A stretch of DNA of 64,000 bases from a virus (IMGVR_UViG_3300032319_000936:116759-180758); one strand, 5' to 3'; counted from the first letter of the stretch, positions 1 through 64,000 are shown. Notes: generated by a model from the letters alone, not told the origin. Made by a program: numbers and translations.

Positions 1-63
1 ACTAATTATCTAAAAGAAGAATTTCTTAGCAATTCAGCTAAGAATTAAAAATAAATATCAGAA

Positions 64-516
64 ATGAAGCATTTAATATTATTTGAAGATTACACATCTA
101 CTGAATTAGATCTAGATCCAAAGATCAGAGAAGAATATATTAAGAAATTGGAGGATCTGGTAAGCTTTCCTGATCTTTATCGGGACGATTTTGAAACATG
201 GATGGCAGTTATAGACGATGTGTCATCTAAATATTTGGATTCGGAAGAGATGTCTATCTCCAAACAAGAATATAATAAATTCCTAAAAGAATATAAAAGG
301 GTGAGGGATGCTAATTCGAGCCAATTTCTTTTAGATGGGTTTTTTATTGGGATAAGCGGGGAGGTACCGGATACAGATTATGAGGATCTAAACGAAAAAC
401 CAATAGAATGGTGGTTAAAAGAGTTATCAGTATTTCCTAAAGAAATTGCTTATATGGCTAAATCTGTATGGGATAATATTAACATCTTTCCTATAGAATT
501 TATCAGAATTAAATAA
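64..516 (+). CDS. Hypothetical protein with N-terminal MKHLILFEDY motif (possible head-packaged protein)
   Basis: 150-aa ORF and the only convincing plus-strand gene. Its N-terminus resembles the motif shared with other small proteins here. Confidence 0.7.
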   Translation: MKHLILFEDYTSTELDLDPKIREEYIKKLEDLVSFPDLYRDDFETWMAVIDDVSSKYLDSEEMSISKQEYNKFLKEYKRVRDANSSQFLLDGFFIGISGEVPDTDYEDLNEKPIEWWLKELSVFPKEIAYMAKSVWDNINIFPIEFIRIK

Positions 517-535
517 TAAAAGATCTGGACATGAT

Positions 536-763
536 TTAAACCTCTTGTTCAATTTCAAACTTATCCACATCTCTACCGACTATGAATTTTCCAACTAAAT
601 TATTATCCCTTTCTATTCTCATTCCAGCTAGTTCCAATCCTTCACCTATATTTATTAATGGCGGAAGCTTAACATAGTTTGCAGGTCCTCTTCGTTCATG
701 GATAGCTACTTTAAGTCCCGCTTGTAAAATTTCGGCTATTAATTTTCTTTTTTCAATTTCCAT
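536..763 (-). CDS. Hypothetical protein
   Basis: 75-aa ORF co-oriented with neighbours, with an A-rich leader. Confidence 0.6.
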   Translation of the reverse strand: MEIEKRKLIAEILQAGLKVAIHERRGPANYVKLPPLINIGEGLELAGMRIERDNNLVGKFIVGRDVDKFEIEQEV

Positions 764-849
764 TTGATACTATTTTACTTATCTTATTGATTTTGTAGTA
801 TTTTGTTTCACTTTGAAACTTAAAGGTAAATTCTGTATAAAATTTCTCC

Positions 850-1242
850 TTATCTTATTTTTATAGAATCTAAATAAATTATTAATTTCTTATCGGTCGG
901 TTCAACCGACAGATTTTTTTTAACAAAGATATCCCAGGAATCCTGACCATATTTTCCTATGCCGGGTAGCTCTGAAGGGTCATTGAAACCGTCTATCCAC
1001 CTTTGACTCATCTTTTTTATTCTATCCGCTTTTACGTTTTGGAATCCCGTAGACTTTAGACATTCCGATATTCTTTCTTTTTGACACAGAACAGCAGAGT
1101 TTGGATCTGGTATGATGCTGAATAGAATGTCTAAAATAGGTCTAACCTGTTTATTGTTTGTTTGGTTTAGACATATACAACAGACCATCATTCTCCATGG
1201 GTTGTCCAGATACTCCTCCTGTATTAATATTTCTCTGCCCAT
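850..1242 (-). CDS. MBD4-like HhH-GPD DNA glycosylase (G:T/G:U mismatch)
   Basis: LIQE..DNPWRMMVCCICLNQT, the HhH motif ELPGIGKYGQDSWDIF and PTDKKL match the MBD4 catalytic domain. Start moved to ATG 1242. Confidence 0.85.
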   Translation of the reverse strand: MGREILIQEEYLDNPWRMMVCCICLNQTNNKQVRPILDILFSIIPDPNSAVLCQKERISECLKSTGFQNVKADRIKKMSQRWIDGFNDPSELPGIGKYGQDSWDIFVKKNLSVEPTDKKLIIYLDSIKIR

Positions 1243-1270
1243 GTGGCAAATATAAGAAACACACCCGCAC

Positions 1271-1296
1271 AAAAAAAGCCGGTTGCCCGGCTTTTT
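1271..1296 (-). terminator. Intrinsic terminator downstream of dnaK (potentially bidirectional)
   Basis: Minus strand reads AAAAAGCCGG-GCAA-CCGGCTTTTTTT. Confidence 0.85.
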
Positions 1297-1312
1297 CTAT
1301 AATAACACTGGA

Positions 1313-2614
1313 TTATCCCTTAACCTCCTCAAACTCAACCTCTTCAGCTTCCGTGCTTGCAGAGCTAGTGGTTTCTCCAGCTTCGCCGGGGTTAGCTTGC
1401 TCCTGAGCATAAACTTTAGTGGAGATTTCTTGGAGTGCCTCGACTAGATCCTTGGTGCTAGATTCCATCTTTTCAACATCCTCACCTTTTATGGTCTCCT
1501 TAGCGGACTCTATCATAGAATTAATCTTAGCTCTTTCCTCCTCAGATGTCTTTTCCTCAAAGTCTTTAACCATTTTTTCAGCTTGGAAAATTAAGCCATC
1601 CAACTCATTCTTAACCTGGGATAGCTTAAGTCTTTCTTTATCTGCTTTCTCGTTAGCTAAAGCGTCGTCTTTCATCTTTTTGATTTCATCCTCTGATAGC
1701 TTATTACCAGCTTCAATCTTGATGTTCTGCTCTTTACCTGTTCCCTTGTCCTTAGCAGAAACACTAATGATACCGTTAGCATCAATATCAAAGGTAACTT
1801 CAATCTGAGGAACGCCTCTTGGAGCAGGAGGGACATCAGTTAGCATGAATCTTCCTAGAGTCTTGTTATCTGAAGCCATGGGTCTTTCACCCTGTAAAAC
1901 ATGGATTTCCACATTTGCCTGGTTATCAACAGCAGTAGAGAATGACTCGCTTTTTCTAATAGGAATAGTTGAGTTAGATTCAATCAATTTGGTGAATACA
2001 CCTCCCATTGTTTCAATACCTAAAGAAAGCGGAGTAACATCAAGCAAAAGAACGTCTGTGATTTCTCCTTTTAAAACTGCTCCCTGAACTGCTGCCCCAA
2101 TAGCAACAACCTCATCGGGATTCACGCTCTTATTTGGCTTCTTACCAAATAGCTTTTCTACTTCCTCTTGAACCTTAGGAATTCTTGTTGATCCACCAAC
2201 CAATAGAATCTCATCTATTTCAGAAACTTTAAGTTTGGAATCTTTGATAGCTTTTCTACAAGGGGCAAGTGTCTTCTGAATTAAATCGTCAATCATTTGC
2301 TCAAATTTAGCTCTTGAAAGTTTCCCTACAAAGTGCTTAGGTCCATCTGAAAGAGCGCTTAGATAAGGTAGGTTAATTTCTGTTTCTGATGAGTTCGATA
2401 ATTCTATTTTCGCCTTCTCAGCAGCTTCTCTAATACGTTGATAAGCCATTGGGTCCTTAGAGGCATCTATTCCAGTTTGAGACTTGAACTCATCCACGAT
2501 CCAATCAATAATCTTCTCATCGAAGTTGTCACCACCAAGATGTGTATCACCGTTAGTTGAAAGAACCTCAAATACACCGGAGCCTATCTCCAGGATCGAT
2601 ACGTCAAATGTACC
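1313..2614 (-). CDS. dnaK: DnaK/Hsp70 exon 2
   Basis: [41 protein letters not shown] and [15 protein letters not shown]. Joins exon 1 in frame after intron removal. Confidence 0.97.
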
Positions 2615-3615
<1,001 letters not shown>

Positions 3616-3735
3616 TTACTTTTTTTTTATTTTTAAAACTTTTATTTTTAACTCCGGATTTATAGAGCCGGGTCTCTGAGGATGTTTCACCCTCGTCTTT
3701 TCAATCTTTAATGATATAGGTTTAAAATCTTTCAT
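3616..3735 (-). CDS. Small basic 39-aa ORF upstream of dnaK
   Basis: Manual translation MKDFKPISLKIEKTRVKHPQRPGSINPELKIKVLKIKKK; stops 6 nt before the dnaK ATG. Confidence 0.35.
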   Translation of the reverse strand: MKDFKPISLKIEKTRVKHPQRPGSINPELKIKVLKIKKK

Positions 3736-3780
3736 TTTTTTGTAATTTTTAGGACAACAATTCAAAAAGATTGCCGCAAG

Positions 3781-3806
3781 AAAAAAGGAGACATAATGTC
3801 TCCTTT
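3781..3806 (-). terminator. Hairpin terminator
   Basis: Perfect inverted repeat AAAGGAGACAT/ATGTCTCCTTT followed by a U-run on the minus strand. Confidence 0.7.
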
Positions 3807-3835
3807 CCTTTTATTTATATGTCAAAATTTACATA

Positions 3836-4282
3836 TTATAAATTTCTAGACTCCTTAAGTTTGACAAATTCCCCGAATTTCTTAACTAGCTTCTTCTTTC
3901 TTTTGCTAGCAGCAGATGTTCCAACAGTTAGGCTGTCGAACTTATCGCCGGAGCCGGATAAGCTAGGATTATAGAATCCAGCATTAGTTCCACCGTTCTG
4001 GGGTGTAGCAGGATTTCCCATGCCTGGTGTAGCACCTAAAGTTGCTAAAGGAGCTGCCATACCTCCGTCCTCGTTTACTTGCATAGAGTAACCACACTCG
4101 TTTAGGTATTCATTTAACTGATCACAGGTAACACAATATCTGCTTTCATTTAACCAATTGTTCGTGCATTCCATAATACAAGCTTCGTCGCAAGATCCTA
4201 ATTTTTCATTAACAAGATCAGCGTTCTTTTTCATGCAGACCAATTCTCTGCCTTCTGTTGTTTTACCCGTTGGATAGTACAT
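3836..4282 (-). CDS. Hypothetical Cys-rich protein, possibly head-internal
   Basis: 148-aa ORF with repeated (L/V)NE sites, ATLGATPGMGN and a C-terminal VKKFGEF motif. Confidence 0.65.
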   Translation of the reverse strand: MYYPTGKTTEGRELVCMKKNADLVNEKLGSCDEACIMECTNNWLNESRYCVTCDQLNEYLNECGYSMQVNEDGGMAAPLATLGATPGMGNPATPQNGGTNAGFYNPSLSGSGDKFDSLTVGTSAASKRKKKLVKKFGEFVKLKESRNL

Positions 4283-4283
4283 T

Positions 4284-4511
4284 TTAATTCAGTATGTTTT
4301 TTATATTTCTTTCGAATATCCTTATCACGTTTCCAGTTTCATCTTTGGTAACATAGCCTATGATATCGTTATATGTATCGTAGATCGGTGAGCTTATTAG
4401 AAGCTTTCTCCCGTGATTATCAACGATCCATTTATTTAGGATCTTACTTTCCTTCTTTGGACCCATTCTATAGTCCTGGTAGTTGCTATCTGGAGCACCG
4501 CAATCACACAT
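4284..4511 (-). CDS. Hypothetical protein
   Basis: 75-aa ORF tightly packed in the operon. Confidence 0.6.
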   Translation of the reverse strand: MCDCGAPDSNYQDYRMGPKKESKILNKWIVDNHGRKLLISSPIYDTYNDIIGYVTKDETGNVIRIFERNIKNILN

Positions 4512-4513
4512 AA

Positions 4514-4870
4514 TTATTCCTTATCTTTATCGTCAAATGACACGCCAACTCTAATCGGTATACCATATTTATCAAAAGTTGTTTTTATATGGCCTACTGT
4601 TATCTTAACTTTGGTCTCTTTTTCTTTTATCTTTTCCAGACCATTTACTCTAATGACTATCTTTTCAAAGTCATCAAGGATCTTCTTATCAACCTTCTTC
4701 TCTAACCAATCCCAAGGGTTTTCGTCAGGTATCCAGCTGCCTTGTGGTATAGAAGCAGCTACCCCTATTAGGACGTAAACGTCTATCCACACCCACTCAA
4801 CACTGCCGCCGCTCCAAACTAGAGAGTCTCTATCGTCATTCCACGGTAAATAGTATTTATTATCTGGCAT
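4514..4870 (-). CDS. Hypothetical Trp-rich protein
   Basis: 118-aa ORF, operonic spacing. Confidence 0.65.
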   Translation of the reverse strand: MPDNKYYLPWNDDRDSLVWSGGSVEWVWIDVYVLIGVAASIPQGSWIPDENPWDWLEKKVDKKILDDFEKIVIRVNGLEKIKEKETKVKITVGHIKTTFDKYGIPIRVGVSFDDKDKE

Positions 4871-4977
4871 GTTATTATAATTCTTCTAAATTATCACCGC
4901 CTGCCTGTGATATCTTGTGTATAGTGTGACATTAACTGCATGCTATAACACAGAAGATATATTTGGGATAAAAATTA

Positions 4978-5124
4978 TTATCTTGGTCCCTCAGGTTTTT
5001 GCTCCTCTGTGGTTTGTTCCCTAACAATCTGATTAAAGAAATCAATAAGGGGTAAGCCATACTTAACTGGCATTTCTTGAATGAAAGCGTCTAACTGCTT
5101 TAAGTGTTCTTCGGTTAAGTTCAT
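4978..5124 (-). CDS. Small protein (48 aa), fibre-cassette accessory/chaperone-like
   Basis: Manual translation MNLTEEHLKQLDAFIQEMPVKYGLPLIDFFNQIVRE...; starts 3 nt after the previous stop. Missed by the ORF track. Confidence 0.65.
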   Translation of the reverse strand: MNLTEEHLKQLDAFIQEMPVKYGLPLIDFFNQIVREQTTEEQKPEGPR

Positions 5125-5127
5125 ATC

Positions 5128-5376
5128 TTATTTTATAATTGTTACTCCTATTGCATTCGCTACGCACTCAGTCACCCGCGAATTGTCCTCACCCCACGCT
5201 TCAAATTCAGCTGTGCTTAAAGTGTAGTTACCATTGCTTAGAACCTTGCCTTCGGTCTTTAGTTCATAATAGGTAGTGCAAGTAGTTGCGCTTGTTTCAA
5301 AATTGAGAATGAGTACACTCATCTCTGTTGCTGTTCCTGCATTTAAAGGAAAGACTATTGGTTGTATTTTAGCCAT
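5128..5376 (-). CDS. Tail-fibre-associated hypothetical protein
   Basis: 82-aa ORF coupled to the fibre cassette. Confidence 0.65.
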   Translation of the reverse strand: MAKIQPIVFPLNAGTATEMSVLILNFETSATTCTTYYELKTEGKVLSNGNYTLSTAEFEAWGEDNSRVTECVANAIGVTIIK

Positions 5377-5569
5377 TTTGTTGTTGTAATAATTCCCAAA
5401 TAATGTATGCTTCAGGTGCTGTATCGTACCATTGCCACCCGTCTATTGGCTCTCTGTTACCATCTCTTTCGAGTGTGTATGTTGCAGCGTAAACGAAGTG
5501 AGGGCCGTAGAACCAACCCTCTTCTGTCTGCTTGTAAAATCCACTTGTATCTTCCATAATATTATCCAA
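5369..5569 (-). CDS. Small tail-fibre-associated protein
   Basis: 66-aa ORF overlapping both neighbours; DGWQWYD motif. Confidence 0.6.
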   Translation of the reverse strand: MDNIMEDTSGFYKQTEEGWFYGPHFVYAATYTLERDGNREPIDGWQWYDTAPEAYIIWELLQQQNG

Positions 5570-6923
5570 CTATTACCCAGTTTTTACCTGTTGCTATTGC
5601 TCTTTCTCCTGCTGTTAATGCACTCGCTCCCCAGTTACCGGTTATCGTTATTGTCGCACTTGTTGTTGCTGTTCTGTCTACTAAATTATTAAACACTTCA
5701 ACAAGTGCTGTTCGTGAAAGTTGGCAGTTTAAAAGGCTTACTGTTCTTGCAAAAACCATAGGGCATCTATCCAAAGAAAAGTTGTTTTGAAAAATTGCTC
5801 CAAAATCCGTTCCGCTTGTTGTGGTAATTGATGTGGTAGAAAGTGCTGGAATAGAATTTACTGAACTACAACTCAAAAACATACCACTCATATTATTTAC
5901 AAGAGCTGTATTTAACAATGGTATTGATTGAAGTGAAGTACAACCACTAAACATAGATGAAATATTAGTAACTGCAGACGTGTTAAACAATGGTATTGTT
6001 ACTAATGATGAACAGTTTTGAAACATAGATGACATATTAGTAACTAACCCAGTATTAAACAATGGTACACTTTTTAATGATGAGCAACCTAAAAACATAG
6101 ATGAAATATTAGTAACTGCAGACGTGTTAAACAATGGGATAGATTTTAATGAAGCACAGCCATTAAACATAGATGACATATTTGTTACAGCAGATGTAAT
6201 AAATAACGGCACTGATTGTAAAGAAAAACATTGAGTAAACATTTGGCTCATATTTGTTACAGCAGATGTAATAAATAACGGCACTGATTGTAAAGAAAAA
6301 CATTGAGAAAACATTTGGCTCATATTTGTAACTGCAGAAGTATTAAATAATGGTACTGATTGTAATGAGGAAAACTGAAAGAATAAATTTGGTAATGAAT
6401 TACATCCTCCAATAGTTTTTATATCAAATCTCTCGCAATATGAATGTCTTATTATTGTGCTTCCTAATACTATGCTTGTGCTAACACTTGCATTAGGCAT
6501 TGATAAAATACAATCTAAAAAACCCGATGCGTATGCAGTAGTTTGAATTGGTGAAGTTACATAAGCTCTCTGTAAATCAATGATTCGAAGTAATCCACTT
6601 ACTGGAGTAACAACAATCATTGCTTGTTTGTAACCTCTACTCGTTAATGTAGCATTGCTAACAGTTGCGTAGTCGTATTGATATTGCGCAACCGTTCCGC
6701 TATTATGAAGCGTTACCGTTCCGTCTCCCCAGTCTACTTGATATTGTCCTGCACTTGTTGTAAATAGAAAAGCTGCAAAGTTCTGCCCTTCAGGAAAGAC
6801 AGCGTAAAGCCCTACAAATGTATCGTTGGCTGCTGTTACTGTTGGCATAGCTAGCCAGTCCGAAGGTCTAACCCATTCTGTATTACCGCTTGAAATCGGC
6901 AAACTAAAACTTCCTACTGCCAT
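5562..6923 (-). CDS. BspA/DUF285-type leucine-rich repeat protein (probable receptor-binding/adhesin)
   Basis: About 7-8 tandem 24-aa repeats PLFNTSAVTNMSSMFxxCxSLxS(V/I); PKD-like VDWGDG near the N-terminus. Confidence 0.8.
   Translation of the reverse strand: MAVGSFSLPISSGNTEWVRPSDWLAMPTVTAANDTFVGLYAVFPEGQNFAAFLFTTSAGQYQVDWGDGTVTLHNSGTVAQYQYDYATVSNATLTSRGYKQAMIVVTPVSGLLRIIDLQRAYVTSPIQTTAYASGFLDCILSMPNASVSTSIVLGSTIIRHSYCERFDIKTIGGCNSLPNLFFQFSSLQSVPLFNTSAVTNMSQMFSQCFSLQSVPLFITSAVTNMSQMFTQCFSLQSVPLFITSAVTNMSSMFNGCASLKSIPLFNTSAVTNISSMFLGCSSLKSVPLFNTGLVTNMSSMFQNCSSLVTIPLFNTSAVTNISSMFSGCTSLQSIPLLNTALVNNMSGMFLSCSSVNSIPALSTTSITTTSGTDFGAIFQNNFSLDRCPMVFARTVSLLNCQLSRTALVEVFNNLVDRTATTSATITITGNWGASALTAGERAIATGKNWVIVG
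5870..6370. repeat. 72-bp coding tandem repeats (LRR units)
   Basis: Units starting at 6177 and 6249 are nearly identical at the nucleotide level. Confidence 0.85.
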
Positions 6924-8290
6924 TAGTTAAAGATGTTAAATGTTACTGTTATATCTGCGCTTGGCAAGTTCGTTGCGTATAGCTTAACACTTCCTGCGCT
7001 GCTCAATGTCGCAGGCAATACTTGCGCTGCTTGTACTATTGCTATTGTGCTGTTAGCGGGTATAACGTCAACAATGCTTGTGCTTAAAATTGCTACGTTT
7101 GAATAGTTGTATTCGTATAAACCACTAACCAAACTCCAACTCGCAGCCGTTAACGTTACAGGTGTAACTTGTAACACGGTTAACCCTGTCGCAATCGTGA
7201 ATGTTCTGTTGGCTGATAAGTCTTGCGTTGTGCCGTTAATCGTGAGCGTTCGCGTTTCGGGAACTGGAGTAAATCCTAACGCGTTTTGCTTGCCGTTGAA
7301 AGTGGTCCAATCAGTAGAACTTAATGCGCCTCTATTCGTTGCGCTTGCCGTTGGTATATTCAGTGTTATTACAGGTGTTGTTGTACCCGTTGCAACAGTG
7401 CTTGTGATATTTGTTCCTGTAGTACCTATAGTCAATGCCGCTACGCTTGTAACCGTTCCCGTAACTATATTTACGTTACTGTAAAGAGATGTGCCATTTA
7501 CTGTAGCTAATGTAGGATTTTGAGGAAAAGTTATATAACAATTTGCATTTGTAAAAGAGGAAGGCGTTGTTGCAAGGTATCCTCCTACTGATATTATACA
7601 ATAAGTTCCATAGTCAACCGCATAGCCAGCAGTAGTAAAAACACAATATTCACCTGCTTGATTTCTAATAATAATAGAATTACCCCCAACCAGATTATTT
7701 ATGAAATAATTGTTCATAAGAGTAATGCCATCACTAGTGGTGTAGGAAATCCTCATTTCATATGGGTCACCTTCAGAGTACATGACATATACTTCTCCTG
7801 CACCTGGAACAACAGGGGAAGATGCTATAAATAGCCCATAATTGAAACCGCCAAATTTACCATTAAATTTATTCCAATCTGCTGAGGATAGTGCACCTCT
7901 ATTAACTGAGCTTGCTGTTGGTACATTAAGAGTGATAACTGGAGTAGTTGTGCTATTGGCGACCGTACTTGTCAAATCTGAACCGGTTGTTCCAATAGTC
8001 AAGGCAGCAACACTTACTACTGAACCTGGTCCAGTTGGGCCAGTTGGTCCAGCTACACCTTGAGGCCCAGTCGTTCCAGTAACACCTTGAGGTCCAGTTG
8101 GTCCGGCTACACCTTGAGGTCCAGTTGGCCCCGATGGACCCGCAGCACCTGTTACCCCACCACCACCTCCTATAAAGACCGGATCTCCTAGACCATTGAA
8201 ATAGTTACCAAATCCATCCGTTTGTAGGATGTTCTGGTAAGTGAATGATATCTTCTGGTCTGTAAGGTTGTATGCTGGATTGTTTGGCAT
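6923..8290 (-). CDS. Tail-fibre-like protein with collagen repeats and a duplicated 55-aa module
   Basis: GPTGPQGV repeats and two copies of [13 protein letters not shown]...NRGALSSxDWxxFNGK; T/S-rich. Confidence 0.75.
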
Positions 8291-8301
8291 TTAAGCTGCA
8301 T

Positions 8302-9174
8302 TTAAGATTTACCCTTTATTTGTACTCTAACTTTCTTGGATTCCTCCACCCTAAATGCATTTTCCCATGGAGAAAATACAACATCGTCGACAACAACTTC
8401 TAAAGTAGCTCTTCCAGTTGTCCCCTGTGGGAGAACGACTAGTTTCTTAATTGGTATAATGCAAGTGCCATCCCTCTTTATTTTTCCATAGAACACTAGG
8501 TTCCAGGTATCAGTAATCAGTATTAATCTAGCGGTAGCTGTGCTTATGGTGCCCTCGATAGTCACTTTACACTCGAATACCTCGTCTCTGTCCCTATAGA
8601 AAGAATAATATTTAGAAATTGGCTCCACCGGAAGCTTTTCTGGTCTTGGCTTTAGCCCAATACCCTCAGTGTTTTGGAATCTTTCTATTCTTTGTTTTTC
8701 CGGAGAAGGATCTGGTTTTTTAAATTTTCCAGATCTCAAAACCTGCTGGAATGGGGTTAGTATCTCTTCTTCCTCAGCATCCTCTAACTCATCAGGTTCT
8801 ATAAAATCTATGTATTTCTCAGATGGGTCCTGGAAAGTGAAATTACCGCCTTCTAATTCTTCCTCGTCTTCAATCCCACAGATACATTCAGACTCATCCA
8901 TTTGACACTCGTTGCAAACAGGCTTAGGAGCTGGTCTTTTTTCCTTCCTTGGCGAATTCACATTTCTGTCTACCTCGGATATCTCCTCGAGTGAGGGTAT
9001 TTCCATTTTACCAAAAGAATCAGTCGGAACGTTTTTATTTATTTGAGAGGATTCTTCCTGTGGTGGTTGTGCTTCTATGAATCTTGCTCCCAAGGTAGAT
9101 CTAATCAAATCCTCTACGGACCCGTGTGTTCTCACTTGAGAACCACCAAACATATTATTCTGGAAGATATTCAA
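8302..9174 (-). CDS. Hypothetical protein (acidic N-terminus, beta-rich C-terminal domain)
   Basis: 290-aa ORF. Confidence 0.7.
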   Translation of the reverse strand: MNIFQNNMFGGSQVRTHGSVEDLIRSTLGARFIEAQPPQEESSQINKNVPTDSFGKMEIPSLEEISEVDRNVNSPRKEKRPAPKPVCNECQMDESECICGIEDEEELEGGNFTFQDPSEKYIDFIEPDELEDAEEEEILTPFQQVLRSGKFKKPDPSPEKQRIERFQNTEGIGLKPRPEKLPVEPISKYYSFYRDRDEVFECKVTIEGTISTATARLILITDTWNLVFYGKIKRDGTCIIPIKKLVVLPQGTTGRATLEVVVDDVVFSPWENAFRVEESKKVRVQIKGKS

Positions 9175-9185
9175 CTGCTCTCTAG

Positions 9186-9599
9186 TTATTTATAATCACC
9201 TTTCTCTTCTTTTCTCTCAAGGTAACCTATTAGGTACTTGATACCTTTTATATAATCCCTACTTCTTATAAAAGGTTTTGCAAATTTCTTAATGTCATTT
9301 CCGCTTCCCTCCGGTTGCTCAGCTGACTTTGGGGGATTGTATCTTCTCACAGTTCCGGACGGGTGTATGGTGTAGAAAGGAAAATCGTGACCCTTATCCT
9401 TAGCATGCCTTCTAGTCCTGATAAACTTCAAGGTGTTATTAAGCTCCTGTTGATCTGATGTGATCTCCTCAAACCCCATTCTGAGAAGCTCCTTGTAAGC
9501 AGGACTTCTTCTAGCAGAATTAAGGTTTAGCTCTCTCCTTAATTCGGATTTGTATTCATCCGCTGGATCGTAATCTGAAAAAGAAAGTACGTTTTTCAC
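9186..9599 (-). CDS. Hypothetical protein with N-terminal capsid-targeting-like motif
   Basis: Starts MKNVLSFSDY. Confidence 0.7.
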   Translation of the reverse strand: MKNVLSFSDYDPADEYKSELRRELNLNSARRSPAYKELLRMGFEEITSDQQELNNTLKFIRTRRHAKDKGHDFPFYTIHPSGTVRRYNPPKSAEQPEGSGNDIKKFAKPFIRSRDYIKGIKYLIGYLERKEEKGDYK

Positions 9600-9611
9600 T
9601 TTTGTTTATTA

Positions 9612-9680
9612 TTATTTTCCTTTATATGTTTCCAATTCTAATTGACCACTCGATGCTAATGTCTGTACTTTAGCAACCAT
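9612..9680 (-). CDS. Possible 22-aa micro-protein
   Basis: MVAKVQTLASSGQLELETYKGK fills the intergenic gap. Confidence 0.3.
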   Translation of the reverse strand: MVAKVQTLASSGQLELETYKGK

Positions 9681-9714
9681 ATTAGCGAGACGGGTAAGTG
9701 ATGAAATTGCGGGA

Positions 9715-10125
9715 CTATCGGTTTATATTTTCATTTACCCAGTCTCTATAATCTTTTAGATTCTGTAAATTCTTTTTACCTTTCTTTTTCTTCTTTACAT
9801 CCGGATCCAAGTAAGGAACTACTGGACCAGGACCGCTTGGAGAAAATTCTTCCGCACCGGTAACATTAACAAGTGGAACTATCGCTGTCTTTCCTCCGAC
9901 TGCTAATTCACCTTTTTCGTTAACTTCGTCCTCTTTTACGTAATGTGGAAGATTCTTTGTCTTGGTTGATGCAAAATCTTCTAATTGTTTCTTGGTCATT
10001 TTTTTAGCTAGTGCTAAAATTTCAGACTTGTACTTTGGGTTCAAATCTGATGGCTTAAGCTCTCCGGTCTTAATACCATAAGCAGACCCCATTAACCTTT
10101 GTTGGGCTTGACTTTGTGCTGGCAT
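9715..10125 (-). CDS. DUF3008-like protein
   Basis: MPAQSQAQQRLMG...MTKKQLEDFASTKTKNLP matches the DUF3008 pattern. Confidence 0.7.
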   Translation of the reverse strand: MPAQSQAQQRLMGSAYGIKTGELKPSDLNPKYKSEILALAKKMTKKQLEDFASTKTKNLPHYVKEDEVNEKGELAVGGKTAIVPLVNVTGAEEFSPSGPGPVVPYLDPDVKKKKKGKKNLQNLKDYRDWVNENINR

Positions 10126-10154
10126 ATTAAAAATATTTTTTTATTGGTATAGGC

Positions 10155-10162
10155 TATATATC
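10155..10162 (-). promoter_or_regulatory. Putative late promoter GATATATA
   Basis: Same octamer recurs 13-36 nt upstream of several genes. Confidence 0.65.
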
Positions 10163-10175
10163 AAAAAGGAAAGGC

Positions 10176-10403
10176 TTATAAATATAAGCCCTTCTTTTTC
10201 TTTTCCCACTCCTTCTGAGTGATTGGTTTGGAAGACAAGGTCCAGTTTGTATCCGGATTTATTATCTTCTTCTTTTTCTTTTTCCAATCAGAAAAAGTCC
10301 AGAGGAATCTATTGTATCCCTTCCCAACCGTCTCGAAGCCCTTGTCACCTGGTTGTATTGCAATAAGTGATTGCGGGGGTGCATAAAAAGATGTTTCAGC
10401 CAT
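10176..10403 (-). CDS. Small basic hypothetical protein
   Basis: 75-aa Lys-rich ORF. Confidence 0.65.
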   Translation of the reverse strand: MAETSFYAPPQSLIAIQPGDKGFETVGKGYNRFLWTFSDWKKKKKKIINPDTNWTLSSKPITQKEWEKKKKGLYL

Positions 10404-10425
10404 TTAATTAAATCAATTTTTCTTT

Positions 10426-10632
10426 CTAATTTACGACTGCTTCGATCCTTGTTTTTGCGATCTGCACAGTCTCAAAAGACATCATAGTGCCTTTCATATA
10501 TTCAGCAACTTTAGTCTCCGCTTCAATAACGGATTCTGCTGCTACTAAAAATTCAGATTTTCTAACAACCGGTTCGCCCTTTCTGCTAACTTCACCAGTT
10601 TCAAAATTTACTTTTGCTAAGTAGTAACTCAT
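10426..10632 (-). CDS. DUF4494-like protein (Bacteroidota-type)
   Basis: YLAKVNFE...FLVAAESVIEAETKV pattern. Confidence 0.65.
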   Translation of the reverse strand: MSYYLAKVNFETGEVSRKGEPVVRKSEFLVAAESVIEAETKVAEYMKGTMMSFETVQIAKTRIEAVVN

Positions 10633-10671
10633 TTTAATTTGTTTTAGATTGTTTATATATTCACTTTAAAT

Positions 10672-10700
10672 AAAAATGGGACCTTAAAGATCCCATTTTT
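10672..10700. terminator. Bidirectional hairpin terminator
   Basis: AAAAATGGGA-CCTTAAAGA-TCCCATTTTT. Confidence 0.75.
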
Positions 10701-10718
10701 AATAATTTGTCCTAGAGA

Positions 10719-10895
10719 TTAGGCAGCGTTCTTTTTATCTTGAACTTCCACTCTCAGATCTTGAGCTAATTTCTTAAGATCCTGCATAGCTTGTCTAACT
10801 CTTGTTCCTGCGCTTGAATTCCCTTTGCTGTAGAATTTTTCAACGTCGCCTTGTACTCCTTCAAGAAGAGCTTTGATTTGTTCGAATTTCTCCAT
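10719..10895 (-). CDS. Histone H1-like (Hc1-like) nucleoid protein, 58 aa
   Basis: Manual translation MEKFEQIKALLEGVQGDVEKFYSKGNSSAGTRVRQAMQDLKKLAQDLRVEVQDKKNAA has the KGNxxAGTRxR signature. Missed by the ORF track. Confidence 0.85.
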   Translation of the reverse strand: MEKFEQIKALLEGVQGDVEKFYSKGNSSAGTRVRQAMQDLKKLAQDLRVEVQDKKNAA

Positions 10896-10948
10896 TGTTT
10901 TTTAATTTATTTATTAGTTTATATGAAAATTATCTAAAAAGGTTTCGA

Positions 10949-11491
10949 TTATCTAGAGATTAAAATTGAATTTTTATCAACTCCTTCCTGTACGCTCCAA
11001 TCTTCTCCCAAGTATGAAATAACTATGGATTTCATAAATTCCATATATGTTCCTTCACCTGAGAAAACTAGATTATCCTGTATCTCGTCGTAAATCTTGG
11101 ATACTTTAGCATTATACTCCAGGTAATCCAAAATACATTTAGAAACGGTCTCGAATAGTCTAGACACATCGCTTTCCTCCATTTTAAACTCCGCAGATGT
11201 CGCGGGAGGTAAATCAGCTTTGCTTACCGCTATATCCTCTATTTGCTCAGATGATAATTTATTAATGCCAAGCACGCAATATGAGTTCTTAGGCTGATCT
11301 ATTACCTGATGGCTGGAGTATTTACCAATCATGAGTCTAAAGGCATCCTGTTTTCCTTCCTCCCCTGTGTCTATGTAAAAGAGATAGTTAAAGATGTCCT
11401 TTTCTTTCCTTAAAAGGAAGGGTTTCGTTCCAAATCCATCGGACTCGAAAACAGATTCTAAGAATTCATTAAATTTTTTAATTGAAGCCAT
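10949..11491 (-). CDS. Hypothetical protein with N-terminal capsid-targeting-like motif
   Basis: Starts MASIKKFNEFLES. Confidence 0.7.
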   Translation of the reverse strand: MASIKKFNEFLESVFESDGFGTKPFLLRKEKDIFNYLFYIDTGEEGKQDAFRLMIGKYSSHQVIDQPKNSYCVLGINKLSSEQIEDIAVSKADLPPATSAEFKMEESDVSRLFETVSKCILDYLEYNAKVSKIYDEIQDNLVFSGEGTYMEFMKSIVISYLGEDWSVQEGVDKNSILISR

Positions 11492-11492
11492 T

Positions 11493-12578
11493 TTATAAAA
11501 ATATTTCTACCTTGTTGGGATAAACCCTGAAGTATATATTCAAGTCATTAAGTATCTCTATGTTTCGATCATTTACAAACGATTCATTTTTAACTAGAAC
11601 TGAAAGAGCATCTGGAAATCCACCCGTATTCTCGCTATAGATTATCATCGTGTTAAAGTTCTCTGGCTTGGAGTAATGCTCTATCTGATGGCATATTAAT
11701 ATTGGAACTATCTTATCCGGATCGCGGTCAGTTCTAAATCCAACTATCTGGTGAAATCTCTTCCAGAACTCGTTTGCCTTTATCTGGCTAGATTTTATTT
11801 TAGCCAGAAGCAGGTTCAAAGATCTCTTACCGTATGTTTTCTCCTTCTTTTTTGATTTGCCGCTTATCCTATACGATAGGTCTATAAACTGCTTAATTTT
11901 AGGGGATACTAGATTATCCTCGCTGGTAATAGATGCACTTATAGTGGATTTCACTTCAACACGATTGCCATCTATAAAAATATCAGCACCTCTCTCATTG
12001 TTGATAAATCCTCCAAAGGAAAGACAAGAAAGTGTCTCACCCTTACCTCTTCTTCTTTTACCGCTCGGAAAGTATGCATCTATAGTATAAATCTCCTTCA
12101 GATCCTTTCTAGAAATACCATTGAAGCTATCGATCCATCCTATATCAGTTGTGCCATTCTTTACGGCATCGGAGAAACTTATAGAACCTTTGATGGGTTG
12201 TTTTTTAATGAATCTTTTCTCTATGGTATCTAAGGTAACGGGATCTAGATTAATGTAGAAATCCTCAACGTATCCCCTCCTGAACATAATACGGGAATCC
12301 TCGTTAGATCTACCAAAGAATACCTTATATAGGGTTTCTATAATCTGACTAGATCTCTTATCACTATCGTGTATAATATCAAGCAGAGAGGAAGAGCTTT
12401 TTATATTCTTTATTAGTTTTCTCAGCTTTCTGAAACCAGCTTCATCTATACCTGATAAATTGAATTCATCCAGTCTATCTGACATAGAGCCAAGAATGGA
12501 TTTGCATTGCTCTATTTCTAGTGCAACTATATCCTTAGGTGTCTCTGATTTTTTAGGTTTTCTTTTTGAAACCTGCAT
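11493..12578 (-). CDS. PD-(D/E)xK-family nuclease
   Basis: GKGE...GADIFIDGNRVEVKS motif. Confidence 0.65.
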   Translation of the reverse strand: MQVSKRKPKKSETPKDIVALEIEQCKSILGSMSDRLDEFNLSGIDEAGFRKLRKLIKNIKSSSSLLDIIHDSDKRSSQIIETLYKVFFGRSNEDSRIMFRRGYVEDFYINLDPVTLDTIEKRFIKKQPIKGSISFSDAVKNGTTDIGWIDSFNGISRKDLKEIYTIDAYFPSGKRRRGKGETLSCLSFGGFINNERGADIFIDGNRVEVKSTISASITSEDNLVSPKIKQFIDLSYRISGKSKKKEKTYGKRSLNLLLAKIKSSQIKANEFWKRFHQIVGFRTDRDPDKIVPILICHQIEHYSKPENFNTMIIYSENTGGFPDALSVLVKNESFVNDRNIEILNDLNIYFRVYPNKVEIFL

Positions 12579-12582
12579 TCAG

Positions 12583-14523
12583 TTACTTTTTAGAACTTTG
12601 GTTTAATCCGTTATGTACACCAGAAACGAGGGTTGCGTATAATGAAGCGACACAAGGTGGTACTAACTTCTTAAATGCTGTGAAATCCTCATTCTTAAGT
12701 TTATCCCTTACCTCGGTTGCACTAGTCGTTCTTTTGGTTTTAAAGACCTTCGTAGTGGTTGGGAATTCCTTACCCGCTTTAACCAGGTAATCCACTTGCT
12801 TGTTATAATCGTCAGATTTATCATCTCCTGCCCCTATTAACTCGATTCTATAACCTAGCTTTCTAATCTCTCCAGCTATAATACCTAAAAGACCTCTATT
12901 GACAATTATGAATCCGCTTAAAACTTCCGGATATTCTCTAACAACAGATTCCATGTAAGTCTTTATAACATTATCGTCGAATGGTGATTTTCCTGATTTA
13001 TTATGACCAGGATAGACCACAACAGCTATAGATGGTAAATCGTTTTGCTCTTTTAGTTCCTTTGTCATTGCTAAGTGACCTTTATGGAAAGGTTGGAATC
13101 TGCCAACAATAATATTAATTGGCTTTAATTCATTTTTATTAGAATCCTCTTCTAGCGGAGCTATATTTTTAACTTCCTTTGTGTCTATATGTTCAAGATC
13201 AGATATGAATTGTGAGAATGTCTCGCCATATGGTTGGGGTTCTTCCTGCTCGTTATCGGATTCCTCAGTGACATATTCTACTTTCTTTCTAAATTTAGAT
13301 TTAAAATCATTGAAAGAAGGTATCTCAGATTCGTTTATTTTTTTAGTCTCCTTTTCAGAAATAGCTTCTTCTATCTCCTTCACGACTGAATTGAACTGAT
13401 CTATAAAATCCTGATTTATTATTCCACCAGCTCTCTTTTTTATTTTTCTAAACTGGTTAACGATCAATTTATATAGGGATTCAAAAGCGTCATCCTCTTC
13501 TATATAGGCAAGAGCAGCTCTATTTGGAACCATTTTCTTATTGACTCTAAACTCATCTTTCTTTAAATATTCAGGTTCCTCGAAATCAGTTTCACTATAC
13601 TTATCCTTATACTCATCTAAGAACTTAACAAACACGTCAGAGATAAAAGAAAGATATCTTTCATCTTCTGTTTTACCTTTGAAATCAAAACTACCAACTC
13701 CTCTTTCAAGTATGAAATTCATAACATCCAGAATAGTTATAACTAAGAAATCGCTAGGCTTTGTCTCTTTCTTCTGCACATATTTACTCTTTGCCAGCTC
13801 GGTGAAAAGAGGATCTACCATTTTTGCTAAAACCGGTTCTTCACCTTCCTCATCAGAGCCAAATCTAAATACTATACCTTCGATTGCCTTTTCTAGATCA
13901 TTATTCAATGCTGTCTTTTCCAATTTAGGATTTAAAACACCAACTATGTAAGCCACAAAGCTCTTTGTTCTAAATTCCTCTATAAGATCAGAGAATGGTG
14001 TGTTTATAAACTCGAGAATACTTCTTTTTTGGAGCTCTGTTAATTTGCCTTGAAAAATGATAGGTGGCCTTTCTACTCCTAGTAAATCCGCCCATTTATC
14101 TAGATCTTCTTTACTTTGTATAGTTGACTTTGCTCTGCCGTTATCTAATTTGTGGACGTACGATAGAATGAGATTGTTGTTTGGCATTCTATCATAAGCA
14201 ATCTCAAGTGGCTGCGGAGAAGAGAAATATTCAAGACCAAATCTCCACCCTCTTGGTATCAATTGTATCACGTGTGGTGGAAGTGACTCTATGTATTGTA
14301 TAGGCTTCTCGTAGTACTTCATAATGGTTCTATCGACCATTGTGATGGGATTTCTCTGATCCCTTTTATAAAACTTAAATTTACCATTATCGATATCGCG
14401 TTCAAATGTGAACGCAGAACCGTCCATCTTTTCGTTCACTGTCACGAAAGAGCTAAAGAGGTTGTTGATAAACTCGTTCCCTTTTTTGTGGTAAAGATCC
14501 TGTAGATGGGAAATACTTGACAT
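12583..14523 (-). CDS. Fusion of an RNA-ligase-like adenylyltransferase domain and an HxGH (NMNAT/cytidylyltransferase-like) domain
   Basis: N-terminal half: EKMDGS (motif I), GLEYF (III), EGIVFR (IV), LAKMVD (V). C-terminal domain: IVGRFQPFHKGH, SPF, TSATEVR. Confidence 0.8.
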   Translation of the reverse strand: MSSISHLQDLYHKKGNEFINNLFSSFVTVNEKMDGSAFTFERDIDNGKFKFYKRDQRNPITMVDRTIMKYYEKPIQYIESLPPHVIQLIPRGWRFGLEYFSSPQPLEIAYDRMPNNNLILSYVHKLDNGRAKSTIQSKEDLDKWADLLGVERPPIIFQGKLTELQKRSILEFINTPFSDLIEEFRTKSFVAYIVGVLNPKLEKTALNNDLEKAIEGIVFRFGSDEEGEEPVLAKMVDPLFTELAKSKYVQKKETKPSDFLVITILDVMNFILERGVGSFDFKGKTEDERYLSFISDVFVKFLDEYKDKYSETDFEEPEYLKKDEFRVNKKMVPNRAALAYIEEDDAFESLYKLIVNQFRKIKKRAGGIINQDFIDQFNSVVKEIEEAISEKETKKINESEIPSFNDFKSKFRKKVEYVTEESDNEQEEPQPYGETFSQFISDLEHIDTKEVKNIAPLEEDSNKNELKPINIIVGRFQPFHKGHLAMTKELKEQNDLPSIAVVVYPGHNKSGKSPFDDNVIKTYMESVVREYPEVLSGFIIVNRGLLGIIAGEIRKLGYRIELIGAGDDKSDDYNKQVDYLVKAGKEFPTTTKVFKTKRTTSATEVRDKLKNEDFTAFKKLVPPCVASLYATLVSGVHNGLNQSSKK

Positions 14524-14563
14524 AAATTCGCTTTTTAATTTTAACTTAAATTTTACTTTTGTT

Positions 14564-15490
14564 TCAGCCTAATTTTTCTGTCTCAGGTGGAACAGGTAAA
14601 TCTGTTCTATTTAGTAACTGTATAAACTTCTCCTTTATCTGAGGAAGAAATTCTTTATATTTGAAATTCGGAGAAGTCATTATAGATAAAACTTTTTCGA
14701 ATGTTTTGACGTCATTCTCACTATATCCTGGTCCAAGGGCATAGTTTATAAATTCCTGTGGATCATCTGTTATGAATTCTTCTGTTCCCGGAAGCTTTTG
14801 AGCATTTTTTAATCTCGGCTTTAATTTACCTCTAAAGCTTTTGGTTTGGAGATATAAACCGCTAGGTAAAATCAAAGCAGGTGTTCTATAATCTAAAACC
14901 TCACCCTGTTCATCATTAGCCAATATCTCTCTTCTTGCAACAAGAGCTGCACTTAAAAGCCAATTTCTATGAGCAGATTTCCACTGGCTTTCATCCATTC
15001 TATAATCAGGCGAATAATAGATAAACTTCGCCCATTCCATATTTTGGAGAGGCATAAGATCCAGTTGGACAAAACCGTTATTTGCATCACCAGCTATTGG
15101 CCAAGCTACACTAAGTATATTCAGGCCAGATAGATTGTTCATTTCTGGCTCAAATCCAAGAACTCTAGGTAGCTCTGGGCTTAGCATATTCATAAGAGTC
15201 TTCGAGCACTCCTTGAATGGTATACCATTCTTAGTAGCAAAATAATTTCCATTAAATCCAAGATCTATATCACCGGATGTGTCCTCGATATTTTTCTTCT
15301 TTCCGGTTGAGCCTATAAAAATATAGTCCTTTCCCTCTTTATAGGAATCAAGATCTAAAAGAGGTAACAGAACCTCTTTTATATTTTCTATGGTTTTCAT
15401 AGCTTCGTCCTGTCTGATCGGTCTAGCACTTTTAATAGCCTTCCCGCCTTCAGATACATTCTTAAACTCCCCGAAATTTTTTAATCTCAT
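14564..15490 (-). CDS. Pol-beta superfamily nucleotidyltransferase
   Basis: IGSTGKK...SGDIDL (GS..DxD) with a third Asp in VQLDLM; N-terminal MRLKNFGEF motif. Confidence 0.75.
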   Translation of the reverse strand: MRLKNFGEFKNVSEGGKAIKSARPIRQDEAMKTIENIKEVLLPLLDLDSYKEGKDYIFIGSTGKKKNIEDTSGDIDLGFNGNYFATKNGIPFKECSKTLMNMLSPELPRVLGFEPEMNNLSGLNILSVAWPIAGDANNGFVQLDLMPLQNMEWAKFIYYSPDYRMDESQWKSAHRNWLLSAALVARREILANDEQGEVLDYRTPALILPSGLYLQTKSFRGKLKPRLKNAQKLPGTEEFITDDPQEFINYALGPGYSENDVKTFEKVLSIMTSPNFKYKEFLPQIKEKFIQLLNRTDLPVPPETEKLG

Positions 15491-16044
15491 TATTTCTTCT
15501 GATTTATTCTACCGTAATATCTCGATGTTGCATCGTATAGATCCTCAGCATATCTTTTCTCGTCTTCTGTCTTTGGCTTGTCAGGATCAAAGTCTTTACC
15601 GAAAATTTTCTTGCCTCTTTCCACACCATTCATGTAAAAATTAGCAGCATCCTTATCTGTAACTTTTTTCTGATCACCACTAAATGTTTTTCTTTCCCAC
15701 CTGTCCAAATCCTCCTTGCTTTTCTTTTTGTAACCTTCCCCTTTTTTAGCGTCACCGAAAAGAGCATCACTAACTCCAGCTCCTAAGTTAAGAAGAAAAC
15801 CAGATATTGAACCTAAAACTCTCAAAGGATCTCCTAGATTTTTAGTTTTTCCGGGTGCATCCTTTCTAGCATCCATCCCGCTTTTAACTCTTCCCTTTAT
15901 ATCCTCTAACCAGTTTCCGATATTGCTAGATCTTTCTCTGTCCTTGAAAACAGAAAGCTTTCCCTTTAAAGGTCCGTATCCTCTATCTGAGCCGTAATAT
16001 CTTCTCTCCTCTGTTATAAATTGATCGAAATTCTTGATTCCCAT
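15490..16044 (-). CDS. Hypothetical protein with capsid-targeting-like motif
   Basis: Starts MGIKNFDQFITEE; one amphipathic/hydrophobic segment. Confidence 0.7.
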   Translation of the reverse strand: MGIKNFDQFITEERRYYGSDRGYGPLKGKLSVFKDRERSSNIGNWLEDIKGRVKSGMDARKDAPGKTKNLGDPLRVLGSISGFLLNLGAGVSDALFGDAKKGEGYKKKSKEDLDRWERKTFSGDQKKVTDKDAANFYMNGVERGKKIFGKDFDPDKPKTEDEKRYAEDLYDATSRYYGRINQKK

Positions 16045-16059
16045 AAGAAATTTTTATTC

Positions 16060-16067
16060 TATATATC
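16060..16067 (-). promoter_or_regulatory. Putative late promoter GATATATA heading the NTase/ligase operon
   Basis: Recurrent octamer 15 nt upstream of the ATG. Confidence 0.65.
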
Positions 16068-16078
16068 AAAAATTAGCG

Positions 16079-17602
16079 CTAAAGCTTAACCTTGAATACT
16101 TTATAAGAGAATCCTTCCCTTTTATAGATCTCGATTCTAACAAGACTGTGCTTCATTAGATAATTTTGATATCTGGGACTACTAAAATCATCAACAAAGT
16201 CTATCACGTTAACTTTCTCCTTTCCCTCCATTTTTCTCATTCCTCTTCCCAAGCTTTGCTTGATTAAGACCTCGCTCTTGTATGATTCAACAAGGAAGAT
16301 ATTGTGAAGGTTGTTAATAGAAATCCCCGTCGCAAATGTTCCGTATGTTGCTATCAAGATTCTATTCTCTCCGAAACCCATTCTTGATTTATACTCCTCC
16401 CTTAAATTCTCGTCGGTGTCACCATCAACATAAAAAACTTCTTTATCGTTATTCTTATCTCTTATTAGATTGAATATTTGTTTGCCGTATTCGTCCTTCA
16501 CGGACTGGAATAGAACTAGTGAATTTTTGGAGATTTTCGATATAAAATCAACAATATAGTTAATCCTCTTCTTGGATTCAACAACCATTCTTCTCTCAAC
16601 ATTATAAATCTCCGTTCCCTCTACATTGCCGTGATTTGACTTCAATTCAGCTAACTTGTCTTTGTATTCCTGCTCGAGCCAATCTAGGATAACAACCTTT
16701 ATCGATATTGGAGTTGCATAGTTATTTTCAAAAAGGAAGCTGGGTGGTATTTCAACGACCAATGGTCCAAGGAACTGCTGTATAGTTAAATAGTCAGCTG
16801 TCCCTCTTTTTGTTAAAGTACCGGTGAGTCCATATCTCCATTGAGAATGCATGCATTTTGCTAGTATCTTCTTAATGGACATTGAATTACTAAAATGAGC
16901 CTCGTCCACAAACGCTGCATCAACTTCTTCAAAAAATTCAGCTTCCTGTTTCACTAGGGATTGGAATGTACCTATTATCAGATCGCATCCAGGTCTTAAC
17001 TTATTACCCGCTCCGATCTGTTGTATTTTAACCCCCAGTTTCTGCAGGCCATAGTCATCAAAATCCTCACTTGCCTGTATGACAAGGTTAGTATTAGGAG
17101 CTACCATCATATACTTCCTAATGAGACCCTGGCTTTTCAAATAAGCAAATATCATAAATGATATAAGGGTCTTCCCCGAGGAAGTAGCTACCTCTGAAAC
17201 AGAATATCTATATTTGATAATCTTCCATGCAGTTTCTATCTGGTAATCTCTGGGCTTTTTATCTGAATCAGCAAAAAATTCATTAGTCCACTCTGTAAAT
17301 TCCTCTAATGTCAATTTCTGGTTGATAATATTTGCTAGTCCGTCTATCTCTATCTCTATTTTATACTCCTCGCCTATCTGCATCAATTCTCTCCACAAGC
17401 CTATAGGAACTCTCCAGAATGCTCCTTTCTTTTCTATGAAACAGACATTACCGTCCCATATTTTTTTCTTGACCAGAGGATGGAAAAAGTGGTTGTGTAT
17501 TTTCTTAGTCATCGATATCTCAATTTGCTTCTTCTCAACCTCATCAGGAGACTGGGTTAGGACAAGCCATTGGTGATCATCGGATACTATAAATTTAAGC
17601 AT
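16079..17602 (-). CDS. uvsW: UvsW-like SF2 DNA helicase
   Basis: RDYQ, ATSSGKT, VDEAH, GLTGT and QSLGRGMR motifs; KIWDG N-terminal region. Confidence 0.92.
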   Translation of the reverse strand: MLKFIVSDDHQWLVLTQSPDEVEKKQIEISMTKKIHNHFFHPLVKKKIWDGNVCFIEKKGAFWRVPIGLWRELMQIGEEYKIEIEIDGLANIINQKLTLEEFTEWTNEFFADSDKKPRDYQIETAWKIIKYRYSVSEVATSSGKTLISFMIFAYLKSQGLIRKYMMVAPNTNLVIQASEDFDDYGLQKLGVKIQQIGAGNKLRPGCDLIIGTFQSLVKQEAEFFEEVDAAFVDEAHFSNSMSIKKILAKCMHSQWRYGLTGTLTKRGTADYLTIQQFLGPLVVEIPPSFLFENNYATPISIKVVILDWLEQEYKDKLAELKSNHGNVEGTEIYNVERRMVVESKKRINYIVDFISKISKNSLVLFQSVKDEYGKQIFNLIRDKNNDKEVFYVDGDTDENLREEYKSRMGFGENRILIATYGTFATGISINNLHNIFLVESYKSEVLIKQSLGRGMRKMEGKEKVNVIDFVDDFSSPRYQNYLMKHSLVRIEIYKREGFSYKVFKVKL

Positions 17603-17604
17603 GA

Positions 17605-18054
17605 TTATTTAACTGTTGTTCCTCTAAGATATTCTTCTAACGCTATCCTTTGACGAATTCCATATAGCATGTGATCCACTGTTTGAACCGTCTGGTCCAT
17701 GAATTTTCTATGTCCCTCTACGAGTTCTATTTTTTCAACCAAAGCTGTTAAATCTCCCTCAATTAGAACAGTCTTCTCGTTAGATCCGTACCTCACATCA
17801 GTTTTCTCAGAGTATTCTTTTAGCTTAGCAGATTTACCCTCTCTGTACTTAGCATTAAGTTTAGAGACTATACCAGCTAATTTAAAGCTGTATTCTAGAA
17901 GCATTTGTCTGTATCCAAAAAGATCGACCTGTGCTTTTGCAACTGTTTTTATGTCTTTCAGGTTAAGAGCTAGCCCTTGTATTTTCTCTCTCCACTCTTC
18001 CCTTTCTCTATCAAACATTTGCTTGAAGTCTTCTTGCTTTTCCTCTTTTTCCAT
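17605..18054 (-). CDS. uvsY: UvsY-like recombination mediator
   Basis: 149-aa helical protein directly upstream of uvsW; the call rests largely on T4-like synteny. Confidence 0.55.
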   Translation of the reverse strand: MEKEEKQEDFKQMFDREREEWREKIQGLALNLKDIKTVAKAQVDLFGYRQMLLEYSFKLAGIVSKLNAKYREGKSAKLKEYSEKTDVRYGSNEKTVLIEGDLTALVEKIELVEGHRKFMDQTVQTVDHMLYGIRQRIALEEYLRGTTVK

Positions 18055-18311
18055 TAGAATAAACTTTTTTTGCTTTTCTTGTTTTTATTTTCTATGGTTT
18101 TAATAACCACGGTTTTCTTTTTATCCTGAGGTTTTTTCACATCAGGTTCTTTCATATCTGTGTTTAATGAATCAAGAGCAGAATCCTTAATTTCCAAAGG
18201 GAATTTAAACTTGGGATGCGAGTCATCGTCAATTTTATTTTCCCATTCTTCCATCTTACTCTGGATCTCCTTTGTGTCATCCATCAATAAAGTATCCCAA
18301 GTCCAATACAT
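18054..18311 (-). CDS. Small hypothetical protein
   Basis: ORF coupled to the primase and uvsY-like genes; true start is probably the second Met. Confidence 0.55.
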   Translation of the reverse strand: MYWTWDTLLMDDTKEIQSKMEEWENKIDDDSHPKFKFPLEIKDSALDSLNTDMKEPDVKKPQDKKKTVVIKTIENKNKKSKKSLF

Positions 18312-19341
18312 CGTCAGTAAAGTAATTTTCGAATCTTCTGATTTTCTTACCCGTCTTTCTCAGATGGATAACAAGATCGTTCAAATCCCATTTTCTATTC
18401 TTTGTTATAGTGTGATCTTCTAAAAATTTTCCCCAGTTAAACACCTTAAATCCAGATGTGAGTAACTCTATGGATTTATTAAGCCCAGCCTTATCCCAAT
18501 CATACCAGAATCTAATATTCTCGACATCAAATGGAAATCTATTTTCAACTGAACAAAGTCCCACTGAATTTTTCCAAAGCCAAGAATCCATCGGTCCTTC
18601 GAATATTGTTATATCTTCCCCAAAGTCAATTGTAGCAACATTGAAAACAGATGAGATAGGATCTATTTTTCGGCAGCCATCCAGGAATTCACTGTCCTTA
18701 CAGAATAGAAGTTTTTCCCATATTCCACTTAGTTTATAAGTCAGATACTTAGAAGATCCCTTTATTGAATTCATATTTCTCAACTGAAGTCCAATTATTT
18801 TGTCTTCCTTGTTAAGATTGAAAAGGAATAGTTTCTCCTTCTTAGGATCCCATGCAAATCTATTGTCTACAGACTGGTATCTCTTTCTTAGGTATCTTTC
18901 TATAGGTTGACCTGATACATCCTTTAAACCCAGGCTTTCCATAAATTGTGACCTCGGTATAATGAACTTGTTGATGTCATCTTCGAAGAACATGGAGATA
19001 TCAGTAGAGCCTATTATCGGTCTTCTCTTATCTCTATTTTCATCTAAGATCTTCTTAATCTCAGAAACCTCATCTCTGGATAGCTTTCCATAAACCCCAA
19101 ATTCATTAAAGAAGGATAAGGAGGATTTAAAAACTCCGCATCCCCCATTATAGCATTTATATGCCTGCGTGTCCATATAGAAGTTACCTCTTTTCTTTCT
19201 GGCGTCATTAGAGTCTCCGCAATATGGGCACGAGAAATTAAGACGGTTTCCCGAAGAGTATATCCTCTGTTTACTGGAGGATCCAGGAAATTCCCTACTG
19301 AGGACTTCCCTGACGAGTGATTCTATTTTGCTAGGTTCCAT
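18277..19341 (-). CDS. DNA primase (T4 gp61-like)
   Basis: Zn finger NFSCPYCGDS..KRG..YKCYNGGC and TOPRIM motifs FEGPMDS, YDWDKAG, WDLND. Confidence 0.9.
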   Translation of the reverse strand: MEPSKIESLVREVLSREFPGSSSKQRIYSSGNRLNFSCPYCGDSNDARKKRGNFYMDTQAYKCYNGGCGVFKSSLSFFNEFGVYGKLSRDEVSEIKKILDENRDKRRPIIGSTDISMFFEDDINKFIIPRSQFMESLGLKDVSGQPIERYLRKRYQSVDNRFAWDPKKEKLFLFNLNKEDKIIGLQLRNMNSIKGSSKYLTYKLSGIWEKLLFCKDSEFLDGCRKIDPISSVFNVATIDFGEDITIFEGPMDSWLWKNSVGLCSVENRFPFDVENIRFWYDWDKAGLNKSIELLTSGFKVFNWGKFLEDHTITKNRKWDLNDLVIHLRKTGKKIRRFENYFTDDVLDLGYFIDG

Positions 19342-19346
19342 TGGAC

Positions 19347-19380
19347 AAAAAACAACCGGAGAACTCAAGCTCTCCGGTTG
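19347..19380 (-). terminator. Intrinsic terminator after the ssb gene
   Basis: CAACCGGAGAGC-TTGA-GTTCTCCGGTTG-TTTTTT. Confidence 0.85.
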
Positions 19381-19395
19381 ATATTGTTTTAAATC

Positions 19396-20391
19396 TTATA
19401 GATCTGCGTATAAATCTTCTAGTGAAGAAGATCCACCTGAACTCTTAGGTGTCTCAGATTTTAAGAAATCTGAATTTGGCTTCATAGAATCTGAGTTTGT
19501 TGTTACCTCAGTATAGAAGTCGGAGGATTCGCTAGTAGCTTTGTCTTCTTTAAAAGGTGCTTTAGCTGGGCCGGAAGAAGTCACATTAGAAGATGCATTG
19601 GATACACCACTAACAATCTCGTTAATAAGTCTTCCGTCTGGTACTGTGCTTCTGATGACGCCCATTACTTTTTCGGTTAAATTATCATCCCACTCCTTGT
19701 ATTCGAAAGATCCAAGATTTTGAGGACCGGTCTTCAAATACTCAAGAACGCTATTCATTCCCTCTTGTGTTTTCTCCATCTTGTTACCATCGATGGTGAT
19801 TGGTCCTCTCTCGCCTACAAATTGGCAAAGATCGTAGTTGTTCCATTCTCCAACTTTTCTAACGCTAACTCCGAAAAGTTTACCGTCGAATAAGTCATAT
19901 GGGTTGCACGGATCACCATACTCTGGCTTCAATTGTGCCTCTACCATATCATTGATCTTCTTACCAAATTTCCAGATCATTATTTTACCCTCTAATTCAG
20001 GTCTATTCTTATCCTGTACTACTTGTACTAAGGAATAATAGTCCTCCTTTCTAGAGAATTTCTTAGCCAACTCCTGATCTGCAGCAGAGTGAGAGTTCTT
20101 AAGCTTCCAGAAGATGTCTTTTAAAATAGACTTCTTACCAACTGTAGATGGGCAATCTACAGAAAAACCGTCTCCGCTTTGCGGATCGTTCAAATACACG
20201 TAGTATTTGTGGACCTTAGATTTCTTAGGATCTGCAGAATTTGGTACAAAGCGGATAAGTGCTTTATACACTCCGTCCTTACCATCCTCTGGGTACGGCT
20301 TGTAAAATTCCAAATCCTTAGATTCTCCAGATTTTGTCTTGGTTACGAACATGTCGCCATCAAGATTGAAAATGTCATTCAAGTTACTCAT
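19396..20391 (-). CDS. Single-stranded DNA-binding protein (T4 gp32-like)
   Basis: ALIRFVP, CPSTVG, PELEGKIMIWKFGKKI, NPYDLFDG, NYD and an acidic tail LEDLYADL. Confidence 0.92.
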   Translation of the reverse strand: MSNLNDIFNLDGDMFVTKTKSGESKDLEFYKPYPEDGKDGVYKALIRFVPNSADPKKSKVHKYYVYLNDPQSGDGFSVDCPSTVGKKSILKDIFWKLKNSHSAADQELAKKFSRKEDYYSLVQVVQDKNRPELEGKIMIWKFGKKINDMVEAQLKPEYGDPCNPYDLFDGKLFGVSVRKVGEWNNYDLCQFVGERGPITIDGNKMEKTQEGMNSVLEYLKTGPQNLGSFEYKEWDDNLTEKVMGVIRSTVPDGRLINEIVSGVSNASSNVTSSGPAKAPFKEDKATSESSDFYTEVTTNSDSMKPNSDFLKSETPKSSGGSSSLEDLYADL

Positions 20392-20417
20392 AATTTTTAA
20401 TTGTTTTTTATTTAAGT

Positions 20418-20597
20418 TTAATTACTTACTTTTGTTTCGTGGCTATTGCAAAGGACATTGATAATTTGGCCCATTCTAGACGGGTTTCCAAATTTTAATA
20501 AGTCGCTATTGATTTTAGATACAGCTGCAGAACGCTGCTGATCAGGCTTTAGCCAGTTTCTTTTTTTTGCTCTTAGTTTTCTCCAAATTTTTCTCAT
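20418..20597 (-). CDS. Small basic 59-aa ORF overlapping the resolvase 3' end
   Basis: Manual translation MRKIWRKLRAKKRNWLKPDQQRSAAVSKINSDLLKFGNPSRMGQIINVLCNSHETKVSN. Confidence 0.45.
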   Translation of the reverse strand: MRKIWRKLRAKKRNWLKPDQQRSAAVSKINSDLLKFGNPSRMGQIINVLCNSHETKVSN

Positions 20598-21264
20598 TCT
20601 TACCTTCTAATATTTCTCTTAAATATAATAAAATCCAAGTTGCATCTACCAAATCATCAACTGGCTTATTTACAGCTTTAGCTCCTGTAACCCATTCAGA
20701 TTTATTGTCTGCTAGTGTTTTACAAAAATTATCCAAGTTTGTTCCATCTTTTTCTCTATTACTCAAAGCTTCATATAATTCGTCCTTCTTAGCATTACCT
20801 TTTAAAGCGAATTTTTTTATAGAGGTTGGAGAAAAAACATAAAAATTATCACTTCCTATATGACTACATATTCTTTCTCTTAATAATGCTGTAGCCATTG
20901 ATATATCAATCAGTGCATTACCATTAGAGGAAAAACTAAGTCCTTCCATAGCTATCTTAACCTCCTCCTCTCTATTGTCTATTACGTCACGGATGCCGTT
21001 CCATAAAGTCAAAACAACATCCAGAAAATAGTCGATCTTTATTCTTTCCCTTTCAGAATATTCATCAGGGATAGGTTTTCTATCTAGAAACTCTATCCTG
21101 AAATCAGAACTAGCAGATAGAACAGAATAGGGTTTCTTTGCGTTTTTCAAAAGAGAATCCCGGTCTCTATCAGACCTAGTGATTGAACCCCAGTGGTACT
21201 TACCGTCAGCTAGTATACAAAAAGCAGGTGAGTTTAAGGAAAAATCTATTCCTACTAGAATCAT
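20542..21264 (-). CDS. RuvC-like Holliday junction resolvase
   Basis: GIDFSLNSPA, IAMEGLSF, PTSIKKFA-KGNAKK and DDLVDA. Confidence 0.85.
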   Translation of the reverse strand: MILVGIDFSLNSPAFCILADGKYHWGSITRSDRDRDSLLKNAKKPYSVLSASSDFRIEFLDRKPIPDEYSERERIKIDYFLDVVLTLWNGIRDVIDNREEEVKIAMEGLSFSSNGNALIDISMATALLRERICSHIGSDNFYVFSPTSIKKFALKGNAKKDELYEALSNREKDGTNLDNFCKTLADNKSEWVTGAKAVNKPVDDLVDATWILLYLREILEGKNEKNLEKTKSKKKKLAKA

Positions 21265-21267
21265 AAA

Positions 21268-21510
21268 TTAGGCTTTTGGCTTCAGTTCGACTCTTTGTCC
21301 AGCTGCGCCAGTGTATCCATAAACCTTGATAAGTTTATTGTAGCACTTCTTCATTTGATCCTCTGATAGACAGTTTACAATGTCAATCAAAACTCTTTGA
21401 TCATTTCCGGAAGCTGCTACAAGCAAGTCCATCATGTTTTCTTTGGAGTTTATAAGAGGTTGTGCAAACTCCATTTCGTTTAATTCCTTAACTGTTGAAA
21501 ATTTCTTCAT
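21268..21510 (-). CDS. Hypothetical protein
   Basis: 80-aa ORF after a GATATATA motif (21531-21538). Confidence 0.65.
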   Translation of the reverse strand: MKKFSTVKELNEMEFAQPLINSKENMMDLLVAASGNDQRVLIDIVNCLSEDQMKKCYNKLIKVYGYTGAAGQRVELKPKA

Positions 21511-21536
21511 CTTGTTTAAATTTCTTTATGTATATA

Positions 21537-22094
21537 TCAAACTCCCTCTTTGGCTTCCAGATGTATCTCAATGAAGTTACACGAGAAGTTAAGTGTAAAA
21601 GTTTGAACCTCCGGAGAGTTTTGTGTGTAACCTAATGTGAGGTTAGAGATGGCTGTAAGAATAGTCTTCTTGAAACCCACTGTGGAAACTATATTACCGT
21701 TATTGTCCATCAATCTGATACTTAAATCGTAATCATACTGTATTGGATTTTTAAAATCAAGGTACCAAAGCAGCGTGTCCATCATAACCAGATAGTTAAT
21801 ATAGCCATCGAGAAGCTTGAATGTAACAGTGAAATCCTGAGTGAATAAATCCTGGATTGGCACTGAACCCTTATATCTTTGCTTCTTACCAAGATATCTT
21901 GTCTGTTCCACAGTACCAGACTGTAGCTCCGGAAAGGTTATAGATTGTATCGTACTATTCATCATTTGTGCAATAGTATCGTACGGAATGGGTTGCTTCC
22001 TTAAATAAGGAAGGTATTTATTAGTTACGCTCTCAGGAAAAAATCCTTTAGGAAAGACGAAGTAAAAATTACTACCTTTGGAATTAAGAATCAT
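21537..22094 (-). CDS. Tail-tube-fold protein (gp3/gp19-like tail completion)
   Basis: IQSITFP, FTVTFKLLDGYINY..W, LMDNNGN..F and TFTLNF pattern; lies near uvsW/Y as in T4. Confidence 0.6.
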   Translation of the reverse strand: MILNSKGSNFYFVFPKGFFPESVTNKYLPYLRKQPIPYDTIAQMMNSTIQSITFPELQSGTVEQTRYLGKKQRYKGSVPIQDLFTQDFTVTFKLLDGYINYLVMMDTLLWYLDFKNPIQYDYDLSIRLMDNNGNIVSTVGFKKTILTAISNLTLGYTQNSPEVQTFTLNFSCNFIEIHLEAKEGV

Positions 22095-22100
22095 CTATCC

Positions 22101-22697
22101 TTATCTATTTTTTTTAGTCAGAAGAGAACTGACATTAATTATACTCCCAGCAGCCTGGATAAACAAATCAGGGGTCAAGCCTGGAAATTGCTTATACCCA
22201 AGATTTCCCGGTGTTAGGAAATATGCTATTGTAGCAGCATCTGTCCACCCCGATGATTTAAAAGCACTAACTATACCAGATACACCTTGAATAATCTCGG
22301 CGTTTGTAAAAGGAGACGTTGATGCTGCTGCTGTTGTTTTCGTTTGTGTCTTTGTGGGATCCGCTTTATATGCCCCTGTTAATCCTGCTTGAGGGCCTAT
22401 GCTATAAAGAAAAGATCCCGCTGAGGTTACTTTCTGTAATAGCTCTTGAGGACTAGTCACTGCGGTTGTTTTTGGTGCTGTCGCAGGTCCTGTTGCTGCC
22501 GTCACGCCAACCTGTATTGATTCGCTTACTATAGCTGAACCTGGGATGCTGTAAGTTGTTCCAGTAGGCTTCCAGTAACCCCAATACACAACAGATATCG
22601 GTAAATTACTAGGAGCATCCGGGCGGGTAGAAACGACCTGTGGGGTTGCCTTTCCCCCAACAACGGAATACTGGGATTTTTTTCTTGATACTGCCAT
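22101..22697 (-). CDS. Putative structural protein (possibly the C-terminal part of 22709-24484)
   Basis: 198-aa A/T/S-rich ORF. Confidence 0.6.
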   Translation of the reverse strand: MAVSRKKSQYSVVGGKATPQVVSTRPDAPSNLPISVVYWGYWKPTGTTYSIPGSAIVSESIQVGVTAATGPATAPKTTAVTSPQELLQKVTSAGSFLYSIGPQAGLTGAYKADPTKTQTKTTAAASTSPFTNAEIIQGVSGIVSAFKSSGWTDAATIAYFLTPGNLGYKQFPGLTPDLFIQAAGSIINVSSLLTKKNR

Positions 22698-22708
22698 TTC
22701 TAAATTTA

Positions 22709-24484
22709 TTATTTATTTTTCGTAACTGTAACGTTCACATTAGGGCTCGTTTGTACGCTGGTTACAGTACTAACTGGGTCTCCCCCCTGAGTTATGAAAA
22801 ACCTACGATCGTTTAGCTGAAGTATGGTTCCGGATATAGAATCGTCCATCCTGAAAGCAACTTCTCCCTTAGAAGGATTAGCTAAATTCTTATCTCGTAA
22901 TGAAGGCACATATATCTTCTTTCCTGTGTTGTCTATAAACACCATCCTATAGTTTACGGTGTCACCTAAATCTATTTCAACCGGAGCACCATCAGATCCG
23001 CTCTTGTACAGCTTAAACTTATAATAGTTATCAAAAGGTGTAACATCCACGACTAATCTTCCAGCCGGTTGAGCTGTGGTTGGAGCCGCAGATGTATCAT
23101 TCTGAATAGATCCATTACGAATAATAAGCGGTATATTAGTGGTTGATATTATATTATAATTAATGAAAAGATTATTGGTCCTAACTATCTCAGTTGGTGT
23201 TGGGTTGGATTGCCCAGGAACTGTGAGTGAAGCTTGATTATAGACCTTATTATAGATCTTCATCACCTGAGGGAAAGTATTTAGCTGTATTGGAGAAATA
23301 TTAGGTCCCCATTGCCCAGGGTTATTAGAAGTGTATGTTCCTATTCTAACCACACGGGAGTTATCCACAGTGTTTACTAGAGACATTGTATACTTAAGGG
23401 TGAAGCTTGCAGCCACCGCAGAATTCCTAACTATGGGTCTATAGAAATTAGGAACGTCGTATCCTGTTGTCTGTATAGTCTGAAAAGTATTGGTAGTAAT
23501 AAGAGCAACACCTATCTGCTCCAAAGTTTCTATCTGGTGGTTGATATAGTAGTTGTTTCCAATAGAATTCTGGAAAAGTATAAAATCCTCTATGAACCCT
23601 TGATTATCTGTTGCAAAATATTCAAAAAATTGGCCAGATGCTGACTCCTTAATAACCGCACCTATATTAGCAAATGGGTCTTCGCTCTCTAGTGAAAGAG
23701 CAGAGATTAATTCAGAGTCATATTTCTCGTAACCAAGATAGTCTACTTTGTTAGCTACACTCCAAACCTCCATTCTAATCGGGGATGCATAAACATATCC
23801 TTTACCACTTTGACTGGTCAGTGCTGCAAGGGTTTGGCTTCTAAATGAAGCAGCGGCTGCCTGATACTTATTATTCATATCAGCCAAGCTTGGTACTTTG
23901 ACCTCAAAATATCTATCATAGATATTAGCACCTATTTTAAGAGGGCTAGGATTGAGGGTATATGCTTGCTGCGTTCCTTTCTGTATCAGTACCTGTGAGA
24001 ATGTCACGAAGGTCTGATTAACGTCCTGATATTTCACATTTATAATAACACCGCCTATATTAGATAGGTTATAACCTGCAACAATGTGATATCTTATAGA
24101 ATCGTAAACAACCTCTATGTTACCAGGAAAAGTTATTTGCAATTCATTGGTGGGTGTTAACTTATCGGTGAAGTCATTGAAAGGTATGATCAATCCAGGA
24201 TCAAGAGTAACGAAAGAGTTAGTCGAGATCTGAACCACACTATTTTCTCCAGTATTATGTGTTACCGGATAATTCTCATTAAGATTGTAAATCTGATTGG
24301 TCGGGACAATAGCTGAATTGTTTACAATGGCTGTAATGTATTCATTTACCATCTTATTAAATCCCACTGTTACGGTACCTGTGTTTACCGGATAGGTCTC
24401 AGGGTTTGGTTGGTCAGCATACATCCACTCCATTAGCAGATATGGTGTAAGCTGAACAAATTTAGATGTTGTACTATAAGCCAC
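22709..24484 (-). CDS. Putative virion structural protein
   Basis: 591-aa ORF in the structural block. Confidence 0.65.
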   Translation of the reverse strand: MAYSTTSKFVQLTPYLLMEWMYADQPNPETYPVNTGTVTVGFNKMVNEYITAIVNNSAIVPTNQIYNLNENYPVTHNTGENSVVQISTNSFVTLDPGLIIPFNDFTDKLTPTNELQITFPGNIEVVYDSIRYHIVAGYNLSNIGGVIINVKYQDVNQTFVTFSQVLIQKGTQQAYTLNPSPLKIGANIYDRYFEVKVPSLADMNNKYQAAAASFRSQTLAALTSQSGKGYVYASPIRMEVWSVANKVDYLGYEKYDSELISALSLESEDPFANIGAVIKESASGQFFEYFATDNQGFIEDFILFQNSIGNNYYINHQIETLEQIGVALITTNTFQTIQTTGYDVPNFYRPIVRNSAVAASFTLKYTMSLVNTVDNSRVVRIGTYTSNNPGQWGPNISPIQLNTFPQVMKIYNKVYNQASLTVPGQSNPTPTEIVRTNNLFINYNIISTTNIPLIIRNGSIQNDTSAAPTTAQPAGRLVVDVTPFDNYYKFKLYKSGSDGAPVEIDLGDTVNYRMVFIDNTGKKIYVPSLRDKNLANPSKGEVAFRMDDSISGTILQLNDRRFFITQGGDPVSTVTSVQTSPNVNVTVTKNK

Positions 24485-24497
24485 TTTTAATCAATTA

Positions 24498-25361
24498 TTA
24501 TTTAAAACCATCTGTTTGCAAAAACTTGGGAGAGAAATGAAATCCCGCACCAATATAAACACCAGGAGAAATACCACCTGCACCGACCACATAGCCAAAT
24601 CCCACATTTAATCCAAGGCCGAATCTCTTTCTTTCCTGCATTAAAGTTTTTCTGTTCTCCGGGGTATCCTTTATTTGAAATGAGTTAATATCGCTAAAAG
24701 TTATACCGGGATAGTCAGTGGATACCCTCGTCATTAGTCTTTTAGTTTTAGGATCTCTATAAAGTCCTGAAACTATGGATATTTGCTGTTCCATACTAAT
24801 CTCTGCGGAGTTAGTGATTAGATTAGCACTTACTATCTTAGGATCATTTTCATCCTGATTTATCTTGATCTCATATGGGATCTTACCGGAAATCTTCAAT
24901 GAATTCTGACCAGGTAGTGTTGGATTATGTGTAAAAGTTACATACTCCTGACCCGACTGATCTTTATGTACCTTAGTTGGTACGTCTCTAAAAACATCAA
25001 CATACTTAACAACAGTCTGTATTACAACCTCTGGTGTTTTTTTCTTGGATAAATCCAGCTTATTTATTAGGTCCTTGTTATCATCAGATAATTCAGACAT
25101 CTTTAGTTCATAAGCAGATTTCTCATTAACCAGATTGCCATTCTTATTGGAGATAAATCTCACCGAATCCTGAGAGGCCAATAAATTATTATGCTCTCTT
25201 TTTGCTTCAGCTTCAATTCTATCGCTTACGTTACATTGTCTAAGTAACAGCAAAGCTAAAATAGCAGCTGCTATAACAAAACCATTTCTTTTAAGAAACG
25301 AATAGGATTTTCCCTTTATTGTTTCTTCGTTATCCTTGATAACTTGCTTCAGATTTTTCAT
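24498..25361 (-). CDS. Membrane-anchored coiled-coil protein, spanin-like
   Basis: TM segment ending LLLRQC, then a coiled coil and C-terminal amphipathic beta strands RFGLGLNVGFGY..YIGAGFHF. Confidence 0.55.
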   Translation of the reverse strand: MKNLKQVIKDNEETIKGKSYSFLKRNGFVIAAAILALLLLRQCNVSDRIEAEAKREHNNLLASQDSVRFISNKNGNLVNEKSAYELKMSELSDDNKDLINKLDLSKKKTPEVVIQTVVKYVDVFRDVPTKVHKDQSGQEYVTFTHNPTLPGQNSLKISGKIPYEIKINQDENDPKIVSANLITNSAEISMEQQISIVSGLYRDPKTKRLMTRVSTDYPGITFSDINSFQIKDTPENRKTLMQERKRFGLGLNVGFGYVVGAGGISPGVYIGAGFHFSPKFLQTDGFK

Positions 25362-25608
25362 TTTCTTCTATTTTTTTCCACTTCAAAGAGAAAATGTCAA
25401 TTTGTCCCTTTCCGTATTTTTCAGAAAGCTGATCTAGAAAATTTAATTCCTCTGACCTTTTTCCCTCTAAATCCTTAATGAGTATCTCAGTTTTTTCTGA
25501 GAAATCCTTCATCATTTTCTCTATCTCACCTATTTCAGAATGCAATTTCTTATAGGTTCTAGATAGATCAAGAACATAATCTCTTTCCTCTTTTGTTAAA
25601 TCAATCAT
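25330..25608 (-). CDS. Small coiled-coil protein
   Basis: 92-aa ORF; LSEKYGKGQID. Confidence 0.65.
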   Translation of the reverse strand: MIDLTKEERDYVLDLSRTYKKLHSEIGEIEKMMKDFSEKTEILIKDLEGKRSEELNFLDQLSEKYGKGQIDIFSLKWKKIEENEKSEASYQG

Positions 25609-25642
25609 ATTTATCTATAGTTTAAAAGTATCCCATTTTATA

Positions 25643-27373
25643 TTAAGGGAAGCTCATTAGAGCTGCTAATGGTTCACCAGAAAGAATCGTAACTTTTGAT
25701 GTGTAGTTTGTTATTCTTAATGGATAGCTTTGTCCCGAGCATGTTTTCACATAAGCCATAACTTGATTGTTATTGTTATAATGATACATTATATCAAAAT
25801 AATAGCAAGGTGTTCCGAAAGTAACGAATTGCTCTTGGTATGTAGACTGTGTCGTTCCAGATATGTTTGTTAATTGATCCCACACTACGCCGACTATCTT
25901 TCGGTTAACGTTTGTAAAACTACCATAGTCAAGGAATATTCTGAATTCGTTAACATAAGAGGAACCATATAAAGGGTAGCCCTCTGGTTGCTGCGGATTT
26001 GTTACTGTCCTTGGTATTTTTACATAAACAGAATTCCCTCCCCGCCATGATGCGGGTAAAGTGAAAGTTACAGTATCTGTGTAAAAATTAGAAACGGAAG
26101 AAACGTCAGCGAAATATCTTAAATTTGCTGGTAATGTATTAGCTGCAATATAAAAACTTCCAGACTGTGCTGCAATCTGAGTGTTACCTACAACATGATA
26201 CGAGAACGGACCGGTAGGCCCTGTCGGAACTCCAGATGTCCATATATTATAAGAGGCGTAGCCATCACCGGTGGCTCCAAATACTGCTCTAGATCTAACG
26301 TCCCTGTATGCAACACCGGTTAGCGGATCAACCTCATCCAGTATAGCAGTTGATTGTTCAATACTGAAAACCTGTCTCCACTCGTCACCGGGGCTAGTAT
26401 ACTCTAGCTCCGACGAGAACTGTGTTGTATAAAACCTAGCCATCGCATTACTAGAAGTCGCTCCTCTGCTTATAACTACACCCTCTTTGCTACTCGCTAC
26501 AGAAGCTGCAGGCTCTATATTTATTTCTCCATACACATACGTTTCCATAGATGCATTTAGTTGGCTGCTTGTAAGCTGATAGTTATTTGTCTGTATCTGT
26601 AGACTTCCAGTAGAAGAGAAAGTAACAGATGACATCGTAATATCATTATAAGCATTAAAATATGCTCTCTGAGCGGACATGTTAGTATATCCTGAATATT
26701 GAGGATAGATTAGGAGGGATCCATTATTAGACGCCACATTGAAATCGTAATTACTATTGAAATTTACTCTAGAATTATTCCCCGTTTGATCCCAGTAAAA
26801 AGAAGGTTGTGAGGTAGAAGAACTATTTGATTTACGGAAAGAAAAAATGGGGGTAGCTGACTGATCATTCGTGCTAATTAGAAGCTTTGAATAATTAGGA
26901 TTTATGTAGCTAGCTGTGTTTCCGCCATCAGATATCACCAAAGATTTGTTATTCTGATTAGAATTTGAAAAATAGATAGCTGAATATTCGGTAGGCGCAG
27001 AAAAAGTAGGTATATCGTTTTTGACCTGGAAGAATTGTGATTCGGTCAGGGATATTCCTGTGCTTTGCCAGTTTGTACCGTCATACTGATACACGTTACC
27101 ATTACCGGTTACCCCTTGGTCTATCCATTGGTCATATTCATTAGCATTGTCTGGTGGAGTGACACTAAGTGTCCAGGAAGAAGCTCTTTGACCGCTCACT
27201 CCTGTTGCTCCCAATTGTCCAGCTCCACCCGGATACCCTGTAGGTCCTACTACACCTGACCTCCCATAAGGACCAGCAGAAAAAGAAACGATCTGAGAAA
27301 AGTTCTCATTTATCTTGTCTACTATGAGATCTTTAGTGTCTCCAGTGAATATTTGTTTATTACTAAATCTCAT
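25643..27373 (-). CDS. Fibre-like virion protein, paralogue 3
   Basis: GD..D....KINENFSQI N-terminus plus a collagen segment and a DQWID motif. Confidence 0.7.
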   Translation of the reverse strand: MRFSNKQIFTGDTKDLIVDKINENFSQIVSFSAGPYGRSGVVGPTGYPGGAGQLGATGVSGQRASSWTLSVTPPDNANEYDQWIDQGVTGNGNVYQYDGTNWQSTGISLTESQFFQVKNDIPTFSAPTEYSAIYFSNSNQNNKSLVISDGGNTASYINPNYSKLLISTNDQSATPIFSFRKSNSSSTSQPSFYWDQTGNNSRVNFNSNYDFNVASNNGSLLIYPQYSGYTNMSAQRAYFNAYNDITMSSVTFSSTGSLQIQTNNYQLTSSQLNASMETYVYGEINIEPAASVASSKEGVVISRGATSSNAMARFYTTQFSSELEYTSPGDEWRQVFSIEQSTAILDEVDPLTGVAYRDVRSRAVFGATGDGYASYNIWTSGVPTGPTGPFSYHVVGNTQIAAQSGSFYIAANTLPANLRYFADVSSVSNFYTDTVTFTLPASWRGGNSVYVKIPRTVTNPQQPEGYPLYGSSYVNEFRIFLDYGSFTNVNRKIVGVVWDQLTNISGTTQSTYQEQFVTFGTPCYYFDIMYHYNNNNQVMAYVKTCSGQSYPLRITNYTSKVTILSGEPLAALMSFP

Positions 27374-27380
27374 TTTATTT

Positions 27381-29075
27381 TTATGAAGTTGTAGACACAC
27401 ACCCGCAAACAATAGCGCTGTCGCTGGTGGTGTAATTCTTTAAATTTCCTCCCCAAGCTTTGAAATAAACTTTCCATTCATTTAGTGAATTCGTTTTAAC
27501 TATAGTAAATTCAAACTGATCTGCGTATGTATTCTCATTTCCGCCCGTTACAAGATCACCTAATAAAACTGCATTTTTCTTAGCCCCAGAAGAAAAAGTG
27601 AAAGTAGATGAAGGGTCGTTAGAATTAGGTGCGTCCAATATAATGACATTAAATCCCCATCCGCTAGATGTTGTATTAACTCTGAATGTCATGGATTCAC
27701 CTACGGAAACTAAATAGCCATATCCAGTTTTAGGTGCGGATGCAGAGTTTGGTATAAATATAGCAAGTGATTGCTTTGCTACTACACCACCTGTGTTTAT
27801 ATCGGCATGGAAAAATTCACCAATCTGATGACGCATTAGATTGGTGTTCGTAGTTGTACTTGTTGCTGCACCTACTGAATAAACATACTGCGATCCCGTG
27901 GTTTTTCCAGACCAAGTAGGCATGGATCCTGTACTATTATAACCGGATGCTGTTTTAGGATTTGGGAAATATCCGCTAGTTTTTTTAGCAAATTTATTGT
28001 TACCGTCAGAATCAGCCAGATAAAAATTGTTTGGTCTTGCTAAATAAGGTCCATAAGCAGAATATGAAGACGATCCGGTGTATTTGGCACTTAATAGATT
28101 TTGACCCGTATTATATGCGGTAGTTCTATTGTACGTGATACCATTTTGAACCATCACCGTATTTCTTCCGGTCGTTGCTGAATTAGTGAATGCCGAAAAA
28201 GAAACCGGTCCTGTAAATCCATAATTATTCCACACAGCATTTGCAGAGTTTATAGCCAATGTGGGGGAATTGATGCTAAAATCGCCAGTTGCTGCATAAT
28301 AATTAAGATCGCTAGAAAATGCTCCGGTTATCCCGGATCCTATGCTCACATCTTTGAATCTAACCTCATTATGAGCAACCCCATTAAAGTTTGCAACATT
28401 AAATCCAAGTCCTCCTTTTGCCTCGAAATTCAATCCATAAACATCAGAACTAGCTGTATTAGTAGTGTACCACTTGATTTTAGGAGTTAGTGAATTAAAA
28501 GAAGAACCGGTCTGATATTGATATTTAGAAAATTCTAAAAGAGGGAATCCAGTTGTTCCGCCAGTGCCAACCATTAATTTGGAAAGCTGTGGATTCTTAA
28601 CATTTGCTCCAGAAGCTCCCGAAAGTACTAATGTTTTTTCAGCGGGGGACGGTAAAGCTATAGTATAAGCCTGTGTTGGGTAACCTGATGTAAGGCCGGT
28701 AGTTGATGCTGCAATTTCAAAAACACCAGTTTGTGAAATTAAAAATCCTTGACTGACCCAGTTATATGATCCATTTGATTGCGTCCATTCGAAAACTTCA
28801 CAGTCATTAGCTAGGTCTACCCAATAGTCACCTCCAGTGACACCCGATGTTGGTCCCGTATCCTGAACAAACCAAAAATTACCTCTTTGTCCTTGAAATC
28901 CTATCGGGCCAGTAATCCCAGTTGCTCCATATGACCCAACTGCTCCAGGTATACCGACAGATCCATAAGCACCACCACCCGCATTTATAATCTGGTTAAA
29001 ATTATAATTCAGCTTGTTAGCTACGTCTGACTGGGAATCCCCTTCTTGTAAGTTTAAAAGCCTTAAATCTATCAT
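27381..29075 (-). CDS. Fibre-like virion protein, paralogue 2
   Basis: GDSQSDVANKLNYNFNQI, collagen, RGNFWF and GDYWVD. Confidence 0.7.
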   Translation of the reverse strand: MIDLRLLNLQEGDSQSDVANKLNYNFNQIINAGGGAYGSVGIPGAVGSYGATGITGPIGFQGQRGNFWFVQDTGPTSGVTGGDYWVDLANDCEVFEWTQSNGSYNWVSQGFLISQTGVFEIAASTTGLTSGYPTQAYTIALPSPAEKTLVLSGASGANVKNPQLSKLMVGTGGTTGFPLLEFSKYQYQTGSSFNSLTPKIKWYTTNTASSDVYGLNFEAKGGLGFNVANFNGVAHNEVRFKDVSIGSGITGAFSSDLNYYAATGDFSINSPTLAINSANAVWNNYGFTGPVSFSAFTNSATTGRNTVMVQNGITYNRTTAYNTGQNLLSAKYTGSSSYSAYGPYLARPNNFYLADSDGNNKFAKKTSGYFPNPKTASGYNSTGSMPTWSGKTTGSQYVYSVGAATSTTTNTNLMRHQIGEFFHADINTGGVVAKQSLAIFIPNSASAPKTGYGYLVSVGESMTFRVNTTSSGWGFNVIILDAPNSNDPSSTFTFSSGAKKNAVLLGDLVTGGNENTYADQFEFTIVKTNSLNEWKVYFKAWGGNLKNYTTSDSAIVCGCVSTTS

Positions 29076-29092
29076 CTATCTATATATTGTGG

Positions 29093-29617
29093 TTAAGGGG
29101 CTAGCACAAAATTTCCACTCCATCCGCCCTTTCCGTTGTAACTATAAGCCTCCCAGAAAACCCAAGGATAAGCGGTTGCTCCTGGCTGTGTGCTCGTTGT
29201 TGTAGTTGTATTTGATCCGAAAACAGTAATCTCTATTTGCGAGCAAATGTTTAGATTACCAGAGCTAGCTCCAAAGATGAAGTAGTCAGTATTAAGTGTT
29301 TGAGGTCTAGTAGTTCCATTCCAGAACCCTATAAAAGAAAATCCGGATAAGGAAGGCAAGGATGAACTGGGAATAGGTCTATCACATATTACTCTCAATT
29401 TAACAGCTTCGCTTTTTGGTAGGGTATCTATTGAAATATAATTAGCTACATTGAATCCAATACCAAGGTAAGACCCAATAGCACCTGCTGTAGCGGTGCT
29501 ATCTGATCCTACCGATCCATAAGATGGGTCTATAAAAATAGTTCTAGAATCTATTAGATCAAAATATGGTATTTCGTACCAATTTATTTTATTTTTTAAC
29601 TGAGGAGTAGGTGCCAT
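29093..29617 (-). CDS. Putative structural protein
   Basis: 174-aa ORF within the fibre cluster. Confidence 0.6.
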   Translation of the reverse strand: MAPTPQLKNKINWYEIPYFDLIDSRTIFIDPSYGSVGSDSTATAGAIGSYLGIGFNVANYISIDTLPKSEAVKLRVICDRPIPSSSLPSLSGFSFIGFWNGTTRPQTLNTDYFIFGASSGNLNICSQIEITVFGSNTTTTTSTQPGATAYPWVFWEAYSYNGKGGWSGNFVLAP

Positions 29618-29633
29618 ATTCTAAAACAAATAT

Positions 29634-30821
29634 TTAAGGAGTAGTCCAAGTAAAGGCCGGACTGTTAGTATTATTATAGTACTTTTCCGAAGTTTTTTTC
29701 GTATAAACTTTACCATTTGCTCTAATTTCCAAAACAGTACCTGATTGTCCTGAAGAAAACTTACCTAAATTAACCCCAGTTGATGCATACAGTGAGGCGC
29801 CATAGCTAAAAAAACGGGTAACACGAAACGGTATCTGAGAATAGAATGGGGGAGTAGTATCCCCAGCATTTTTAGTGACGTTGAAGTATCCGTCATTCTT
29901 TGCTACACTTGGATAAAAATTAAAATTAAATGCCGGGCCAACAGAAGAGTCGGTGCCAAAGTTAGCGTACGATTGGGTGATTGAAATATTGGTAGTATTA
30001 GGAAATAATAAATTACCCGCTGGTGCATTAAGTATAATGTTTCCACCAACGGTCATATCTTGATCTGCTAGCGTTATTGAGCTAACCTGTGATTCAAACT
30101 TAATCTGATTTGATGCATTTATACTCATGTATCCTGTAGCACCGCCGCCGAAATCAATCTTATATGGCCCATATGGAACGATTGAATCTAAATTCAAGCT
30201 ATCGCCCCACGAAAAAAATGGATGCTTAACGAAATCTGATGTTGCACCCGTTGATCCTGCTATGTCTAGATCTGCTCTGCTAAATTCCATCAAATAGTCT
30301 GAAGCTAGATCCGGATTAGTCGATATAACGAACTTAGCTCCCTGCGGATTCAAATTACCCGCCTGTTCTGGTTGATCATCAGCAAGGACAAATGCAAAAT
30401 CCTGAGGATTATCCTGATTAAAAGCTACTGCAGCTCCATAGCTTTGACCACTTGGTCCAATGACACCTGTTACATTCTTAAACAGATTCTGGTCTCTTTT
30501 TAGGCTAGAAATGTAATTCCACCCTGTTGCTCCGTAGGAATAACAGTCAGCATTGCCATCCAGCCAGTAATCACCAGTGTTTACATCAGGACCTGTTGGT
30601 CCAGTAATCTGAACGAACCATCTGCTTCCTCTTCTACCGGTTTGTCCTGTTGCTCCGGCTGGTCCAGCATGACCTATAGTTCCTCTTTCACCGGTGGGTC
30701 CTTGATCTTCAAGTGTGCCACCCATAGCATTGGATAGCTGATTAAAGTTCTGATTTAGTTTATTAACCAAATCTGATTGTGGATCTGCTGGAAAAAAAGG
30801 CTGTAAATTCAGTCTAGACAT
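29634..30821 (-). CDS. Fibre-like virion protein, paralogue 1
   Basis: DPQSDLVNKLNQNFNQL, collagen, RGSRWF and GDYWLD. Confidence 0.7.
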   Translation of the reverse strand: MSRLNLQPFFPADPQSDLVNKLNQNFNQLSNAMGGTLEDQGPTGERGTIGHAGPAGATGQTGRRGSRWFVQITGPTGPDVNTGDYWLDGNADCYSYGATGWNYISSLKRDQNLFKNVTGVIGPSGQSYGAAVAFNQDNPQDFAFVLADDQPEQAGNLNPQGAKFVISTNPDLASDYLMEFSRADLDIAGSTGATSDFVKHPFFSWGDSLNLDSIVPYGPYKIDFGGGATGYMSINASNQIKFESQVSSITLADQDMTVGGNIILNAPAGNLLFPNTTNISITQSYANFGTDSSVGPAFNFNFYPSVAKNDGYFNVTKNAGDTTPPFYSQIPFRVTRFFSYGASLYASTGVNLGKFSSGQSGTVLEIRANGKVYTKKTSEKYYNNTNSPAFTWTTP

Positions 30822-30826
30822 TTCTG

Positions 30827-33800
30827 TTAAATTTTATCTATGTTAAATCTGAATATAATCTGATAGTTGAAATTAAGCTCGAGTTTATATGTGAAATTAT
30901 AAACCAAATTATTAACCTTCGTCAGTATTAAATTCTTATCTGGGATGTATCCATTTCTGAGTCTTTCCGCTGCCGCTATATCACCTCTGACCTGATATTT
31001 TGCATCTTGTGTCCCTGTTGCAGTTTTTTTAACATAAGCCTGTAAAACTGACCCCTCGTATATAGGAGCTATATTTAATTCCAGATATGATAATATATCG
31101 TCCTGTATTGAAGCAGGGTCTCCAACTCCAAATTCCGAAATAACATTGCTCAGGAAAACATGTCCTACCCCGTCATTCATTAGATACCTTCTTAGCATTC
31201 TATCCAGCCTGATTACACCGGTTATTGTAGTGTCATCAGGTTTCTGCCAGAATATTTCAACATTCGGAAATATGTTAACATTCAAGGATTTCACTGGTAT
31301 AGAAGCATTATAAGGCAATAAAACACCAATACCAGAAGCTGAATTAGTAGCGTTTATCTGTTGAATCGGGATTAATGAATTGAAAGCATTAGTGTTTATG
31401 GTGCTAACGTCACTTGTACCCGATGTTGTGGATAACTGGAGGACTATCTGATTATCTATAATGATATTCTTGGGTGTCTTCATCATTTTACTACCGAGAA
31501 AGCTTTTTTGCTCTGCCATCGATCTGGTTCCGGCAACCGGGGTTTCCAAAGTAGCAGAAGTGTATTTATTATAGTAACCAGCGTCCCAAGATGACTGGAA
31601 CACATTAAAGTCTTTCCTAGCAATAGGTGTTTGTCCAACTAGAGGATATCTAGGTCCAGCTGGTAGATTCTCGCTTTGCTGCAAGATGCTATTTTCAGAA
31701 ACCTTCGTATAATTAATATTTTTTATAAGTCCAAAGTTGAGTGTTTGTGGAGCAAATGTGCAGTTTCTAAAAGAAAGGTCGATTCCTGTATTTGGTATGG
31801 TATCGTTCTTATCATATTGGAAAAATATAGTCTTTTTAAACATCGGCTCATATTTACCAGAATATCTAAGTAATTGTGAAGGCACGCCAGTTGGTGAAAC
31901 CTGTATGTCATACGAATTAGCTTGCCTCACTGATTCAGTCTGCGGACCTCTCCCTGGTATTAATCCAGGTTTAATACTAGCAGCAGGAGAAGAATATACC
32001 TTAACCGGTCTAGATTCACCGATCTTATAAATCTGAGCTGGTTCCTCGAAGTAGACCGAGAAATCTTCCAATTTTACAGAAGATGTTGAAGTTGCATCAC
32101 TGTAAAAATAAGATTCATATTTAACATAAGGATTTAGAGAGTTTACCTTATCTGCCACATATGAAAAAGAGGTTCTCTTTGCTATAAAATCAAAATAATT
32201 TTGACCACCTTGGATCTGGAAAACAGGTTTATTTCTATAAATACTGCTAGCACCAACAGGTACAGTAACAGGACTAGAGAACGAAAAAGGTACAGTGAAA
32301 TAGTAGTTACTGTTTTGCCCAACCGGACCAAATTCTAAAAATCTCTCACCAACCCCAGTTGGCCATGGGTATTGGCACCCGATATCAGGTACAGAAAAAC
32401 TACCAGGTCCCTGATAACTTAAACCAGATGCAGATGCGCTATTCGGATAGGTTAGATTGACCTCCTCTCTTAAATCAGTATCGTAGTTAGGGTTATCTGT
32501 TATCGCTATTCTTCCTGGGTTTGTTGTCGAATTAACAACACTGCCTGATGAATTAGATAGGTTTAAAGCAACACTTAATTTAGTATCTGCTATACTGTAT
32601 AGAGGCTGCCCGTTAACGAATGAACTAGCAAGCTCATTTTTGTCGCTCAAGCTATAGAGGAGGGTATAGTCAGCTATCGGTGATCCACCAGTTCCTCCAG
32701 TATATCCAAGTGGCTGGAGTTTATAATCATTCATAACAACATCGATAAGCATGATTATAAACTTCTGCGTGTTGTTTTCTATGAATTTATAAGAAACCGG
32801 AGTCTGTATCTTAGTGGAATCCTCTGGTATTACTCTTAGTAGTGAAGCATATCTGTATCCTTCGTATCCTCTGTAGCCATCTATATAAAGATTAACATCG
32901 TTACCCTGAACATCCGCTTTGAAGTCAGACCTTTTCTTCAATATAACTTTTGCTCCCCTGAAGATAGTTTCATAATAACCGTTACCCTCATTGTAGGTAA
33001 ACTCTGTAAATAACTCCTTTGTCTGATCTGTCAAATCCTGATATTCAGCGGGATAATCCTCAGGTGTTACTGTAAAGTAAGACGGCAAATAATCAGAAGA
33101 ATTAGGTGTTGGGTCTACAACTGAATCAAGATCTATAGGTCCAGCCATATAACTTTGTTGATCCTTCATAAATTCTACAGGAAATTCCCTTGGTACATTT
33201 TCCAGAAGGAACCATTCGTGAGTCAAATACTTAGGGTCAGGATAGAAATTCTGGAACGTAGGTGAAAAATTACTGGGAGAAAAAGAAGGACTAAGATTTA
33301 ATCTATATTGGTGACCTCTAGAATCAGTACCGTTTTTATATCCCCATTTATTTATGAAAGGAACTATCCTAGATAAATTAGCTCTTTCAATTGTGTAATT
33401 CTCCTGTAAATAAGAGTATTCGCTAGCAAGCAATCCATAATTAAATTGCTGCTCTTTTGTTGCATTATTTGGCTGTAAATTAGTTTGCTCTATCGATCTG
33501 ATACCAATGAACCCCTGGAAGCTGTTTAGATTTTTTTCATATCCTGTATCTGTATTATATGTACCATATAAAGCATTGGAAAACTCAAGAGGATAAACAA
33601 CAGGAACTATCGTTGATGTATTACCATTTGTAAAACTAGAAGCACCGCTAACACCGGTGAAGGTGTTAGTCCCGTTATAAAGGATGCCGTTATAATAAAC
33701 CGATCCGTTCTTTACATAATAAGGTATATCAGCTACTATTTCTCCTTCAGTATCAGGTAAAAGCTCTAAATATCTGAACGTCTCGTAATTTGGATTTATA

Positions 33801-36328
33801 CCATACACAGATGACCAAAAATCGAAATCGAAATCCTTGAAATCAAAAAATGTAAATACACCTGTTTTTAAGATATAGGGTTCAAATACATTGAACTTTG
33901 AATCCGAACCTAGAACTATTTGTTCATAAGGGTCAGCGATAACAGCGGTTCTAAATAGGGCATAGTCGTTAAATCCCGTAACAAGTTTGGTGTTTGTATC
34001 ATATATTGGGTCATCAACGTATCTACCAACCTCTTGTATCATTGAAAATCCTTGCTTGGTCTGTATGAAGTTACCAGTTCTGACTATATTCAAAACATCA
34101 TCATCAAACGATACCCTAATTAGTGGCTTATCCGTACCACCTTGGAAATACTTAACCCCCGAAAATAATGCTGCGTCTTCGTCTTTAATATTAAGGTATC
34201 CGCTACTAGAAAATGAATAATACTTTTCCCAGGTAGTTCCCTGTAAATCAGCCGGATTCTGATTGGACGAGGAAGCGGAAGCGGTAACGGTTGAAAGTGC
34301 CTGATAATATTGGCTGCCATATCTTACAATGTCGCCAATAGAATATGCACTAGACGGTGACCACATCCATTGATATTTGGATTCAAAATAGTCATAGTTA
34401 TCGAAGACAGATATGTAATATGTGGAATTTCCTATATCATTAGCATTTTTAACTCTAATTATAGAACTGGATTCCACTGTACCAGAATCCCACACCAATT
34501 CGGAAACGTCATAAACCGAAGTTGAAAAAGAATTAGCTATATCGCCAGTGGTACCTGAAAATGCGTTAAAATAATAATCGTTTCCGCTACTATATGTGCT
34601 CCCAGCTACCCAAACTATCGTAGCAGAAAAATCACCGCTTCTAATTATATCAAACCTTTCAGCTCCCTCTGATCTAGATCCCTGTGGCCAATATATCTTG
34701 ATGGTAATATCCTTACTTGGTATATCCCATGGCTGTAGAAATTCTATATTGAAATATGGATTTCCGTTTTTACTGGTTACAAATCCTTTGGCACTTAGAG
34801 CTTGATTCTCTATACCCGTGAAGTTTAAAAGATCAACTGAGTTGTTCTGTAAAACAAAAGTTCCAGCAGTGCATCCAGTAGAACCAGTAGCGCTAAAGAA
34901 TTCTGTAGAAGGGTCATAAGGTCCATATCCATAAGGGGAACTTGCAGTTACTGAGCTATCCCAGTTATCAATTCTCTTAAGCGAATAAAAGTTATCGTTC
35001 TTATCAGTTACATAGAATAATTTCAAAGAGCTAATCGAATTAGTGTCATTTGATCCAGGAATGAATCCACTTGCTCCTTCATAATATAGCCTAACACCTG
35101 CTGTAGCAGCTACCGGATATGATGTGTTATCGTAATAATATCCGAATGCATTTCTGCTAGGTATCGGATAGTTTTGATTACCCTCTGAATTTCTAAATTG
35201 ATAAAGGAATTCACCATTCAGTATAAATTCACCGGTGTCATTTCTAGAAACATAGGCTCCGTAATATCTGTTGATATCATAGTCAGTTGCTTCTGTATCA
35301 TCAAAAAGGAATTCTAGATTTAAAAGGCTAGGACAAATTATTCCATTTCTGGAAAACCCCTCAGTTATAAACCTTTCCAGGTCAATTTGTACCGTTGAAT
35401 CAGAGCTTGTAAAATAATCCCAAGTCAATTCGCCTGCTTGTGTATAAACTCCAGAATTTACAGATATGCCATTGAAATATGTAAATCCGCCATCTCCGAG
35501 GTTAATGTTCACCGGTGAATATGATTCACCAATGTCAGAAAATATCCTCCTGATATAGTTACCTATCCTTGTGCCAGACCTCAAATCGAAAGTTTTTATC
35601 ACACCAGAATTGGGTAATATTTTGTCAGTAAAATAGGTCTGTACATTGTCTACATTATCGATGTTATAAAGTTCATCGAATATAACAACGGATCCACTTC
35701 CCGAAAAAATACTATATGAGGTTAGCGAACTTAGTCCAGTGAAAAAATCACCACTTTGATAGTAAACAGGATTTCCACTTCCATCTACACCATATCTGAC
35801 CACGAAATTATCCTGATCGTAATTTTTAACCACCTTATACTTTACACCCTGACTGATAACAGTCTGATTCTGTGAATATGTATAGGAAAGAGGTCCAGGT
35901 ACTTTGAATATAACAAAGAAATCCGGTATCTCACTCTTTATCCAAAGAGGTGCAAAATAAGAGAAGTCTTCGGGATAGTTTTTATCTATAAGTGTTTGAG
36001 CACCCGCAGAATATAAAAAATCATATTGCCCTGCATAGTTATTACTGGATTGGTTCTCACCGTTTGTCAACTGGCCAACCTTAAAAACAATGCTTCTGGA
36101 TACTAGACTAGGATTGAATAATTGAAAAAGGTCCTGAGCATATGTTTTTTCTCCAGTAACATTATACTTCTTAAAAATGTCAGTACTTAAAACAGTATCT
36201 GCATTAATAGAATTTAGCCAAACCCCTCCCTCTGAATCGACGGTGATTTTTACATTTCCCGATAAAACGGGATTCGTTCTCATTAAAGAGAATGATGTGT
36301 TGTAGTCGTATAACTTTTGAAATGCCAT
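30827..36328 (-). CDS. Very large putative virion/baseplate protein (1833 aa)
   Basis: Long S/T/Y/G-rich ORF with a carbohydrate-binding-like segment (WSPSSAYSIGDIVRYG). Confidence 0.7.
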   Translation of the reverse strand: MAFQKLYDYNTSFSLMRTNPVLSGNVKITVDSEGGVWLNSINADTVLSTDIFKKYNVTGEKTYAQDLFQLFNPSLVSRSIVFKVGQLTNGENQSSNNYAGQYDFLYSAGAQTLIDKNYPEDFSYFAPLWIKSEIPDFFVIFKVPGPLSYTYSQNQTVISQGVKYKVVKNYDQDNFVVRYGVDGSGNPVYYQSGDFFTGLSSLTSYSIFSGSGSVVIFDELYNIDNVDNVQTYFTDKILPNSGVIKTFDLRSGTRIGNYIRRIFSDIGESYSPVNINLGDGGFTYFNGISVNSGVYTQAGELTWDYFTSSDSTVQIDLERFITEGFSRNGIICPSLLNLEFLFDDTEATDYDINRYYGAYVSRNDTGEFILNGEFLYQFRNSEGNQNYPIPSRNAFGYYYDNTSYPVAATAGVRLYYEGASGFIPGSNDTNSISSLKLFYVTDKNDNFYSLKRIDNWDSSVTASSPYGYGPYDPSTEFFSATGSTGCTAGTFVLQNNSVDLLNFTGIENQALSAKGFVTSKNGNPYFNIEFLQPWDIPSKDITIKIYWPQGSRSEGAERFDIIRSGDFSATIVWVAGSTYSSGNDYYFNAFSGTTGDIANSFSTSVYDVSELVWDSGTVESSSIIRVKNANDIGNSTYYISVFDNYDYFESKYQWMWSPSSAYSIGDIVRYGSQYYQALSTVTASASSSNQNPADLQGTTWEKYYSFSSSGYLNIKDEDAALFSGVKYFQGGTDKPLIRVSFDDDVLNIVRTGNFIQTKQGFSMIQEVGRYVDDPIYDTNTKLVTGFNDYALFRTAVIADPYEQIVLGSDSKFNVFEPYILKTGVFTFFDFKDFDFDFWSSVYGINPNYETFRYLELLPDTEGEIVADIPYYVKNGSVYYNGILYNGTNTFTGVSGASSFTNGNTSTIVPVVYPLEFSNALYGTYNTDTGYEKNLNSFQGFIGIRSIEQTNLQPNNATKEQQFNYGLLASEYSYLQENYTIERANLSRIVPFINKWGYKNGTDSRGHQYRLNLSPSFSPSNFSPTFQNFYPDPKYLTHEWFLLENVPREFPVEFMKDQQSYMAGPIDLDSVVDPTPNSSDYLPSYFTVTPEDYPAEYQDLTDQTKELFTEFTYNEGNGYYETIFRGAKVILKKRSDFKADVQGNDVNLYIDGYRGYEGYRYASLLRVIPEDSTKIQTPVSYKFIENNTQKFIIMLIDVVMNDYKLQPLGYTGGTGGSPIADYTLLYSLSDKNELASSFVNGQPLYSIADTKLSVALNLSNSSGSVVNSTTNPGRIAITDNPNYDTDLREEVNLTYPNSASASGLSYQGPGSFSVPDIGCQYPWPTGVGERFLEFGPVGQNSNYYFTVPFSFSSPVTVPVGASSIYRNKPVFQIQGGQNYFDFIAKRTSFSYVADKVNSLNPYVKYESYFYSDATSTSSVKLEDFSVYFEEPAQIYKIGESRPVKVYSSPAASIKPGLIPGRGPQTESVRQANSYDIQVSPTGVPSQLLRYSGKYEPMFKKTIFFQYDKNDTIPNTGIDLSFRNCTFAPQTLNFGLIKNINYTKVSENSILQQSENLPAGPRYPLVGQTPIARKDFNVFQSSWDAGYYNKYTSATLETPVAGTRSMAEQKSFLGSKMMKTPKNIIIDNQIVLQLSTTSGTSDVSTINTNAFNSLIPIQQINATNSASGIGVLLPYNASIPVKSLNVNIFPNVEIFWQKPDDTTITGVIRLDRMLRRYLMNDGVGHVFLSNVISEFGVGDPASIQDDILSYLELNIAPIYEGSVLQAYVKKTATGTQDAKYQVRGDIAAAERLRNGYIPDKNLILTKVNNLVYNFTYKLELNFNYQIIFRFNIDKI

Positions 36329-36358
36329 TTACTAATAATTATTAGAATCTGTTATTAG

Positions 36359-36366
36359 TATTTATC
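36359..36366 (-). promoter_or_regulatory. Putative late promoter GATAAATA
   Basis: One mismatch from T4 late TATAAATA, 30 nt upstream of a structural gene. Confidence 0.6.
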
Positions 36367-36421
36367 ATCGATTAAAAAGGCTGTCAATTCCATTTGTTCC
36401 ACCCAGAATAGAATTACAGTT

Positions 36422-39400
36422 TTAAACACTTAGAACGTTATTTATAATATTAACCGTGGAATTTGCTGGTGGAGTTACTTGGGATCCAAAGTTAGGAGCT
36501 ATAAGTGTCTGATTTCTATATGCACCGGTAACTTCTATATCAAAAGAAAATACGCTAATTGCTCTCTGTTGTAGGTCTATACCAATCTTCTTAGTATAAG
36601 TTACGTTACTCAAAGTGCCAGCTTTTCTATATCCTCCGATATATCCTCCAACATCCTGTGCTCTAAATTGGAATATAACTGGAATATTAACAGAGTTATT
36701 CTGTCCTTGATAGATTCTTTTAGATGCCTGTGACGTGAATCCATCCACAGCTAAGTAGGTTGTCTGCGGTATACCTAAGAAAAGATAAGCCCCGCAGGAG
36801 TATTTACCGATGAGGTACTGATCGTTTGCATTAAACCCAACTCTATCCTGCCATTGTGAATCATATATGTCAACAGAGGCAGCAGTTGCTCCTGCCGCTG
36901 CTGTCGGAGTTCTGTATTGAGTTTGTGTGTAATACCCAGGTAGAGCTGTATCAGCGTAGAATCCAAGTGCATGCCTGAATGCAGGATATAAAATAGACCC
37001 GGTTACGGTATTATCAAAATTAGGCTTAACGTAGGTAACATAATCACCTGTAGCACCAGTATTCAGGGACGGGTGAGTTGTTGATATACAAAATTCTGAA
37101 ACGTATCCTCCACCCTGTGGTGTTGATCCCGACCATAAGCCAGACCAAATACCTGCGGCTGTACCTCCAGACACTGTGGCTGGTGTATTTTGTGGATCGT
37201 ACGGTATCAAACAAGATCCATTGAGAGGCATAATTCCACCAGTTACGCCAAAGAAAGAGGTACTAGGTGTGCTACCTGAGTAGTCATATAAAGGATTGAA
37301 AGTTGGTATCTGCGAACTTGTTAGATATAGATCTTGATCCAATCCGATGTTCTTGTACCTCGAATACGCGTACTGCCCATATGTTTGAGCACAAGCAAAA
37401 GGAGCAGCCTGATAAATGTTGGTATTTGAAACCACATCTGACGATGCGTATGTTGTTACAGATAAAGGAACCGCACCATATCTAAGGTTAGTTCCGTAGC
37501 CATCTATCTGAGGATAAGTCGAAATAGGAGCTTGAGTGGTAAATCCACCGGGAACTATAGACTGAAGTTCTACAGGGGTTGCCTGAGAGTTAGTAAGTGA
37601 TATAAGATAGGTCTTAGTGTATATCTTACCTATATTTGCAGTAACAGTTAGATCAAATAGATCGTTATAGTATCCTGCATTTAATGAAATTACCTGTCCA
37701 GCCGAAACTTGAAGTGAGCTGACCCCGTCCAATAGATAAACTTCCAAAACACCAACAGTAACAGAAACAAGAGATTGTAACGTTGCGATCTGTTGCTGAA
37801 GTTCCGCTAATTTATCAAATATGCTTATGGTTCCACCTGCTGAATTGAAAAAACCAGATGCTATACTCGAGCCCTGGTGAAAATACGTAGCAGTATTCTC
37901 AGTAAACTGCTCAGAAAGATGCTGGGGAAGTCCCTGTGCGGTAAGGCTCTCCTGCACGGTTACCACTGCTGAATCCTCGCTATTTTTCTTCAATAGATCA
38001 GTTATACCATTTACGGCTAAGTCACTAGGGAATGAAATAGAAACAGGGTCAGAATATATCGATACGTGGGGATTATTAGGCCATCCCGCTTCAGACACAG
38101 ATGCTATTTGTATTTCTACTTTTTCACCTTTTTGAATAGGAATATCAATTTGATTTATATTTTGGGCATCAGCATTATCAACATTCTCCGGAGCCCAAAC
38201 ATAAACTCCCTTATTCTCATCATAGACTTTCTTTCTAATTGGAGTTGTGTATTCCACCCAATTGGAGAAAGCTCCAGTCTTTTGCTGTCCGTTATTATCA
38301 ACGAATTTAATTTGCTCAGTTGGCTGGGTTGCACCACTATCAGAGAGATATCTGTATCTTACCTTGAAAGCTATCACCTGCTGCGAACCTGTTAAAGGAT
38401 CGAAAACAGGGTCAGGTATTGCCCAGAATCCTCTTACTCTATATTTAGGCTGCGTATCAATCTGTGAAAGATCGGACGTAGTCGTTTGGATGTCCTTCAC
38501 AATGGATGAATAAAGCTGACTCTTCTTTGATTTCTCGTTTATAAGAGAATCTAATTTAGCTTGTATCGTACTAATAGCCCCCGAAGAAGATTTAGTTGCG
38601 CCTAAAGATTTAGCTTGATTTAGCTGAACCATAGTTTGATTAATCGAAGCATCCAATGCAACTAGCTCGGTCTTAAGAGAGCTTTTGGCGGCAACCTTAT
38701 CTGTAGCTGTCTTGGAAGAAACAGAGTCAGTAACCTGCTTATTAATTTGAACAACTTTAAAGTTTGTCCCTGCAACAGTAGGTACATTAGGTGTTAATCC
38801 CTGAATAGCAGGAACTGTTTTTTCCTTTGCCATATCAAGAAACACCTTGCCGATATCTGCTACCTGTGTCAAATAAAACTGTTCTAAAGAAACAAGATTA
38901 CCTGCTGAATCCAGAGTAGTTAATTCACTGCTCCAGAATGTGATACCTGTAGACCACTCAGATGAAACTATATTGAAATTATCATCGATCGTCTTAAAGA
39001 AAACCCCCTGTCTTTCATCATTTCCGATGTTAACATCAACGAATCTATCTCCGAGGTCGTTCGAGAAATAGCTAAGTGTATCAGCTCCTAAGAAAACCTG
39101 CTGATAACCAGATACTCTCTGTAATTGAACCGAGGATTCATCTACGTTAACAGAGGTGATCAAATAGATCGTGCCATCTGCGGTGGCTAGTCTATCCCCA
39201 TTATTAAGGGTCTTGCTATTCTTTACACCTGTTGTTGTGTCCGTGTACTTTAAACTTGCTAACTTATAATTACGAACCGTTGTTTGAACTAGCTGCCCAT
39301 TTTGACTTGTTGTAGAAGCAACACTATCATAAAAAGAGGTAACGCCAAAAGATCCAGTATATCTGAGTTTTCTCAGGGGTAATTGCTCTAGACTCTCATC

Positions 39401-39985
39401 TGTGAAGTATTGAATCCCTGCAGCAGTTAATTCAGTTACGAAGGTATCATAAGAAACGTCATTTCTGCCCTTTAAAGAATTATCAAAGAAATCCTTTTGA
39501 GCCTGAGTTGTTGTGTTAGCAATAATTCTTTTGATAAGTATCCTATCAGCATTCTCAGAAATCTTTCCTGTTACATCTATACTCACATATAAAAGAGGAC
39601 TTAGAAAGCTTTCAAAAAACCAATTGTCCTTAGTTTGAAATGTTCCAGGTACAGGAAGATTTTTCATTGGCGCAGGGTTCTTTAAAGGCTCTGCTTTGAA
39701 GACCTGTGAATATGTTCCGTCGGGATTTCTAACAGTTGATCCATTTGATATCCCAGCTAAAGACTTAATATTATTATCGATTCTTTCGATTTGAGCTCTC
39801 ATGTATCCGTATGACGGAATGCTAGCTGTTGTGGGATTCCCGTTGTCATCTAATACCTCGATAGAAACAGTTTCATTTGTAGACGTCGCTACCTCATTTA
39901 GACCATTAATAATTTCTAAGGCGTTCTTTTGAAGCCTTAGAAACTGAGCCACTAAAGAACTTATCGAATTTTGGGTACCTGCCAT
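36422..39985 (-). CDS. Large putative virion protein with coiled coils (1187 aa)
   Basis: Long ORF with two coiled-coil segments, in the structural block. Confidence 0.7.
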   Translation of the reverse strand: MAGTQNSISSLVAQFLRLQKNALEIINGLNEVATSTNETVSIEVLDDNGNPTTASIPSYGYMRAQIERIDNNIKSLAGISNGSTVRNPDGTYSQVFKAEPLKNPAPMKNLPVPGTFQTKDNWFFESFLSPLLYVSIDVTGKISENADRILIKRIIANTTTQAQKDFFDNSLKGRNDVSYDTFVTELTAAGIQYFTDESLEQLPLRKLRYTGSFGVTSFYDSVASTTSQNGQLVQTTVRNYKLASLKYTDTTTGVKNSKTLNNGDRLATADGTIYLITSVNVDESSVQLQRVSGYQQVFLGADTLSYFSNDLGDRFVDVNIGNDERQGVFFKTIDDNFNIVSSEWSTGITFWSSELTTLDSAGNLVSLEQFYLTQVADIGKVFLDMAKEKTVPAIQGLTPNVPTVAGTNFKVVQINKQVTDSVSSKTATDKVAAKSSLKTELVALDASINQTMVQLNQAKSLGATKSSSGAISTIQAKLDSLINEKSKKSQLYSSIVKDIQTTTSDLSQIDTQPKYRVRGFWAIPDPVFDPLTGSQQVIAFKVRYRYLSDSGATQPTEQIKFVDNNGQQKTGAFSNWVEYTTPIRKKVYDENKGVYVWAPENVDNADAQNINQIDIPIQKGEKVEIQIASVSEAGWPNNPHVSIYSDPVSISFPSDLAVNGITDLLKKNSEDSAVVTVQESLTAQGLPQHLSEQFTENTATYFHQGSSIASGFFNSAGGTISIFDKLAELQQQIATLQSLVSVTVGVLEVYLLDGVSSLQVSAGQVISLNAGYYNDLFDLTVTANIGKIYTKTYLISLTNSQATPVELQSIVPGGFTTQAPISTYPQIDGYGTNLRYGAVPLSVTTYASSDVVSNTNIYQAAPFACAQTYGQYAYSRYKNIGLDQDLYLTSSQIPTFNPLYDYSGSTPSTSFFGVTGGIMPLNGSCLIPYDPQNTPATVSGGTAAGIWSGLWSGSTPQGGGYVSEFCISTTHPSLNTGATGDYVTYVKPNFDNTVTGSILYPAFRHALGFYADTALPGYYTQTQYRTPTAAAGATAASVDIYDSQWQDRVGFNANDQYLIGKYSCGAYLFLGIPQTTYLAVDGFTSQASKRIYQGQNNSVNIPVIFQFRAQDVGGYIGGYRKAGTLSNVTYTKKIGIDLQQRAISVFSFDIEVTGAYRNQTLIAPNFGSQVTPPANSTVNIINNVLSV

Positions 39986-39990
39986 TTTGA

Positions 39991-42192
39991 TTAGATATTA
40001 TTATTTGTTAAACTTTTTCCTATAGCATCAACCTGAAATATCAAGTTATTCTGATCGATACATACGATTTCCAGAACTGGCATATAATCATAACCGGAGA
40101 AGAAATCGGAATCTAATGAAATAATCAGTGTTGAATAAGGGGTTCCTGTTGGATTTGAAACTGGATATTCACCTGTTGCATTAGTCAGGATATTAACAAA
40201 GAATGCAGAAGGATAGATTCTATCACCAAAGGTTATCCTGCATCTTTGCCCAGTCTTCCATCTAACGGTAGTATCCTGCAATCTGATGTTTAGATCCTGT
40301 GTTAAAGTTATCGGTATTCCGTTATTTACATGTTTGAAGTAGTTAGAAAACTCAACTAACGGTATTATATTAGAACCAGTTTGTGTCAGAGTACCAACAC
40401 CGTAATTTGATCCTATATTAAAATCTTGATTCGAGTTGTTTATATAAAGCTCATTTGGTATTGTCCTATCGACATTAATACCCATTCCCTGTTTTACTAA
40501 ATCAAGATCATATGAAACAGTTATAGAGGATTGCCCATTTATAATGGATCTCATAATATCATAGTTTTGATCTATGAGCTGCATGACTGCGTTCGTGTTC
40601 GTAAATAACGATTGATTAGCAGCATATGAAGCTTCAAGCTGTAATATTCTAGCTTCAAGAGTAGCTGTGGTTGTGCTAGATAGAAGCAAATCCTCCATAG
40701 CAGTAACTCTCTGTTCTAAGAAGATAAACTGTGAAGCAGTGTCATTGATAGTACCAGAAGCATCTTGCAATACATTCATAGCATCCATAAACATAGACAG
40801 CGAGAATGACGAATAGTCATTTATAGCCTGCTCTACACCAGTCTGATCCACATCGGTATCAAACTTAAGATTGATTTTAAATCCGTAAGAGTTACCATTT
40901 AGTTTAGTAACTGGGTTTGGTCTATATTTACTAAATCTAGGTATGAAGGAATCACCAGATGCTGAATTAACATCATCTAGAAAAAGAACACCATATAAGT
41001 TAGTTGCAACGTCAGCTTCATTAGCAGGATCGTACACATCGTAGTAAATAAGAACGGCATTAAAATCAAAGTCGTTAGCATCAGAAGTAGAGTTAAATTC
41101 CTCTAGCGTAGAGATATTAGGGTTATCAATAATCTGCTTATATGAATTTGGATCAAAATCTAATCCTATCGAATCGAGGTTTGATCTAACGAATTCCCAA
41201 TTTGTTATCGATCCATAAGTCTTGCTTAGGACCTTGTTATATGGGTTAACAAAAGAATCATCAGAAAAATAACTGTTTGGTGTATCTAGAGGTGCATACC
41301 AGTTCCCAGTGTAAGTAGATCCATCGAAGGTATCACTATAAGAAACAGTTGGTACACCTGAAGCTTCCTCGTCAAAGATAGCTAAAGTGCTTAACCCCGA
41401 GGGATTTACATCCAAATAAGATCTTCCCGTTAGATATTCGGCATCTAAAGGGTCTGAAGGATTATTAGTCCAGGTAAAATCTGGGTAGTAATTAGTATCA
41501 ACAACGTTCTTAAATAAAACAGTAGGAGTGCTACCGTCAGAGGTTGGCACATATACATAAACCTCAGAATAAGCATTATCTTGATTTCTAACAGAGTTAA
41601 CAATATCAAGACCACCAATATACTGAACCACTTTGCTATAAGGACCAGTTAATCCATAACCACCGGTTTGCCCAGTGGGCTCATCACCCTCAACATATCT
41701 TTTCTGTGTTACAGGCAATCCATTGGAATCGAACGTAACGCTATTTTGGTCCAAAGACGGTGACACTTGTTCGGAAGAAGCCGCTTTAAATCTCAAAGCA
41801 CCAATCTCTCTCATCCATTTCCAGAAAACTCTCTCAGAGACATTCTGTTTTAGAGATGGATCATATCCATCGCTGCTGGTTATAGTTGTTTCTAAATTTA
41901 AACAGTACGATTGAAAGCTTTGAGAGAATGCAATGTTAGCATCACTAGGTACGAGATTATATGTAGCAGTACTCCAATCTATAAATGCACTATCCGGAGC
42001 GTTTAATTTAACCGTATTATCCTGAGAAGCAGTGGTGCTAATATCAGGAATATTCAATAGTGCAAATTTGGAAAACCTGAATTTATTGACCGAATTATTA
42101 AATGTAAAAGCAAGGTCCTCTGCCGCTGAACTAAATGTATAAAAAGTTCCGCCCTGAACTTGCAGGGGTCTAATAAAAGGGGTTTTTGCCAT
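39991..42192 (-). CDS. Putative virion structural protein (733 aa)
   Basis: Long ORF with a coiled coil (LEARILQLE). Confidence 0.7.
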   Translation of the reverse strand: MAKTPFIRPLQVQGGTFYTFSSAAEDLAFTFNNSVNKFRFSKFALLNIPDISTTASQDNTVKLNAPDSAFIDWSTATYNLVPSDANIAFSQSFQSYCLNLETTITSSDGYDPSLKQNVSERVFWKWMREIGALRFKAASSEQVSPSLDQNSVTFDSNGLPVTQKRYVEGDEPTGQTGGYGLTGPYSKVVQYIGGLDIVNSVRNQDNAYSEVYVYVPTSDGSTPTVLFKNVVDTNYYPDFTWTNNPSDPLDAEYLTGRSYLDVNPSGLSTLAIFDEEASGVPTVSYSDTFDGSTYTGNWYAPLDTPNSYFSDDSFVNPYNKVLSKTYGSITNWEFVRSNLDSIGLDFDPNSYKQIIDNPNISTLEEFNSTSDANDFDFNAVLIYYDVYDPANEADVATNLYGVLFLDDVNSASGDSFIPRFSKYRPNPVTKLNGNSYGFKINLKFDTDVDQTGVEQAINDYSSFSLSMFMDAMNVLQDASGTINDTASQFIFLEQRVTAMEDLLLSSTTTATLEARILQLEASYAANQSLFTNTNAVMQLIDQNYDIMRSIINGQSSITVSYDLDLVKQGMGINVDRTIPNELYINNSNQDFNIGSNYGVGTLTQTGSNIIPLVEFSNYFKHVNNGIPITLTQDLNIRLQDTTVRWKTGQRCRITFGDRIYPSAFFVNILTNATGEYPVSNPTGTPYSTLIISLDSDFFSGYDYMPVLEIVCIDQNNLIFQVDAIGKSLTNNNI

Positions 42193-42213
42193 CTTCTTCT
42201 ATCCTTTGTTTTT

Positions 42214-43137
42214 TTAGCTAGCTGTAACGTTCTGGCCACCTAATATAATCCATGAACCTCTTTGCTGTGTTTGGCTGCTTGCAATTCTAGATTCCCACTG
42301 TAGGGTGACTGAGCTTCTATATGGCGTATTAGCTGCGAAAGTGATACCTGTATATGAGCCATACGTATTGTCAGTATTAAACCCGGTATAGTAGGTTTGT
42401 GTTACCCCAGTAACTCCAGTTGCAATAAAAGGAGTTGTTGCTCTTGCAGTGTTAACGATAGTAACCCTATATCCAGAAGGCAAACTAGAGGCTGTACCTC
42501 CGCTTCCGCCAACCACTTGCATGTAAAATCCGGTTGGACCACAGTTTGCATAGATAACATCTTCAGTTCCAGTGAGGACATAAGGATTGTTAACATTAGT
42601 AGATATACCACCGCCACCTACACCAGATGTACTAACAGGAAATGCAGAAGTTAATCCAGGTGCTCCACCAGCTAATGATCCATTAGTGCTCCAGTTGTTT
42701 GCGTGAACCTCATTGGAATAAGCCCCGTAAGTAGATCTTCCAGTATAACCAACGTTACCAGCAAAGCTAGCTGTTACACCAGCTGCTTGGGTTAGATTAC
42801 CAGCTATCCCTAATGCCCCACTAAATGTGGATGCTCCAGATACTGCTAGTGTCTGTGTTGACGTTGAAACGAAAGAAGCAGCACCGTTACTTGCTATTGA
42901 TGATAGTGCAGTACCTGACGCAGGAGTGGAGAAAGTGTTTGCTCTAATAGTCAAAGCAGAAACTCTACCCGTTGAAGCTCCGGTCAAATCCATTACACCC
43001 GTAGAGGTGTCTATTCCAAATACATTTTCGAATCCATTTATCCAATTCTGAAGAATTAGAAAGTTGGAATTTATAGTAATTCTGGATCCTGATATCGAAT
43101 CGGAACCTAAAATTTCAGTAATACTTACAGATGCCAT
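42214..43137 (-). CDS. Putative fibre/structural protein
   Basis: ILGSDSISGSRITINSNF N-terminus related to the fibre paralogues; G/S/T-rich; GATATATA upstream at 43170. Confidence 0.65.
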   Translation of the reverse strand: MASVSITEILGSDSISGSRITINSNFLILQNWINGFENVFGIDTSTGVMDLTGASTGRVSALTIRANTFSTPASGTALSSIASNGAASFVSTSTQTLAVSGASTFSGALGIAGNLTQAAGVTASFAGNVGYTGRSTYGAYSNEVHANNWSTNGSLAGGAPGLTSAFPVSTSGVGGGGISTNVNNPYVLTGTEDVIYANCGPTGFYMQVVGGSGGTASSLPSGYRVTIVNTARATTPFIATGVTGVTQTYYTGFNTDNTYGSYTGITFAANTPYRSSVTLQWESRIASSQTQQRGSWIILGGQNVTAS

Positions 43138-43201
43138 TTTTTATTATTTTTTTATCCTTTTTTCAGGTTTATATATCGAAGAGAAATTATATCAATAAAC
43201 A

Positions 43202-43882
43202 CTAATCTCTAAAGTCACCATAAACTCTAAGGATCGGTTCCACTATTTCATGTCTATGATTAGTTTTAAGAGAGATTACTTTAACACCCTTAACATTCTC
43301 CTCCAATCTAGCAAAAAAGCTTATTCCGCTTTCCTTTTTATTCTTGAGATCCGATTGTGTTATGTCCCCACAGAAAACCATTTTACCACCTTTACCTAAA
43401 CGACCTAACATCATCTCGGTTTGACTGTGTGTGATGTTTTGACACTCGTCAACAACAACGAAAGAGTTAGGGAATGTTCTACCTCTCATAAATGCAAAAG
43501 GCACTATCTCTATTTGATTCTCAGCTAGCATCTTGTCAACTTTCTCTCTGTCGTATAACAGATGGAGATTTGAATAGATTGGAGCCAACCAAGGATCCAT
43601 TTTTTCCTTAAGATCGCCAGGCAAAAATCCTATGTCCTCTTTTGCTACAGTCGGTCTTGTAATGATGATTTTTTCAATCTCCCTTTTGAAGAACATATCC
43701 ATAGCAACCTGGCAAGCAACTAAAGTCTTACCCGATCCGGCCTGACCTTTTATCAAGACAACAGGATTGTCATAGATCAGTGATTTTGCTATTTTTTGCT
43801 CCTCGTTTAATTCAATTTTGAATCTTATCGGATTTTTAGGTTTTCTTTTTTCCGAATTTGGGATTTTTGATAATTTTTCCAT
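43202..43882 (-). CDS. phoH: PhoH-family ATPase
   Basis: GQAGSGKT, TRP, GFLPGDLKEK, MRGRT, DECQN, GDITQSD and RH motifs. Confidence 0.95.
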   Translation of the reverse strand: MEKLSKIPNSEKRKPKNPIRFKIELNEEQKIAKSLIYDNPVVLIKGQAGSGKTLVACQVAMDMFFKREIEKIIITRPTVAKEDIGFLPGDLKEKMDPWLAPIYSNLHLLYDREKVDKMLAENQIEIVPFAFMRGRTFPNSFVVVDECQNITHSQTEMMLGRLGKGGKMVFCGDITQSDLKNKKESGISFFARLEENVKGVKVISLKTNHRHEIVEPILRVYGDFRD

Positions 43883-43935
43883 ATTATATATTATATTACT
43901 TATAAACAAAAAGGATTCGATTTATCCACTTATTT

Positions 43936-46900
43936 TTATTGATTAAAAGTGGCGTCAGGATTATCCTTAATAACTAGGTTTGAAACGAAAGGTAATTTAT
44001 TATTTTTAGCATTTTCAATTTGATCTTGAGCCATTGTTTTCTCTAAAGCTTGTAGCTTCTGATCAGTGTTTAACGGTGGTATTGGCCATCCGTAATCTGA
44101 GGAGTTAACAGCGAAAGGATTTTTATCATTGGGGTTTTTATCTGTGTAATTCACTACAGTGACAAAAGCAGGATTAGATACTTCATATACATTTCCGAAT
44201 GCATCCTCCACTGAATTGTAAATGGAGTAATAGCCCTCCTGAGCGAATGTATAAATAAAATAAGGGGTGTTCTTAACATTCAATATCTCAGTACCAGTTC
44301 TTGCATCGCTTAGCACCCATACATTATTCTGCTTTCCGTAGATAGCAGAATTGTAATTGGAGAAGAAAACAGTGCAAAGCTGTGGTAGTGTAAGCCCCTT
44401 ATCAGATTGGTGTACATCACACCACGTCCATGGGTTTGAACCAGGTCTAGATATAATCTGCCCCATATTGACTCCCAATTGAGGAATATATTGCTCAGAT
44501 AGGAAGGAATACACATTAGCATTAGAATTCGTTGTAACATAATCCAACCAAGCAGGTCCTGTTGATCCAGAAACAAAGGGGGAAAGATTATTGCCGGTAA
44601 AAAATATGTTCCCTATTGAATCGGAAGAGAATATGTTACCGTATATGGTTTTAACATTTTCTAAACTTAATGTGCTCACTACTCCAGTATTTAAGTCTTG
44701 TTTAAAGACGTAAGTTTTCTGTAAACTAGCTGAAGATGAAGCGGATGTCGCACCTGCGAAAAAGCCAATGAGATTACCGGTTTCTGTAGCAATAGGTCTA
44801 GAATTCCAAATATCACCGTCTGTTTGTATCGGTGATCCTGATGTGGTTTGTGTAATTGTCTGTATATTAGGCAAAGGACCGAATATTACTTTCTCCGTGG
44901 AATTTGAGGGGTTTACAAAACCAGTTACTAAGTACTGGCTGGGGAGACCAAGCTCTATATCTTTACCGAGATATGTGCCAGATGTAGCTCCATAGTGCTG
45001 ATTAGTCACCGTATAATAACCATTATACTTGCTTAGGTATCCGGCATTTCTTACGGACGGCTTTAAATCTGAAATATTAGACCCAAAAGAACTAAAGAAA
45101 CTTCCGGTGATACCTATGTTACCAGGGTCTGAATAATCCATGATAAAATAGAAAGGCTTAAAACCGCTGTAAACAGTAGGATTGGTAAGTGTAACCCCGG
45201 TTACATTGATGCTAATATTAGTGGAACCATTAACCGCTATGGTCTCCGTTCCAGACAGGGAAGCTACAGAAACAGAAGCTATACTATCAACCCCATTATT
45301 ATTAATCTGTGCCGCTGCTCTTAAGCTGAAATCTACGGAATTCATGATGATTACGCCGTTAACGTCGGATGAGGTACCGTTATTTCCTAATTGATCAGGT
45401 ACATAAATGTTATCAGTAGTTCTATTCCAGGAATTCTTTAGTGTTGATATTTTATAAGTAGGTGTAACATAATCAGTCTGGAAAGATAAAGCCAATTTAT
45501 CCAAAGACGAATCCATCATTAACTGTTCAACCGTATTTGCGTTTACCGAGCTAACATCAGAAGGAAAGTGTCTAAAATTCTTAACCTGATACTTCCAATC
45601 GGTCTCGGAGTTAACGTCCCTTAGAGAAGTCGTGTTTCCAATATTGTTAGTTAATTCCATTACGAAAATACCAGAACCTGCCTCTATTGAGATAGTATCT
45701 GTTGCTCCGTTTCTAATTAGGGGGAAAGATAACTGGTTCCAATACCAGAAATCAAAAGTATAATCACTTCCCGAGGTTAAGCTTTGCGATCCTGATACCC
45801 ATGTAACACCCATACAGTAAACGTCGGAATTAAAATTACTATCTGGTAAAAAATATGTTATTGTATCAATCCTGTAATAAGCACCTCCTATTTGTACCAC
45901 CATTCCGGTGTACAAATCAGAACCTGCCGTGGAAAGAGATCCTACTGTCGGTGACTGACCAACAGAAATGTACTTAATTGCGGTTGAACTTGATAAATTA
46001 CCAGAAACCTGTGTTATGCCGTCCTCGCCATATAATCTAAAATTAGAATCTGATGTACTTGCACTGGACGGATCCACATAAGTCCACTGTATTCCTATAT
46101 TAGGAGAATATTCACCTGTTCCGCCCGGTGTATAAATCCAGCTATAATCAGTGTCAAGTCCTGGAACATCTGAATTAGTTAACCCGATGGGTGCACCAGT
46201 AGGACCTACAGTAGGGGCTACGGAAGACCAAATATAGTCTCCAACCTCTATTAGTCCATTGAATGATCCTCCAACATAGATTGAATTTCCGTCCTCTGAT
46301 GGTATTATTCTTAGCACCTTTGTGCTTTTACCAGAAACTCCCATAGAATCAACCACTCTTCCCTCCTCGTCGTAACTAGCTATAAAACCAGTATATGAAT
46401 CCGTTGCCATAAAGGGTGAATCTGATGCATCATGAGTCTGTCCCCCCTGTATAGAAAGTGATCCCGCTAGAGAAGGATTACTAGCAAAAAGATAAGAATC
46501 GTCACCGTTTATATCTTTTCCCAGTAGAATACCGCTGTATGATGGAGGGAGCTGAGCCCCATTACTAAAAGGCTCATATATGCCTATTATAGCCCCACCT
46601 ATAACATATCTTTTATGTGATCCTGTATCAATTATACAATTGGTATAAATCTCGAAACCCGGGACACTTGAAAGATTTGAAACTATCTGTGCCCATTTAG
46701 CTTCTTGTACGCTATCTACTAAATCCATATCCTCCACGGAAGGTATTGGTGGATTATTCCAATAAGCCTGCTTGCCAGCTTCACCGGAGGCTATATCTGA
46801 AAGCTCCGTTGTTAGAAAAAGATTCCTTGGATCCAGGCCAGGGAACTTGTACTGCAAGTAATCTGTTTGGTATGCCTGCCAATATGGGTATTCCCAGGTG

Positions 46901-48039
46901 TACTTATTAACACCAGGTATGGAGTTAGCAAAAGGTCTAGTACTTCCAGTTGCCTGTGTGTAGTAAGTGAAATTCCATCCTGTTGCACCCTGCTGTAAAC
47001 TAGAAGCTTTCACATAAGGAACCTCATATGAAAGTCTATCTAGCTGATTTTGAGCTAGTATCCAAAGATCGTTTTCGTAAGTCAAAACACCGTCCTGGTT
47101 TCTGTTTCTATTTTGTATGCCCAGTGAAAGTATCTGATTACTTCCGCTAAGACCAATTAGAGAACCGGTAACGCCATTAAAGTGATATAGTCCAGGACCA
47201 ATATCATAATTACCCCAAAATACGTGGCCGTTGTCCCTTATCGCTAAACTAGTAACACTAGCAGTAGCACCTGGTGTATCAAATGTCTGCCACGTTTGGA
47301 AATCCCAGAATTGGAGTTTTCCGGAGTCAGACCCAGACCATAAATTAAAATTCTCATCGAATCCAAGAGAGTATATGTTATCGCTTAGGTTTGAGAAATT
47401 CGATGAATTGTAAAAGTTAGCAGAAGGAATATATGGTATATTACCTTCTAGGTAAGAAACACCAAGTTCTTCACCTGGAATTTCTATTATACCCTGGCTT
47501 GTGCCTAGATAATATCTATAGTCGTCCCCTCCAAACCCTCTAGCTTTAATGTCGTAAATGTGAGGCCAGATGTACCCGTCTGCAACTCTTTTCCAAGAGT
47601 CATTTGGTATGTCATATCTATAAAGAAATCCACCCGTTAAGCCAGCAGATCCGGTTCCGCCTAATGTTAAGAAAGCTAAAACATCATTGCCATACGGACA
47701 AGCATATATTTTAGAAACCTCTATCGGGGTATTAAAAGTCCCTATGTCATTAAATGACCAGGACTTTCCAATATTGATATCGTCCGGTGCTATATAGAAA
47801 ATAGCGGTATCGTCTAGTGATGCTATCTCCGCACAGCCAACCCATTTAGTTCCATCTGGAGAAATTGATATGGTTCTCGTGTCCAGATAGTAAGGAGCTG
47901 CTGAAGGAACTGCTGAATTTTGATAATTATAGTAGGTCCAGGTTGCTCCATTGAACATTCTTAGATCTTGGCCTACTGCCCAAATTTTGTCATTCGAATC
48001 TATATCGAATCCTAGTGTGTATAATCCTGAGTATGGCAT
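43936..48039 (-). CDS. Large virion protein with beta-propeller repeats (Reg_prop-like) and a C-terminal PKD-like region
   Basis: Repeats such as IDSNDKIWA, ISPDGTKWVG, FDENFNLWSG and FNGATWTYY. Confidence 0.65.
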   Translation of the reverse strand: MPYSGLYTLGFDIDSNDKIWAVGQDLRMFNGATWTYYNYQNSAVPSAAPYYLDTRTISISPDGTKWVGCAEIASLDDTAIFYIAPDDINIGKSWSFNDIGTFNTPIEVSKIYACPYGNDVLAFLTLGGTGSAGLTGGFLYRYDIPNDSWKRVADGYIWPHIYDIKARGFGGDDYRYYLGTSQGIIEIPGEELGVSYLEGNIPYIPSANFYNSSNFSNLSDNIYSLGFDENFNLWSGSDSGKLQFWDFQTWQTFDTPGATASVTSLAIRDNGHVFWGNYDIGPGLYHFNGVTGSLIGLSGSNQILSLGIQNRNRNQDGVLTYENDLWILAQNQLDRLSYEVPYVKASSLQQGATGWNFTYYTQATGSTRPFANSIPGVNKYTWEYPYWQAYQTDYLQYKFPGLDPRNLFLTTELSDIASGEAGKQAYWNNPPIPSVEDMDLVDSVQEAKWAQIVSNLSSVPGFEIYTNCIIDTGSHKRYVIGGAIIGIYEPFSNGAQLPPSYSGILLGKDINGDDSYLFASNPSLAGSLSIQGGQTHDASDSPFMATDSYTGFIASYDEEGRVVDSMGVSGKSTKVLRIIPSEDGNSIYVGGSFNGLIEVGDYIWSSVAPTVGPTGAPIGLTNSDVPGLDTDYSWIYTPGGTGEYSPNIGIQWTYVDPSSASTSDSNFRLYGEDGITQVSGNLSSSTAIKYISVGQSPTVGSLSTAGSDLYTGMVVQIGGAYYRIDTITYFLPDSNFNSDVYCMGVTWVSGSQSLTSGSDYTFDFWYWNQLSFPLIRNGATDTISIEAGSGIFVMELTNNIGNTTSLRDVNSETDWKYQVKNFRHFPSDVSSVNANTVEQLMMDSSLDKLALSFQTDYVTPTYKISTLKNSWNRTTDNIYVPDQLGNNGTSSDVNGVIIMNSVDFSLRAAAQINNNGVDSIASVSVASLSGTETIAVNGSTNISINVTGVTLTNPTVYSGFKPFYFIMDYSDPGNIGITGSFFSSFGSNISDLKPSVRNAGYLSKYNGYYTVTNQHYGATSGTYLGKDIELGLPSQYLVTGFVNPSNSTEKVIFGPLPNIQTITQTTSGSPIQTDGDIWNSRPIATETGNLIGFFAGATSASSSASLQKTYVFKQDLNTGVVSTLSLENVKTIYGNIFSSDSIGNIFFTGNNLSPFVSGSTGPAWLDYVTTNSNANVYSFLSEQYIPQLGVNMGQIISRPGSNPWTWCDVHQSDKGLTLPQLCTVFFSNYNSAIYGKQNNVWVLSDARTGTEILNVKNTPYFIYTFAQEGYYSIYNSVEDAFGNVYEVSNPAFVTVVNYTDKNPNDKNPFAVNSSDYGWPIPPLNTDQKLQALEKTMAQDQIENAKNNKLPFVSNLVIKDNPDATFNQ

Positions 48040-48070
48040 TCAATTATATATTGCATTAAAAAATAAGGGA

Positions 48071-51000
48071 TCAACTTCTGTATGGTGGGGTTGTACCGGT
48101 TGATGCGGACACAGCAAAAATATTTTCCACTGTGTTAGCAAGATCCGATGTGTTAGCTAATGTGGATGGGTCTATTCCAGGAGGCATAACCGTATAGTAG
48201 AAGTCAGTAATATAGTCATCACTAGAGTTATTAAGCTGATCCGCAACTTCTTGGAGTGTTAATGTGCTAGGTGAAGCAGCGGTAAATGTTACACCAACTG
48301 GAGCTGGATAAAGCTCAGTTGCAGTACTTAATTTTAGATAATCCCCGTCAGTTGCAGTGTGTATCTCAAATCCACCTAGCCATTCCCCGTTGTAAGCAAA
48401 ATCTTCCCAAGAGTGAGCATAAGCATCAACCCATTGGCTCTCCTCGAATATCTGCCAATCTAGATTTTTAACACCCCAATATTTTAAATTAGCATTAGGG
48501 TATGTCTCAGAAGTTTCGTTCCAGTATGTGTAGCCATAATAAGATCCAGTTCCGCCGCTTAGCGAGGTGGAGAAAGTAGGTACAGATATAGATCCAGTAA
48601 CGACCGTTGTTAAAATGGATCCATTAAATTGAGCACCCGTTATATCAGGAGCCTGTATCGTAACTATATTTGTAGCACCAATTGGATCAGGGGAAGAAGC
48701 ATAGTAATCTGGGTATGTAACCAGTTGATTTATAGAGGCAACTAAGCTGTTTGTGGTCTTATAAAGGTTATCTCCGTTTGTTGTTTCTCCAATTAGTCTA
48801 TTGTCAATATAGACTTTAATAGATCCCGGTGTGGCAACCGTTTCGTTGCCGTTTAAGGTAACCGAATTCTGGTTAGATGAATACACCACACCAGACATGG
48901 ACGTATCTAGTGTAAGTGATATTGAAAAAATAGTAGTACTGAATATTTCCTGCACCTGCCAGTTTCCATTAACCTCCGGGGTATCCGAGTTGCATATCCA
49001 AATATAGTCTCCAACTGAAAGACCATGAGCAGCAGATGTGGTAATTTCAGCAAATCCAAATGTTCCGGGATAAGCTGGTGAATCTGGAGAAGCTATAGAG
49101 GTTGGTGTTAATATTGATTGTGACAGTTCTAAATATCCGGTTGCTCCTATAGGATCCGAATATGCTCCGACATATAAACTCTGACCCTCCTCAACATTAT
49201 TACCATAAGTTGCATAAGCAAGCATCTGAGCTGGCATTTCTTTATTCAGCTCTTGATAAGTCATTCCCTCAGCGGGATATTCCCATATCGACTGATAAAG
49301 CTCCCATGGCTTGTACACTTGCTCCCAGTCATAATACTCTACTTCTCTGTATCTCGTCCATGCATCGATATCAATTGTACAAGGAGCAACCTCAATCAGG
49401 TTGTTCTTAATTACATTTGTTTTTGCATTAAATCCGTCATAGACATTACAGATGACCTTATATTTTCCGGTGTAAGGCAGAAAGTGTGAAAATTTATAAT
49501 AACTTAGAATATTCCCTCTAAATTCATAATAATAGGGTAAACCTGGTTCTGTTGGTATCTTCTGTATGATCCACTCGATTTCAAACATGTTCGAGAAATC
49601 TACATTAGTCCATGTTAACATTAGGTATTCCTGTATCGGAGAAACTAAAAGCTCACCACCTACCGTTACAGATCCACCTACATCCTTCAGCAAGGTATAT
49701 TCGCCAGCTGCATAGTTAATTGATGTTACAGTTCCGTAATATCCACCGGTTAAACCAAATGTAGCGAAATCCTGATACTGTCTAACCAATGCATAGTCAC
49801 CCACATTAAATAAAGGAAGTGTCAGGGAGCTCCAACTCATGCTCATTTCACTCCAAAGCCATGTATCAGTTAGCAATTCAAGAACAACTGGCATGCCCAG
49901 TGGGTTCTGATACTGTTGTCCACTTATTGGGTCAACTAGAGGATTTGGATCCTGTATACCATCGCCAAGTTTTTTTAGATTACCATTCTCCTTTTGTTGA
50001 TACCAATTGGAGATGGCCTGAACCATAGTAGCATTCTCTGCGGCAGATCTAGTTTGCAGATAATAAAGCGGATCTGAAATGTTTCCAAAATCAGAAACAG
50101 GCGAAGGTAAAACTGAGATGGTGCCATTTATAAAAGAGGGGTTAACAGTGGAGTAATAATACACAGTAGTAACCTCTTGCGGGTTTACATACCACTCCAG
50201 AGGTGTAGCCCCTGTCGTACCATTCCCAGTAACACCCAGTGGATCAGTTTGAGTCGGATATGGGGTAGTGCTTAGATAAAAATCATAATCACCAACCTGT
50301 ACAGACTGTATATTAGCAGTAAGATTGAAATTATATTGCTTGCCTGCATAAACCTGTAAAGTCTGATTTCCGCCTGTAGCTGTAATTCCTTCAAAATATA
50401 GAGCACCGCCGGACGAGCCCGTAGCACCGTACAATTCAACGTTAACACTAACCAGATCACCGTAATTTTCAGGTGTTTGTAGTGCTGTTGAGTAGGGTCT
50501 GGTTGAAAAAGCTCTTAGGTCCTCAATAAATCCAAAATCAGGATTGGCTACTATATCAAGATAAAATCCGGACTGTATATCGGATCTAACCATAGAATCA
50601 GTCCAAGCTTTAGTGTTGTAAACCGTAAAGTAAATACCTTCACCACAGATATCAACTATTCTTGCATTCAACGGAAGATATGTTGCTTTAAGTCTTTCCT
50701 TAAGAGCAAAAAGTTTAATTAAAACCTCTTCCTGTGTGAAAGTAAACGAGTCAACAACAACTGGATATCCGTAAACATCAACATCCGTTGTTTGTTTGTT
50801 AAGATCATAATAAAGACCAAATAAGGATGTCTTTTTATAAGTTCTGCTAGGAACTAAAGTAGACTCAGAAGAGACATCAAGAACGTAAGTTCCATCCGGG
50901 CCTGGTCCATATGTCTGCTCTAACCTATACTTTCCTTTATTAGCATTATCTAAAACATCGCTAATTAGAACACTCTGACTATAAGATCCACCATTTTGAT

Positions 51001-53233
51001 ATTGATATTGGGCTAGGAAAGCATTATTCTGTAGAAGGGGTGAAGCCTTCTCGACCGAATTGTATGCTAGATTAAGCCAATATTCCTTGATCCTTAAATC
51101 CTGATAACCAAAGAATTTCAATGCGTTGATCAATCCCTTATAGGCACCTATATAGTTGTATATCTGATCGCCGGCAAATAAAAGTTCTTTTCTTTTCTCG
51201 TTAATCTCTAGAAAATTAGGTAACGGTTCTTCTGGATCGCTAGCACGTAAAATATTAGCATCCTGTGGATAGAAGGTTCTGCCTAAATTCTGAAGCATTA
51301 CATTAAACCTCTCATCCTCGCCAACAACCTCCCCGTAAAAATCAACAACCAAAACTTTCTCTGGTGTTCCGGATGAAAGATCCTCAACTATTAATTTTCT
51401 CTGGTAAACATCAGCATAAATATCGGTTGCATTTAAAGCAACATTTATAGGAAGAGCCTCGGAATGAGCCGGTCCAGTAGATCCGCTTGTTAGATATCCA
51501 TTTGAGTAATAGTCGTTTATGCTATAGTCTACAGGTATTGCTATATTAGGATAAGAAACGATAAGAGGATATTGCTCTCCCCCCGTTCCTCCAACTCCTT
51601 CCACTATTTTATATGTGAATATAACCTCTGAAACGTCCACGTCGCCGTAGTTATCGCTCTCCCATCTAGTTCTCCATATTGAAGGGCCAGCAGCTCCTGT
51701 AGATCCCGCTCTGGGATAAAGATACTGAAGCTCTATATCTATATTAGCAGCTATAACAGTTTGACTTGCACCAGCTGCAAATCCATAATTAGAAGAAGAT
51801 GGATCTGCATATACCGTGAGTAGATCCGAAGAAGTGGGCGATGGTTGTTGCAGCCAAGAAAACCCTCCATTTTTGGTTCTGAGTATAACCCCGGCATCAC
51901 CAACTATGAACCCGTTCATGCTGTCCCAGAAATAAACGTCATATAGATCTATGGATATGCCAGTATCTAGAGCAGACCACGATTGACCAAAGTCACCGGT
52001 TGTTATTAGGACTCCACCAGACCCGACTGCAAATCCTTTACCGTTAGGCAGTAAAAATCCTCTCCTGAAATTAGAAGAAGCAGGACTAGTGGTGGCAGTC
52101 CAGGTTGATCCAGAGTCGCTAGAAAAGTACAGTATAGAATTCTCGCCTACTATAAATCCATTTCCACTTTGAAAAACAACGTCCCATAGCCCAGCGGTTG
52201 AAGCCGGAGATATATCAGTCCAGTTATTACCGCTATCTGTAGATCTCCAGATAACACTAGCTAATGATGTTCCACCACCAGTAGGATCAGAACTGCTATA
52301 GAGACGTCCGACAGATATGGCGACGCCACCTCCTGATTGATCGGTAAAGGCTACGCCTCTCATATCGTTCTTCTGTCCCACTGGTATAGCGGGAATGGAA
52401 GAGGCAGCAGCAACAGTAGGGGAAGTACTAGATCCGGTACCTCTAAATATCCTGTTAGGAGAGCTCAATGTACTTAACAAGAAAACAGAAGAAGACCCAG
52501 ATAGCCCATTCCAACCTAATCCATATATGATTTGGCTTGATATTGATATCGGAGTGAAGCTCTGCCCGCCATCGGTTGAATATCTAAAAAGTCCAGAACC
52601 GCCAGCCCTACCAGCCACAAGAACAGTTTCGCTAGCGGTAAACACAGATCTAATGTAAACATTTAAGCTGGACCCGCTAGAAACGCTGCTCCACGTTTCA
52701 GCTTCAGTTGAAAGGCCATATCCCTCTTCTACTACAAATATCTGCTGGTTCTCGTAAAGTCCCGATGAAACTTGATCAAAATATATGTTACCAGTGAAAT
52801 ATCCGCCTGGCCTATATGCATAGTTAGTTGTAACTTTTATATTTTTACCAGTGGAAACTATAACAAGTCCATCCACTTGTGAAAAAACAACGGTGATAGA
52901 ACTTCCACCGATGGTAATGCTGGAAACTCTACCCCTGAATTGATTTTCCGGTAAAATGTCAAGGGTTATATCAACTTCCGCACCTCTTTCTAGGAAGTAA
53001 CTTAATTCATTGGCCCATCCCGTGATATTAAATCCGTTAGTATCCTGGACGTTGAATACCAAAGTAGATGTGTTGTCTAGATTGCTTACGTCCAGCTGCC
53101 CTTTAGAATTCGACGAGGAAGAGCTAACATAAAGGAGCTTAAAATCAAGAGGTGTTGGTCCTGTTGGCCCAACGTAAGCAAAGTTGAGCGGATTGCCCGA
53201 TTTATTAAAAAACTTTAACTTACTATCTGCCAT
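48071..53233 (-). CDS. Baseplate wedge-like protein (1720 aa) with an inserted Asp-box (YCF48/BNR) propeller
   Basis: STDGGQSF, STDSGNNW, SSDSGSTW, TGDFGQSW and TKNGGFSW repeats; YIGAYKGLINALKFFGY wedge-like segment. Confidence 0.65.
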   Translation of the reverse strand: MADSKLKFFNKSGNPLNFAYVGPTGPTPLDFKLLYVSSSSSNSKGQLDVSNLDNTSTLVFNVQDTNGFNITGWANELSYFLERGAEVDITLDILPENQFRGRVSSITIGGSSITVVFSQVDGLVIVSTGKNIKVTTNYAYRPGGYFTGNIYFDQVSSGLYENQQIFVVEEGYGLSTEAETWSSVSSGSSLNVYIRSVFTASETVLVAGRAGGSGLFRYSTDGGQSFTPISISSQIIYGLGWNGLSGSSSVFLLSTLSSPNRIFRGTGSSTSPTVAAASSIPAIPVGQKNDMRGVAFTDQSGGGVAISVGRLYSSSDPTGGGTSLASVIWRSTDSGNNWTDISPASTAGLWDVVFQSGNGFIVGENSILYFSSDSGSTWTATTSPASSNFRRGFLLPNGKGFAVGSGGVLITTGDFGQSWSALDTGISIDLYDVYFWDSMNGFIVGDAGVILRTKNGGFSWLQQPSPTSSDLLTVYADPSSSNYGFAAGASQTVIAANIDIELQYLYPRAGSTGAAGPSIWRTRWESDNYGDVDVSEVIFTYKIVEGVGGTGGEQYPLIVSYPNIAIPVDYSINDYYSNGYLTSGSTGPAHSEALPINVALNATDIYADVYQRKLIVEDLSSGTPEKVLVVDFYGEVVGEDERFNVMLQNLGRTFYPQDANILRASDPEEPLPNFLEINEKRKELLFAGDQIYNYIGAYKGLINALKFFGYQDLRIKEYWLNLAYNSVEKASPLLQNNAFLAQYQYQNGGSYSQSVLISDVLDNANKGKYRLEQTYGPGPDGTYVLDVSSESTLVPSRTYKKTSLFGLYYDLNKQTTDVDVYGYPVVVDSFTFTQEEVLIKLFALKERLKATYLPLNARIVDICGEGIYFTVYNTKAWTDSMVRSDIQSGFYLDIVANPDFGFIEDLRAFSTRPYSTALQTPENYGDLVSVNVELYGATGSSGGALYFEGITATGGNQTLQVYAGKQYNFNLTANIQSVQVGDYDFYLSTTPYPTQTDPLGVTGNGTTGATPLEWYVNPQEVTTVYYYSTVNPSFINGTISVLPSPVSDFGNISDPLYYLQTRSAAENATMVQAISNWYQQKENGNLKKLGDGIQDPNPLVDPISGQQYQNPLGMPVVLELLTDTWLWSEMSMSWSSLTLPLFNVGDYALVRQYQDFATFGLTGGYYGTVTSINYAAGEYTLLKDVGGSVTVGGELLVSPIQEYLMLTWTNVDFSNMFEIEWIIQKIPTEPGLPYYYEFRGNILSYYKFSHFLPYTGKYKVICNVYDGFNAKTNVIKNNLIEVAPCTIDIDAWTRYREVEYYDWEQVYKPWELYQSIWEYPAEGMTYQELNKEMPAQMLAYATYGNNVEEGQSLYVGAYSDPIGATGYLELSQSILTPTSIASPDSPAYPGTFGFAEITTSAAHGLSVGDYIWICNSDTPEVNGNWQVQEIFSTTIFSISLTLDTSMSGVVYSSNQNSVTLNGNETVATPGSIKVYIDNRLIGETTNGDNLYKTTNSLVASINQLVTYPDYYASSPDPIGATNIVTIQAPDITGAQFNGSILTTVVTGSISVPTFSTSLSGGTGSYYGYTYWNETSETYPNANLKYWGVKNLDWQIFEESQWVDAYAHSWEDFAYNGEWLGGFEIHTATDGDYLKLSTATELYPAPVGVTFTAASPSTLTLQEVADQLNNSSDDYITDFYYTVMPPGIDPSTLANTSDLANTVENIFAVSASTGTTPPYRS

Positions 53234-53772
53234 TAGAATACTCTCCTGTTATTTTTCTTCACTGTATAGTTAACAAAGTTACTTATCTGTTTTGTCGATT
53301 CTATTAATCCAAAAACTACCTTCTGAAAGTACTGGAGTATAGAAGCTTTTACTGGATCTCTTAGTATGACTTTAGACATAGATTTCTCAAAAATCTTTTC
53401 TTTATACTCAAAACCAGTATAGATGTTGTCGTTAATACTATTTCTAACATCATCTATGTTATCAGTTGGATCAAATGCATAATAAATTCTCTCCTGGTTA
53501 ATCTTGGGCATACCTTGCATGATTACGATATAAGTAGCAGAAGCTGCGCACGGAGCATACTTGACTGTCCCTGTTGCATTAACAGTTACGTTTCTATAGC
53601 CAGTACATCCTATATTATACGACCTTTCTTCTGCTAGCTGTGTGGTTCCATACACGTCATTGGGCTGGTAATATGTACTGTTTGTAGTAGGTGGAACCTT
53701 TCTTACAACAGTAAAATTTACTCCTCCATCAGGGTCCTGGAATTGCGGTAGAAATCTATTAGTTGACGCCAT
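53233..53772 (-). CDS. Putative baseplate protein
   Basis: Coupled between the baseplate genes. Confidence 0.55.
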   Translation of the reverse strand: MASTNRFLPQFQDPDGGVNFTVVRKVPPTTNSTYYQPNDVYGTTQLAEERSYNIGCTGYRNVTVNATGTVKYAPCAASATYIVIMQGMPKINQERIYYAFDPTDNIDDVRNSINDNIYTGFEYKEKIFEKSMSKVILRDPVKASILQYFQKVVFGLIESTKQISNFVNYTVKKNNRRVF

Positions 53773-53774
53773 AA

Positions 53775-55520
53775 TTACATTGTTCTCGGTACGGTCTGAC
53801 TGTTAGAATCTATAATAACGGACTTCTGGCTCTTAGCAGATTCGGTGTTAAATGTATTGGGAACCACATAAGGTATATCTATATTCAAAGAACAAGGTGC
53901 GCCTTCAACAATTCCTTCTTTATATGTCACGCCGTAACGGTCTGTCCATCCGCCTCTCATTATCACTAGCTCATTTCGCCCTATAAGGATATCACCAAAA
54001 GAATCTATCCCAACCTGAGTGTTAAGCGTTGCAGCGTTTAAATTAGTAGCACCCTGCATTGTTAACTGATTTGCTTCGTTCTTCTGGCTTGTAAAAAAGA
54101 AGTTAGCCGAGTCAATACCTGGTATAGATTCTAATATAGCGATAATATCAGATCTTGGTATTCTGTCCCTTCTCTTTAGATTAAGCATATAGCTTGCTAT
54201 CGATCTACGGATAGTGTTTTTTATTGTGGTTGGGTCGTTGCCTTCAAATATTGTAACAGAAGCATTACCGACTATTCTAGTTATAACTGGATCAATTATC
54301 TTCAACACCGTGGTAGCTATCATCTGTCCGGAGTCCTCCAGAAGATTTATTATAGCTAGCTTCATTTCTGGTGAAAGTATAAACTCCGCTGTGGGTATAT
54401 CAAAGTAATCCTGGTTTGATTCTAGGTTGAGAGTTATATCCGGAACTAAATAAATGTAAACTATGTTATCATCGTCCAGATATTCATCTTCAAAAGTAGA
54501 ATAAGCATGTATTTGTGAGAAAATATTTAATCTGGTCAAATATATTTCATAGGATTGCGGATTTGCTAGAACGAAAGATCTGCTGGTATAAGGCGCAACC
54601 AATCTTATAAGTTCGGTACTCTCGGGATCGCTACCAAACAAAGGATCCACCTGATTTCTAATGTTAACATAATCATTAAGATTAAGCTGTTGGCCGAATA
54701 AGTCAGTTCCTAGAGTTGTAAATCTATAAGTAATTGGTTTATCTGGAGTAGATCTAAGGTTTCCCTGTCCTCCTAGTGTCTGTATGTACTCTATTCTTAT
54801 TCTAGATCCAGGAGGTGGAACTTTACCAAAATTACCATTACCAAAATAGACATCAATTCCCTGTGAAATACCGGTTCTTACTATGAAAGTGGATCCTTGC
54901 AAAGGCATATCATAAAAAGAATCGTATCTTTTCCACTTCTCCTCATTCACGTAAACGTTCACGTAATATTGATCAATAAAAGCTCCCGATTTAGACGGTA
55001 TGTTGAAGGATTGAAGTGCAAGCCCAGTTCCAGTAACGGTCGCATTCTGAACTGTTCCCTGTGCTATCTTAACTCTTAGAGTGTTATTGGGGACAAGATT
55101 GAAGGTAACTGTCGGTGATGACAGAATCATAGAATAGTACTTACCATTCTGAATACATTGAACCTGCGTGTTATTCGCTATTATAACTGCTCCACCGCCA
55201 ACTGGAGCAGTATTAAGATTCCATTGTATTGAGATCTCTCCCTGAGCTGTCGATGCTCTACCTGGATCATAGCCAGATAGTCTAGCTATACTCTTCACTG
55301 AGTAGTCCCGTGTTGCTTGGTAAATGTTCAATTCGGTAATCGAGTCCTCTATGAAATAAAGGATCATCTGCGATAGGTTCTGTAATACAAAAAGTATTTG
55401 TCCCCAAGCGGAAGCAGCGGTAAATACATTTTTAGACTGATTATATGTTCTCTGTAGAAAAACATAGGTGTCCGATAAGAGACCGCTGATTAGAATTCTA
55501 TTCTTTTGATATATGTTCAT
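53775..55520 (-). CDS. Baseplate wedge protein (gp6/J-like)
   Basis: ATRDYSVKSIARLSGY, VYFGNGNFGKVP, IEYIQTLGGQGN and GSDPES..IR..AP. Confidence 0.85.
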   Translation of the reverse strand: MNIYQKNRILISGLLSDTYVFLQRTYNQSKNVFTAASAWGQILFVLQNLSQMILYFIEDSITELNIYQATRDYSVKSIARLSGYDPGRASTAQGEISIQWNLNTAPVGGGAVIIANNTQVQCIQNGKYYSMILSSPTVTFNLVPNNTLRVKIAQGTVQNATVTGTGLALQSFNIPSKSGAFIDQYYVNVYVNEEKWKRYDSFYDMPLQGSTFIVRTGISQGIDVYFGNGNFGKVPPPGSRIRIEYIQTLGGQGNLRSTPDKPITYRFTTLGTDLFGQQLNLNDYVNIRNQVDPLFGSDPESTELIRLVAPYTSRSFVLANPQSYEIYLTRLNIFSQIHAYSTFEDEYLDDDNIVYIYLVPDITLNLESNQDYFDIPTAEFILSPEMKLAIINLLEDSGQMIATTVLKIIDPVITRIVGNASVTIFEGNDPTTIKNTIRRSIASYMLNLKRRDRIPRSDIIAILESIPGIDSANFFFTSQKNEANQLTMQGATNLNAATLNTQVGIDSFGDILIGRNELVIMRGGWTDRYGVTYKEGIVEGAPCSLNIDIPYVVPNTFNTESAKSQKSVIIDSNSQTVPRTM

Positions 55521-55525
55521 GCTTT

Positions 55526-55897
55526 TTAACTTAACTTTAAACTAACAACTGGACTTTGATCCCCCTGATACGGCAAAAGAAAATCTAGAAATGCTATATC
55601 TCTATTCGTACCTAAATAAAACTTTAAATCATATGTTCCACCAAGTACTCTAAAAAGTGGGCAATATGTTGACAAATGAAGATCTAGCTCTTTTCTTATA
55701 GAGTCCTGTGATAGATTTAATTCGAAAATTAAAGATTCCAAACCGAGTCCAAATTTAGGATCACCTAAAACTTCACCCTTGTCTGTCAAGAGCATCATTT
55801 TAAGCTGGCCAACACAAATCTCTATTGGATCTGTGACCTCCAAGATGTCAGGTACGTAATTAGGATCTTGCGGATCTCTGTTGTAAATGTCTCTCAT
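55526..55897 (-). CDS. Baseplate gp25-like protein
   Basis: LLTDKGEVLGDPKFGLGLESLIFE. Confidence 0.85.
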   Translation of the reverse strand: MRDIYNRDPQDPNYVPDILEVTDPIEICVGQLKMMLLTDKGEVLGDPKFGLGLESLIFELNLSQDSIRKELDLHLSTYCPLFRVLGGTYDLKFYLGTNRDIAFLDFLLPYQGDQSPVVSLKLS

Positions 55898-55956
55898 CCC
55901 TATTTTTGTTTATATATCGATCAAAATAAAGGGAGCTAAATGTTGTCTAAGATAGA

Positions 55957-57162
55957 CTAAGATATTATTCTTTTACCGGCTGAGTCATATACCCAGAACT
56001 CGAAAGAAAGACCCATATCTATAGATGCTTTTCTTTTTCTCATATTTACCGTATATGCATAATCAAAAGTATAATGAGATTTGACCTCTATTATTTTGTT
56101 TTCGGATAGCACAAAAATATCGGGGTAGTATTTCCTTTTTTTATTTTCAGAATCGGGATAAAAAATGACACAGGTATGCATTTCTATGTCCTTATTGGAA
56201 ACTATTATATCATCTTCAGAATATCCAGAATTCAATAAATCGATAATAGCAAACCCTTCGTATCCCTGTATTTTTTCAATTCTACCGGACGGAAAAACGA
56301 AAATCTTCTTCCTATAGGAAGTGCTAATTGATTTCTCAAATGAGTCGGTATGATGCATAGCGTGTTCTACCCCATACCTGGCCAACATAGTCTCGGTGAA
56401 TTTCTTTTTAAACTCATCACTTTGAACATACCAGTCAACCCCGTGTTTTTTCTGATTTGTTGCTTTGGATTTATCCCGTACTTCGGATGAGCACATACTA
56501 GAGTTACCGCCATATTTTTCCCTGTTGGTAGCCATTGATTTCTCTTTTACCTCCGGATTTAAAAGTGCGTTTGAAAATCCATATTTTTCGATGTTTGTTT
56601 TTCTCTTCTTATCCTGAGTGGAACTTAGTTTGGTTGGATGTCCCCCGTATTTCTCTTCGAAAGTCTCCTTTGTTTTTTTCTTAAATTCATCAGTCGAAGT
56701 GTAATAGTCAGCGCCGTATTTCTTACGGTTATTTGCTCTTATCTTTTCCGAAGCTCCGGGTACGGCCATCGGATTTGTGGTGTTATATCTTTCCAGCATC
56801 GTCTTATTGGTTCTATCCATGTTGTATTTCTTGGCACAATCGATACCCATACATGTAGCATAGTAGTTTACTGGGTTTGTTGGCTTTTCGCCGTATCTGT
56901 CTATCGAGAATTTTGGTATTTTCGTAAACATGCGAGGCGATTTACAATATGGGCAGACCTCTATCTCATAGAAATTAAACCAAGCGTGGTAAAATCTCTG
57001 CTGCGAGGAGATATTGGATGGCTCATAAAAGTCATCCAAGAATAGAGTTAATGATTTTAATTGGTCAAGATCTTCCTGACTCTGAGAGATCCGATAGAGA
57101 TAAGCTCCAAAGGCTTGGCCTTTTTTGTCCCTCCAGGATTCCATTTTTTGAAGTATCCGCAT
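55957..57162 (-). mobile_element. Free-standing putative homing endonuclease gene (Zn finger, KYG repeats, PD-(D/E)xK domain)
   Basis: CPYC..C..C, then about 7 KxxxTNxEKYGxxxxx repeats, then YYPDIF..KIIEVKS. Inserted between the neck and gp25 genes with its own promoter motif. Confidence 0.7.
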
Positions 57163-57183
57163 AATTTTTTATTTTTATGCAAA

Positions 57184-57191
57184 TATATATC
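57184..57191 (-). promoter_or_regulatory. Putative late promoter with an adjacent start-codon-sequestering hairpin
   Basis: GATATATA followed by GCATAA...TTATGC pairing over the ATG. Confidence 0.55.
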
Positions 57192-57208
57192 AAACTTGTG
57201 TATATTTT

Positions 57209-58015
57209 TCAACTCCACTGCAAAAAATAACTAGGGGTGTTCTCACCATTGATCATATCCATGACCTCCTGTAACTCTTCGGTTCCGGCGCTAATGACAT
57301 CCGTTGCATTCACTTGGACACCGCCAGGAAGGTTATAGTTAAAGGTTCCTAGCATTCTTCCTAAAGCTATCTTGGACTTAGCAATACAATATCTAACAAA
57401 CAATTCATCATCGAAAAGATACTCATCACCTATTTTAACAAAACATCTCACATATAAATCATATCCGCCATTCCCACTCGCAAATCCTTGAGCTAATTGT
57501 GAATTACCGTTGCTATTTGAACCACCTACTCCGGATCTATTTGGATCACGTCCTTGGATTGTAAGTCTCTTTGAGTTCTTGTTCCATTTGAAAGCATAAG
57601 TAGCTAATAGATAAGCTTTAGCCAAGTCAAAATAGGAGTACATAACAGTTCTATAAACAAGATTATCACCAGTAAAAGGGGATAGTAGCAATTCAGAACC
57701 AAGAAGTTTAGAATCCCCGAAATCCTTATCAGGATTACCAGCAACACCAGCTCCACCCACGTCTCTAACCTCATATACCGATACAATTGAATCGGGTAGT
57801 GTCAATTGTCTGGTTGCCCTCCATTCAGGATGTGCAAAAACAGCTTTACCGATTATGAACATTCTATCCTCAACAGAATATTGATAGTTATCGTAGAACC
57901 AATCTTTGGCTCTCTTTATAATCCTTCTAACCTCCTGTTCATTAAGGGAATAAGGAAGACCGCAGCTAAAATTAAGTGCGTCTGTAATTTCTTGGATTAA
58001 TTCTGTCTCGGTCAT
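57209..58015 (-). CDS. Neck protein gp13-like
   Basis: LPDSIVSV, RYCIAKSKIALG and FNYNLPGGVQVNA...EL. Confidence 0.85.
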   Translation of the reverse strand: MTETELIQEITDALNFSCGLPYSLNEQEVRRIIKRAKDWFYDNYQYSVEDRMFIIGKAVFAHPEWRATRQLTLPDSIVSVYEVRDVGGAGVAGNPDKDFGDSKLLGSELLLSPFTGDNLVYRTVMYSYFDLAKAYLLATYAFKWNKNSKRLTIQGRDPNRSGVGGSNSNGNSQLAQGFASGNGGYDLYVRCFVKIGDEYLFDDELFVRYCIAKSKIALGRMLGTFNYNLPGGVQVNATDVISAGTEELQEVMDMINGENTPSYFLQWS

Positions 58016-58023
58016 AGTTAAGT

Positions 58024-59430
58024 TTAATAATTCATATCACCAAATTTGGCTCCTCTATATTTATCGTTTAGGTCCTGAAGTCTCTTATCAGTTATGAATC
58101 TTTCATTTCTAACTTCGTTCCATCCCTTAACTTTTTTAGTGTCCTTACTCAGTTCAGCATACTCCCCAAGTATACCTGCTCTTAGCACTCCACCAGCAAT
58201 CTCGCAATTGATAGATTTTTGTTCACAGTTTATGTAGCAGTCCTTAAGCTTGTTGGTGGGTTCAACAGAGCATGCTTCTATTCTAGAATTAATAACATCA
58301 GTACCTCTTACTATGTAACATTCGTCCAGATTTGATTTGTTAATCTTAGAATCATATATGTTACACTTCTTTAAATAAGAACCCTTTATATCGCAATCAA
58401 TCACATCGAAATCGTAGATCTCAAAAGAATTTCTAGATCTTGCACCTTTAAGTTGGCATCTCCCTGTGGATGTGTCATAATTAAAAAAGCAATCTGTTAT
58501 ACCGCCTTCTATAACGAGGTCAAATACCTTATCCCTGATCGCAGGGAAATATGTTCTTAGGTTACCATCAAATCCCTTGAGATCTATAAATACCTTAAAG
58601 TCGGGATAGTATCTAAGGAAAAGCTCAGGCTTAGAGAAGCATTTTACAACATTAGCATAATCCTTCATCATAGATCTTAGCTTATCTAGATCCTCCTTAC
58701 TGTAGCCGCCCAGTCTTTTGCTAGCTACATCATATAAATACAGGATAATATAATCAACCACATCTCTGATTGGCTCTATCTTTTTCTGATAATCCTTACC
58801 ACCTAAATACCTAAACTCTATATACCCATTAGGAGCCTTTGTGAAATTCGCACCATAGTACTTATCACTAGGTGTTTTAAACATCATTGGGTCTATAGTG
58901 CTGATATTCTCCAATATCATGTATCTACTTCTGGGTAAAACCCTTTTTATAGATTTAGCATAAACATTCTTTGTTCTGTTACCAAACTTAGAGTAAATAA
59001 GATTCTCGTCAATACCAAGGATGAACTTTAAATGGTCCATCGTTTGTATTGCATTTTTAAGATTGGCCCTCTCGGGGTTAAAACTAACTGAAAATTGGAA
59101 AGCGCATTTATCACTTGTCCACCCGTTCTCATCTATCCATTTTAGGATCTTAATCATAACAGGTATAGCCTCGTTATAGCTCATTGGGCCAGTAACGAGC
59201 TCTAACATACTTATACCACCAGAGTAATCCGGCTCTAGCTTGAATCTCTCCCTATTAACCGGTATATCCGAGTGGTATTTATTAGATACGTCTACTTTTT
59301 TACCGAGAAGTTTCGAAAGAGCATCAGCAGCTCTTCCTTTGGTAACATTGGAAAAGAATTCGAATTCGAACCCAACATCAGACAAAGAAAGGGCCTGAGC
59401 TTTTTCAAAATGGTTTCTATTATCCTTCAT
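58024..59430 (-). CDS. Putative amidoligase-like (COOH-NH2 ligase fold) protein with a C-terminal beta-helix-like tail
   Basis: VGFEFEF, LEPDYS, LELVTGP, KYYGANF and IEFRYLGG. Confidence 0.7.
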   Translation of the reverse strand: MKDNRNHFEKAQALSLSDVGFEFEFFSNVTKGRAADALSKLLGKKVDVSNKYHSDIPVNRERFKLEPDYSGGISMLELVTGPMSYNEAIPVMIKILKWIDENGWTSDKCAFQFSVSFNPERANLKNAIQTMDHLKFILGIDENLIYSKFGNRTKNVYAKSIKRVLPRSRYMILENISTIDPMMFKTPSDKYYGANFTKAPNGYIEFRYLGGKDYQKKIEPIRDVVDYIILYLYDVASKRLGGYSKEDLDKLRSMMKDYANVVKCFSKPELFLRYYPDFKVFIDLKGFDGNLRTYFPAIRDKVFDLVIEGGITDCFFNYDTSTGRCQLKGARSRNSFEIYDFDVIDCDIKGSYLKKCNIYDSKINKSNLDECYIVRGTDVINSRIEACSVEPTNKLKDCYINCEQKSINCEIAGGVLRAGILGEYAELSKDTKKVKGWNEVRNERFITDKRLQDLNDKYRGAKFGDMNY

Positions 59431-60592
59431 TTACGGATTTAGCAAATATTTTTCCTGTGTGAACGTCTATCTTCCATATTAATATTTCAATAGGATCACC
59501 AGTCTTAGCATTTCTATCAACTCTACCCAAATGCTCAGAACTTACAAATGCCATTAAACCAATATCACTTATCTCTATAAGCACTCCGTTTTTTCTTTTG
59601 TGCTTGATGAGAGCTTGCATTGGCTCTATTGTGCCTTCCAATACCCGTGTCTCGAGATCATAAAGAATTACGTTTCTTTCTAAGGGTCTATCTAATGTTA
59701 GGGTCAATTTATTGTTCTCTTTAATCTCCTTCACATAGAATTCTATCTCGTCGCCTGAACAAAGTTTGGACAATTCATAGTCACCCTCAAACTCGCTCTT
59801 GTGGATCAAGCCAGTATAAATCTCCTCCCACTCAACAAAAACTCCAAATGGACTTGTTCCAGTGATAGATCCTTTATATTTCCTGGTTAGATCGAGCTCT
59901 TGAATCTTCTGCTCCATAATCTTGGAAATATACTTCTTATAAGAAACAATGAAGGTATCTTTTGCCTCTATATAGCCTTCTACCATTACGTGTATATCCT
60001 TTCCGATATATGATTCGAAATCTTTGATCTTGTTGGCTGCAGCCAATGATCCAGGCATGAAACACTTAATACCGCAAAGATCGACAATATATCCACCTTT
60101 ATTTATGCTCTCAACCCTTACTTTATAAGCTGTAGTTTCTTTTTTGATTTGATCAAAAAGTTCAGACTTTAGTGTCTTTATATAATGCTCAACAACAGAT
60201 CCAAGATATCCCTTAGGTGTTTTTCTAACGTGAGCTTCTATTCTATTGCCTACTGTAAAATCAATACCCTCGATATTTAATTTTTCAGCATCCCTTCTTT
60301 CCTTTTTCAAGTCAATATAAATCGTTTGTCCTGAGTCAGTCTGGGCAAAAGCCTCTTCTTCAGTTAAAGCAACAATTTTACAAGGGTACATTCTGCCATC
60401 AACTAGATCCTTAGCTAGATCATTCCAATCTAGTCCTTCAGAATGCTTAGCGTATGCCGCAGCAAGTTCTTCAGCATAATCAGCATGGCAATAAATAGTC
60501 ATCCCGTGATTATTCTTAATTTTTTTGTTAGGCTTAAATCCGTTTGAATTTTCCCAACTGAATTCTTCATTTTCGAATTCTTGATACATCAA
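59420..60592 (-). CDS. Ribosomal protein S1-like multi-S1-domain protein
   Basis: KGGYIVDLCGIKCFMPGS, FIVSYK, GSITGTSPFGVFVE..GLIHKSE; about 4 OB/S1 domains. Confidence 0.85.
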   Translation of the reverse strand: MMYQEFENEEFSWENSNGFKPNKKIKNNHGMTIYCHADYAEELAAAYAKHSEGLDWNDLAKDLVDGRMYPCKIVALTEEEAFAQTDSGQTIYIDLKKERRDAEKLNIEGIDFTVGNRIEAHVRKTPKGYLGSVVEHYIKTLKSELFDQIKKETTAYKVRVESINKGGYIVDLCGIKCFMPGSLAAANKIKDFESYIGKDIHVMVEGYIEAKDTFIVSYKKYISKIMEQKIQELDLTRKYKGSITGTSPFGVFVEWEEIYTGLIHKSEFEGDYELSKLCSGDEIEFYVKEIKENNKLTLTLDRPLERNVILYDLETRVLEGTIEPMQALIKHKRKNGVLIEISDIGLMAFVSSEHLGRVDRNAKTGDPIEILIWKIDVHTGKIFAKSVNEG

Positions 60593-60649
60593 TTTTTAGT
60601 TTTAAATGGTTAATATTAGTTTCTTATGTATATATCAGATAGCAAAAGT

Positions 60650-62578
60650 TTAAAATACAAGCAAAACAAATCCAGGGGTTGGAATAGTTGCAGGTCCTGC
60701 CTGAGTGGCTCCTGTATATAGGAACTTCAAAGAAAGCAAATGTAATGCAAAACAGACTGCGAGCTTGGTTGAAAGGGCTTTAGGAATAAGGTTTTGATTC
60801 TTTGTTGCTTCGAGTAATTTTTTCTGTGACTCTATAAGAGAAAGAAGGGCTTTAAATTCTTTAGATTCACTAGAATTTGAAAGGGAAGCTGCTTTTTCCA
60901 CAAGTCCGCTCGGATCTAATTTAGGATTAAAGATAGGATTTAGCCCCACATTAAAAGCCAGCCTCATCTTATTGGCAAGAGTAAACGGGAGGCCAGGAAA
61001 AATTATAGTAAAAAGTCCAGGAACTGGCAAGGTAGCCGGAAGTACAGGTGGGCTGGATGCAAAGCAAGTAGGAACCAATCCTAATATAGTCCAATACAAA
61101 ACCACACTAGAGGACATGATTAAATAAGGATCACTCTTAGACATGAGATCAGCTATCTTAGCATCCAGACCGAAATTTATTAGCTTCTGTTGGAAATCGG
61201 GAGATAGTGACCCCAGTACGTTCTTAACAGAATCCTTTGCACTTTTTACAGCATCCTGCTCCTGCACAGCAGCAGAAGGATAAATTGGTCCGTCGGGTGG
61301 AAATCTATATGGCTCACCCTGGCTTTTCACGGGATACCCACTCTTGCCAAAAACTTTATCTATACTGAATTTTTCAATTGATTCAGTAGCCAAATCAGTT
61401 ACCACTACAGTTAAATTTTCAGATCCGTTTAACGTAAACCTTATATTGATTACCGGTGTACCAGCAAGGCCATATTGTATATTATTAAGAGTAACGTCTC
61501 GTAATACAGAAACATCACTTCCCGATTTTATTGCAATTTTAAATTGGGCCTCCTTCTGGAAATCGCCTACTGTAGTCACAGAGCGTGAGCTAACCGTGGG
61601 AAAAATTGAATTCTCGTCTATTATGGATATGAAATTTTTACCGTCTGTGGATATTCCCAATGAGGAAGGAGTAGTCTTGGGTGAATCAGTAAAAGATTCA
61701 TCGGATTCCTTTGCCAAACCTTTAGCAATATAAGGGGTTATTATCTCTATCCATTTCTGAAGCTCTATAGAATAAAGACTTATAAATATGTTGTCTATCT
61801 CGTTTCTAACTGCCTGGGTTCCGCTGTCAGAACCGGTGTTTGCTCTTACCGCTTGATCCAATCTATCCTTTTTATCGTCACTTAGAGTTTTTTGAAGATA
61901 GTCATATAGGTCATTAAATGTCAAAGCCCCAATACCTCTAGAATTTATCTCATCCTGAGCATCTTCTTTTGCATCCTCCCTATCGTAGGTTAATATCGTA
62001 TTGATACCCGGTAGATATCCGTACTTAGCTATACTAGACTTCGCTTTTTGCAGGGTGTTACCGAATATAGAGATCTTTGTATTTCCTACGTTATTAAAAT
62101 CTACTTTAGCTTTGAAGTTAAATATCTTGGCAGATTCCTTCCCTCCAGTCTCGTGCAGAACAAAATCCCAGGCACCATTCTTTCTGATGTCTTCCAGATC
62201 GTCCTGTGACACAAGATTAAAAATATCGTCTAGAGATTGATCTGTAACCTGGGGCTGCTCTTTGAAAGATTTTTGCTCCTCCTCAGAAGGTATGGGATCA
62301 GAGCCATCAAAATACTTCTTATCCTGCTGTAACTGTTTAAAAGTTTTCTGTGAGTTCTGTAGAAGGAAAAAACCAAGACCAAATCCAAGATCTAATATAG
62401 GCTTGAAGCTCTGCGCTAAAGTGCCATTTAAAGAATTTCCAGAGGGAATAGCTTTAGCATCTTTTATGGTATTAACATAATATTCAGATAGTTTTTTACC
62501 GGTTTGAAAAGGACCACTAGATTGGTTAGAGGATAAAAAATTAGAAAAATCAGTTATAAATTTTTGCCAATTAGCCAT
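60650..62578 (-). CDS. Hypothetical protein next to the spike gene, hydrophobic C-terminus
   Basis: 642-aa ORF. Confidence 0.65.
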   Translation of the reverse strand: MANWQKFITDFSNFLSSNQSSGPFQTGKKLSEYYVNTIKDAKAIPSGNSLNGTLAQSFKPILDLGFGLGFFLLQNSQKTFKQLQQDKKYFDGSDPIPSEEEQKSFKEQPQVTDQSLDDIFNLVSQDDLEDIRKNGAWDFVLHETGGKESAKIFNFKAKVDFNNVGNTKISIFGNTLQKAKSSIAKYGYLPGINTILTYDREDAKEDAQDEINSRGIGALTFNDLYDYLQKTLSDDKKDRLDQAVRANTGSDSGTQAVRNEIDNIFISLYSIELQKWIEIITPYIAKGLAKESDESFTDSPKTTPSSLGISTDGKNFISIIDENSIFPTVSSRSVTTVGDFQKEAQFKIAIKSGSDVSVLRDVTLNNIQYGLAGTPVINIRFTLNGSENLTVVVTDLATESIEKFSIDKVFGKSGYPVKSQGEPYRFPPDGPIYPSAAVQEQDAVKSAKDSVKNVLGSLSPDFQQKLINFGLDAKIADLMSKSDPYLIMSSSVVLYWTILGLVPTCFASSPPVLPATLPVPGLFTIIFPGLPFTLANKMRLAFNVGLNPIFNPKLDPSGLVEKAASLSNSSESKEFKALLSLIESQKKLLEATKNQNLIPKALSTKLAVCFALHLLSLKFLYTGATQAGPATIPTPGFVLLVF

Positions 62579-62580
62579 CC

Positions 62581-63258
62581 TTATCTAGTTTTGGTGATGA
62601 AACTCAATTGGGCTGTTGTCATTGGTGAGGCAGGAGGTGACGATGGTCCCGCTGGTGTAGCGTGTGTGTGTTGATTGAAGAAACTTAAAAAAGTATCACC
62701 AAGTATAACCTTTTCCAGAGTCTTAGCACCGCTTCCTAGCTCTATATTTCCAGATTCTATGATAACTTTGTTATCCTCCATCCTAATCTCGTCGTTGCCC
62801 ATCTTTACAACCACTCTAAGCTGGCCGCCGTTCTGTGTGTCCAGCTGTATTTTTGCATTATCTAGTTCAAAAACAAGCCCATCTTTATATGTGTAGAACA
62901 TATGCAAGGGTCCAGGTTTTGCCTCAGGGTCATAGATCATATAGTTTGCTCCAAAGTAGCAGTTATCCACGTGCAGCTTATCTAAAAGATCATTAGTTAT
63001 CTCCTTGAGGTAGTGATAGGTCATTTTATAATAGTTACCCTTCTCTAAGCCAACCTCTACAATAGCTCCTAACCTCGGTACACAAATGTTGCCACCACCA
63101 ACACCGGCAAAGGATAAGCCGGAGATTTGCTCAGCCCAGGGTAAATCATCTACCGGAATATCATCGAAAAATCCAAAAACACGGATTTTTGCTCTGCCCT
63201 GTCTTTCAGGGTCGTCTATATCTATTATTACACCTAATATGGTTCTTTCACTTGCCAT
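62581..63258 (-). CDS. Baseplate hub/central spike (gp5/gpV-like OB fold)
   Basis: GVIIDIDDPERQGRAKIRVFG..LPWA, VPRLGAIV and a C-terminal HTH metal-binding motif FNQHTH. Confidence 0.85.
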   Translation of the reverse strand: MASERTILGVIIDIDDPERQGRAKIRVFGFFDDIPVDDLPWAEQISGLSFAGVGGGNICVPRLGAIVEVGLEKGNYYKMTYHYLKEITNDLLDKLHVDNCYFGANYMIYDPEAKPGPLHMFYTYKDGLVFELDNAKIQLDTQNGGQLRVVVKMGNDEIRMEDNKVIIESGNIELGSGAKTLEKVILGDTFLSFFNQHTHATPAGPSSPPASPMTTAQLSFITKTR

Positions 63259-63260
63259 AG

Positions 63261-63998
63261 TTACATTTCAAAATCAGACTCTGGGGGATTAAAGTCACCT
63301 AAGCTTATATTATACTTATCGATAGGCTTCAGGTTTCCTAGAGTTAAATCCTTTTGCGAACTAATTTTCTCCAAAACAAAATCCTCCACAGTTTTAGGAT
63401 AAACCCTACCTATACCGCTATCACTAGTGGACTGTAAATTACTCACACCTGGGTAAACGTCACCAATTGAACCAGGACCGTTTGTTACAGGAGGAACTGG
63501 CGGATAAACATCATAAGATCCTAGAACGTTATTAGCATCCGGCGCGTTAGGTGGATATACTTTTTCATTGATATTAGATTCACTTGTTCCCATATTTGGC
63601 GGATAAACTTCTTCTCTAAAAGGAGGATATTGTCTAGCTGGAGCACCTAAATCAGTTCCAGGAACCTTTGAATAAACATCGTCTTTTAATCCCGAATTAT
63701 ATACACGATCAGGAACACCCAAATCTTCACCTGGCACCTTATTATAGGCATCACCATTGACCGTAGGATAGACTCTACCAGGAACACCCAAATCCTCGCC
63801 TGGAACTTTATTATATGCATCGCCCTCAGCTGGCGGATAGACTCTACTAGTGCCGCCTAAATCTTTTCCAGGTACATCAGGGTAGAAGTCACCTTCTGAG
63901 GGTGGATATACCCTATCAGGGCCACCTAGATCCTCACCTGGTACCTTAGCATAAACGTCGCTGTCTACTACGGGATAAACCCTATCAGGTACTCCTAA
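63261..63998 (-). CDS. C-terminal part of a repeat protein (23-aa LGxPxRVYP..D.Y.KVPGED units); 5' end outside the window
   Basis: Frame is open to the window edge; at least 5-6 repeats by manual translation. Confidence 0.75.
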   Translation of the reverse strand, partial: LGVPDRVYPVVDSDVYAKVPGEDLGGPDRVYPPSEGDFYPDVPGKDLGGTSRVYPPAEGDAYNKVPGEDLGVPGRVYPTVNGDAYNKVPGEDLGVPDRVYNSGLKDDVYSKVPGTDLGAPARQYPPFREEVYPPNMGTSESNINEKVYPPNAPDANNVLGSYDVYPPVPPVTNGPGSIGDVYPGVSNLQSTSDSGIGRVYPKTVEDFVLEKISSQKDLTLGNLKPIDKYNISLGDFNPPESDFEM

Positions 63999-64000
63999 AG

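Follow-up and report, generated by a model that had tools for sequence, protein, structure and literature searches.

The window, that is, the whole stretch of 64,000 nucleotides that was analysed (IMGVR_UViG_3300032319_000936:116759-180758), comes from an uncultured freshwater jumbo T4-like phage whose own contig is 66% complete. A promoter-like motif and five co-directional genes, here called gA to gE, lie together on its minus strand:

16060-16067, minus, GATATATA promoter-like motif, 15 nt upstream of the gA ATG
15490-16044, minus, gA, 184 aa, basic (pI 9.5), with a leader like the T4 capsid-targeting sequence (CTS)
14564-15490, minus, gB, 308 aa, Pol-beta nucleotidyltransferase, PolX-like
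12583-14523, minus, gC, 646 aa, Rnl2-like ligase, acidic linker and HxGH domain
13804-14523, minus, gC residues 1-240, covalent-nucleotidyltransferase (ligase) domain with motifs I, III, IV and V
13354-13752, minus, gC residues 258-390, all-helical domain in the secondary structure of the model, where the Rnl2 C-terminal domain sits
13132-13350, minus, gC residues 392-464, acidic disordered linker (pLDDT below 50)
12604-13128, minus, gC residues 466-640, HxGH (HIGH-superfamily) adenylyltransferase domain
11493-12578, minus, gD, 361 aa, basic, PD-(D/E)xK-type signature
10949-11491, minus, gE, 180 aa, acidic, with a leader; just beyond the range 11493-16067

The spacings gA/gB, gB/gC and gC/gD are -1, 40 and 4 nt. 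The ORFs of gA to gD lie exactly where the preliminary description had put them, and the GATATATA copy ahead of the small protein gA is there as well. The number of GATATATA copies in the window (7, against 5.2 expected) is within chance, and all seven are on the coding strand immediately 5' of ATGs. Contig-wide, the motif occurs within 70 nt upstream of 31 ORF starts, and over the whole contig it is enriched before ORFs that bear the leader described below (5/12 versus 26/298 others; Fisher p 0.0035). No link to the identified structural genes on the phage's own contig was found. The operon may be expressed late, a timing that we infer from the promoter-like motif. In two clades the neighbours of the locus are those of a replication block: gp32, a helicase and DNA polymerase.

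gB had been called a Pol-beta nucleotidyltransferase with a GS..DxD..D motif, and both motif and fold bear this out. Residues G60, S61, D74, D76 and D144 are invariant in 42 homologues; their arrangement (G60-S61 x12 D74-I-D76, with D144 in strand 140-148 of the model) is that of the superfamily, hG[GS] x9-13 Dh[DE]h plus a third carboxylate on a later strand. The AF2 model (pLDDT 91, the leader segment being of low confidence) further resembles family X. The top eight VIA matches, which include Pol beta, Pol lambda, TdT, Thermus PolX and ASFV PolX, are all from this family (Z 8.5-9.2 against a common background of Z 7-8, over 163-202 residues, model positions 20-265), whereas other Pol-beta nucleotidyltransferases align with the core 26-150 only. 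Foldseek likewise paired gB with pol lambda (probability 0.99). The family-X likeness is structural, without a sequence match: none of the PolX profiles detects gB. The RlaP profile PF10127 also has no match to gB (E up to 0.1) or to the 42 homologues (E up to 1). gB belongs to a fast-evolving, virus-only family of 758 clusters, and its nearest Atlas clusters are all viral.

Among the nearest known systems are the minimal pairs of a family-X polymerase and a ligase: ASFV Pol X with the viral ligase, Pol beta/lambda, and LigD as the bacterial analogue. Like ASFV Pol X, gB would consist of a palm and a nucleotide-selection subdomain without the 8-kDa lyase and HhH domains, the palm starting directly after a 14-residue leader; 166/176 residues of ASFV Pol X and gB align (Z 8.7). 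As in these pairs, gB is coupled to a putative sealing enzyme and, here, to a candidate nuclease. The differences are that sequence similarity is undetectable, that the gB model adds a beta-rich insert (188-241) and further helices at its C-terminus, and that the gB partner is RNA-ligase-like and not an OB-fold DNA ligase.

Ligase motifs I, III, IV and V had been claimed for gC, and they can be located as EK32MDGS, FGLE98YF, E215GIVF and AK234MV, respectively. The first three stand (K32, D34, G35, E98 and E215 never vary among 40 homologues), but motif V keeps a single lysine, in an invariant K234-M235-V236, where Rnl2-type enzymes have KxK. Foldseek matched gC to T4 Rnl2 (2hvr/2hvq; E 1.5e-6, TM 0.35) in alignments of 360-400 columns that take in full-length Rnl2; further matches of this domain were Trl1-LIG, Rnl3, Rnl1 and REL1. 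gC shares with T4 Rnl2, REL1 and Trl1-LIG the KxDG lysine and motifs III and IV; in the model the ligase core is followed by a helical domain, comparable to their C-terminal domain, and not by an OB fold. It differs from T4 Rnl2 in its PF09414 score (23.4 bits, E 7.6e-5, under the 27-bit cut-off), its one motif V lysine and the additional HxGH domain, which in relatives is joined by a nuclease domain. In distant ligase-like homologues the glutamates of motifs III and IV are gone and the lysine is kept, with at most one lysine in motif V; sealing may therefore not be the function that the triad of gB-like, ligase-like and HxGH modules has in common.

The C-terminal domain of gC had been likened to NadM-type NMN adenylyltransferases (NMNAT), and its motifs are conserved and nearest to theirs: GRFQPFHKGH (474-483), SPF (513-515) and SATEVR (601-606), with G474-H483 invariant and S601 and R606 conserved in 40 homologues. 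The domain matches PF01467 (E 2e-5), and a sequence match to the NMNAT 1f9a (E 1e-3) is confined to the motif. In VIA comparisons the fold fits NadD, PPAT and NadM (Z 13.6-15.4 over 150-160 residues), the values for NadM 1f9a/1ej2 being Z 13.8-14.4 with 19-21% identity over 150-156 residues. The curated NMNAT models TIGR01527 (23.8 bits, cut-off 181) and PRK01153 (28.5 bits, cut-off 127) cover only the first 27 residues, and eight stand-alone HxGH relatives are likewise below the cut-offs. Thus gC shares with M. jannaschii NMNAT (1f9a) and the phage NadM-Nudix and NatV enzymes the GRFQPFHxGH, SPF and SxTxxR motifs and a compact single-domain fold, but differs in scoring >100 bits under curated cut-offs, in fitting NadD and PPAT equally well, and in its partners, which in most genomes are a polymerase-like nucleotidyltransferase and a ligase instead of Nampt or Nudix. 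For gB and for both gC domains, structure prediction and fold comparison agree with the domain assignments, and the catalytic residues are conserved.

Several members of the cluster had been said to carry a capsid-targeting-like motif. This is correct for three of the five proteins, gA, gB and gE, whose N-termini have the pattern [KR]xFx[EQ]F..hxE; with the junction marked by a slash, the leaders are MGIKNFDQFITE/E in gA, MRLKNFGEFKNVSE/GG in gB and MASIKKFNEFLE/S in gE. It does not hold for the N-termini of gC and gD, where the leader is absent; gC has only two internal FxxF islands in its linker, PSFNDFK (402-408) and FSQFISDLE (436-444; nt 13192-13218), which show little or no variation across 40 homologues. 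FSQFISDLE can be aligned to MKTYQEFIAE of T4 IPIII and to the leaders at the N-termini of stand-alone HxGH proteins. We know of no working internal leader in T4.

Leaders are enriched at N-termini genome-wide (12/310 ORFs, about 1.7 expected) and occur also on this phage's RlaP homologue and a P-loop kinase. In the 42 gB homologues F6, F9, E14, G15 and G16 are invariant, some family members begin with MGGNA.., i.e. at the E/GG junction, and hxE/GG precedes every internal gB module of polyproteins. The leaders resemble those of T4 IPI-IPIII (K-x-aromatic-x-(E/Q)-F-(I/L)-x-E) and have the spacing of MKTYQEFIAE in IPII/IPIII (NC_000866). On gA, gB and gE they conform to the T4 type of leader, some 10-16 aa long, with its aromatic residues three positions apart and then (I/L/V)-x-E. 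In T4 the gp21 protease follows an L/I-x-E cleavage rule, and CTS determinants are at positions 4, 7, 8 and 10 (PMC9026906). A gp21-type protease (PF03420) is present in 4/4 complete relatives, and none was found on the 66% complete contig of the window. In view of the N-terminal enrichment, the conserved hxE/GG junction and the protease in all complete relatives, packaging of gA, gB and gE in the virion is plausible. In contrast to IPI-IPIII, the putative cargo would consist of enzymes, nucleotidyltransferases among them, with lengths of 180-310 aa, and the gC motif is internal. The homologues in phage Atu_ph07 have neither leader nor virion-protein annotation.

Whether these genes travel together can be judged from relatives. 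In the close clade gB adjoins the ligase-HxGH fusion in 26/30 loci. The HxGH, PolX-like and ligase-like modules stay neighbours even in relatives at only 25-35% identity, although the gene order varies and is HxGH-gB-ligase there: gB lies within 7 kb in 15/17 loci with a full-length HxGH protein of this family, and the ligase too in 8/15, six distant loci having HxGH and gB with no ligase detected within 7 kb. Fusions recur, as ligase-HxGH (the window and L039) and HxGH-gB (L041), and gB and HxGH are joined, in both orders, in 7/33 long representatives. Some of these polyproteins are multi-copy and fused to Nudix and DruA-like domains; for instance, P0253 has three gB modules, HxGH and Nudix. 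Co-conservation thus extends to the PolX-like, ligase-like and HxGH modules and not to gA and gD, which are confined to close relatives. gA has no family match, and its homologues there are 28-45% identical; in 30 close-clade loci gE (40-64% identity) always comes directly after gC (or gD). It was also said that similar genes occur in T4-like phages, and Lak megaphages, Atu_ph07 and Phosso do have homologues, every one of them labelled hypothetical, T4 itself not being among the carriers found. Atu_ph07, which is in culture, encodes a full-length though weakly scoring PF09414 ligase, gp066, next to its gB homologue gp065. Conserved adjacency could in part be inherited synteny of the replication block.

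The explanation that we prefer, while giving it slightly less than an even chance, is a dedicated kit for nucleic-acid end processing and sealing (fill-and-seal), partly capsid-delivered. gB, with its palm and nucleotide-selection subdomain, would add one or a few nucleotides to the 3'-OH at a break or gap in RNA, DNA or a hybrid; the Rnl2-type domain of gC, with Lys32 as AMP acceptor, would seal the resulting nick, its helical domain binding the duplex in place of an OB fold. The HxGH domain might support this by adenylyl transfer to a 5'-phosphate end or to a nucleotide cofactor, NMN then becoming NAD+, and gD, in this sub-clade, could trim or open the substrate. gA, gB and gE would probably enter the prohead, undergo cleavage by the gp21-family protease and leave together with the DNA on ejection; if so, part of the kit would be present from the first moment of infection. 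There is a precedent in RlaP, a ligase-associated Pol-beta nucleotidyltransferase that extends damaged RNA 3' ends by 1-2 NMP ahead of ligation (PMC12776372); in jumbo phages, cooperation with ligases has been predicted for it (PMC7824862). RlaP-RNA ligase pairs are alike in that a nucleotidyltransferase of the Pol-beta superfamily is genetically coupled to an enzyme with the ATP-dependent RNA ligase fold. They are unlike in that gB escapes the RlaP profiles and has a PolX-type second subdomain, that HxGH is here an obligatory third partner, that leaders suggest capsid delivery, and that a genuine RlaP and Rnl are encoded elsewhere.

Indeed, the window's contig has, outside the cluster, RlaP (60 bits), 2H-SAK, a CCA-adding enzyme and HAD-SAK+Rnl, and every complete relative (4/4) encodes a PF01068 DNA ligase of its own; a canonical PF09414 RNA ligase occurs in them too. 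Given these genes, and a Nampt in the phage and its relatives, the cluster is a system separate from the replicative DNA ligase and the canonical tRNA-repair genes. Within the cluster there is no kinase/phosphatase of the classic end-healing kind. Taken together, the findings point to end repair more than to synthesis of a messenger or re-synthesis of NAD, against which must be set that an HxGH enzyme has no obvious role in repair.

The HxGH domain could instead be a true NMN adenylyltransferase that, with Nampt and PRPP synthetase, completes the phage's nicotinamide salvage against NAD-depleting defences; the ligase fusion and the link to gB would then be secondary, or would reflect local NAD+ supply to the partner. 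This we consider unlikely. In its favour, the motifs are of the NadM type, archaeal NMNAT comes first among the specific NCBIfam and PDB sequence matches, and the HxGH fold spans the whole of NadM and NadD. Moreover, Nampt is encoded on the window's contig and in 4/5 close relatives at least 90% complete, the contig also has a PRPP-synthetase-like gene, gC is the sole PF01467 match in one complete relative (G004; the single other hit in G002 is spurious), and one polyprotein includes Nudix, as NadM-Nudix enzymes do. However, matches to the NMNAT models span the first 25-50 residues, at 20-30 bits against cut-offs of 127-181, and the fold fails to tell NMNAT from NaMNAT or PPAT. Nampt is absent from a complete genome that keeps gC (G001) and was found in 0/11 distant carriers (these are fragments, up to 80% complete). 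The constant partner of HxGH is gB, not Nampt. A capsid-targeting-like leader on stand-alone HxGH proteins would be odd for a salvage enzyme. Finally, the Nampt-like and Prs-like pair could represent the NARP1 route, which, as attributed to Osterman et al. 2024, reportedly needs no NMNAT.

Just as unlikely, in our estimate, is that gB and HxGH are capsid-delivered nucleotidyltransferases that modify a host target (a protein, a small molecule, an RNA end or an immune second messenger) or synthesise a decoy nucleotide, by analogy with T4 Alt and internal proteins, the ligase-like domain serving as a third adenylylating module. The leaders on gB, the stand-alone HxGH proteins, the RlaP homologue and the P-loop kinase fit this, as do the size, virus-only distribution and rapid evolution of the family, and the loss of catalytic glutamates, with retention of the lysine, in distant ligase relatives. 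The multi-copy polyproteins with Nudix and DruA-like fusions are typical of arms-race cargo, of which polyvalent proteins are an example (PMC5512222). On the other hand, the best structural matches of gB include the nucleotide-selection subdomain of template-using family-X polymerases, the window clade has a complete Rnl2-like active site and a helical domain of duplex-binding type, the cluster lies within the replication block in two clades, and no fused domain hints at a target.

gD is predicted to be a nuclease, as had been claimed: it has the PD-(D/E)xK signature as E181, D199 and E208-V-K210, and E181, D199, E208 and K210 do not vary among 15 homologues, stand-alone and fused forms included. 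Searching PDB and Pfam profiles with gD gave no match, and the ESM Atlas gave a weak, feature-based lead to the R.HinP1I, SmaI and Eco47II restriction-enzyme clusters (score only 0.81-0.82). In the close clade gD is separate, fused or absent; it is missing in many relatives and has only seven stand-alone clusters. That it stands outside the fill-and-seal kit, as a free-standing homing-type endonuclease that invaded the gC-gE junction in one sub-clade, is in our view the least likely of these alternatives: its patchiness, its place between two conserved genes (as with T4-type mobile endonuclease genes) and the richness of this phage lineage in inteins, introns and homing endonucleases speak for it, but in-frame gC-gD fusions retain invariant active-site residues at only 35% identity. 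Such fusions, with gD at the gC C-terminus, are found in at least eight protein clusters of 1000-1015 aa; in P0015 the gD-like part is residues 681-995 (35% identity, E 2e-55). Since gD is fused to gC and its active site is kept, it appears to be selected as a domain of the same protein, and we regard it as a probable clade-restricted accessory part of the kit.

The source of the window is a T4-like jumbo phage, represented by a 180.7 kb IMG/VR viral contig (66% complete by CheckV), of which the window covers bases 116759-180758. The preliminary description had placed a late, probably virion-packaged operon of nucleotidyltransferases and a nuclease here, and four closely packed minus-strand ORFs (gA-gD) are indeed present in that interval; gE, directly behind gD, belongs with them:

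15490-16044, minus strand: gA, small basic protein, 184 aa
14564-15490, minus strand: gB, Pol-beta-type nucleotidyltransferase, 308 aa
12583-14523, minus strand: gC, ligase-HxGH fusion, 646 aa
11493-12578, minus strand: gD, nuclease-like protein, 361 aa
10949-11491, minus strand: gE, acidic protein, 180 aa

A helicase gene and a gp32 homologue lie upstream of the cluster. The promoter-like motif GATATATA stands 15 nt ahead of the gA start, and is found upstream of 5 of the 12 contig ORFs that carry a leader resembling the T4 capsid-targeting sequence versus 26 of the 298 other ORFs (p 0.0035). Genes with this motif could not be assigned to the structural (late) class, as informative PHROGs are lacking for five out of six of them. 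Scans for sigma-70 consensus promoters and terminators gave matches at chance level, and no tRNA genes were found in the window. A DUF3008 protein (window 9715-10125, minus strand) is preceded by its own GATATATA motif; with 40-50% identity, it keeps its place downstream of the triad of gB, ligase-like and HxGH modules even in relatives whose triad proteins share just 25-35% identity. A homing-endonuclease-like gene (55957-57162, minus strand; phrog_3339, E 2e-20) is likewise found directly behind a copy of the motif.

Searches of Pfam, PHROGs, NCBIfam and PDB with phmmer and hmmsearch, alignments included, gave nothing useful for gA, gB, gD or gE. The Pol-beta nucleotidyltransferase motif first noticed in gB is sound, its G60-S61, D74, D76 and D144 being invariant in 42 homologues. 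The AlphaFold model of gB is confident (pLDDT 91) and its best matches are Pol beta, Leishmania pol beta, Thermus PolX, ASFV Pol X, pol lambda and TdT. These family-X polymerases align over 163-202 residues (model residues 20-265) with Z scores of 8.5-9.2, only moderately above background, whereas with TUTases, CD-NTases, OAS and CCA-adding enzymes the alignment is confined to the core (26-150, Z 5-8). The Foldseek result is in line with this, pol lambda matching with a probability of 0.99. These structural matches suggest that gB may be a minimal PolX-like enzyme that lacks lyase and HhH domains. The gB family is large and viral: at 50% identity it has 758 clusters, and every one of the nearest Atlas clusters comes from Uroviricota.

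The gC model has a lower pLDDT (70) and is divided as follows:

residues 1-240: ligase nucleotidyltransferase domain
residues 258-390: helical domain
residues 392-464: acidic disordered linker
residues 466-640: Rossmann-like domain

In the ligase domain K32/D34/G35, E98, E215 and K234 are invariant in 40 homologues, motif V being reduced to one lysine. Foldseek groups the N-terminal half with T4 Rnl2 (E 1.5e-6), Trl1-LIG, Rnl3, Rnl1 and REL1, in keeping with the Rnl2-like ligase proposed from the primary sequence; the PF09414 score is slightly under the cut-off. The C-terminal domain has the motifs GRFQPFHKGH, SPF and SATEVR, by which it is predicted to be NadM-like, and aligns with NadD, PPAT and NadM over nearly their full length (Z 13.6-15.4). 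Curated NMNAT models match it only at the HxGH motif, more than 100 bits under their cut-offs. A literature search found no description of the fusion. In gD, the residues E181, D199 and E208-x-K210 are invariant in stand-alone and fused homologues; outside the family only a weak feature-based lead to restriction enzymes was obtained. The distribution of gD is patchy: it is a separate gene in the window, is absent from many relatives, and elsewhere is fused to the gC C-terminus (35% identity, E 2e-55), the fused proteins being 1000-1015 aa long.

Are these genes a conserved unit? BLAST and HMM scans of 77 IMG/VR loci showed the expected co-conservation in the case of gB, the ligase and the HxGH domain; gA and gD did not share it. 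In the close clade gB adjoins the ligase-HxGH fusion in 26 of 30 loci, the exceptions being truncated. Among relatives at 25-35% identity, gB lies within 7 kb of a full-length HxGH protein of this family in 15 of 17 loci, eight of which also have a ligase-like gene; the order is HxGH, gB, ligase, as separate and frequently overlapping genes. A caveat to this co-conservation is that the distant ligase-like proteins keep the lysine but no longer have the glutamates of motifs III and IV. Proteins of 483 and 507 aa downstream of gB in distant loci were neither ligase-like nor gD-like by hhalign. Fusions occur elsewhere as well. One locus (L041) has an HxGH-gB fusion, and another (L039) a ligase-HxGH fusion plus a second HxGH. 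Among the best 150 gB representatives 33 have at least 420 aa, and seven of these combine gB and HxGH, in both orders. P0253 (1802 aa) unites three gB modules with an HxGH and a Nudix domain, and P0266 (589 aa) joins gB to a DruA-like (Druantia) domain. The long gB fusions are unlikely to be read-through artefacts, as the junctions show no restart signature and each has hxE↓GG (the arrow marking the putative cleavage site). In the cultured phage Atu_ph07, gp066, which has a weak full-length PF09414 match that begins ..LEKLDGS.., lies immediately beside the gB homologue gp065, each of the two being annotated as hypothetical. Directly downstream of this ligase-gB pair are gp056-gp063 (44-50 kb), eight tandemly arranged paralogues about 255 aa long. 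Every one of them begins M(R/K)W(H/E/Q)QL(T/I/N)E, so that here too a family that has expanded bears a leader-like N-terminus.

The pattern [KR]x[FYW]x[EQDN][FYW] occurs in the first 16 residues of 12 of the 310 contig ORFs, against about 1.7 expected from its internal frequency. In the cluster the leaders are:

gA: MGIKNFDQFITE↓E
gB: MRLKNFGEFKNVSE↓GG
gE: MASIKKFNEFLE↓S

For comparison, T4 IPIII and IPII (NC_000866) start MKTYQEFIAE↓A. According to the review PMC9026906, targeting depends on residues 4 and 7 and processing on residues 8 and 10, with gp21 cleaving after L/I-x-E. The PF03420 protease is present in all four complete relatives. In gB, F6, F9, E14, G15 and G16 are invariant, and residues 11-15 are the lowest-confidence part of the model. 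The same leader is found on stand-alone HxGH proteins and distant gB homologues; several family members start exactly at MGGNA.., and in the polyproteins hxE↓GG precedes every internal gB module. The gC linker has two conserved FxxF islands, the second of which aligns with the leader of stand-alone HxGH proteins, so the fusion has kept the leader of its HxGH half internally. From the leader enrichment, the likeness to T4, the protease in relatives and the E↓GG junctions we may reasonably infer that gA, gB and gE are packaged in the capsid. The module appears to use the T4 capsid-targeting route for enzymes instead of small inhibitor proteins. Further contig proteins with the leader include:

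G000:C1 41345-42541: RlaP homologue (MKELKKQFEDFIEE..)
G000:C1 108255-108896: P-loop kinase-like protein (..GKIIVLLGPPG)
G000:C1 55404-56054: first of two paralogues of about 220 aa (MHIKKFTQFIVEN)
G000:C1 56823-57503: second paralogue (MQIKKFTQFILEN)

Such leaders suggest that the enzymatic head cargo may be a broad set.

In the accepted model of phage RNA repair, Pol-beta nucleotidyltransferases are associated with ligases (RlaP with Rnl). The gB-ligase-HxGH module is a second, unannotated system beside RlaP/Rnl, found in hundreds of phage protein clusters, and differs in adding an NMNAT-like enzyme as constant partner. We tentatively favor the view that the cluster could well be an end-repair kit of the fill-and-seal type, part of which would be delivered with the DNA; the analogies are RlaP plus Rnl (PMC12776372, PMC7824862) and minimal PolX-ligase pairs. 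A role of the HxGH domain in NAD+ salvage would fit the presence of Nampt in four of five near-complete close relatives and the position of gC as sole HIGH-type enzyme of two complete genomes; it is nonetheless unlikely, given that one complete relative (G001) and 11 distant carrier fragments lack Nampt, that gB is the constant partner of the HxGH domain, and that this domain carries the leader. An effector function, by nucleotidylation of a host target or messenger chemistry, also seems improbable. End repair, salvage and effector action are not fully mutually exclusive. Much more speculatively, and with little likelihood, the HxGH domain might be a polynucleotide 5'-adenylyltransferase instead of a cofactor enzyme, within a capsid-delivered end-joining machine. 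The domain would perform the NMNAT chemistry (transfer of AMP to a 5'-phosphoribosyl group, yielding A5'pp5'N) at the 5'-phosphate of a DNA or RNA break, and the end would in this way be pre-activated for a ligase that has just one lysine left in motif V. With the PolX-like filler, the machine could reseal the injected genome, or RNA that had been cut, starting in the first seconds of infection. In that case, the E↓GG-processed modules in polyproteins would count as a new class of enzymatic cargo of the phage head. Returning to the module as a whole, confirmation of its activities would give a function to a large 'hypothetical' jumbo-phage gene family with members in cultured Atu_ph07, Phosso and the Lak megaphages, would offer biotechnology a minimal PolX-like enzyme and a ligase architecture that are both new, and would make it testable whether phages pre-load repair or NAD-related enzymes against the first nuclease or NADase attack.

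Every complete relative encodes an ordinary ATP-dependent DNA ligase as well as a canonical RNA ligase. On the strength of the former (PF01068) gC was rejected as the replicative ligase, and on that of the latter as the sole RNA ligase of the phage. No NAD-dependent ligase was found, and Trl1/Tpt1-type NAD-consuming ligation was rejected, as a search of five genomes found no KptA. Between 40 and 66 kb the source contig encodes RlaP, 2H-SAK, a CCA-adding enzyme, HAD-SAK plus Rnl, Nampt and a PRPP-synthetase-like protein; the Nampt-like/Prs-like pair might be a NARP1-type route, not classical salvage. These genes form an RNA-repair and nucleotide-salvage cluster (G000:C1 40-52 kb and 62-66 kb) comprising RlaP, 2H-SAK, CCA-adding enzyme, Nampt with NAMPT_N, nucleoside 2-deoxyribosyltransferase-like and PRPP-synthetase-like genes, followed by HAD-SAK and an OB-Rnl ligase. 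In another complete relative (G002), a 340-aa PF01467 match was rejected as a NatV-type NMNAT, being a zinc-finger/DUF559 endonuclease between RNA-ligase intein halves. The canonical RNA ligase of this genome is split over two genes (G002:C1:77501-82500), one encoding the OB domain and the intein N-part and the other the intein C-part and the ligase core, with a 322-aa zinc-finger/DUF7487/DUF559 endonuclease gene between them.
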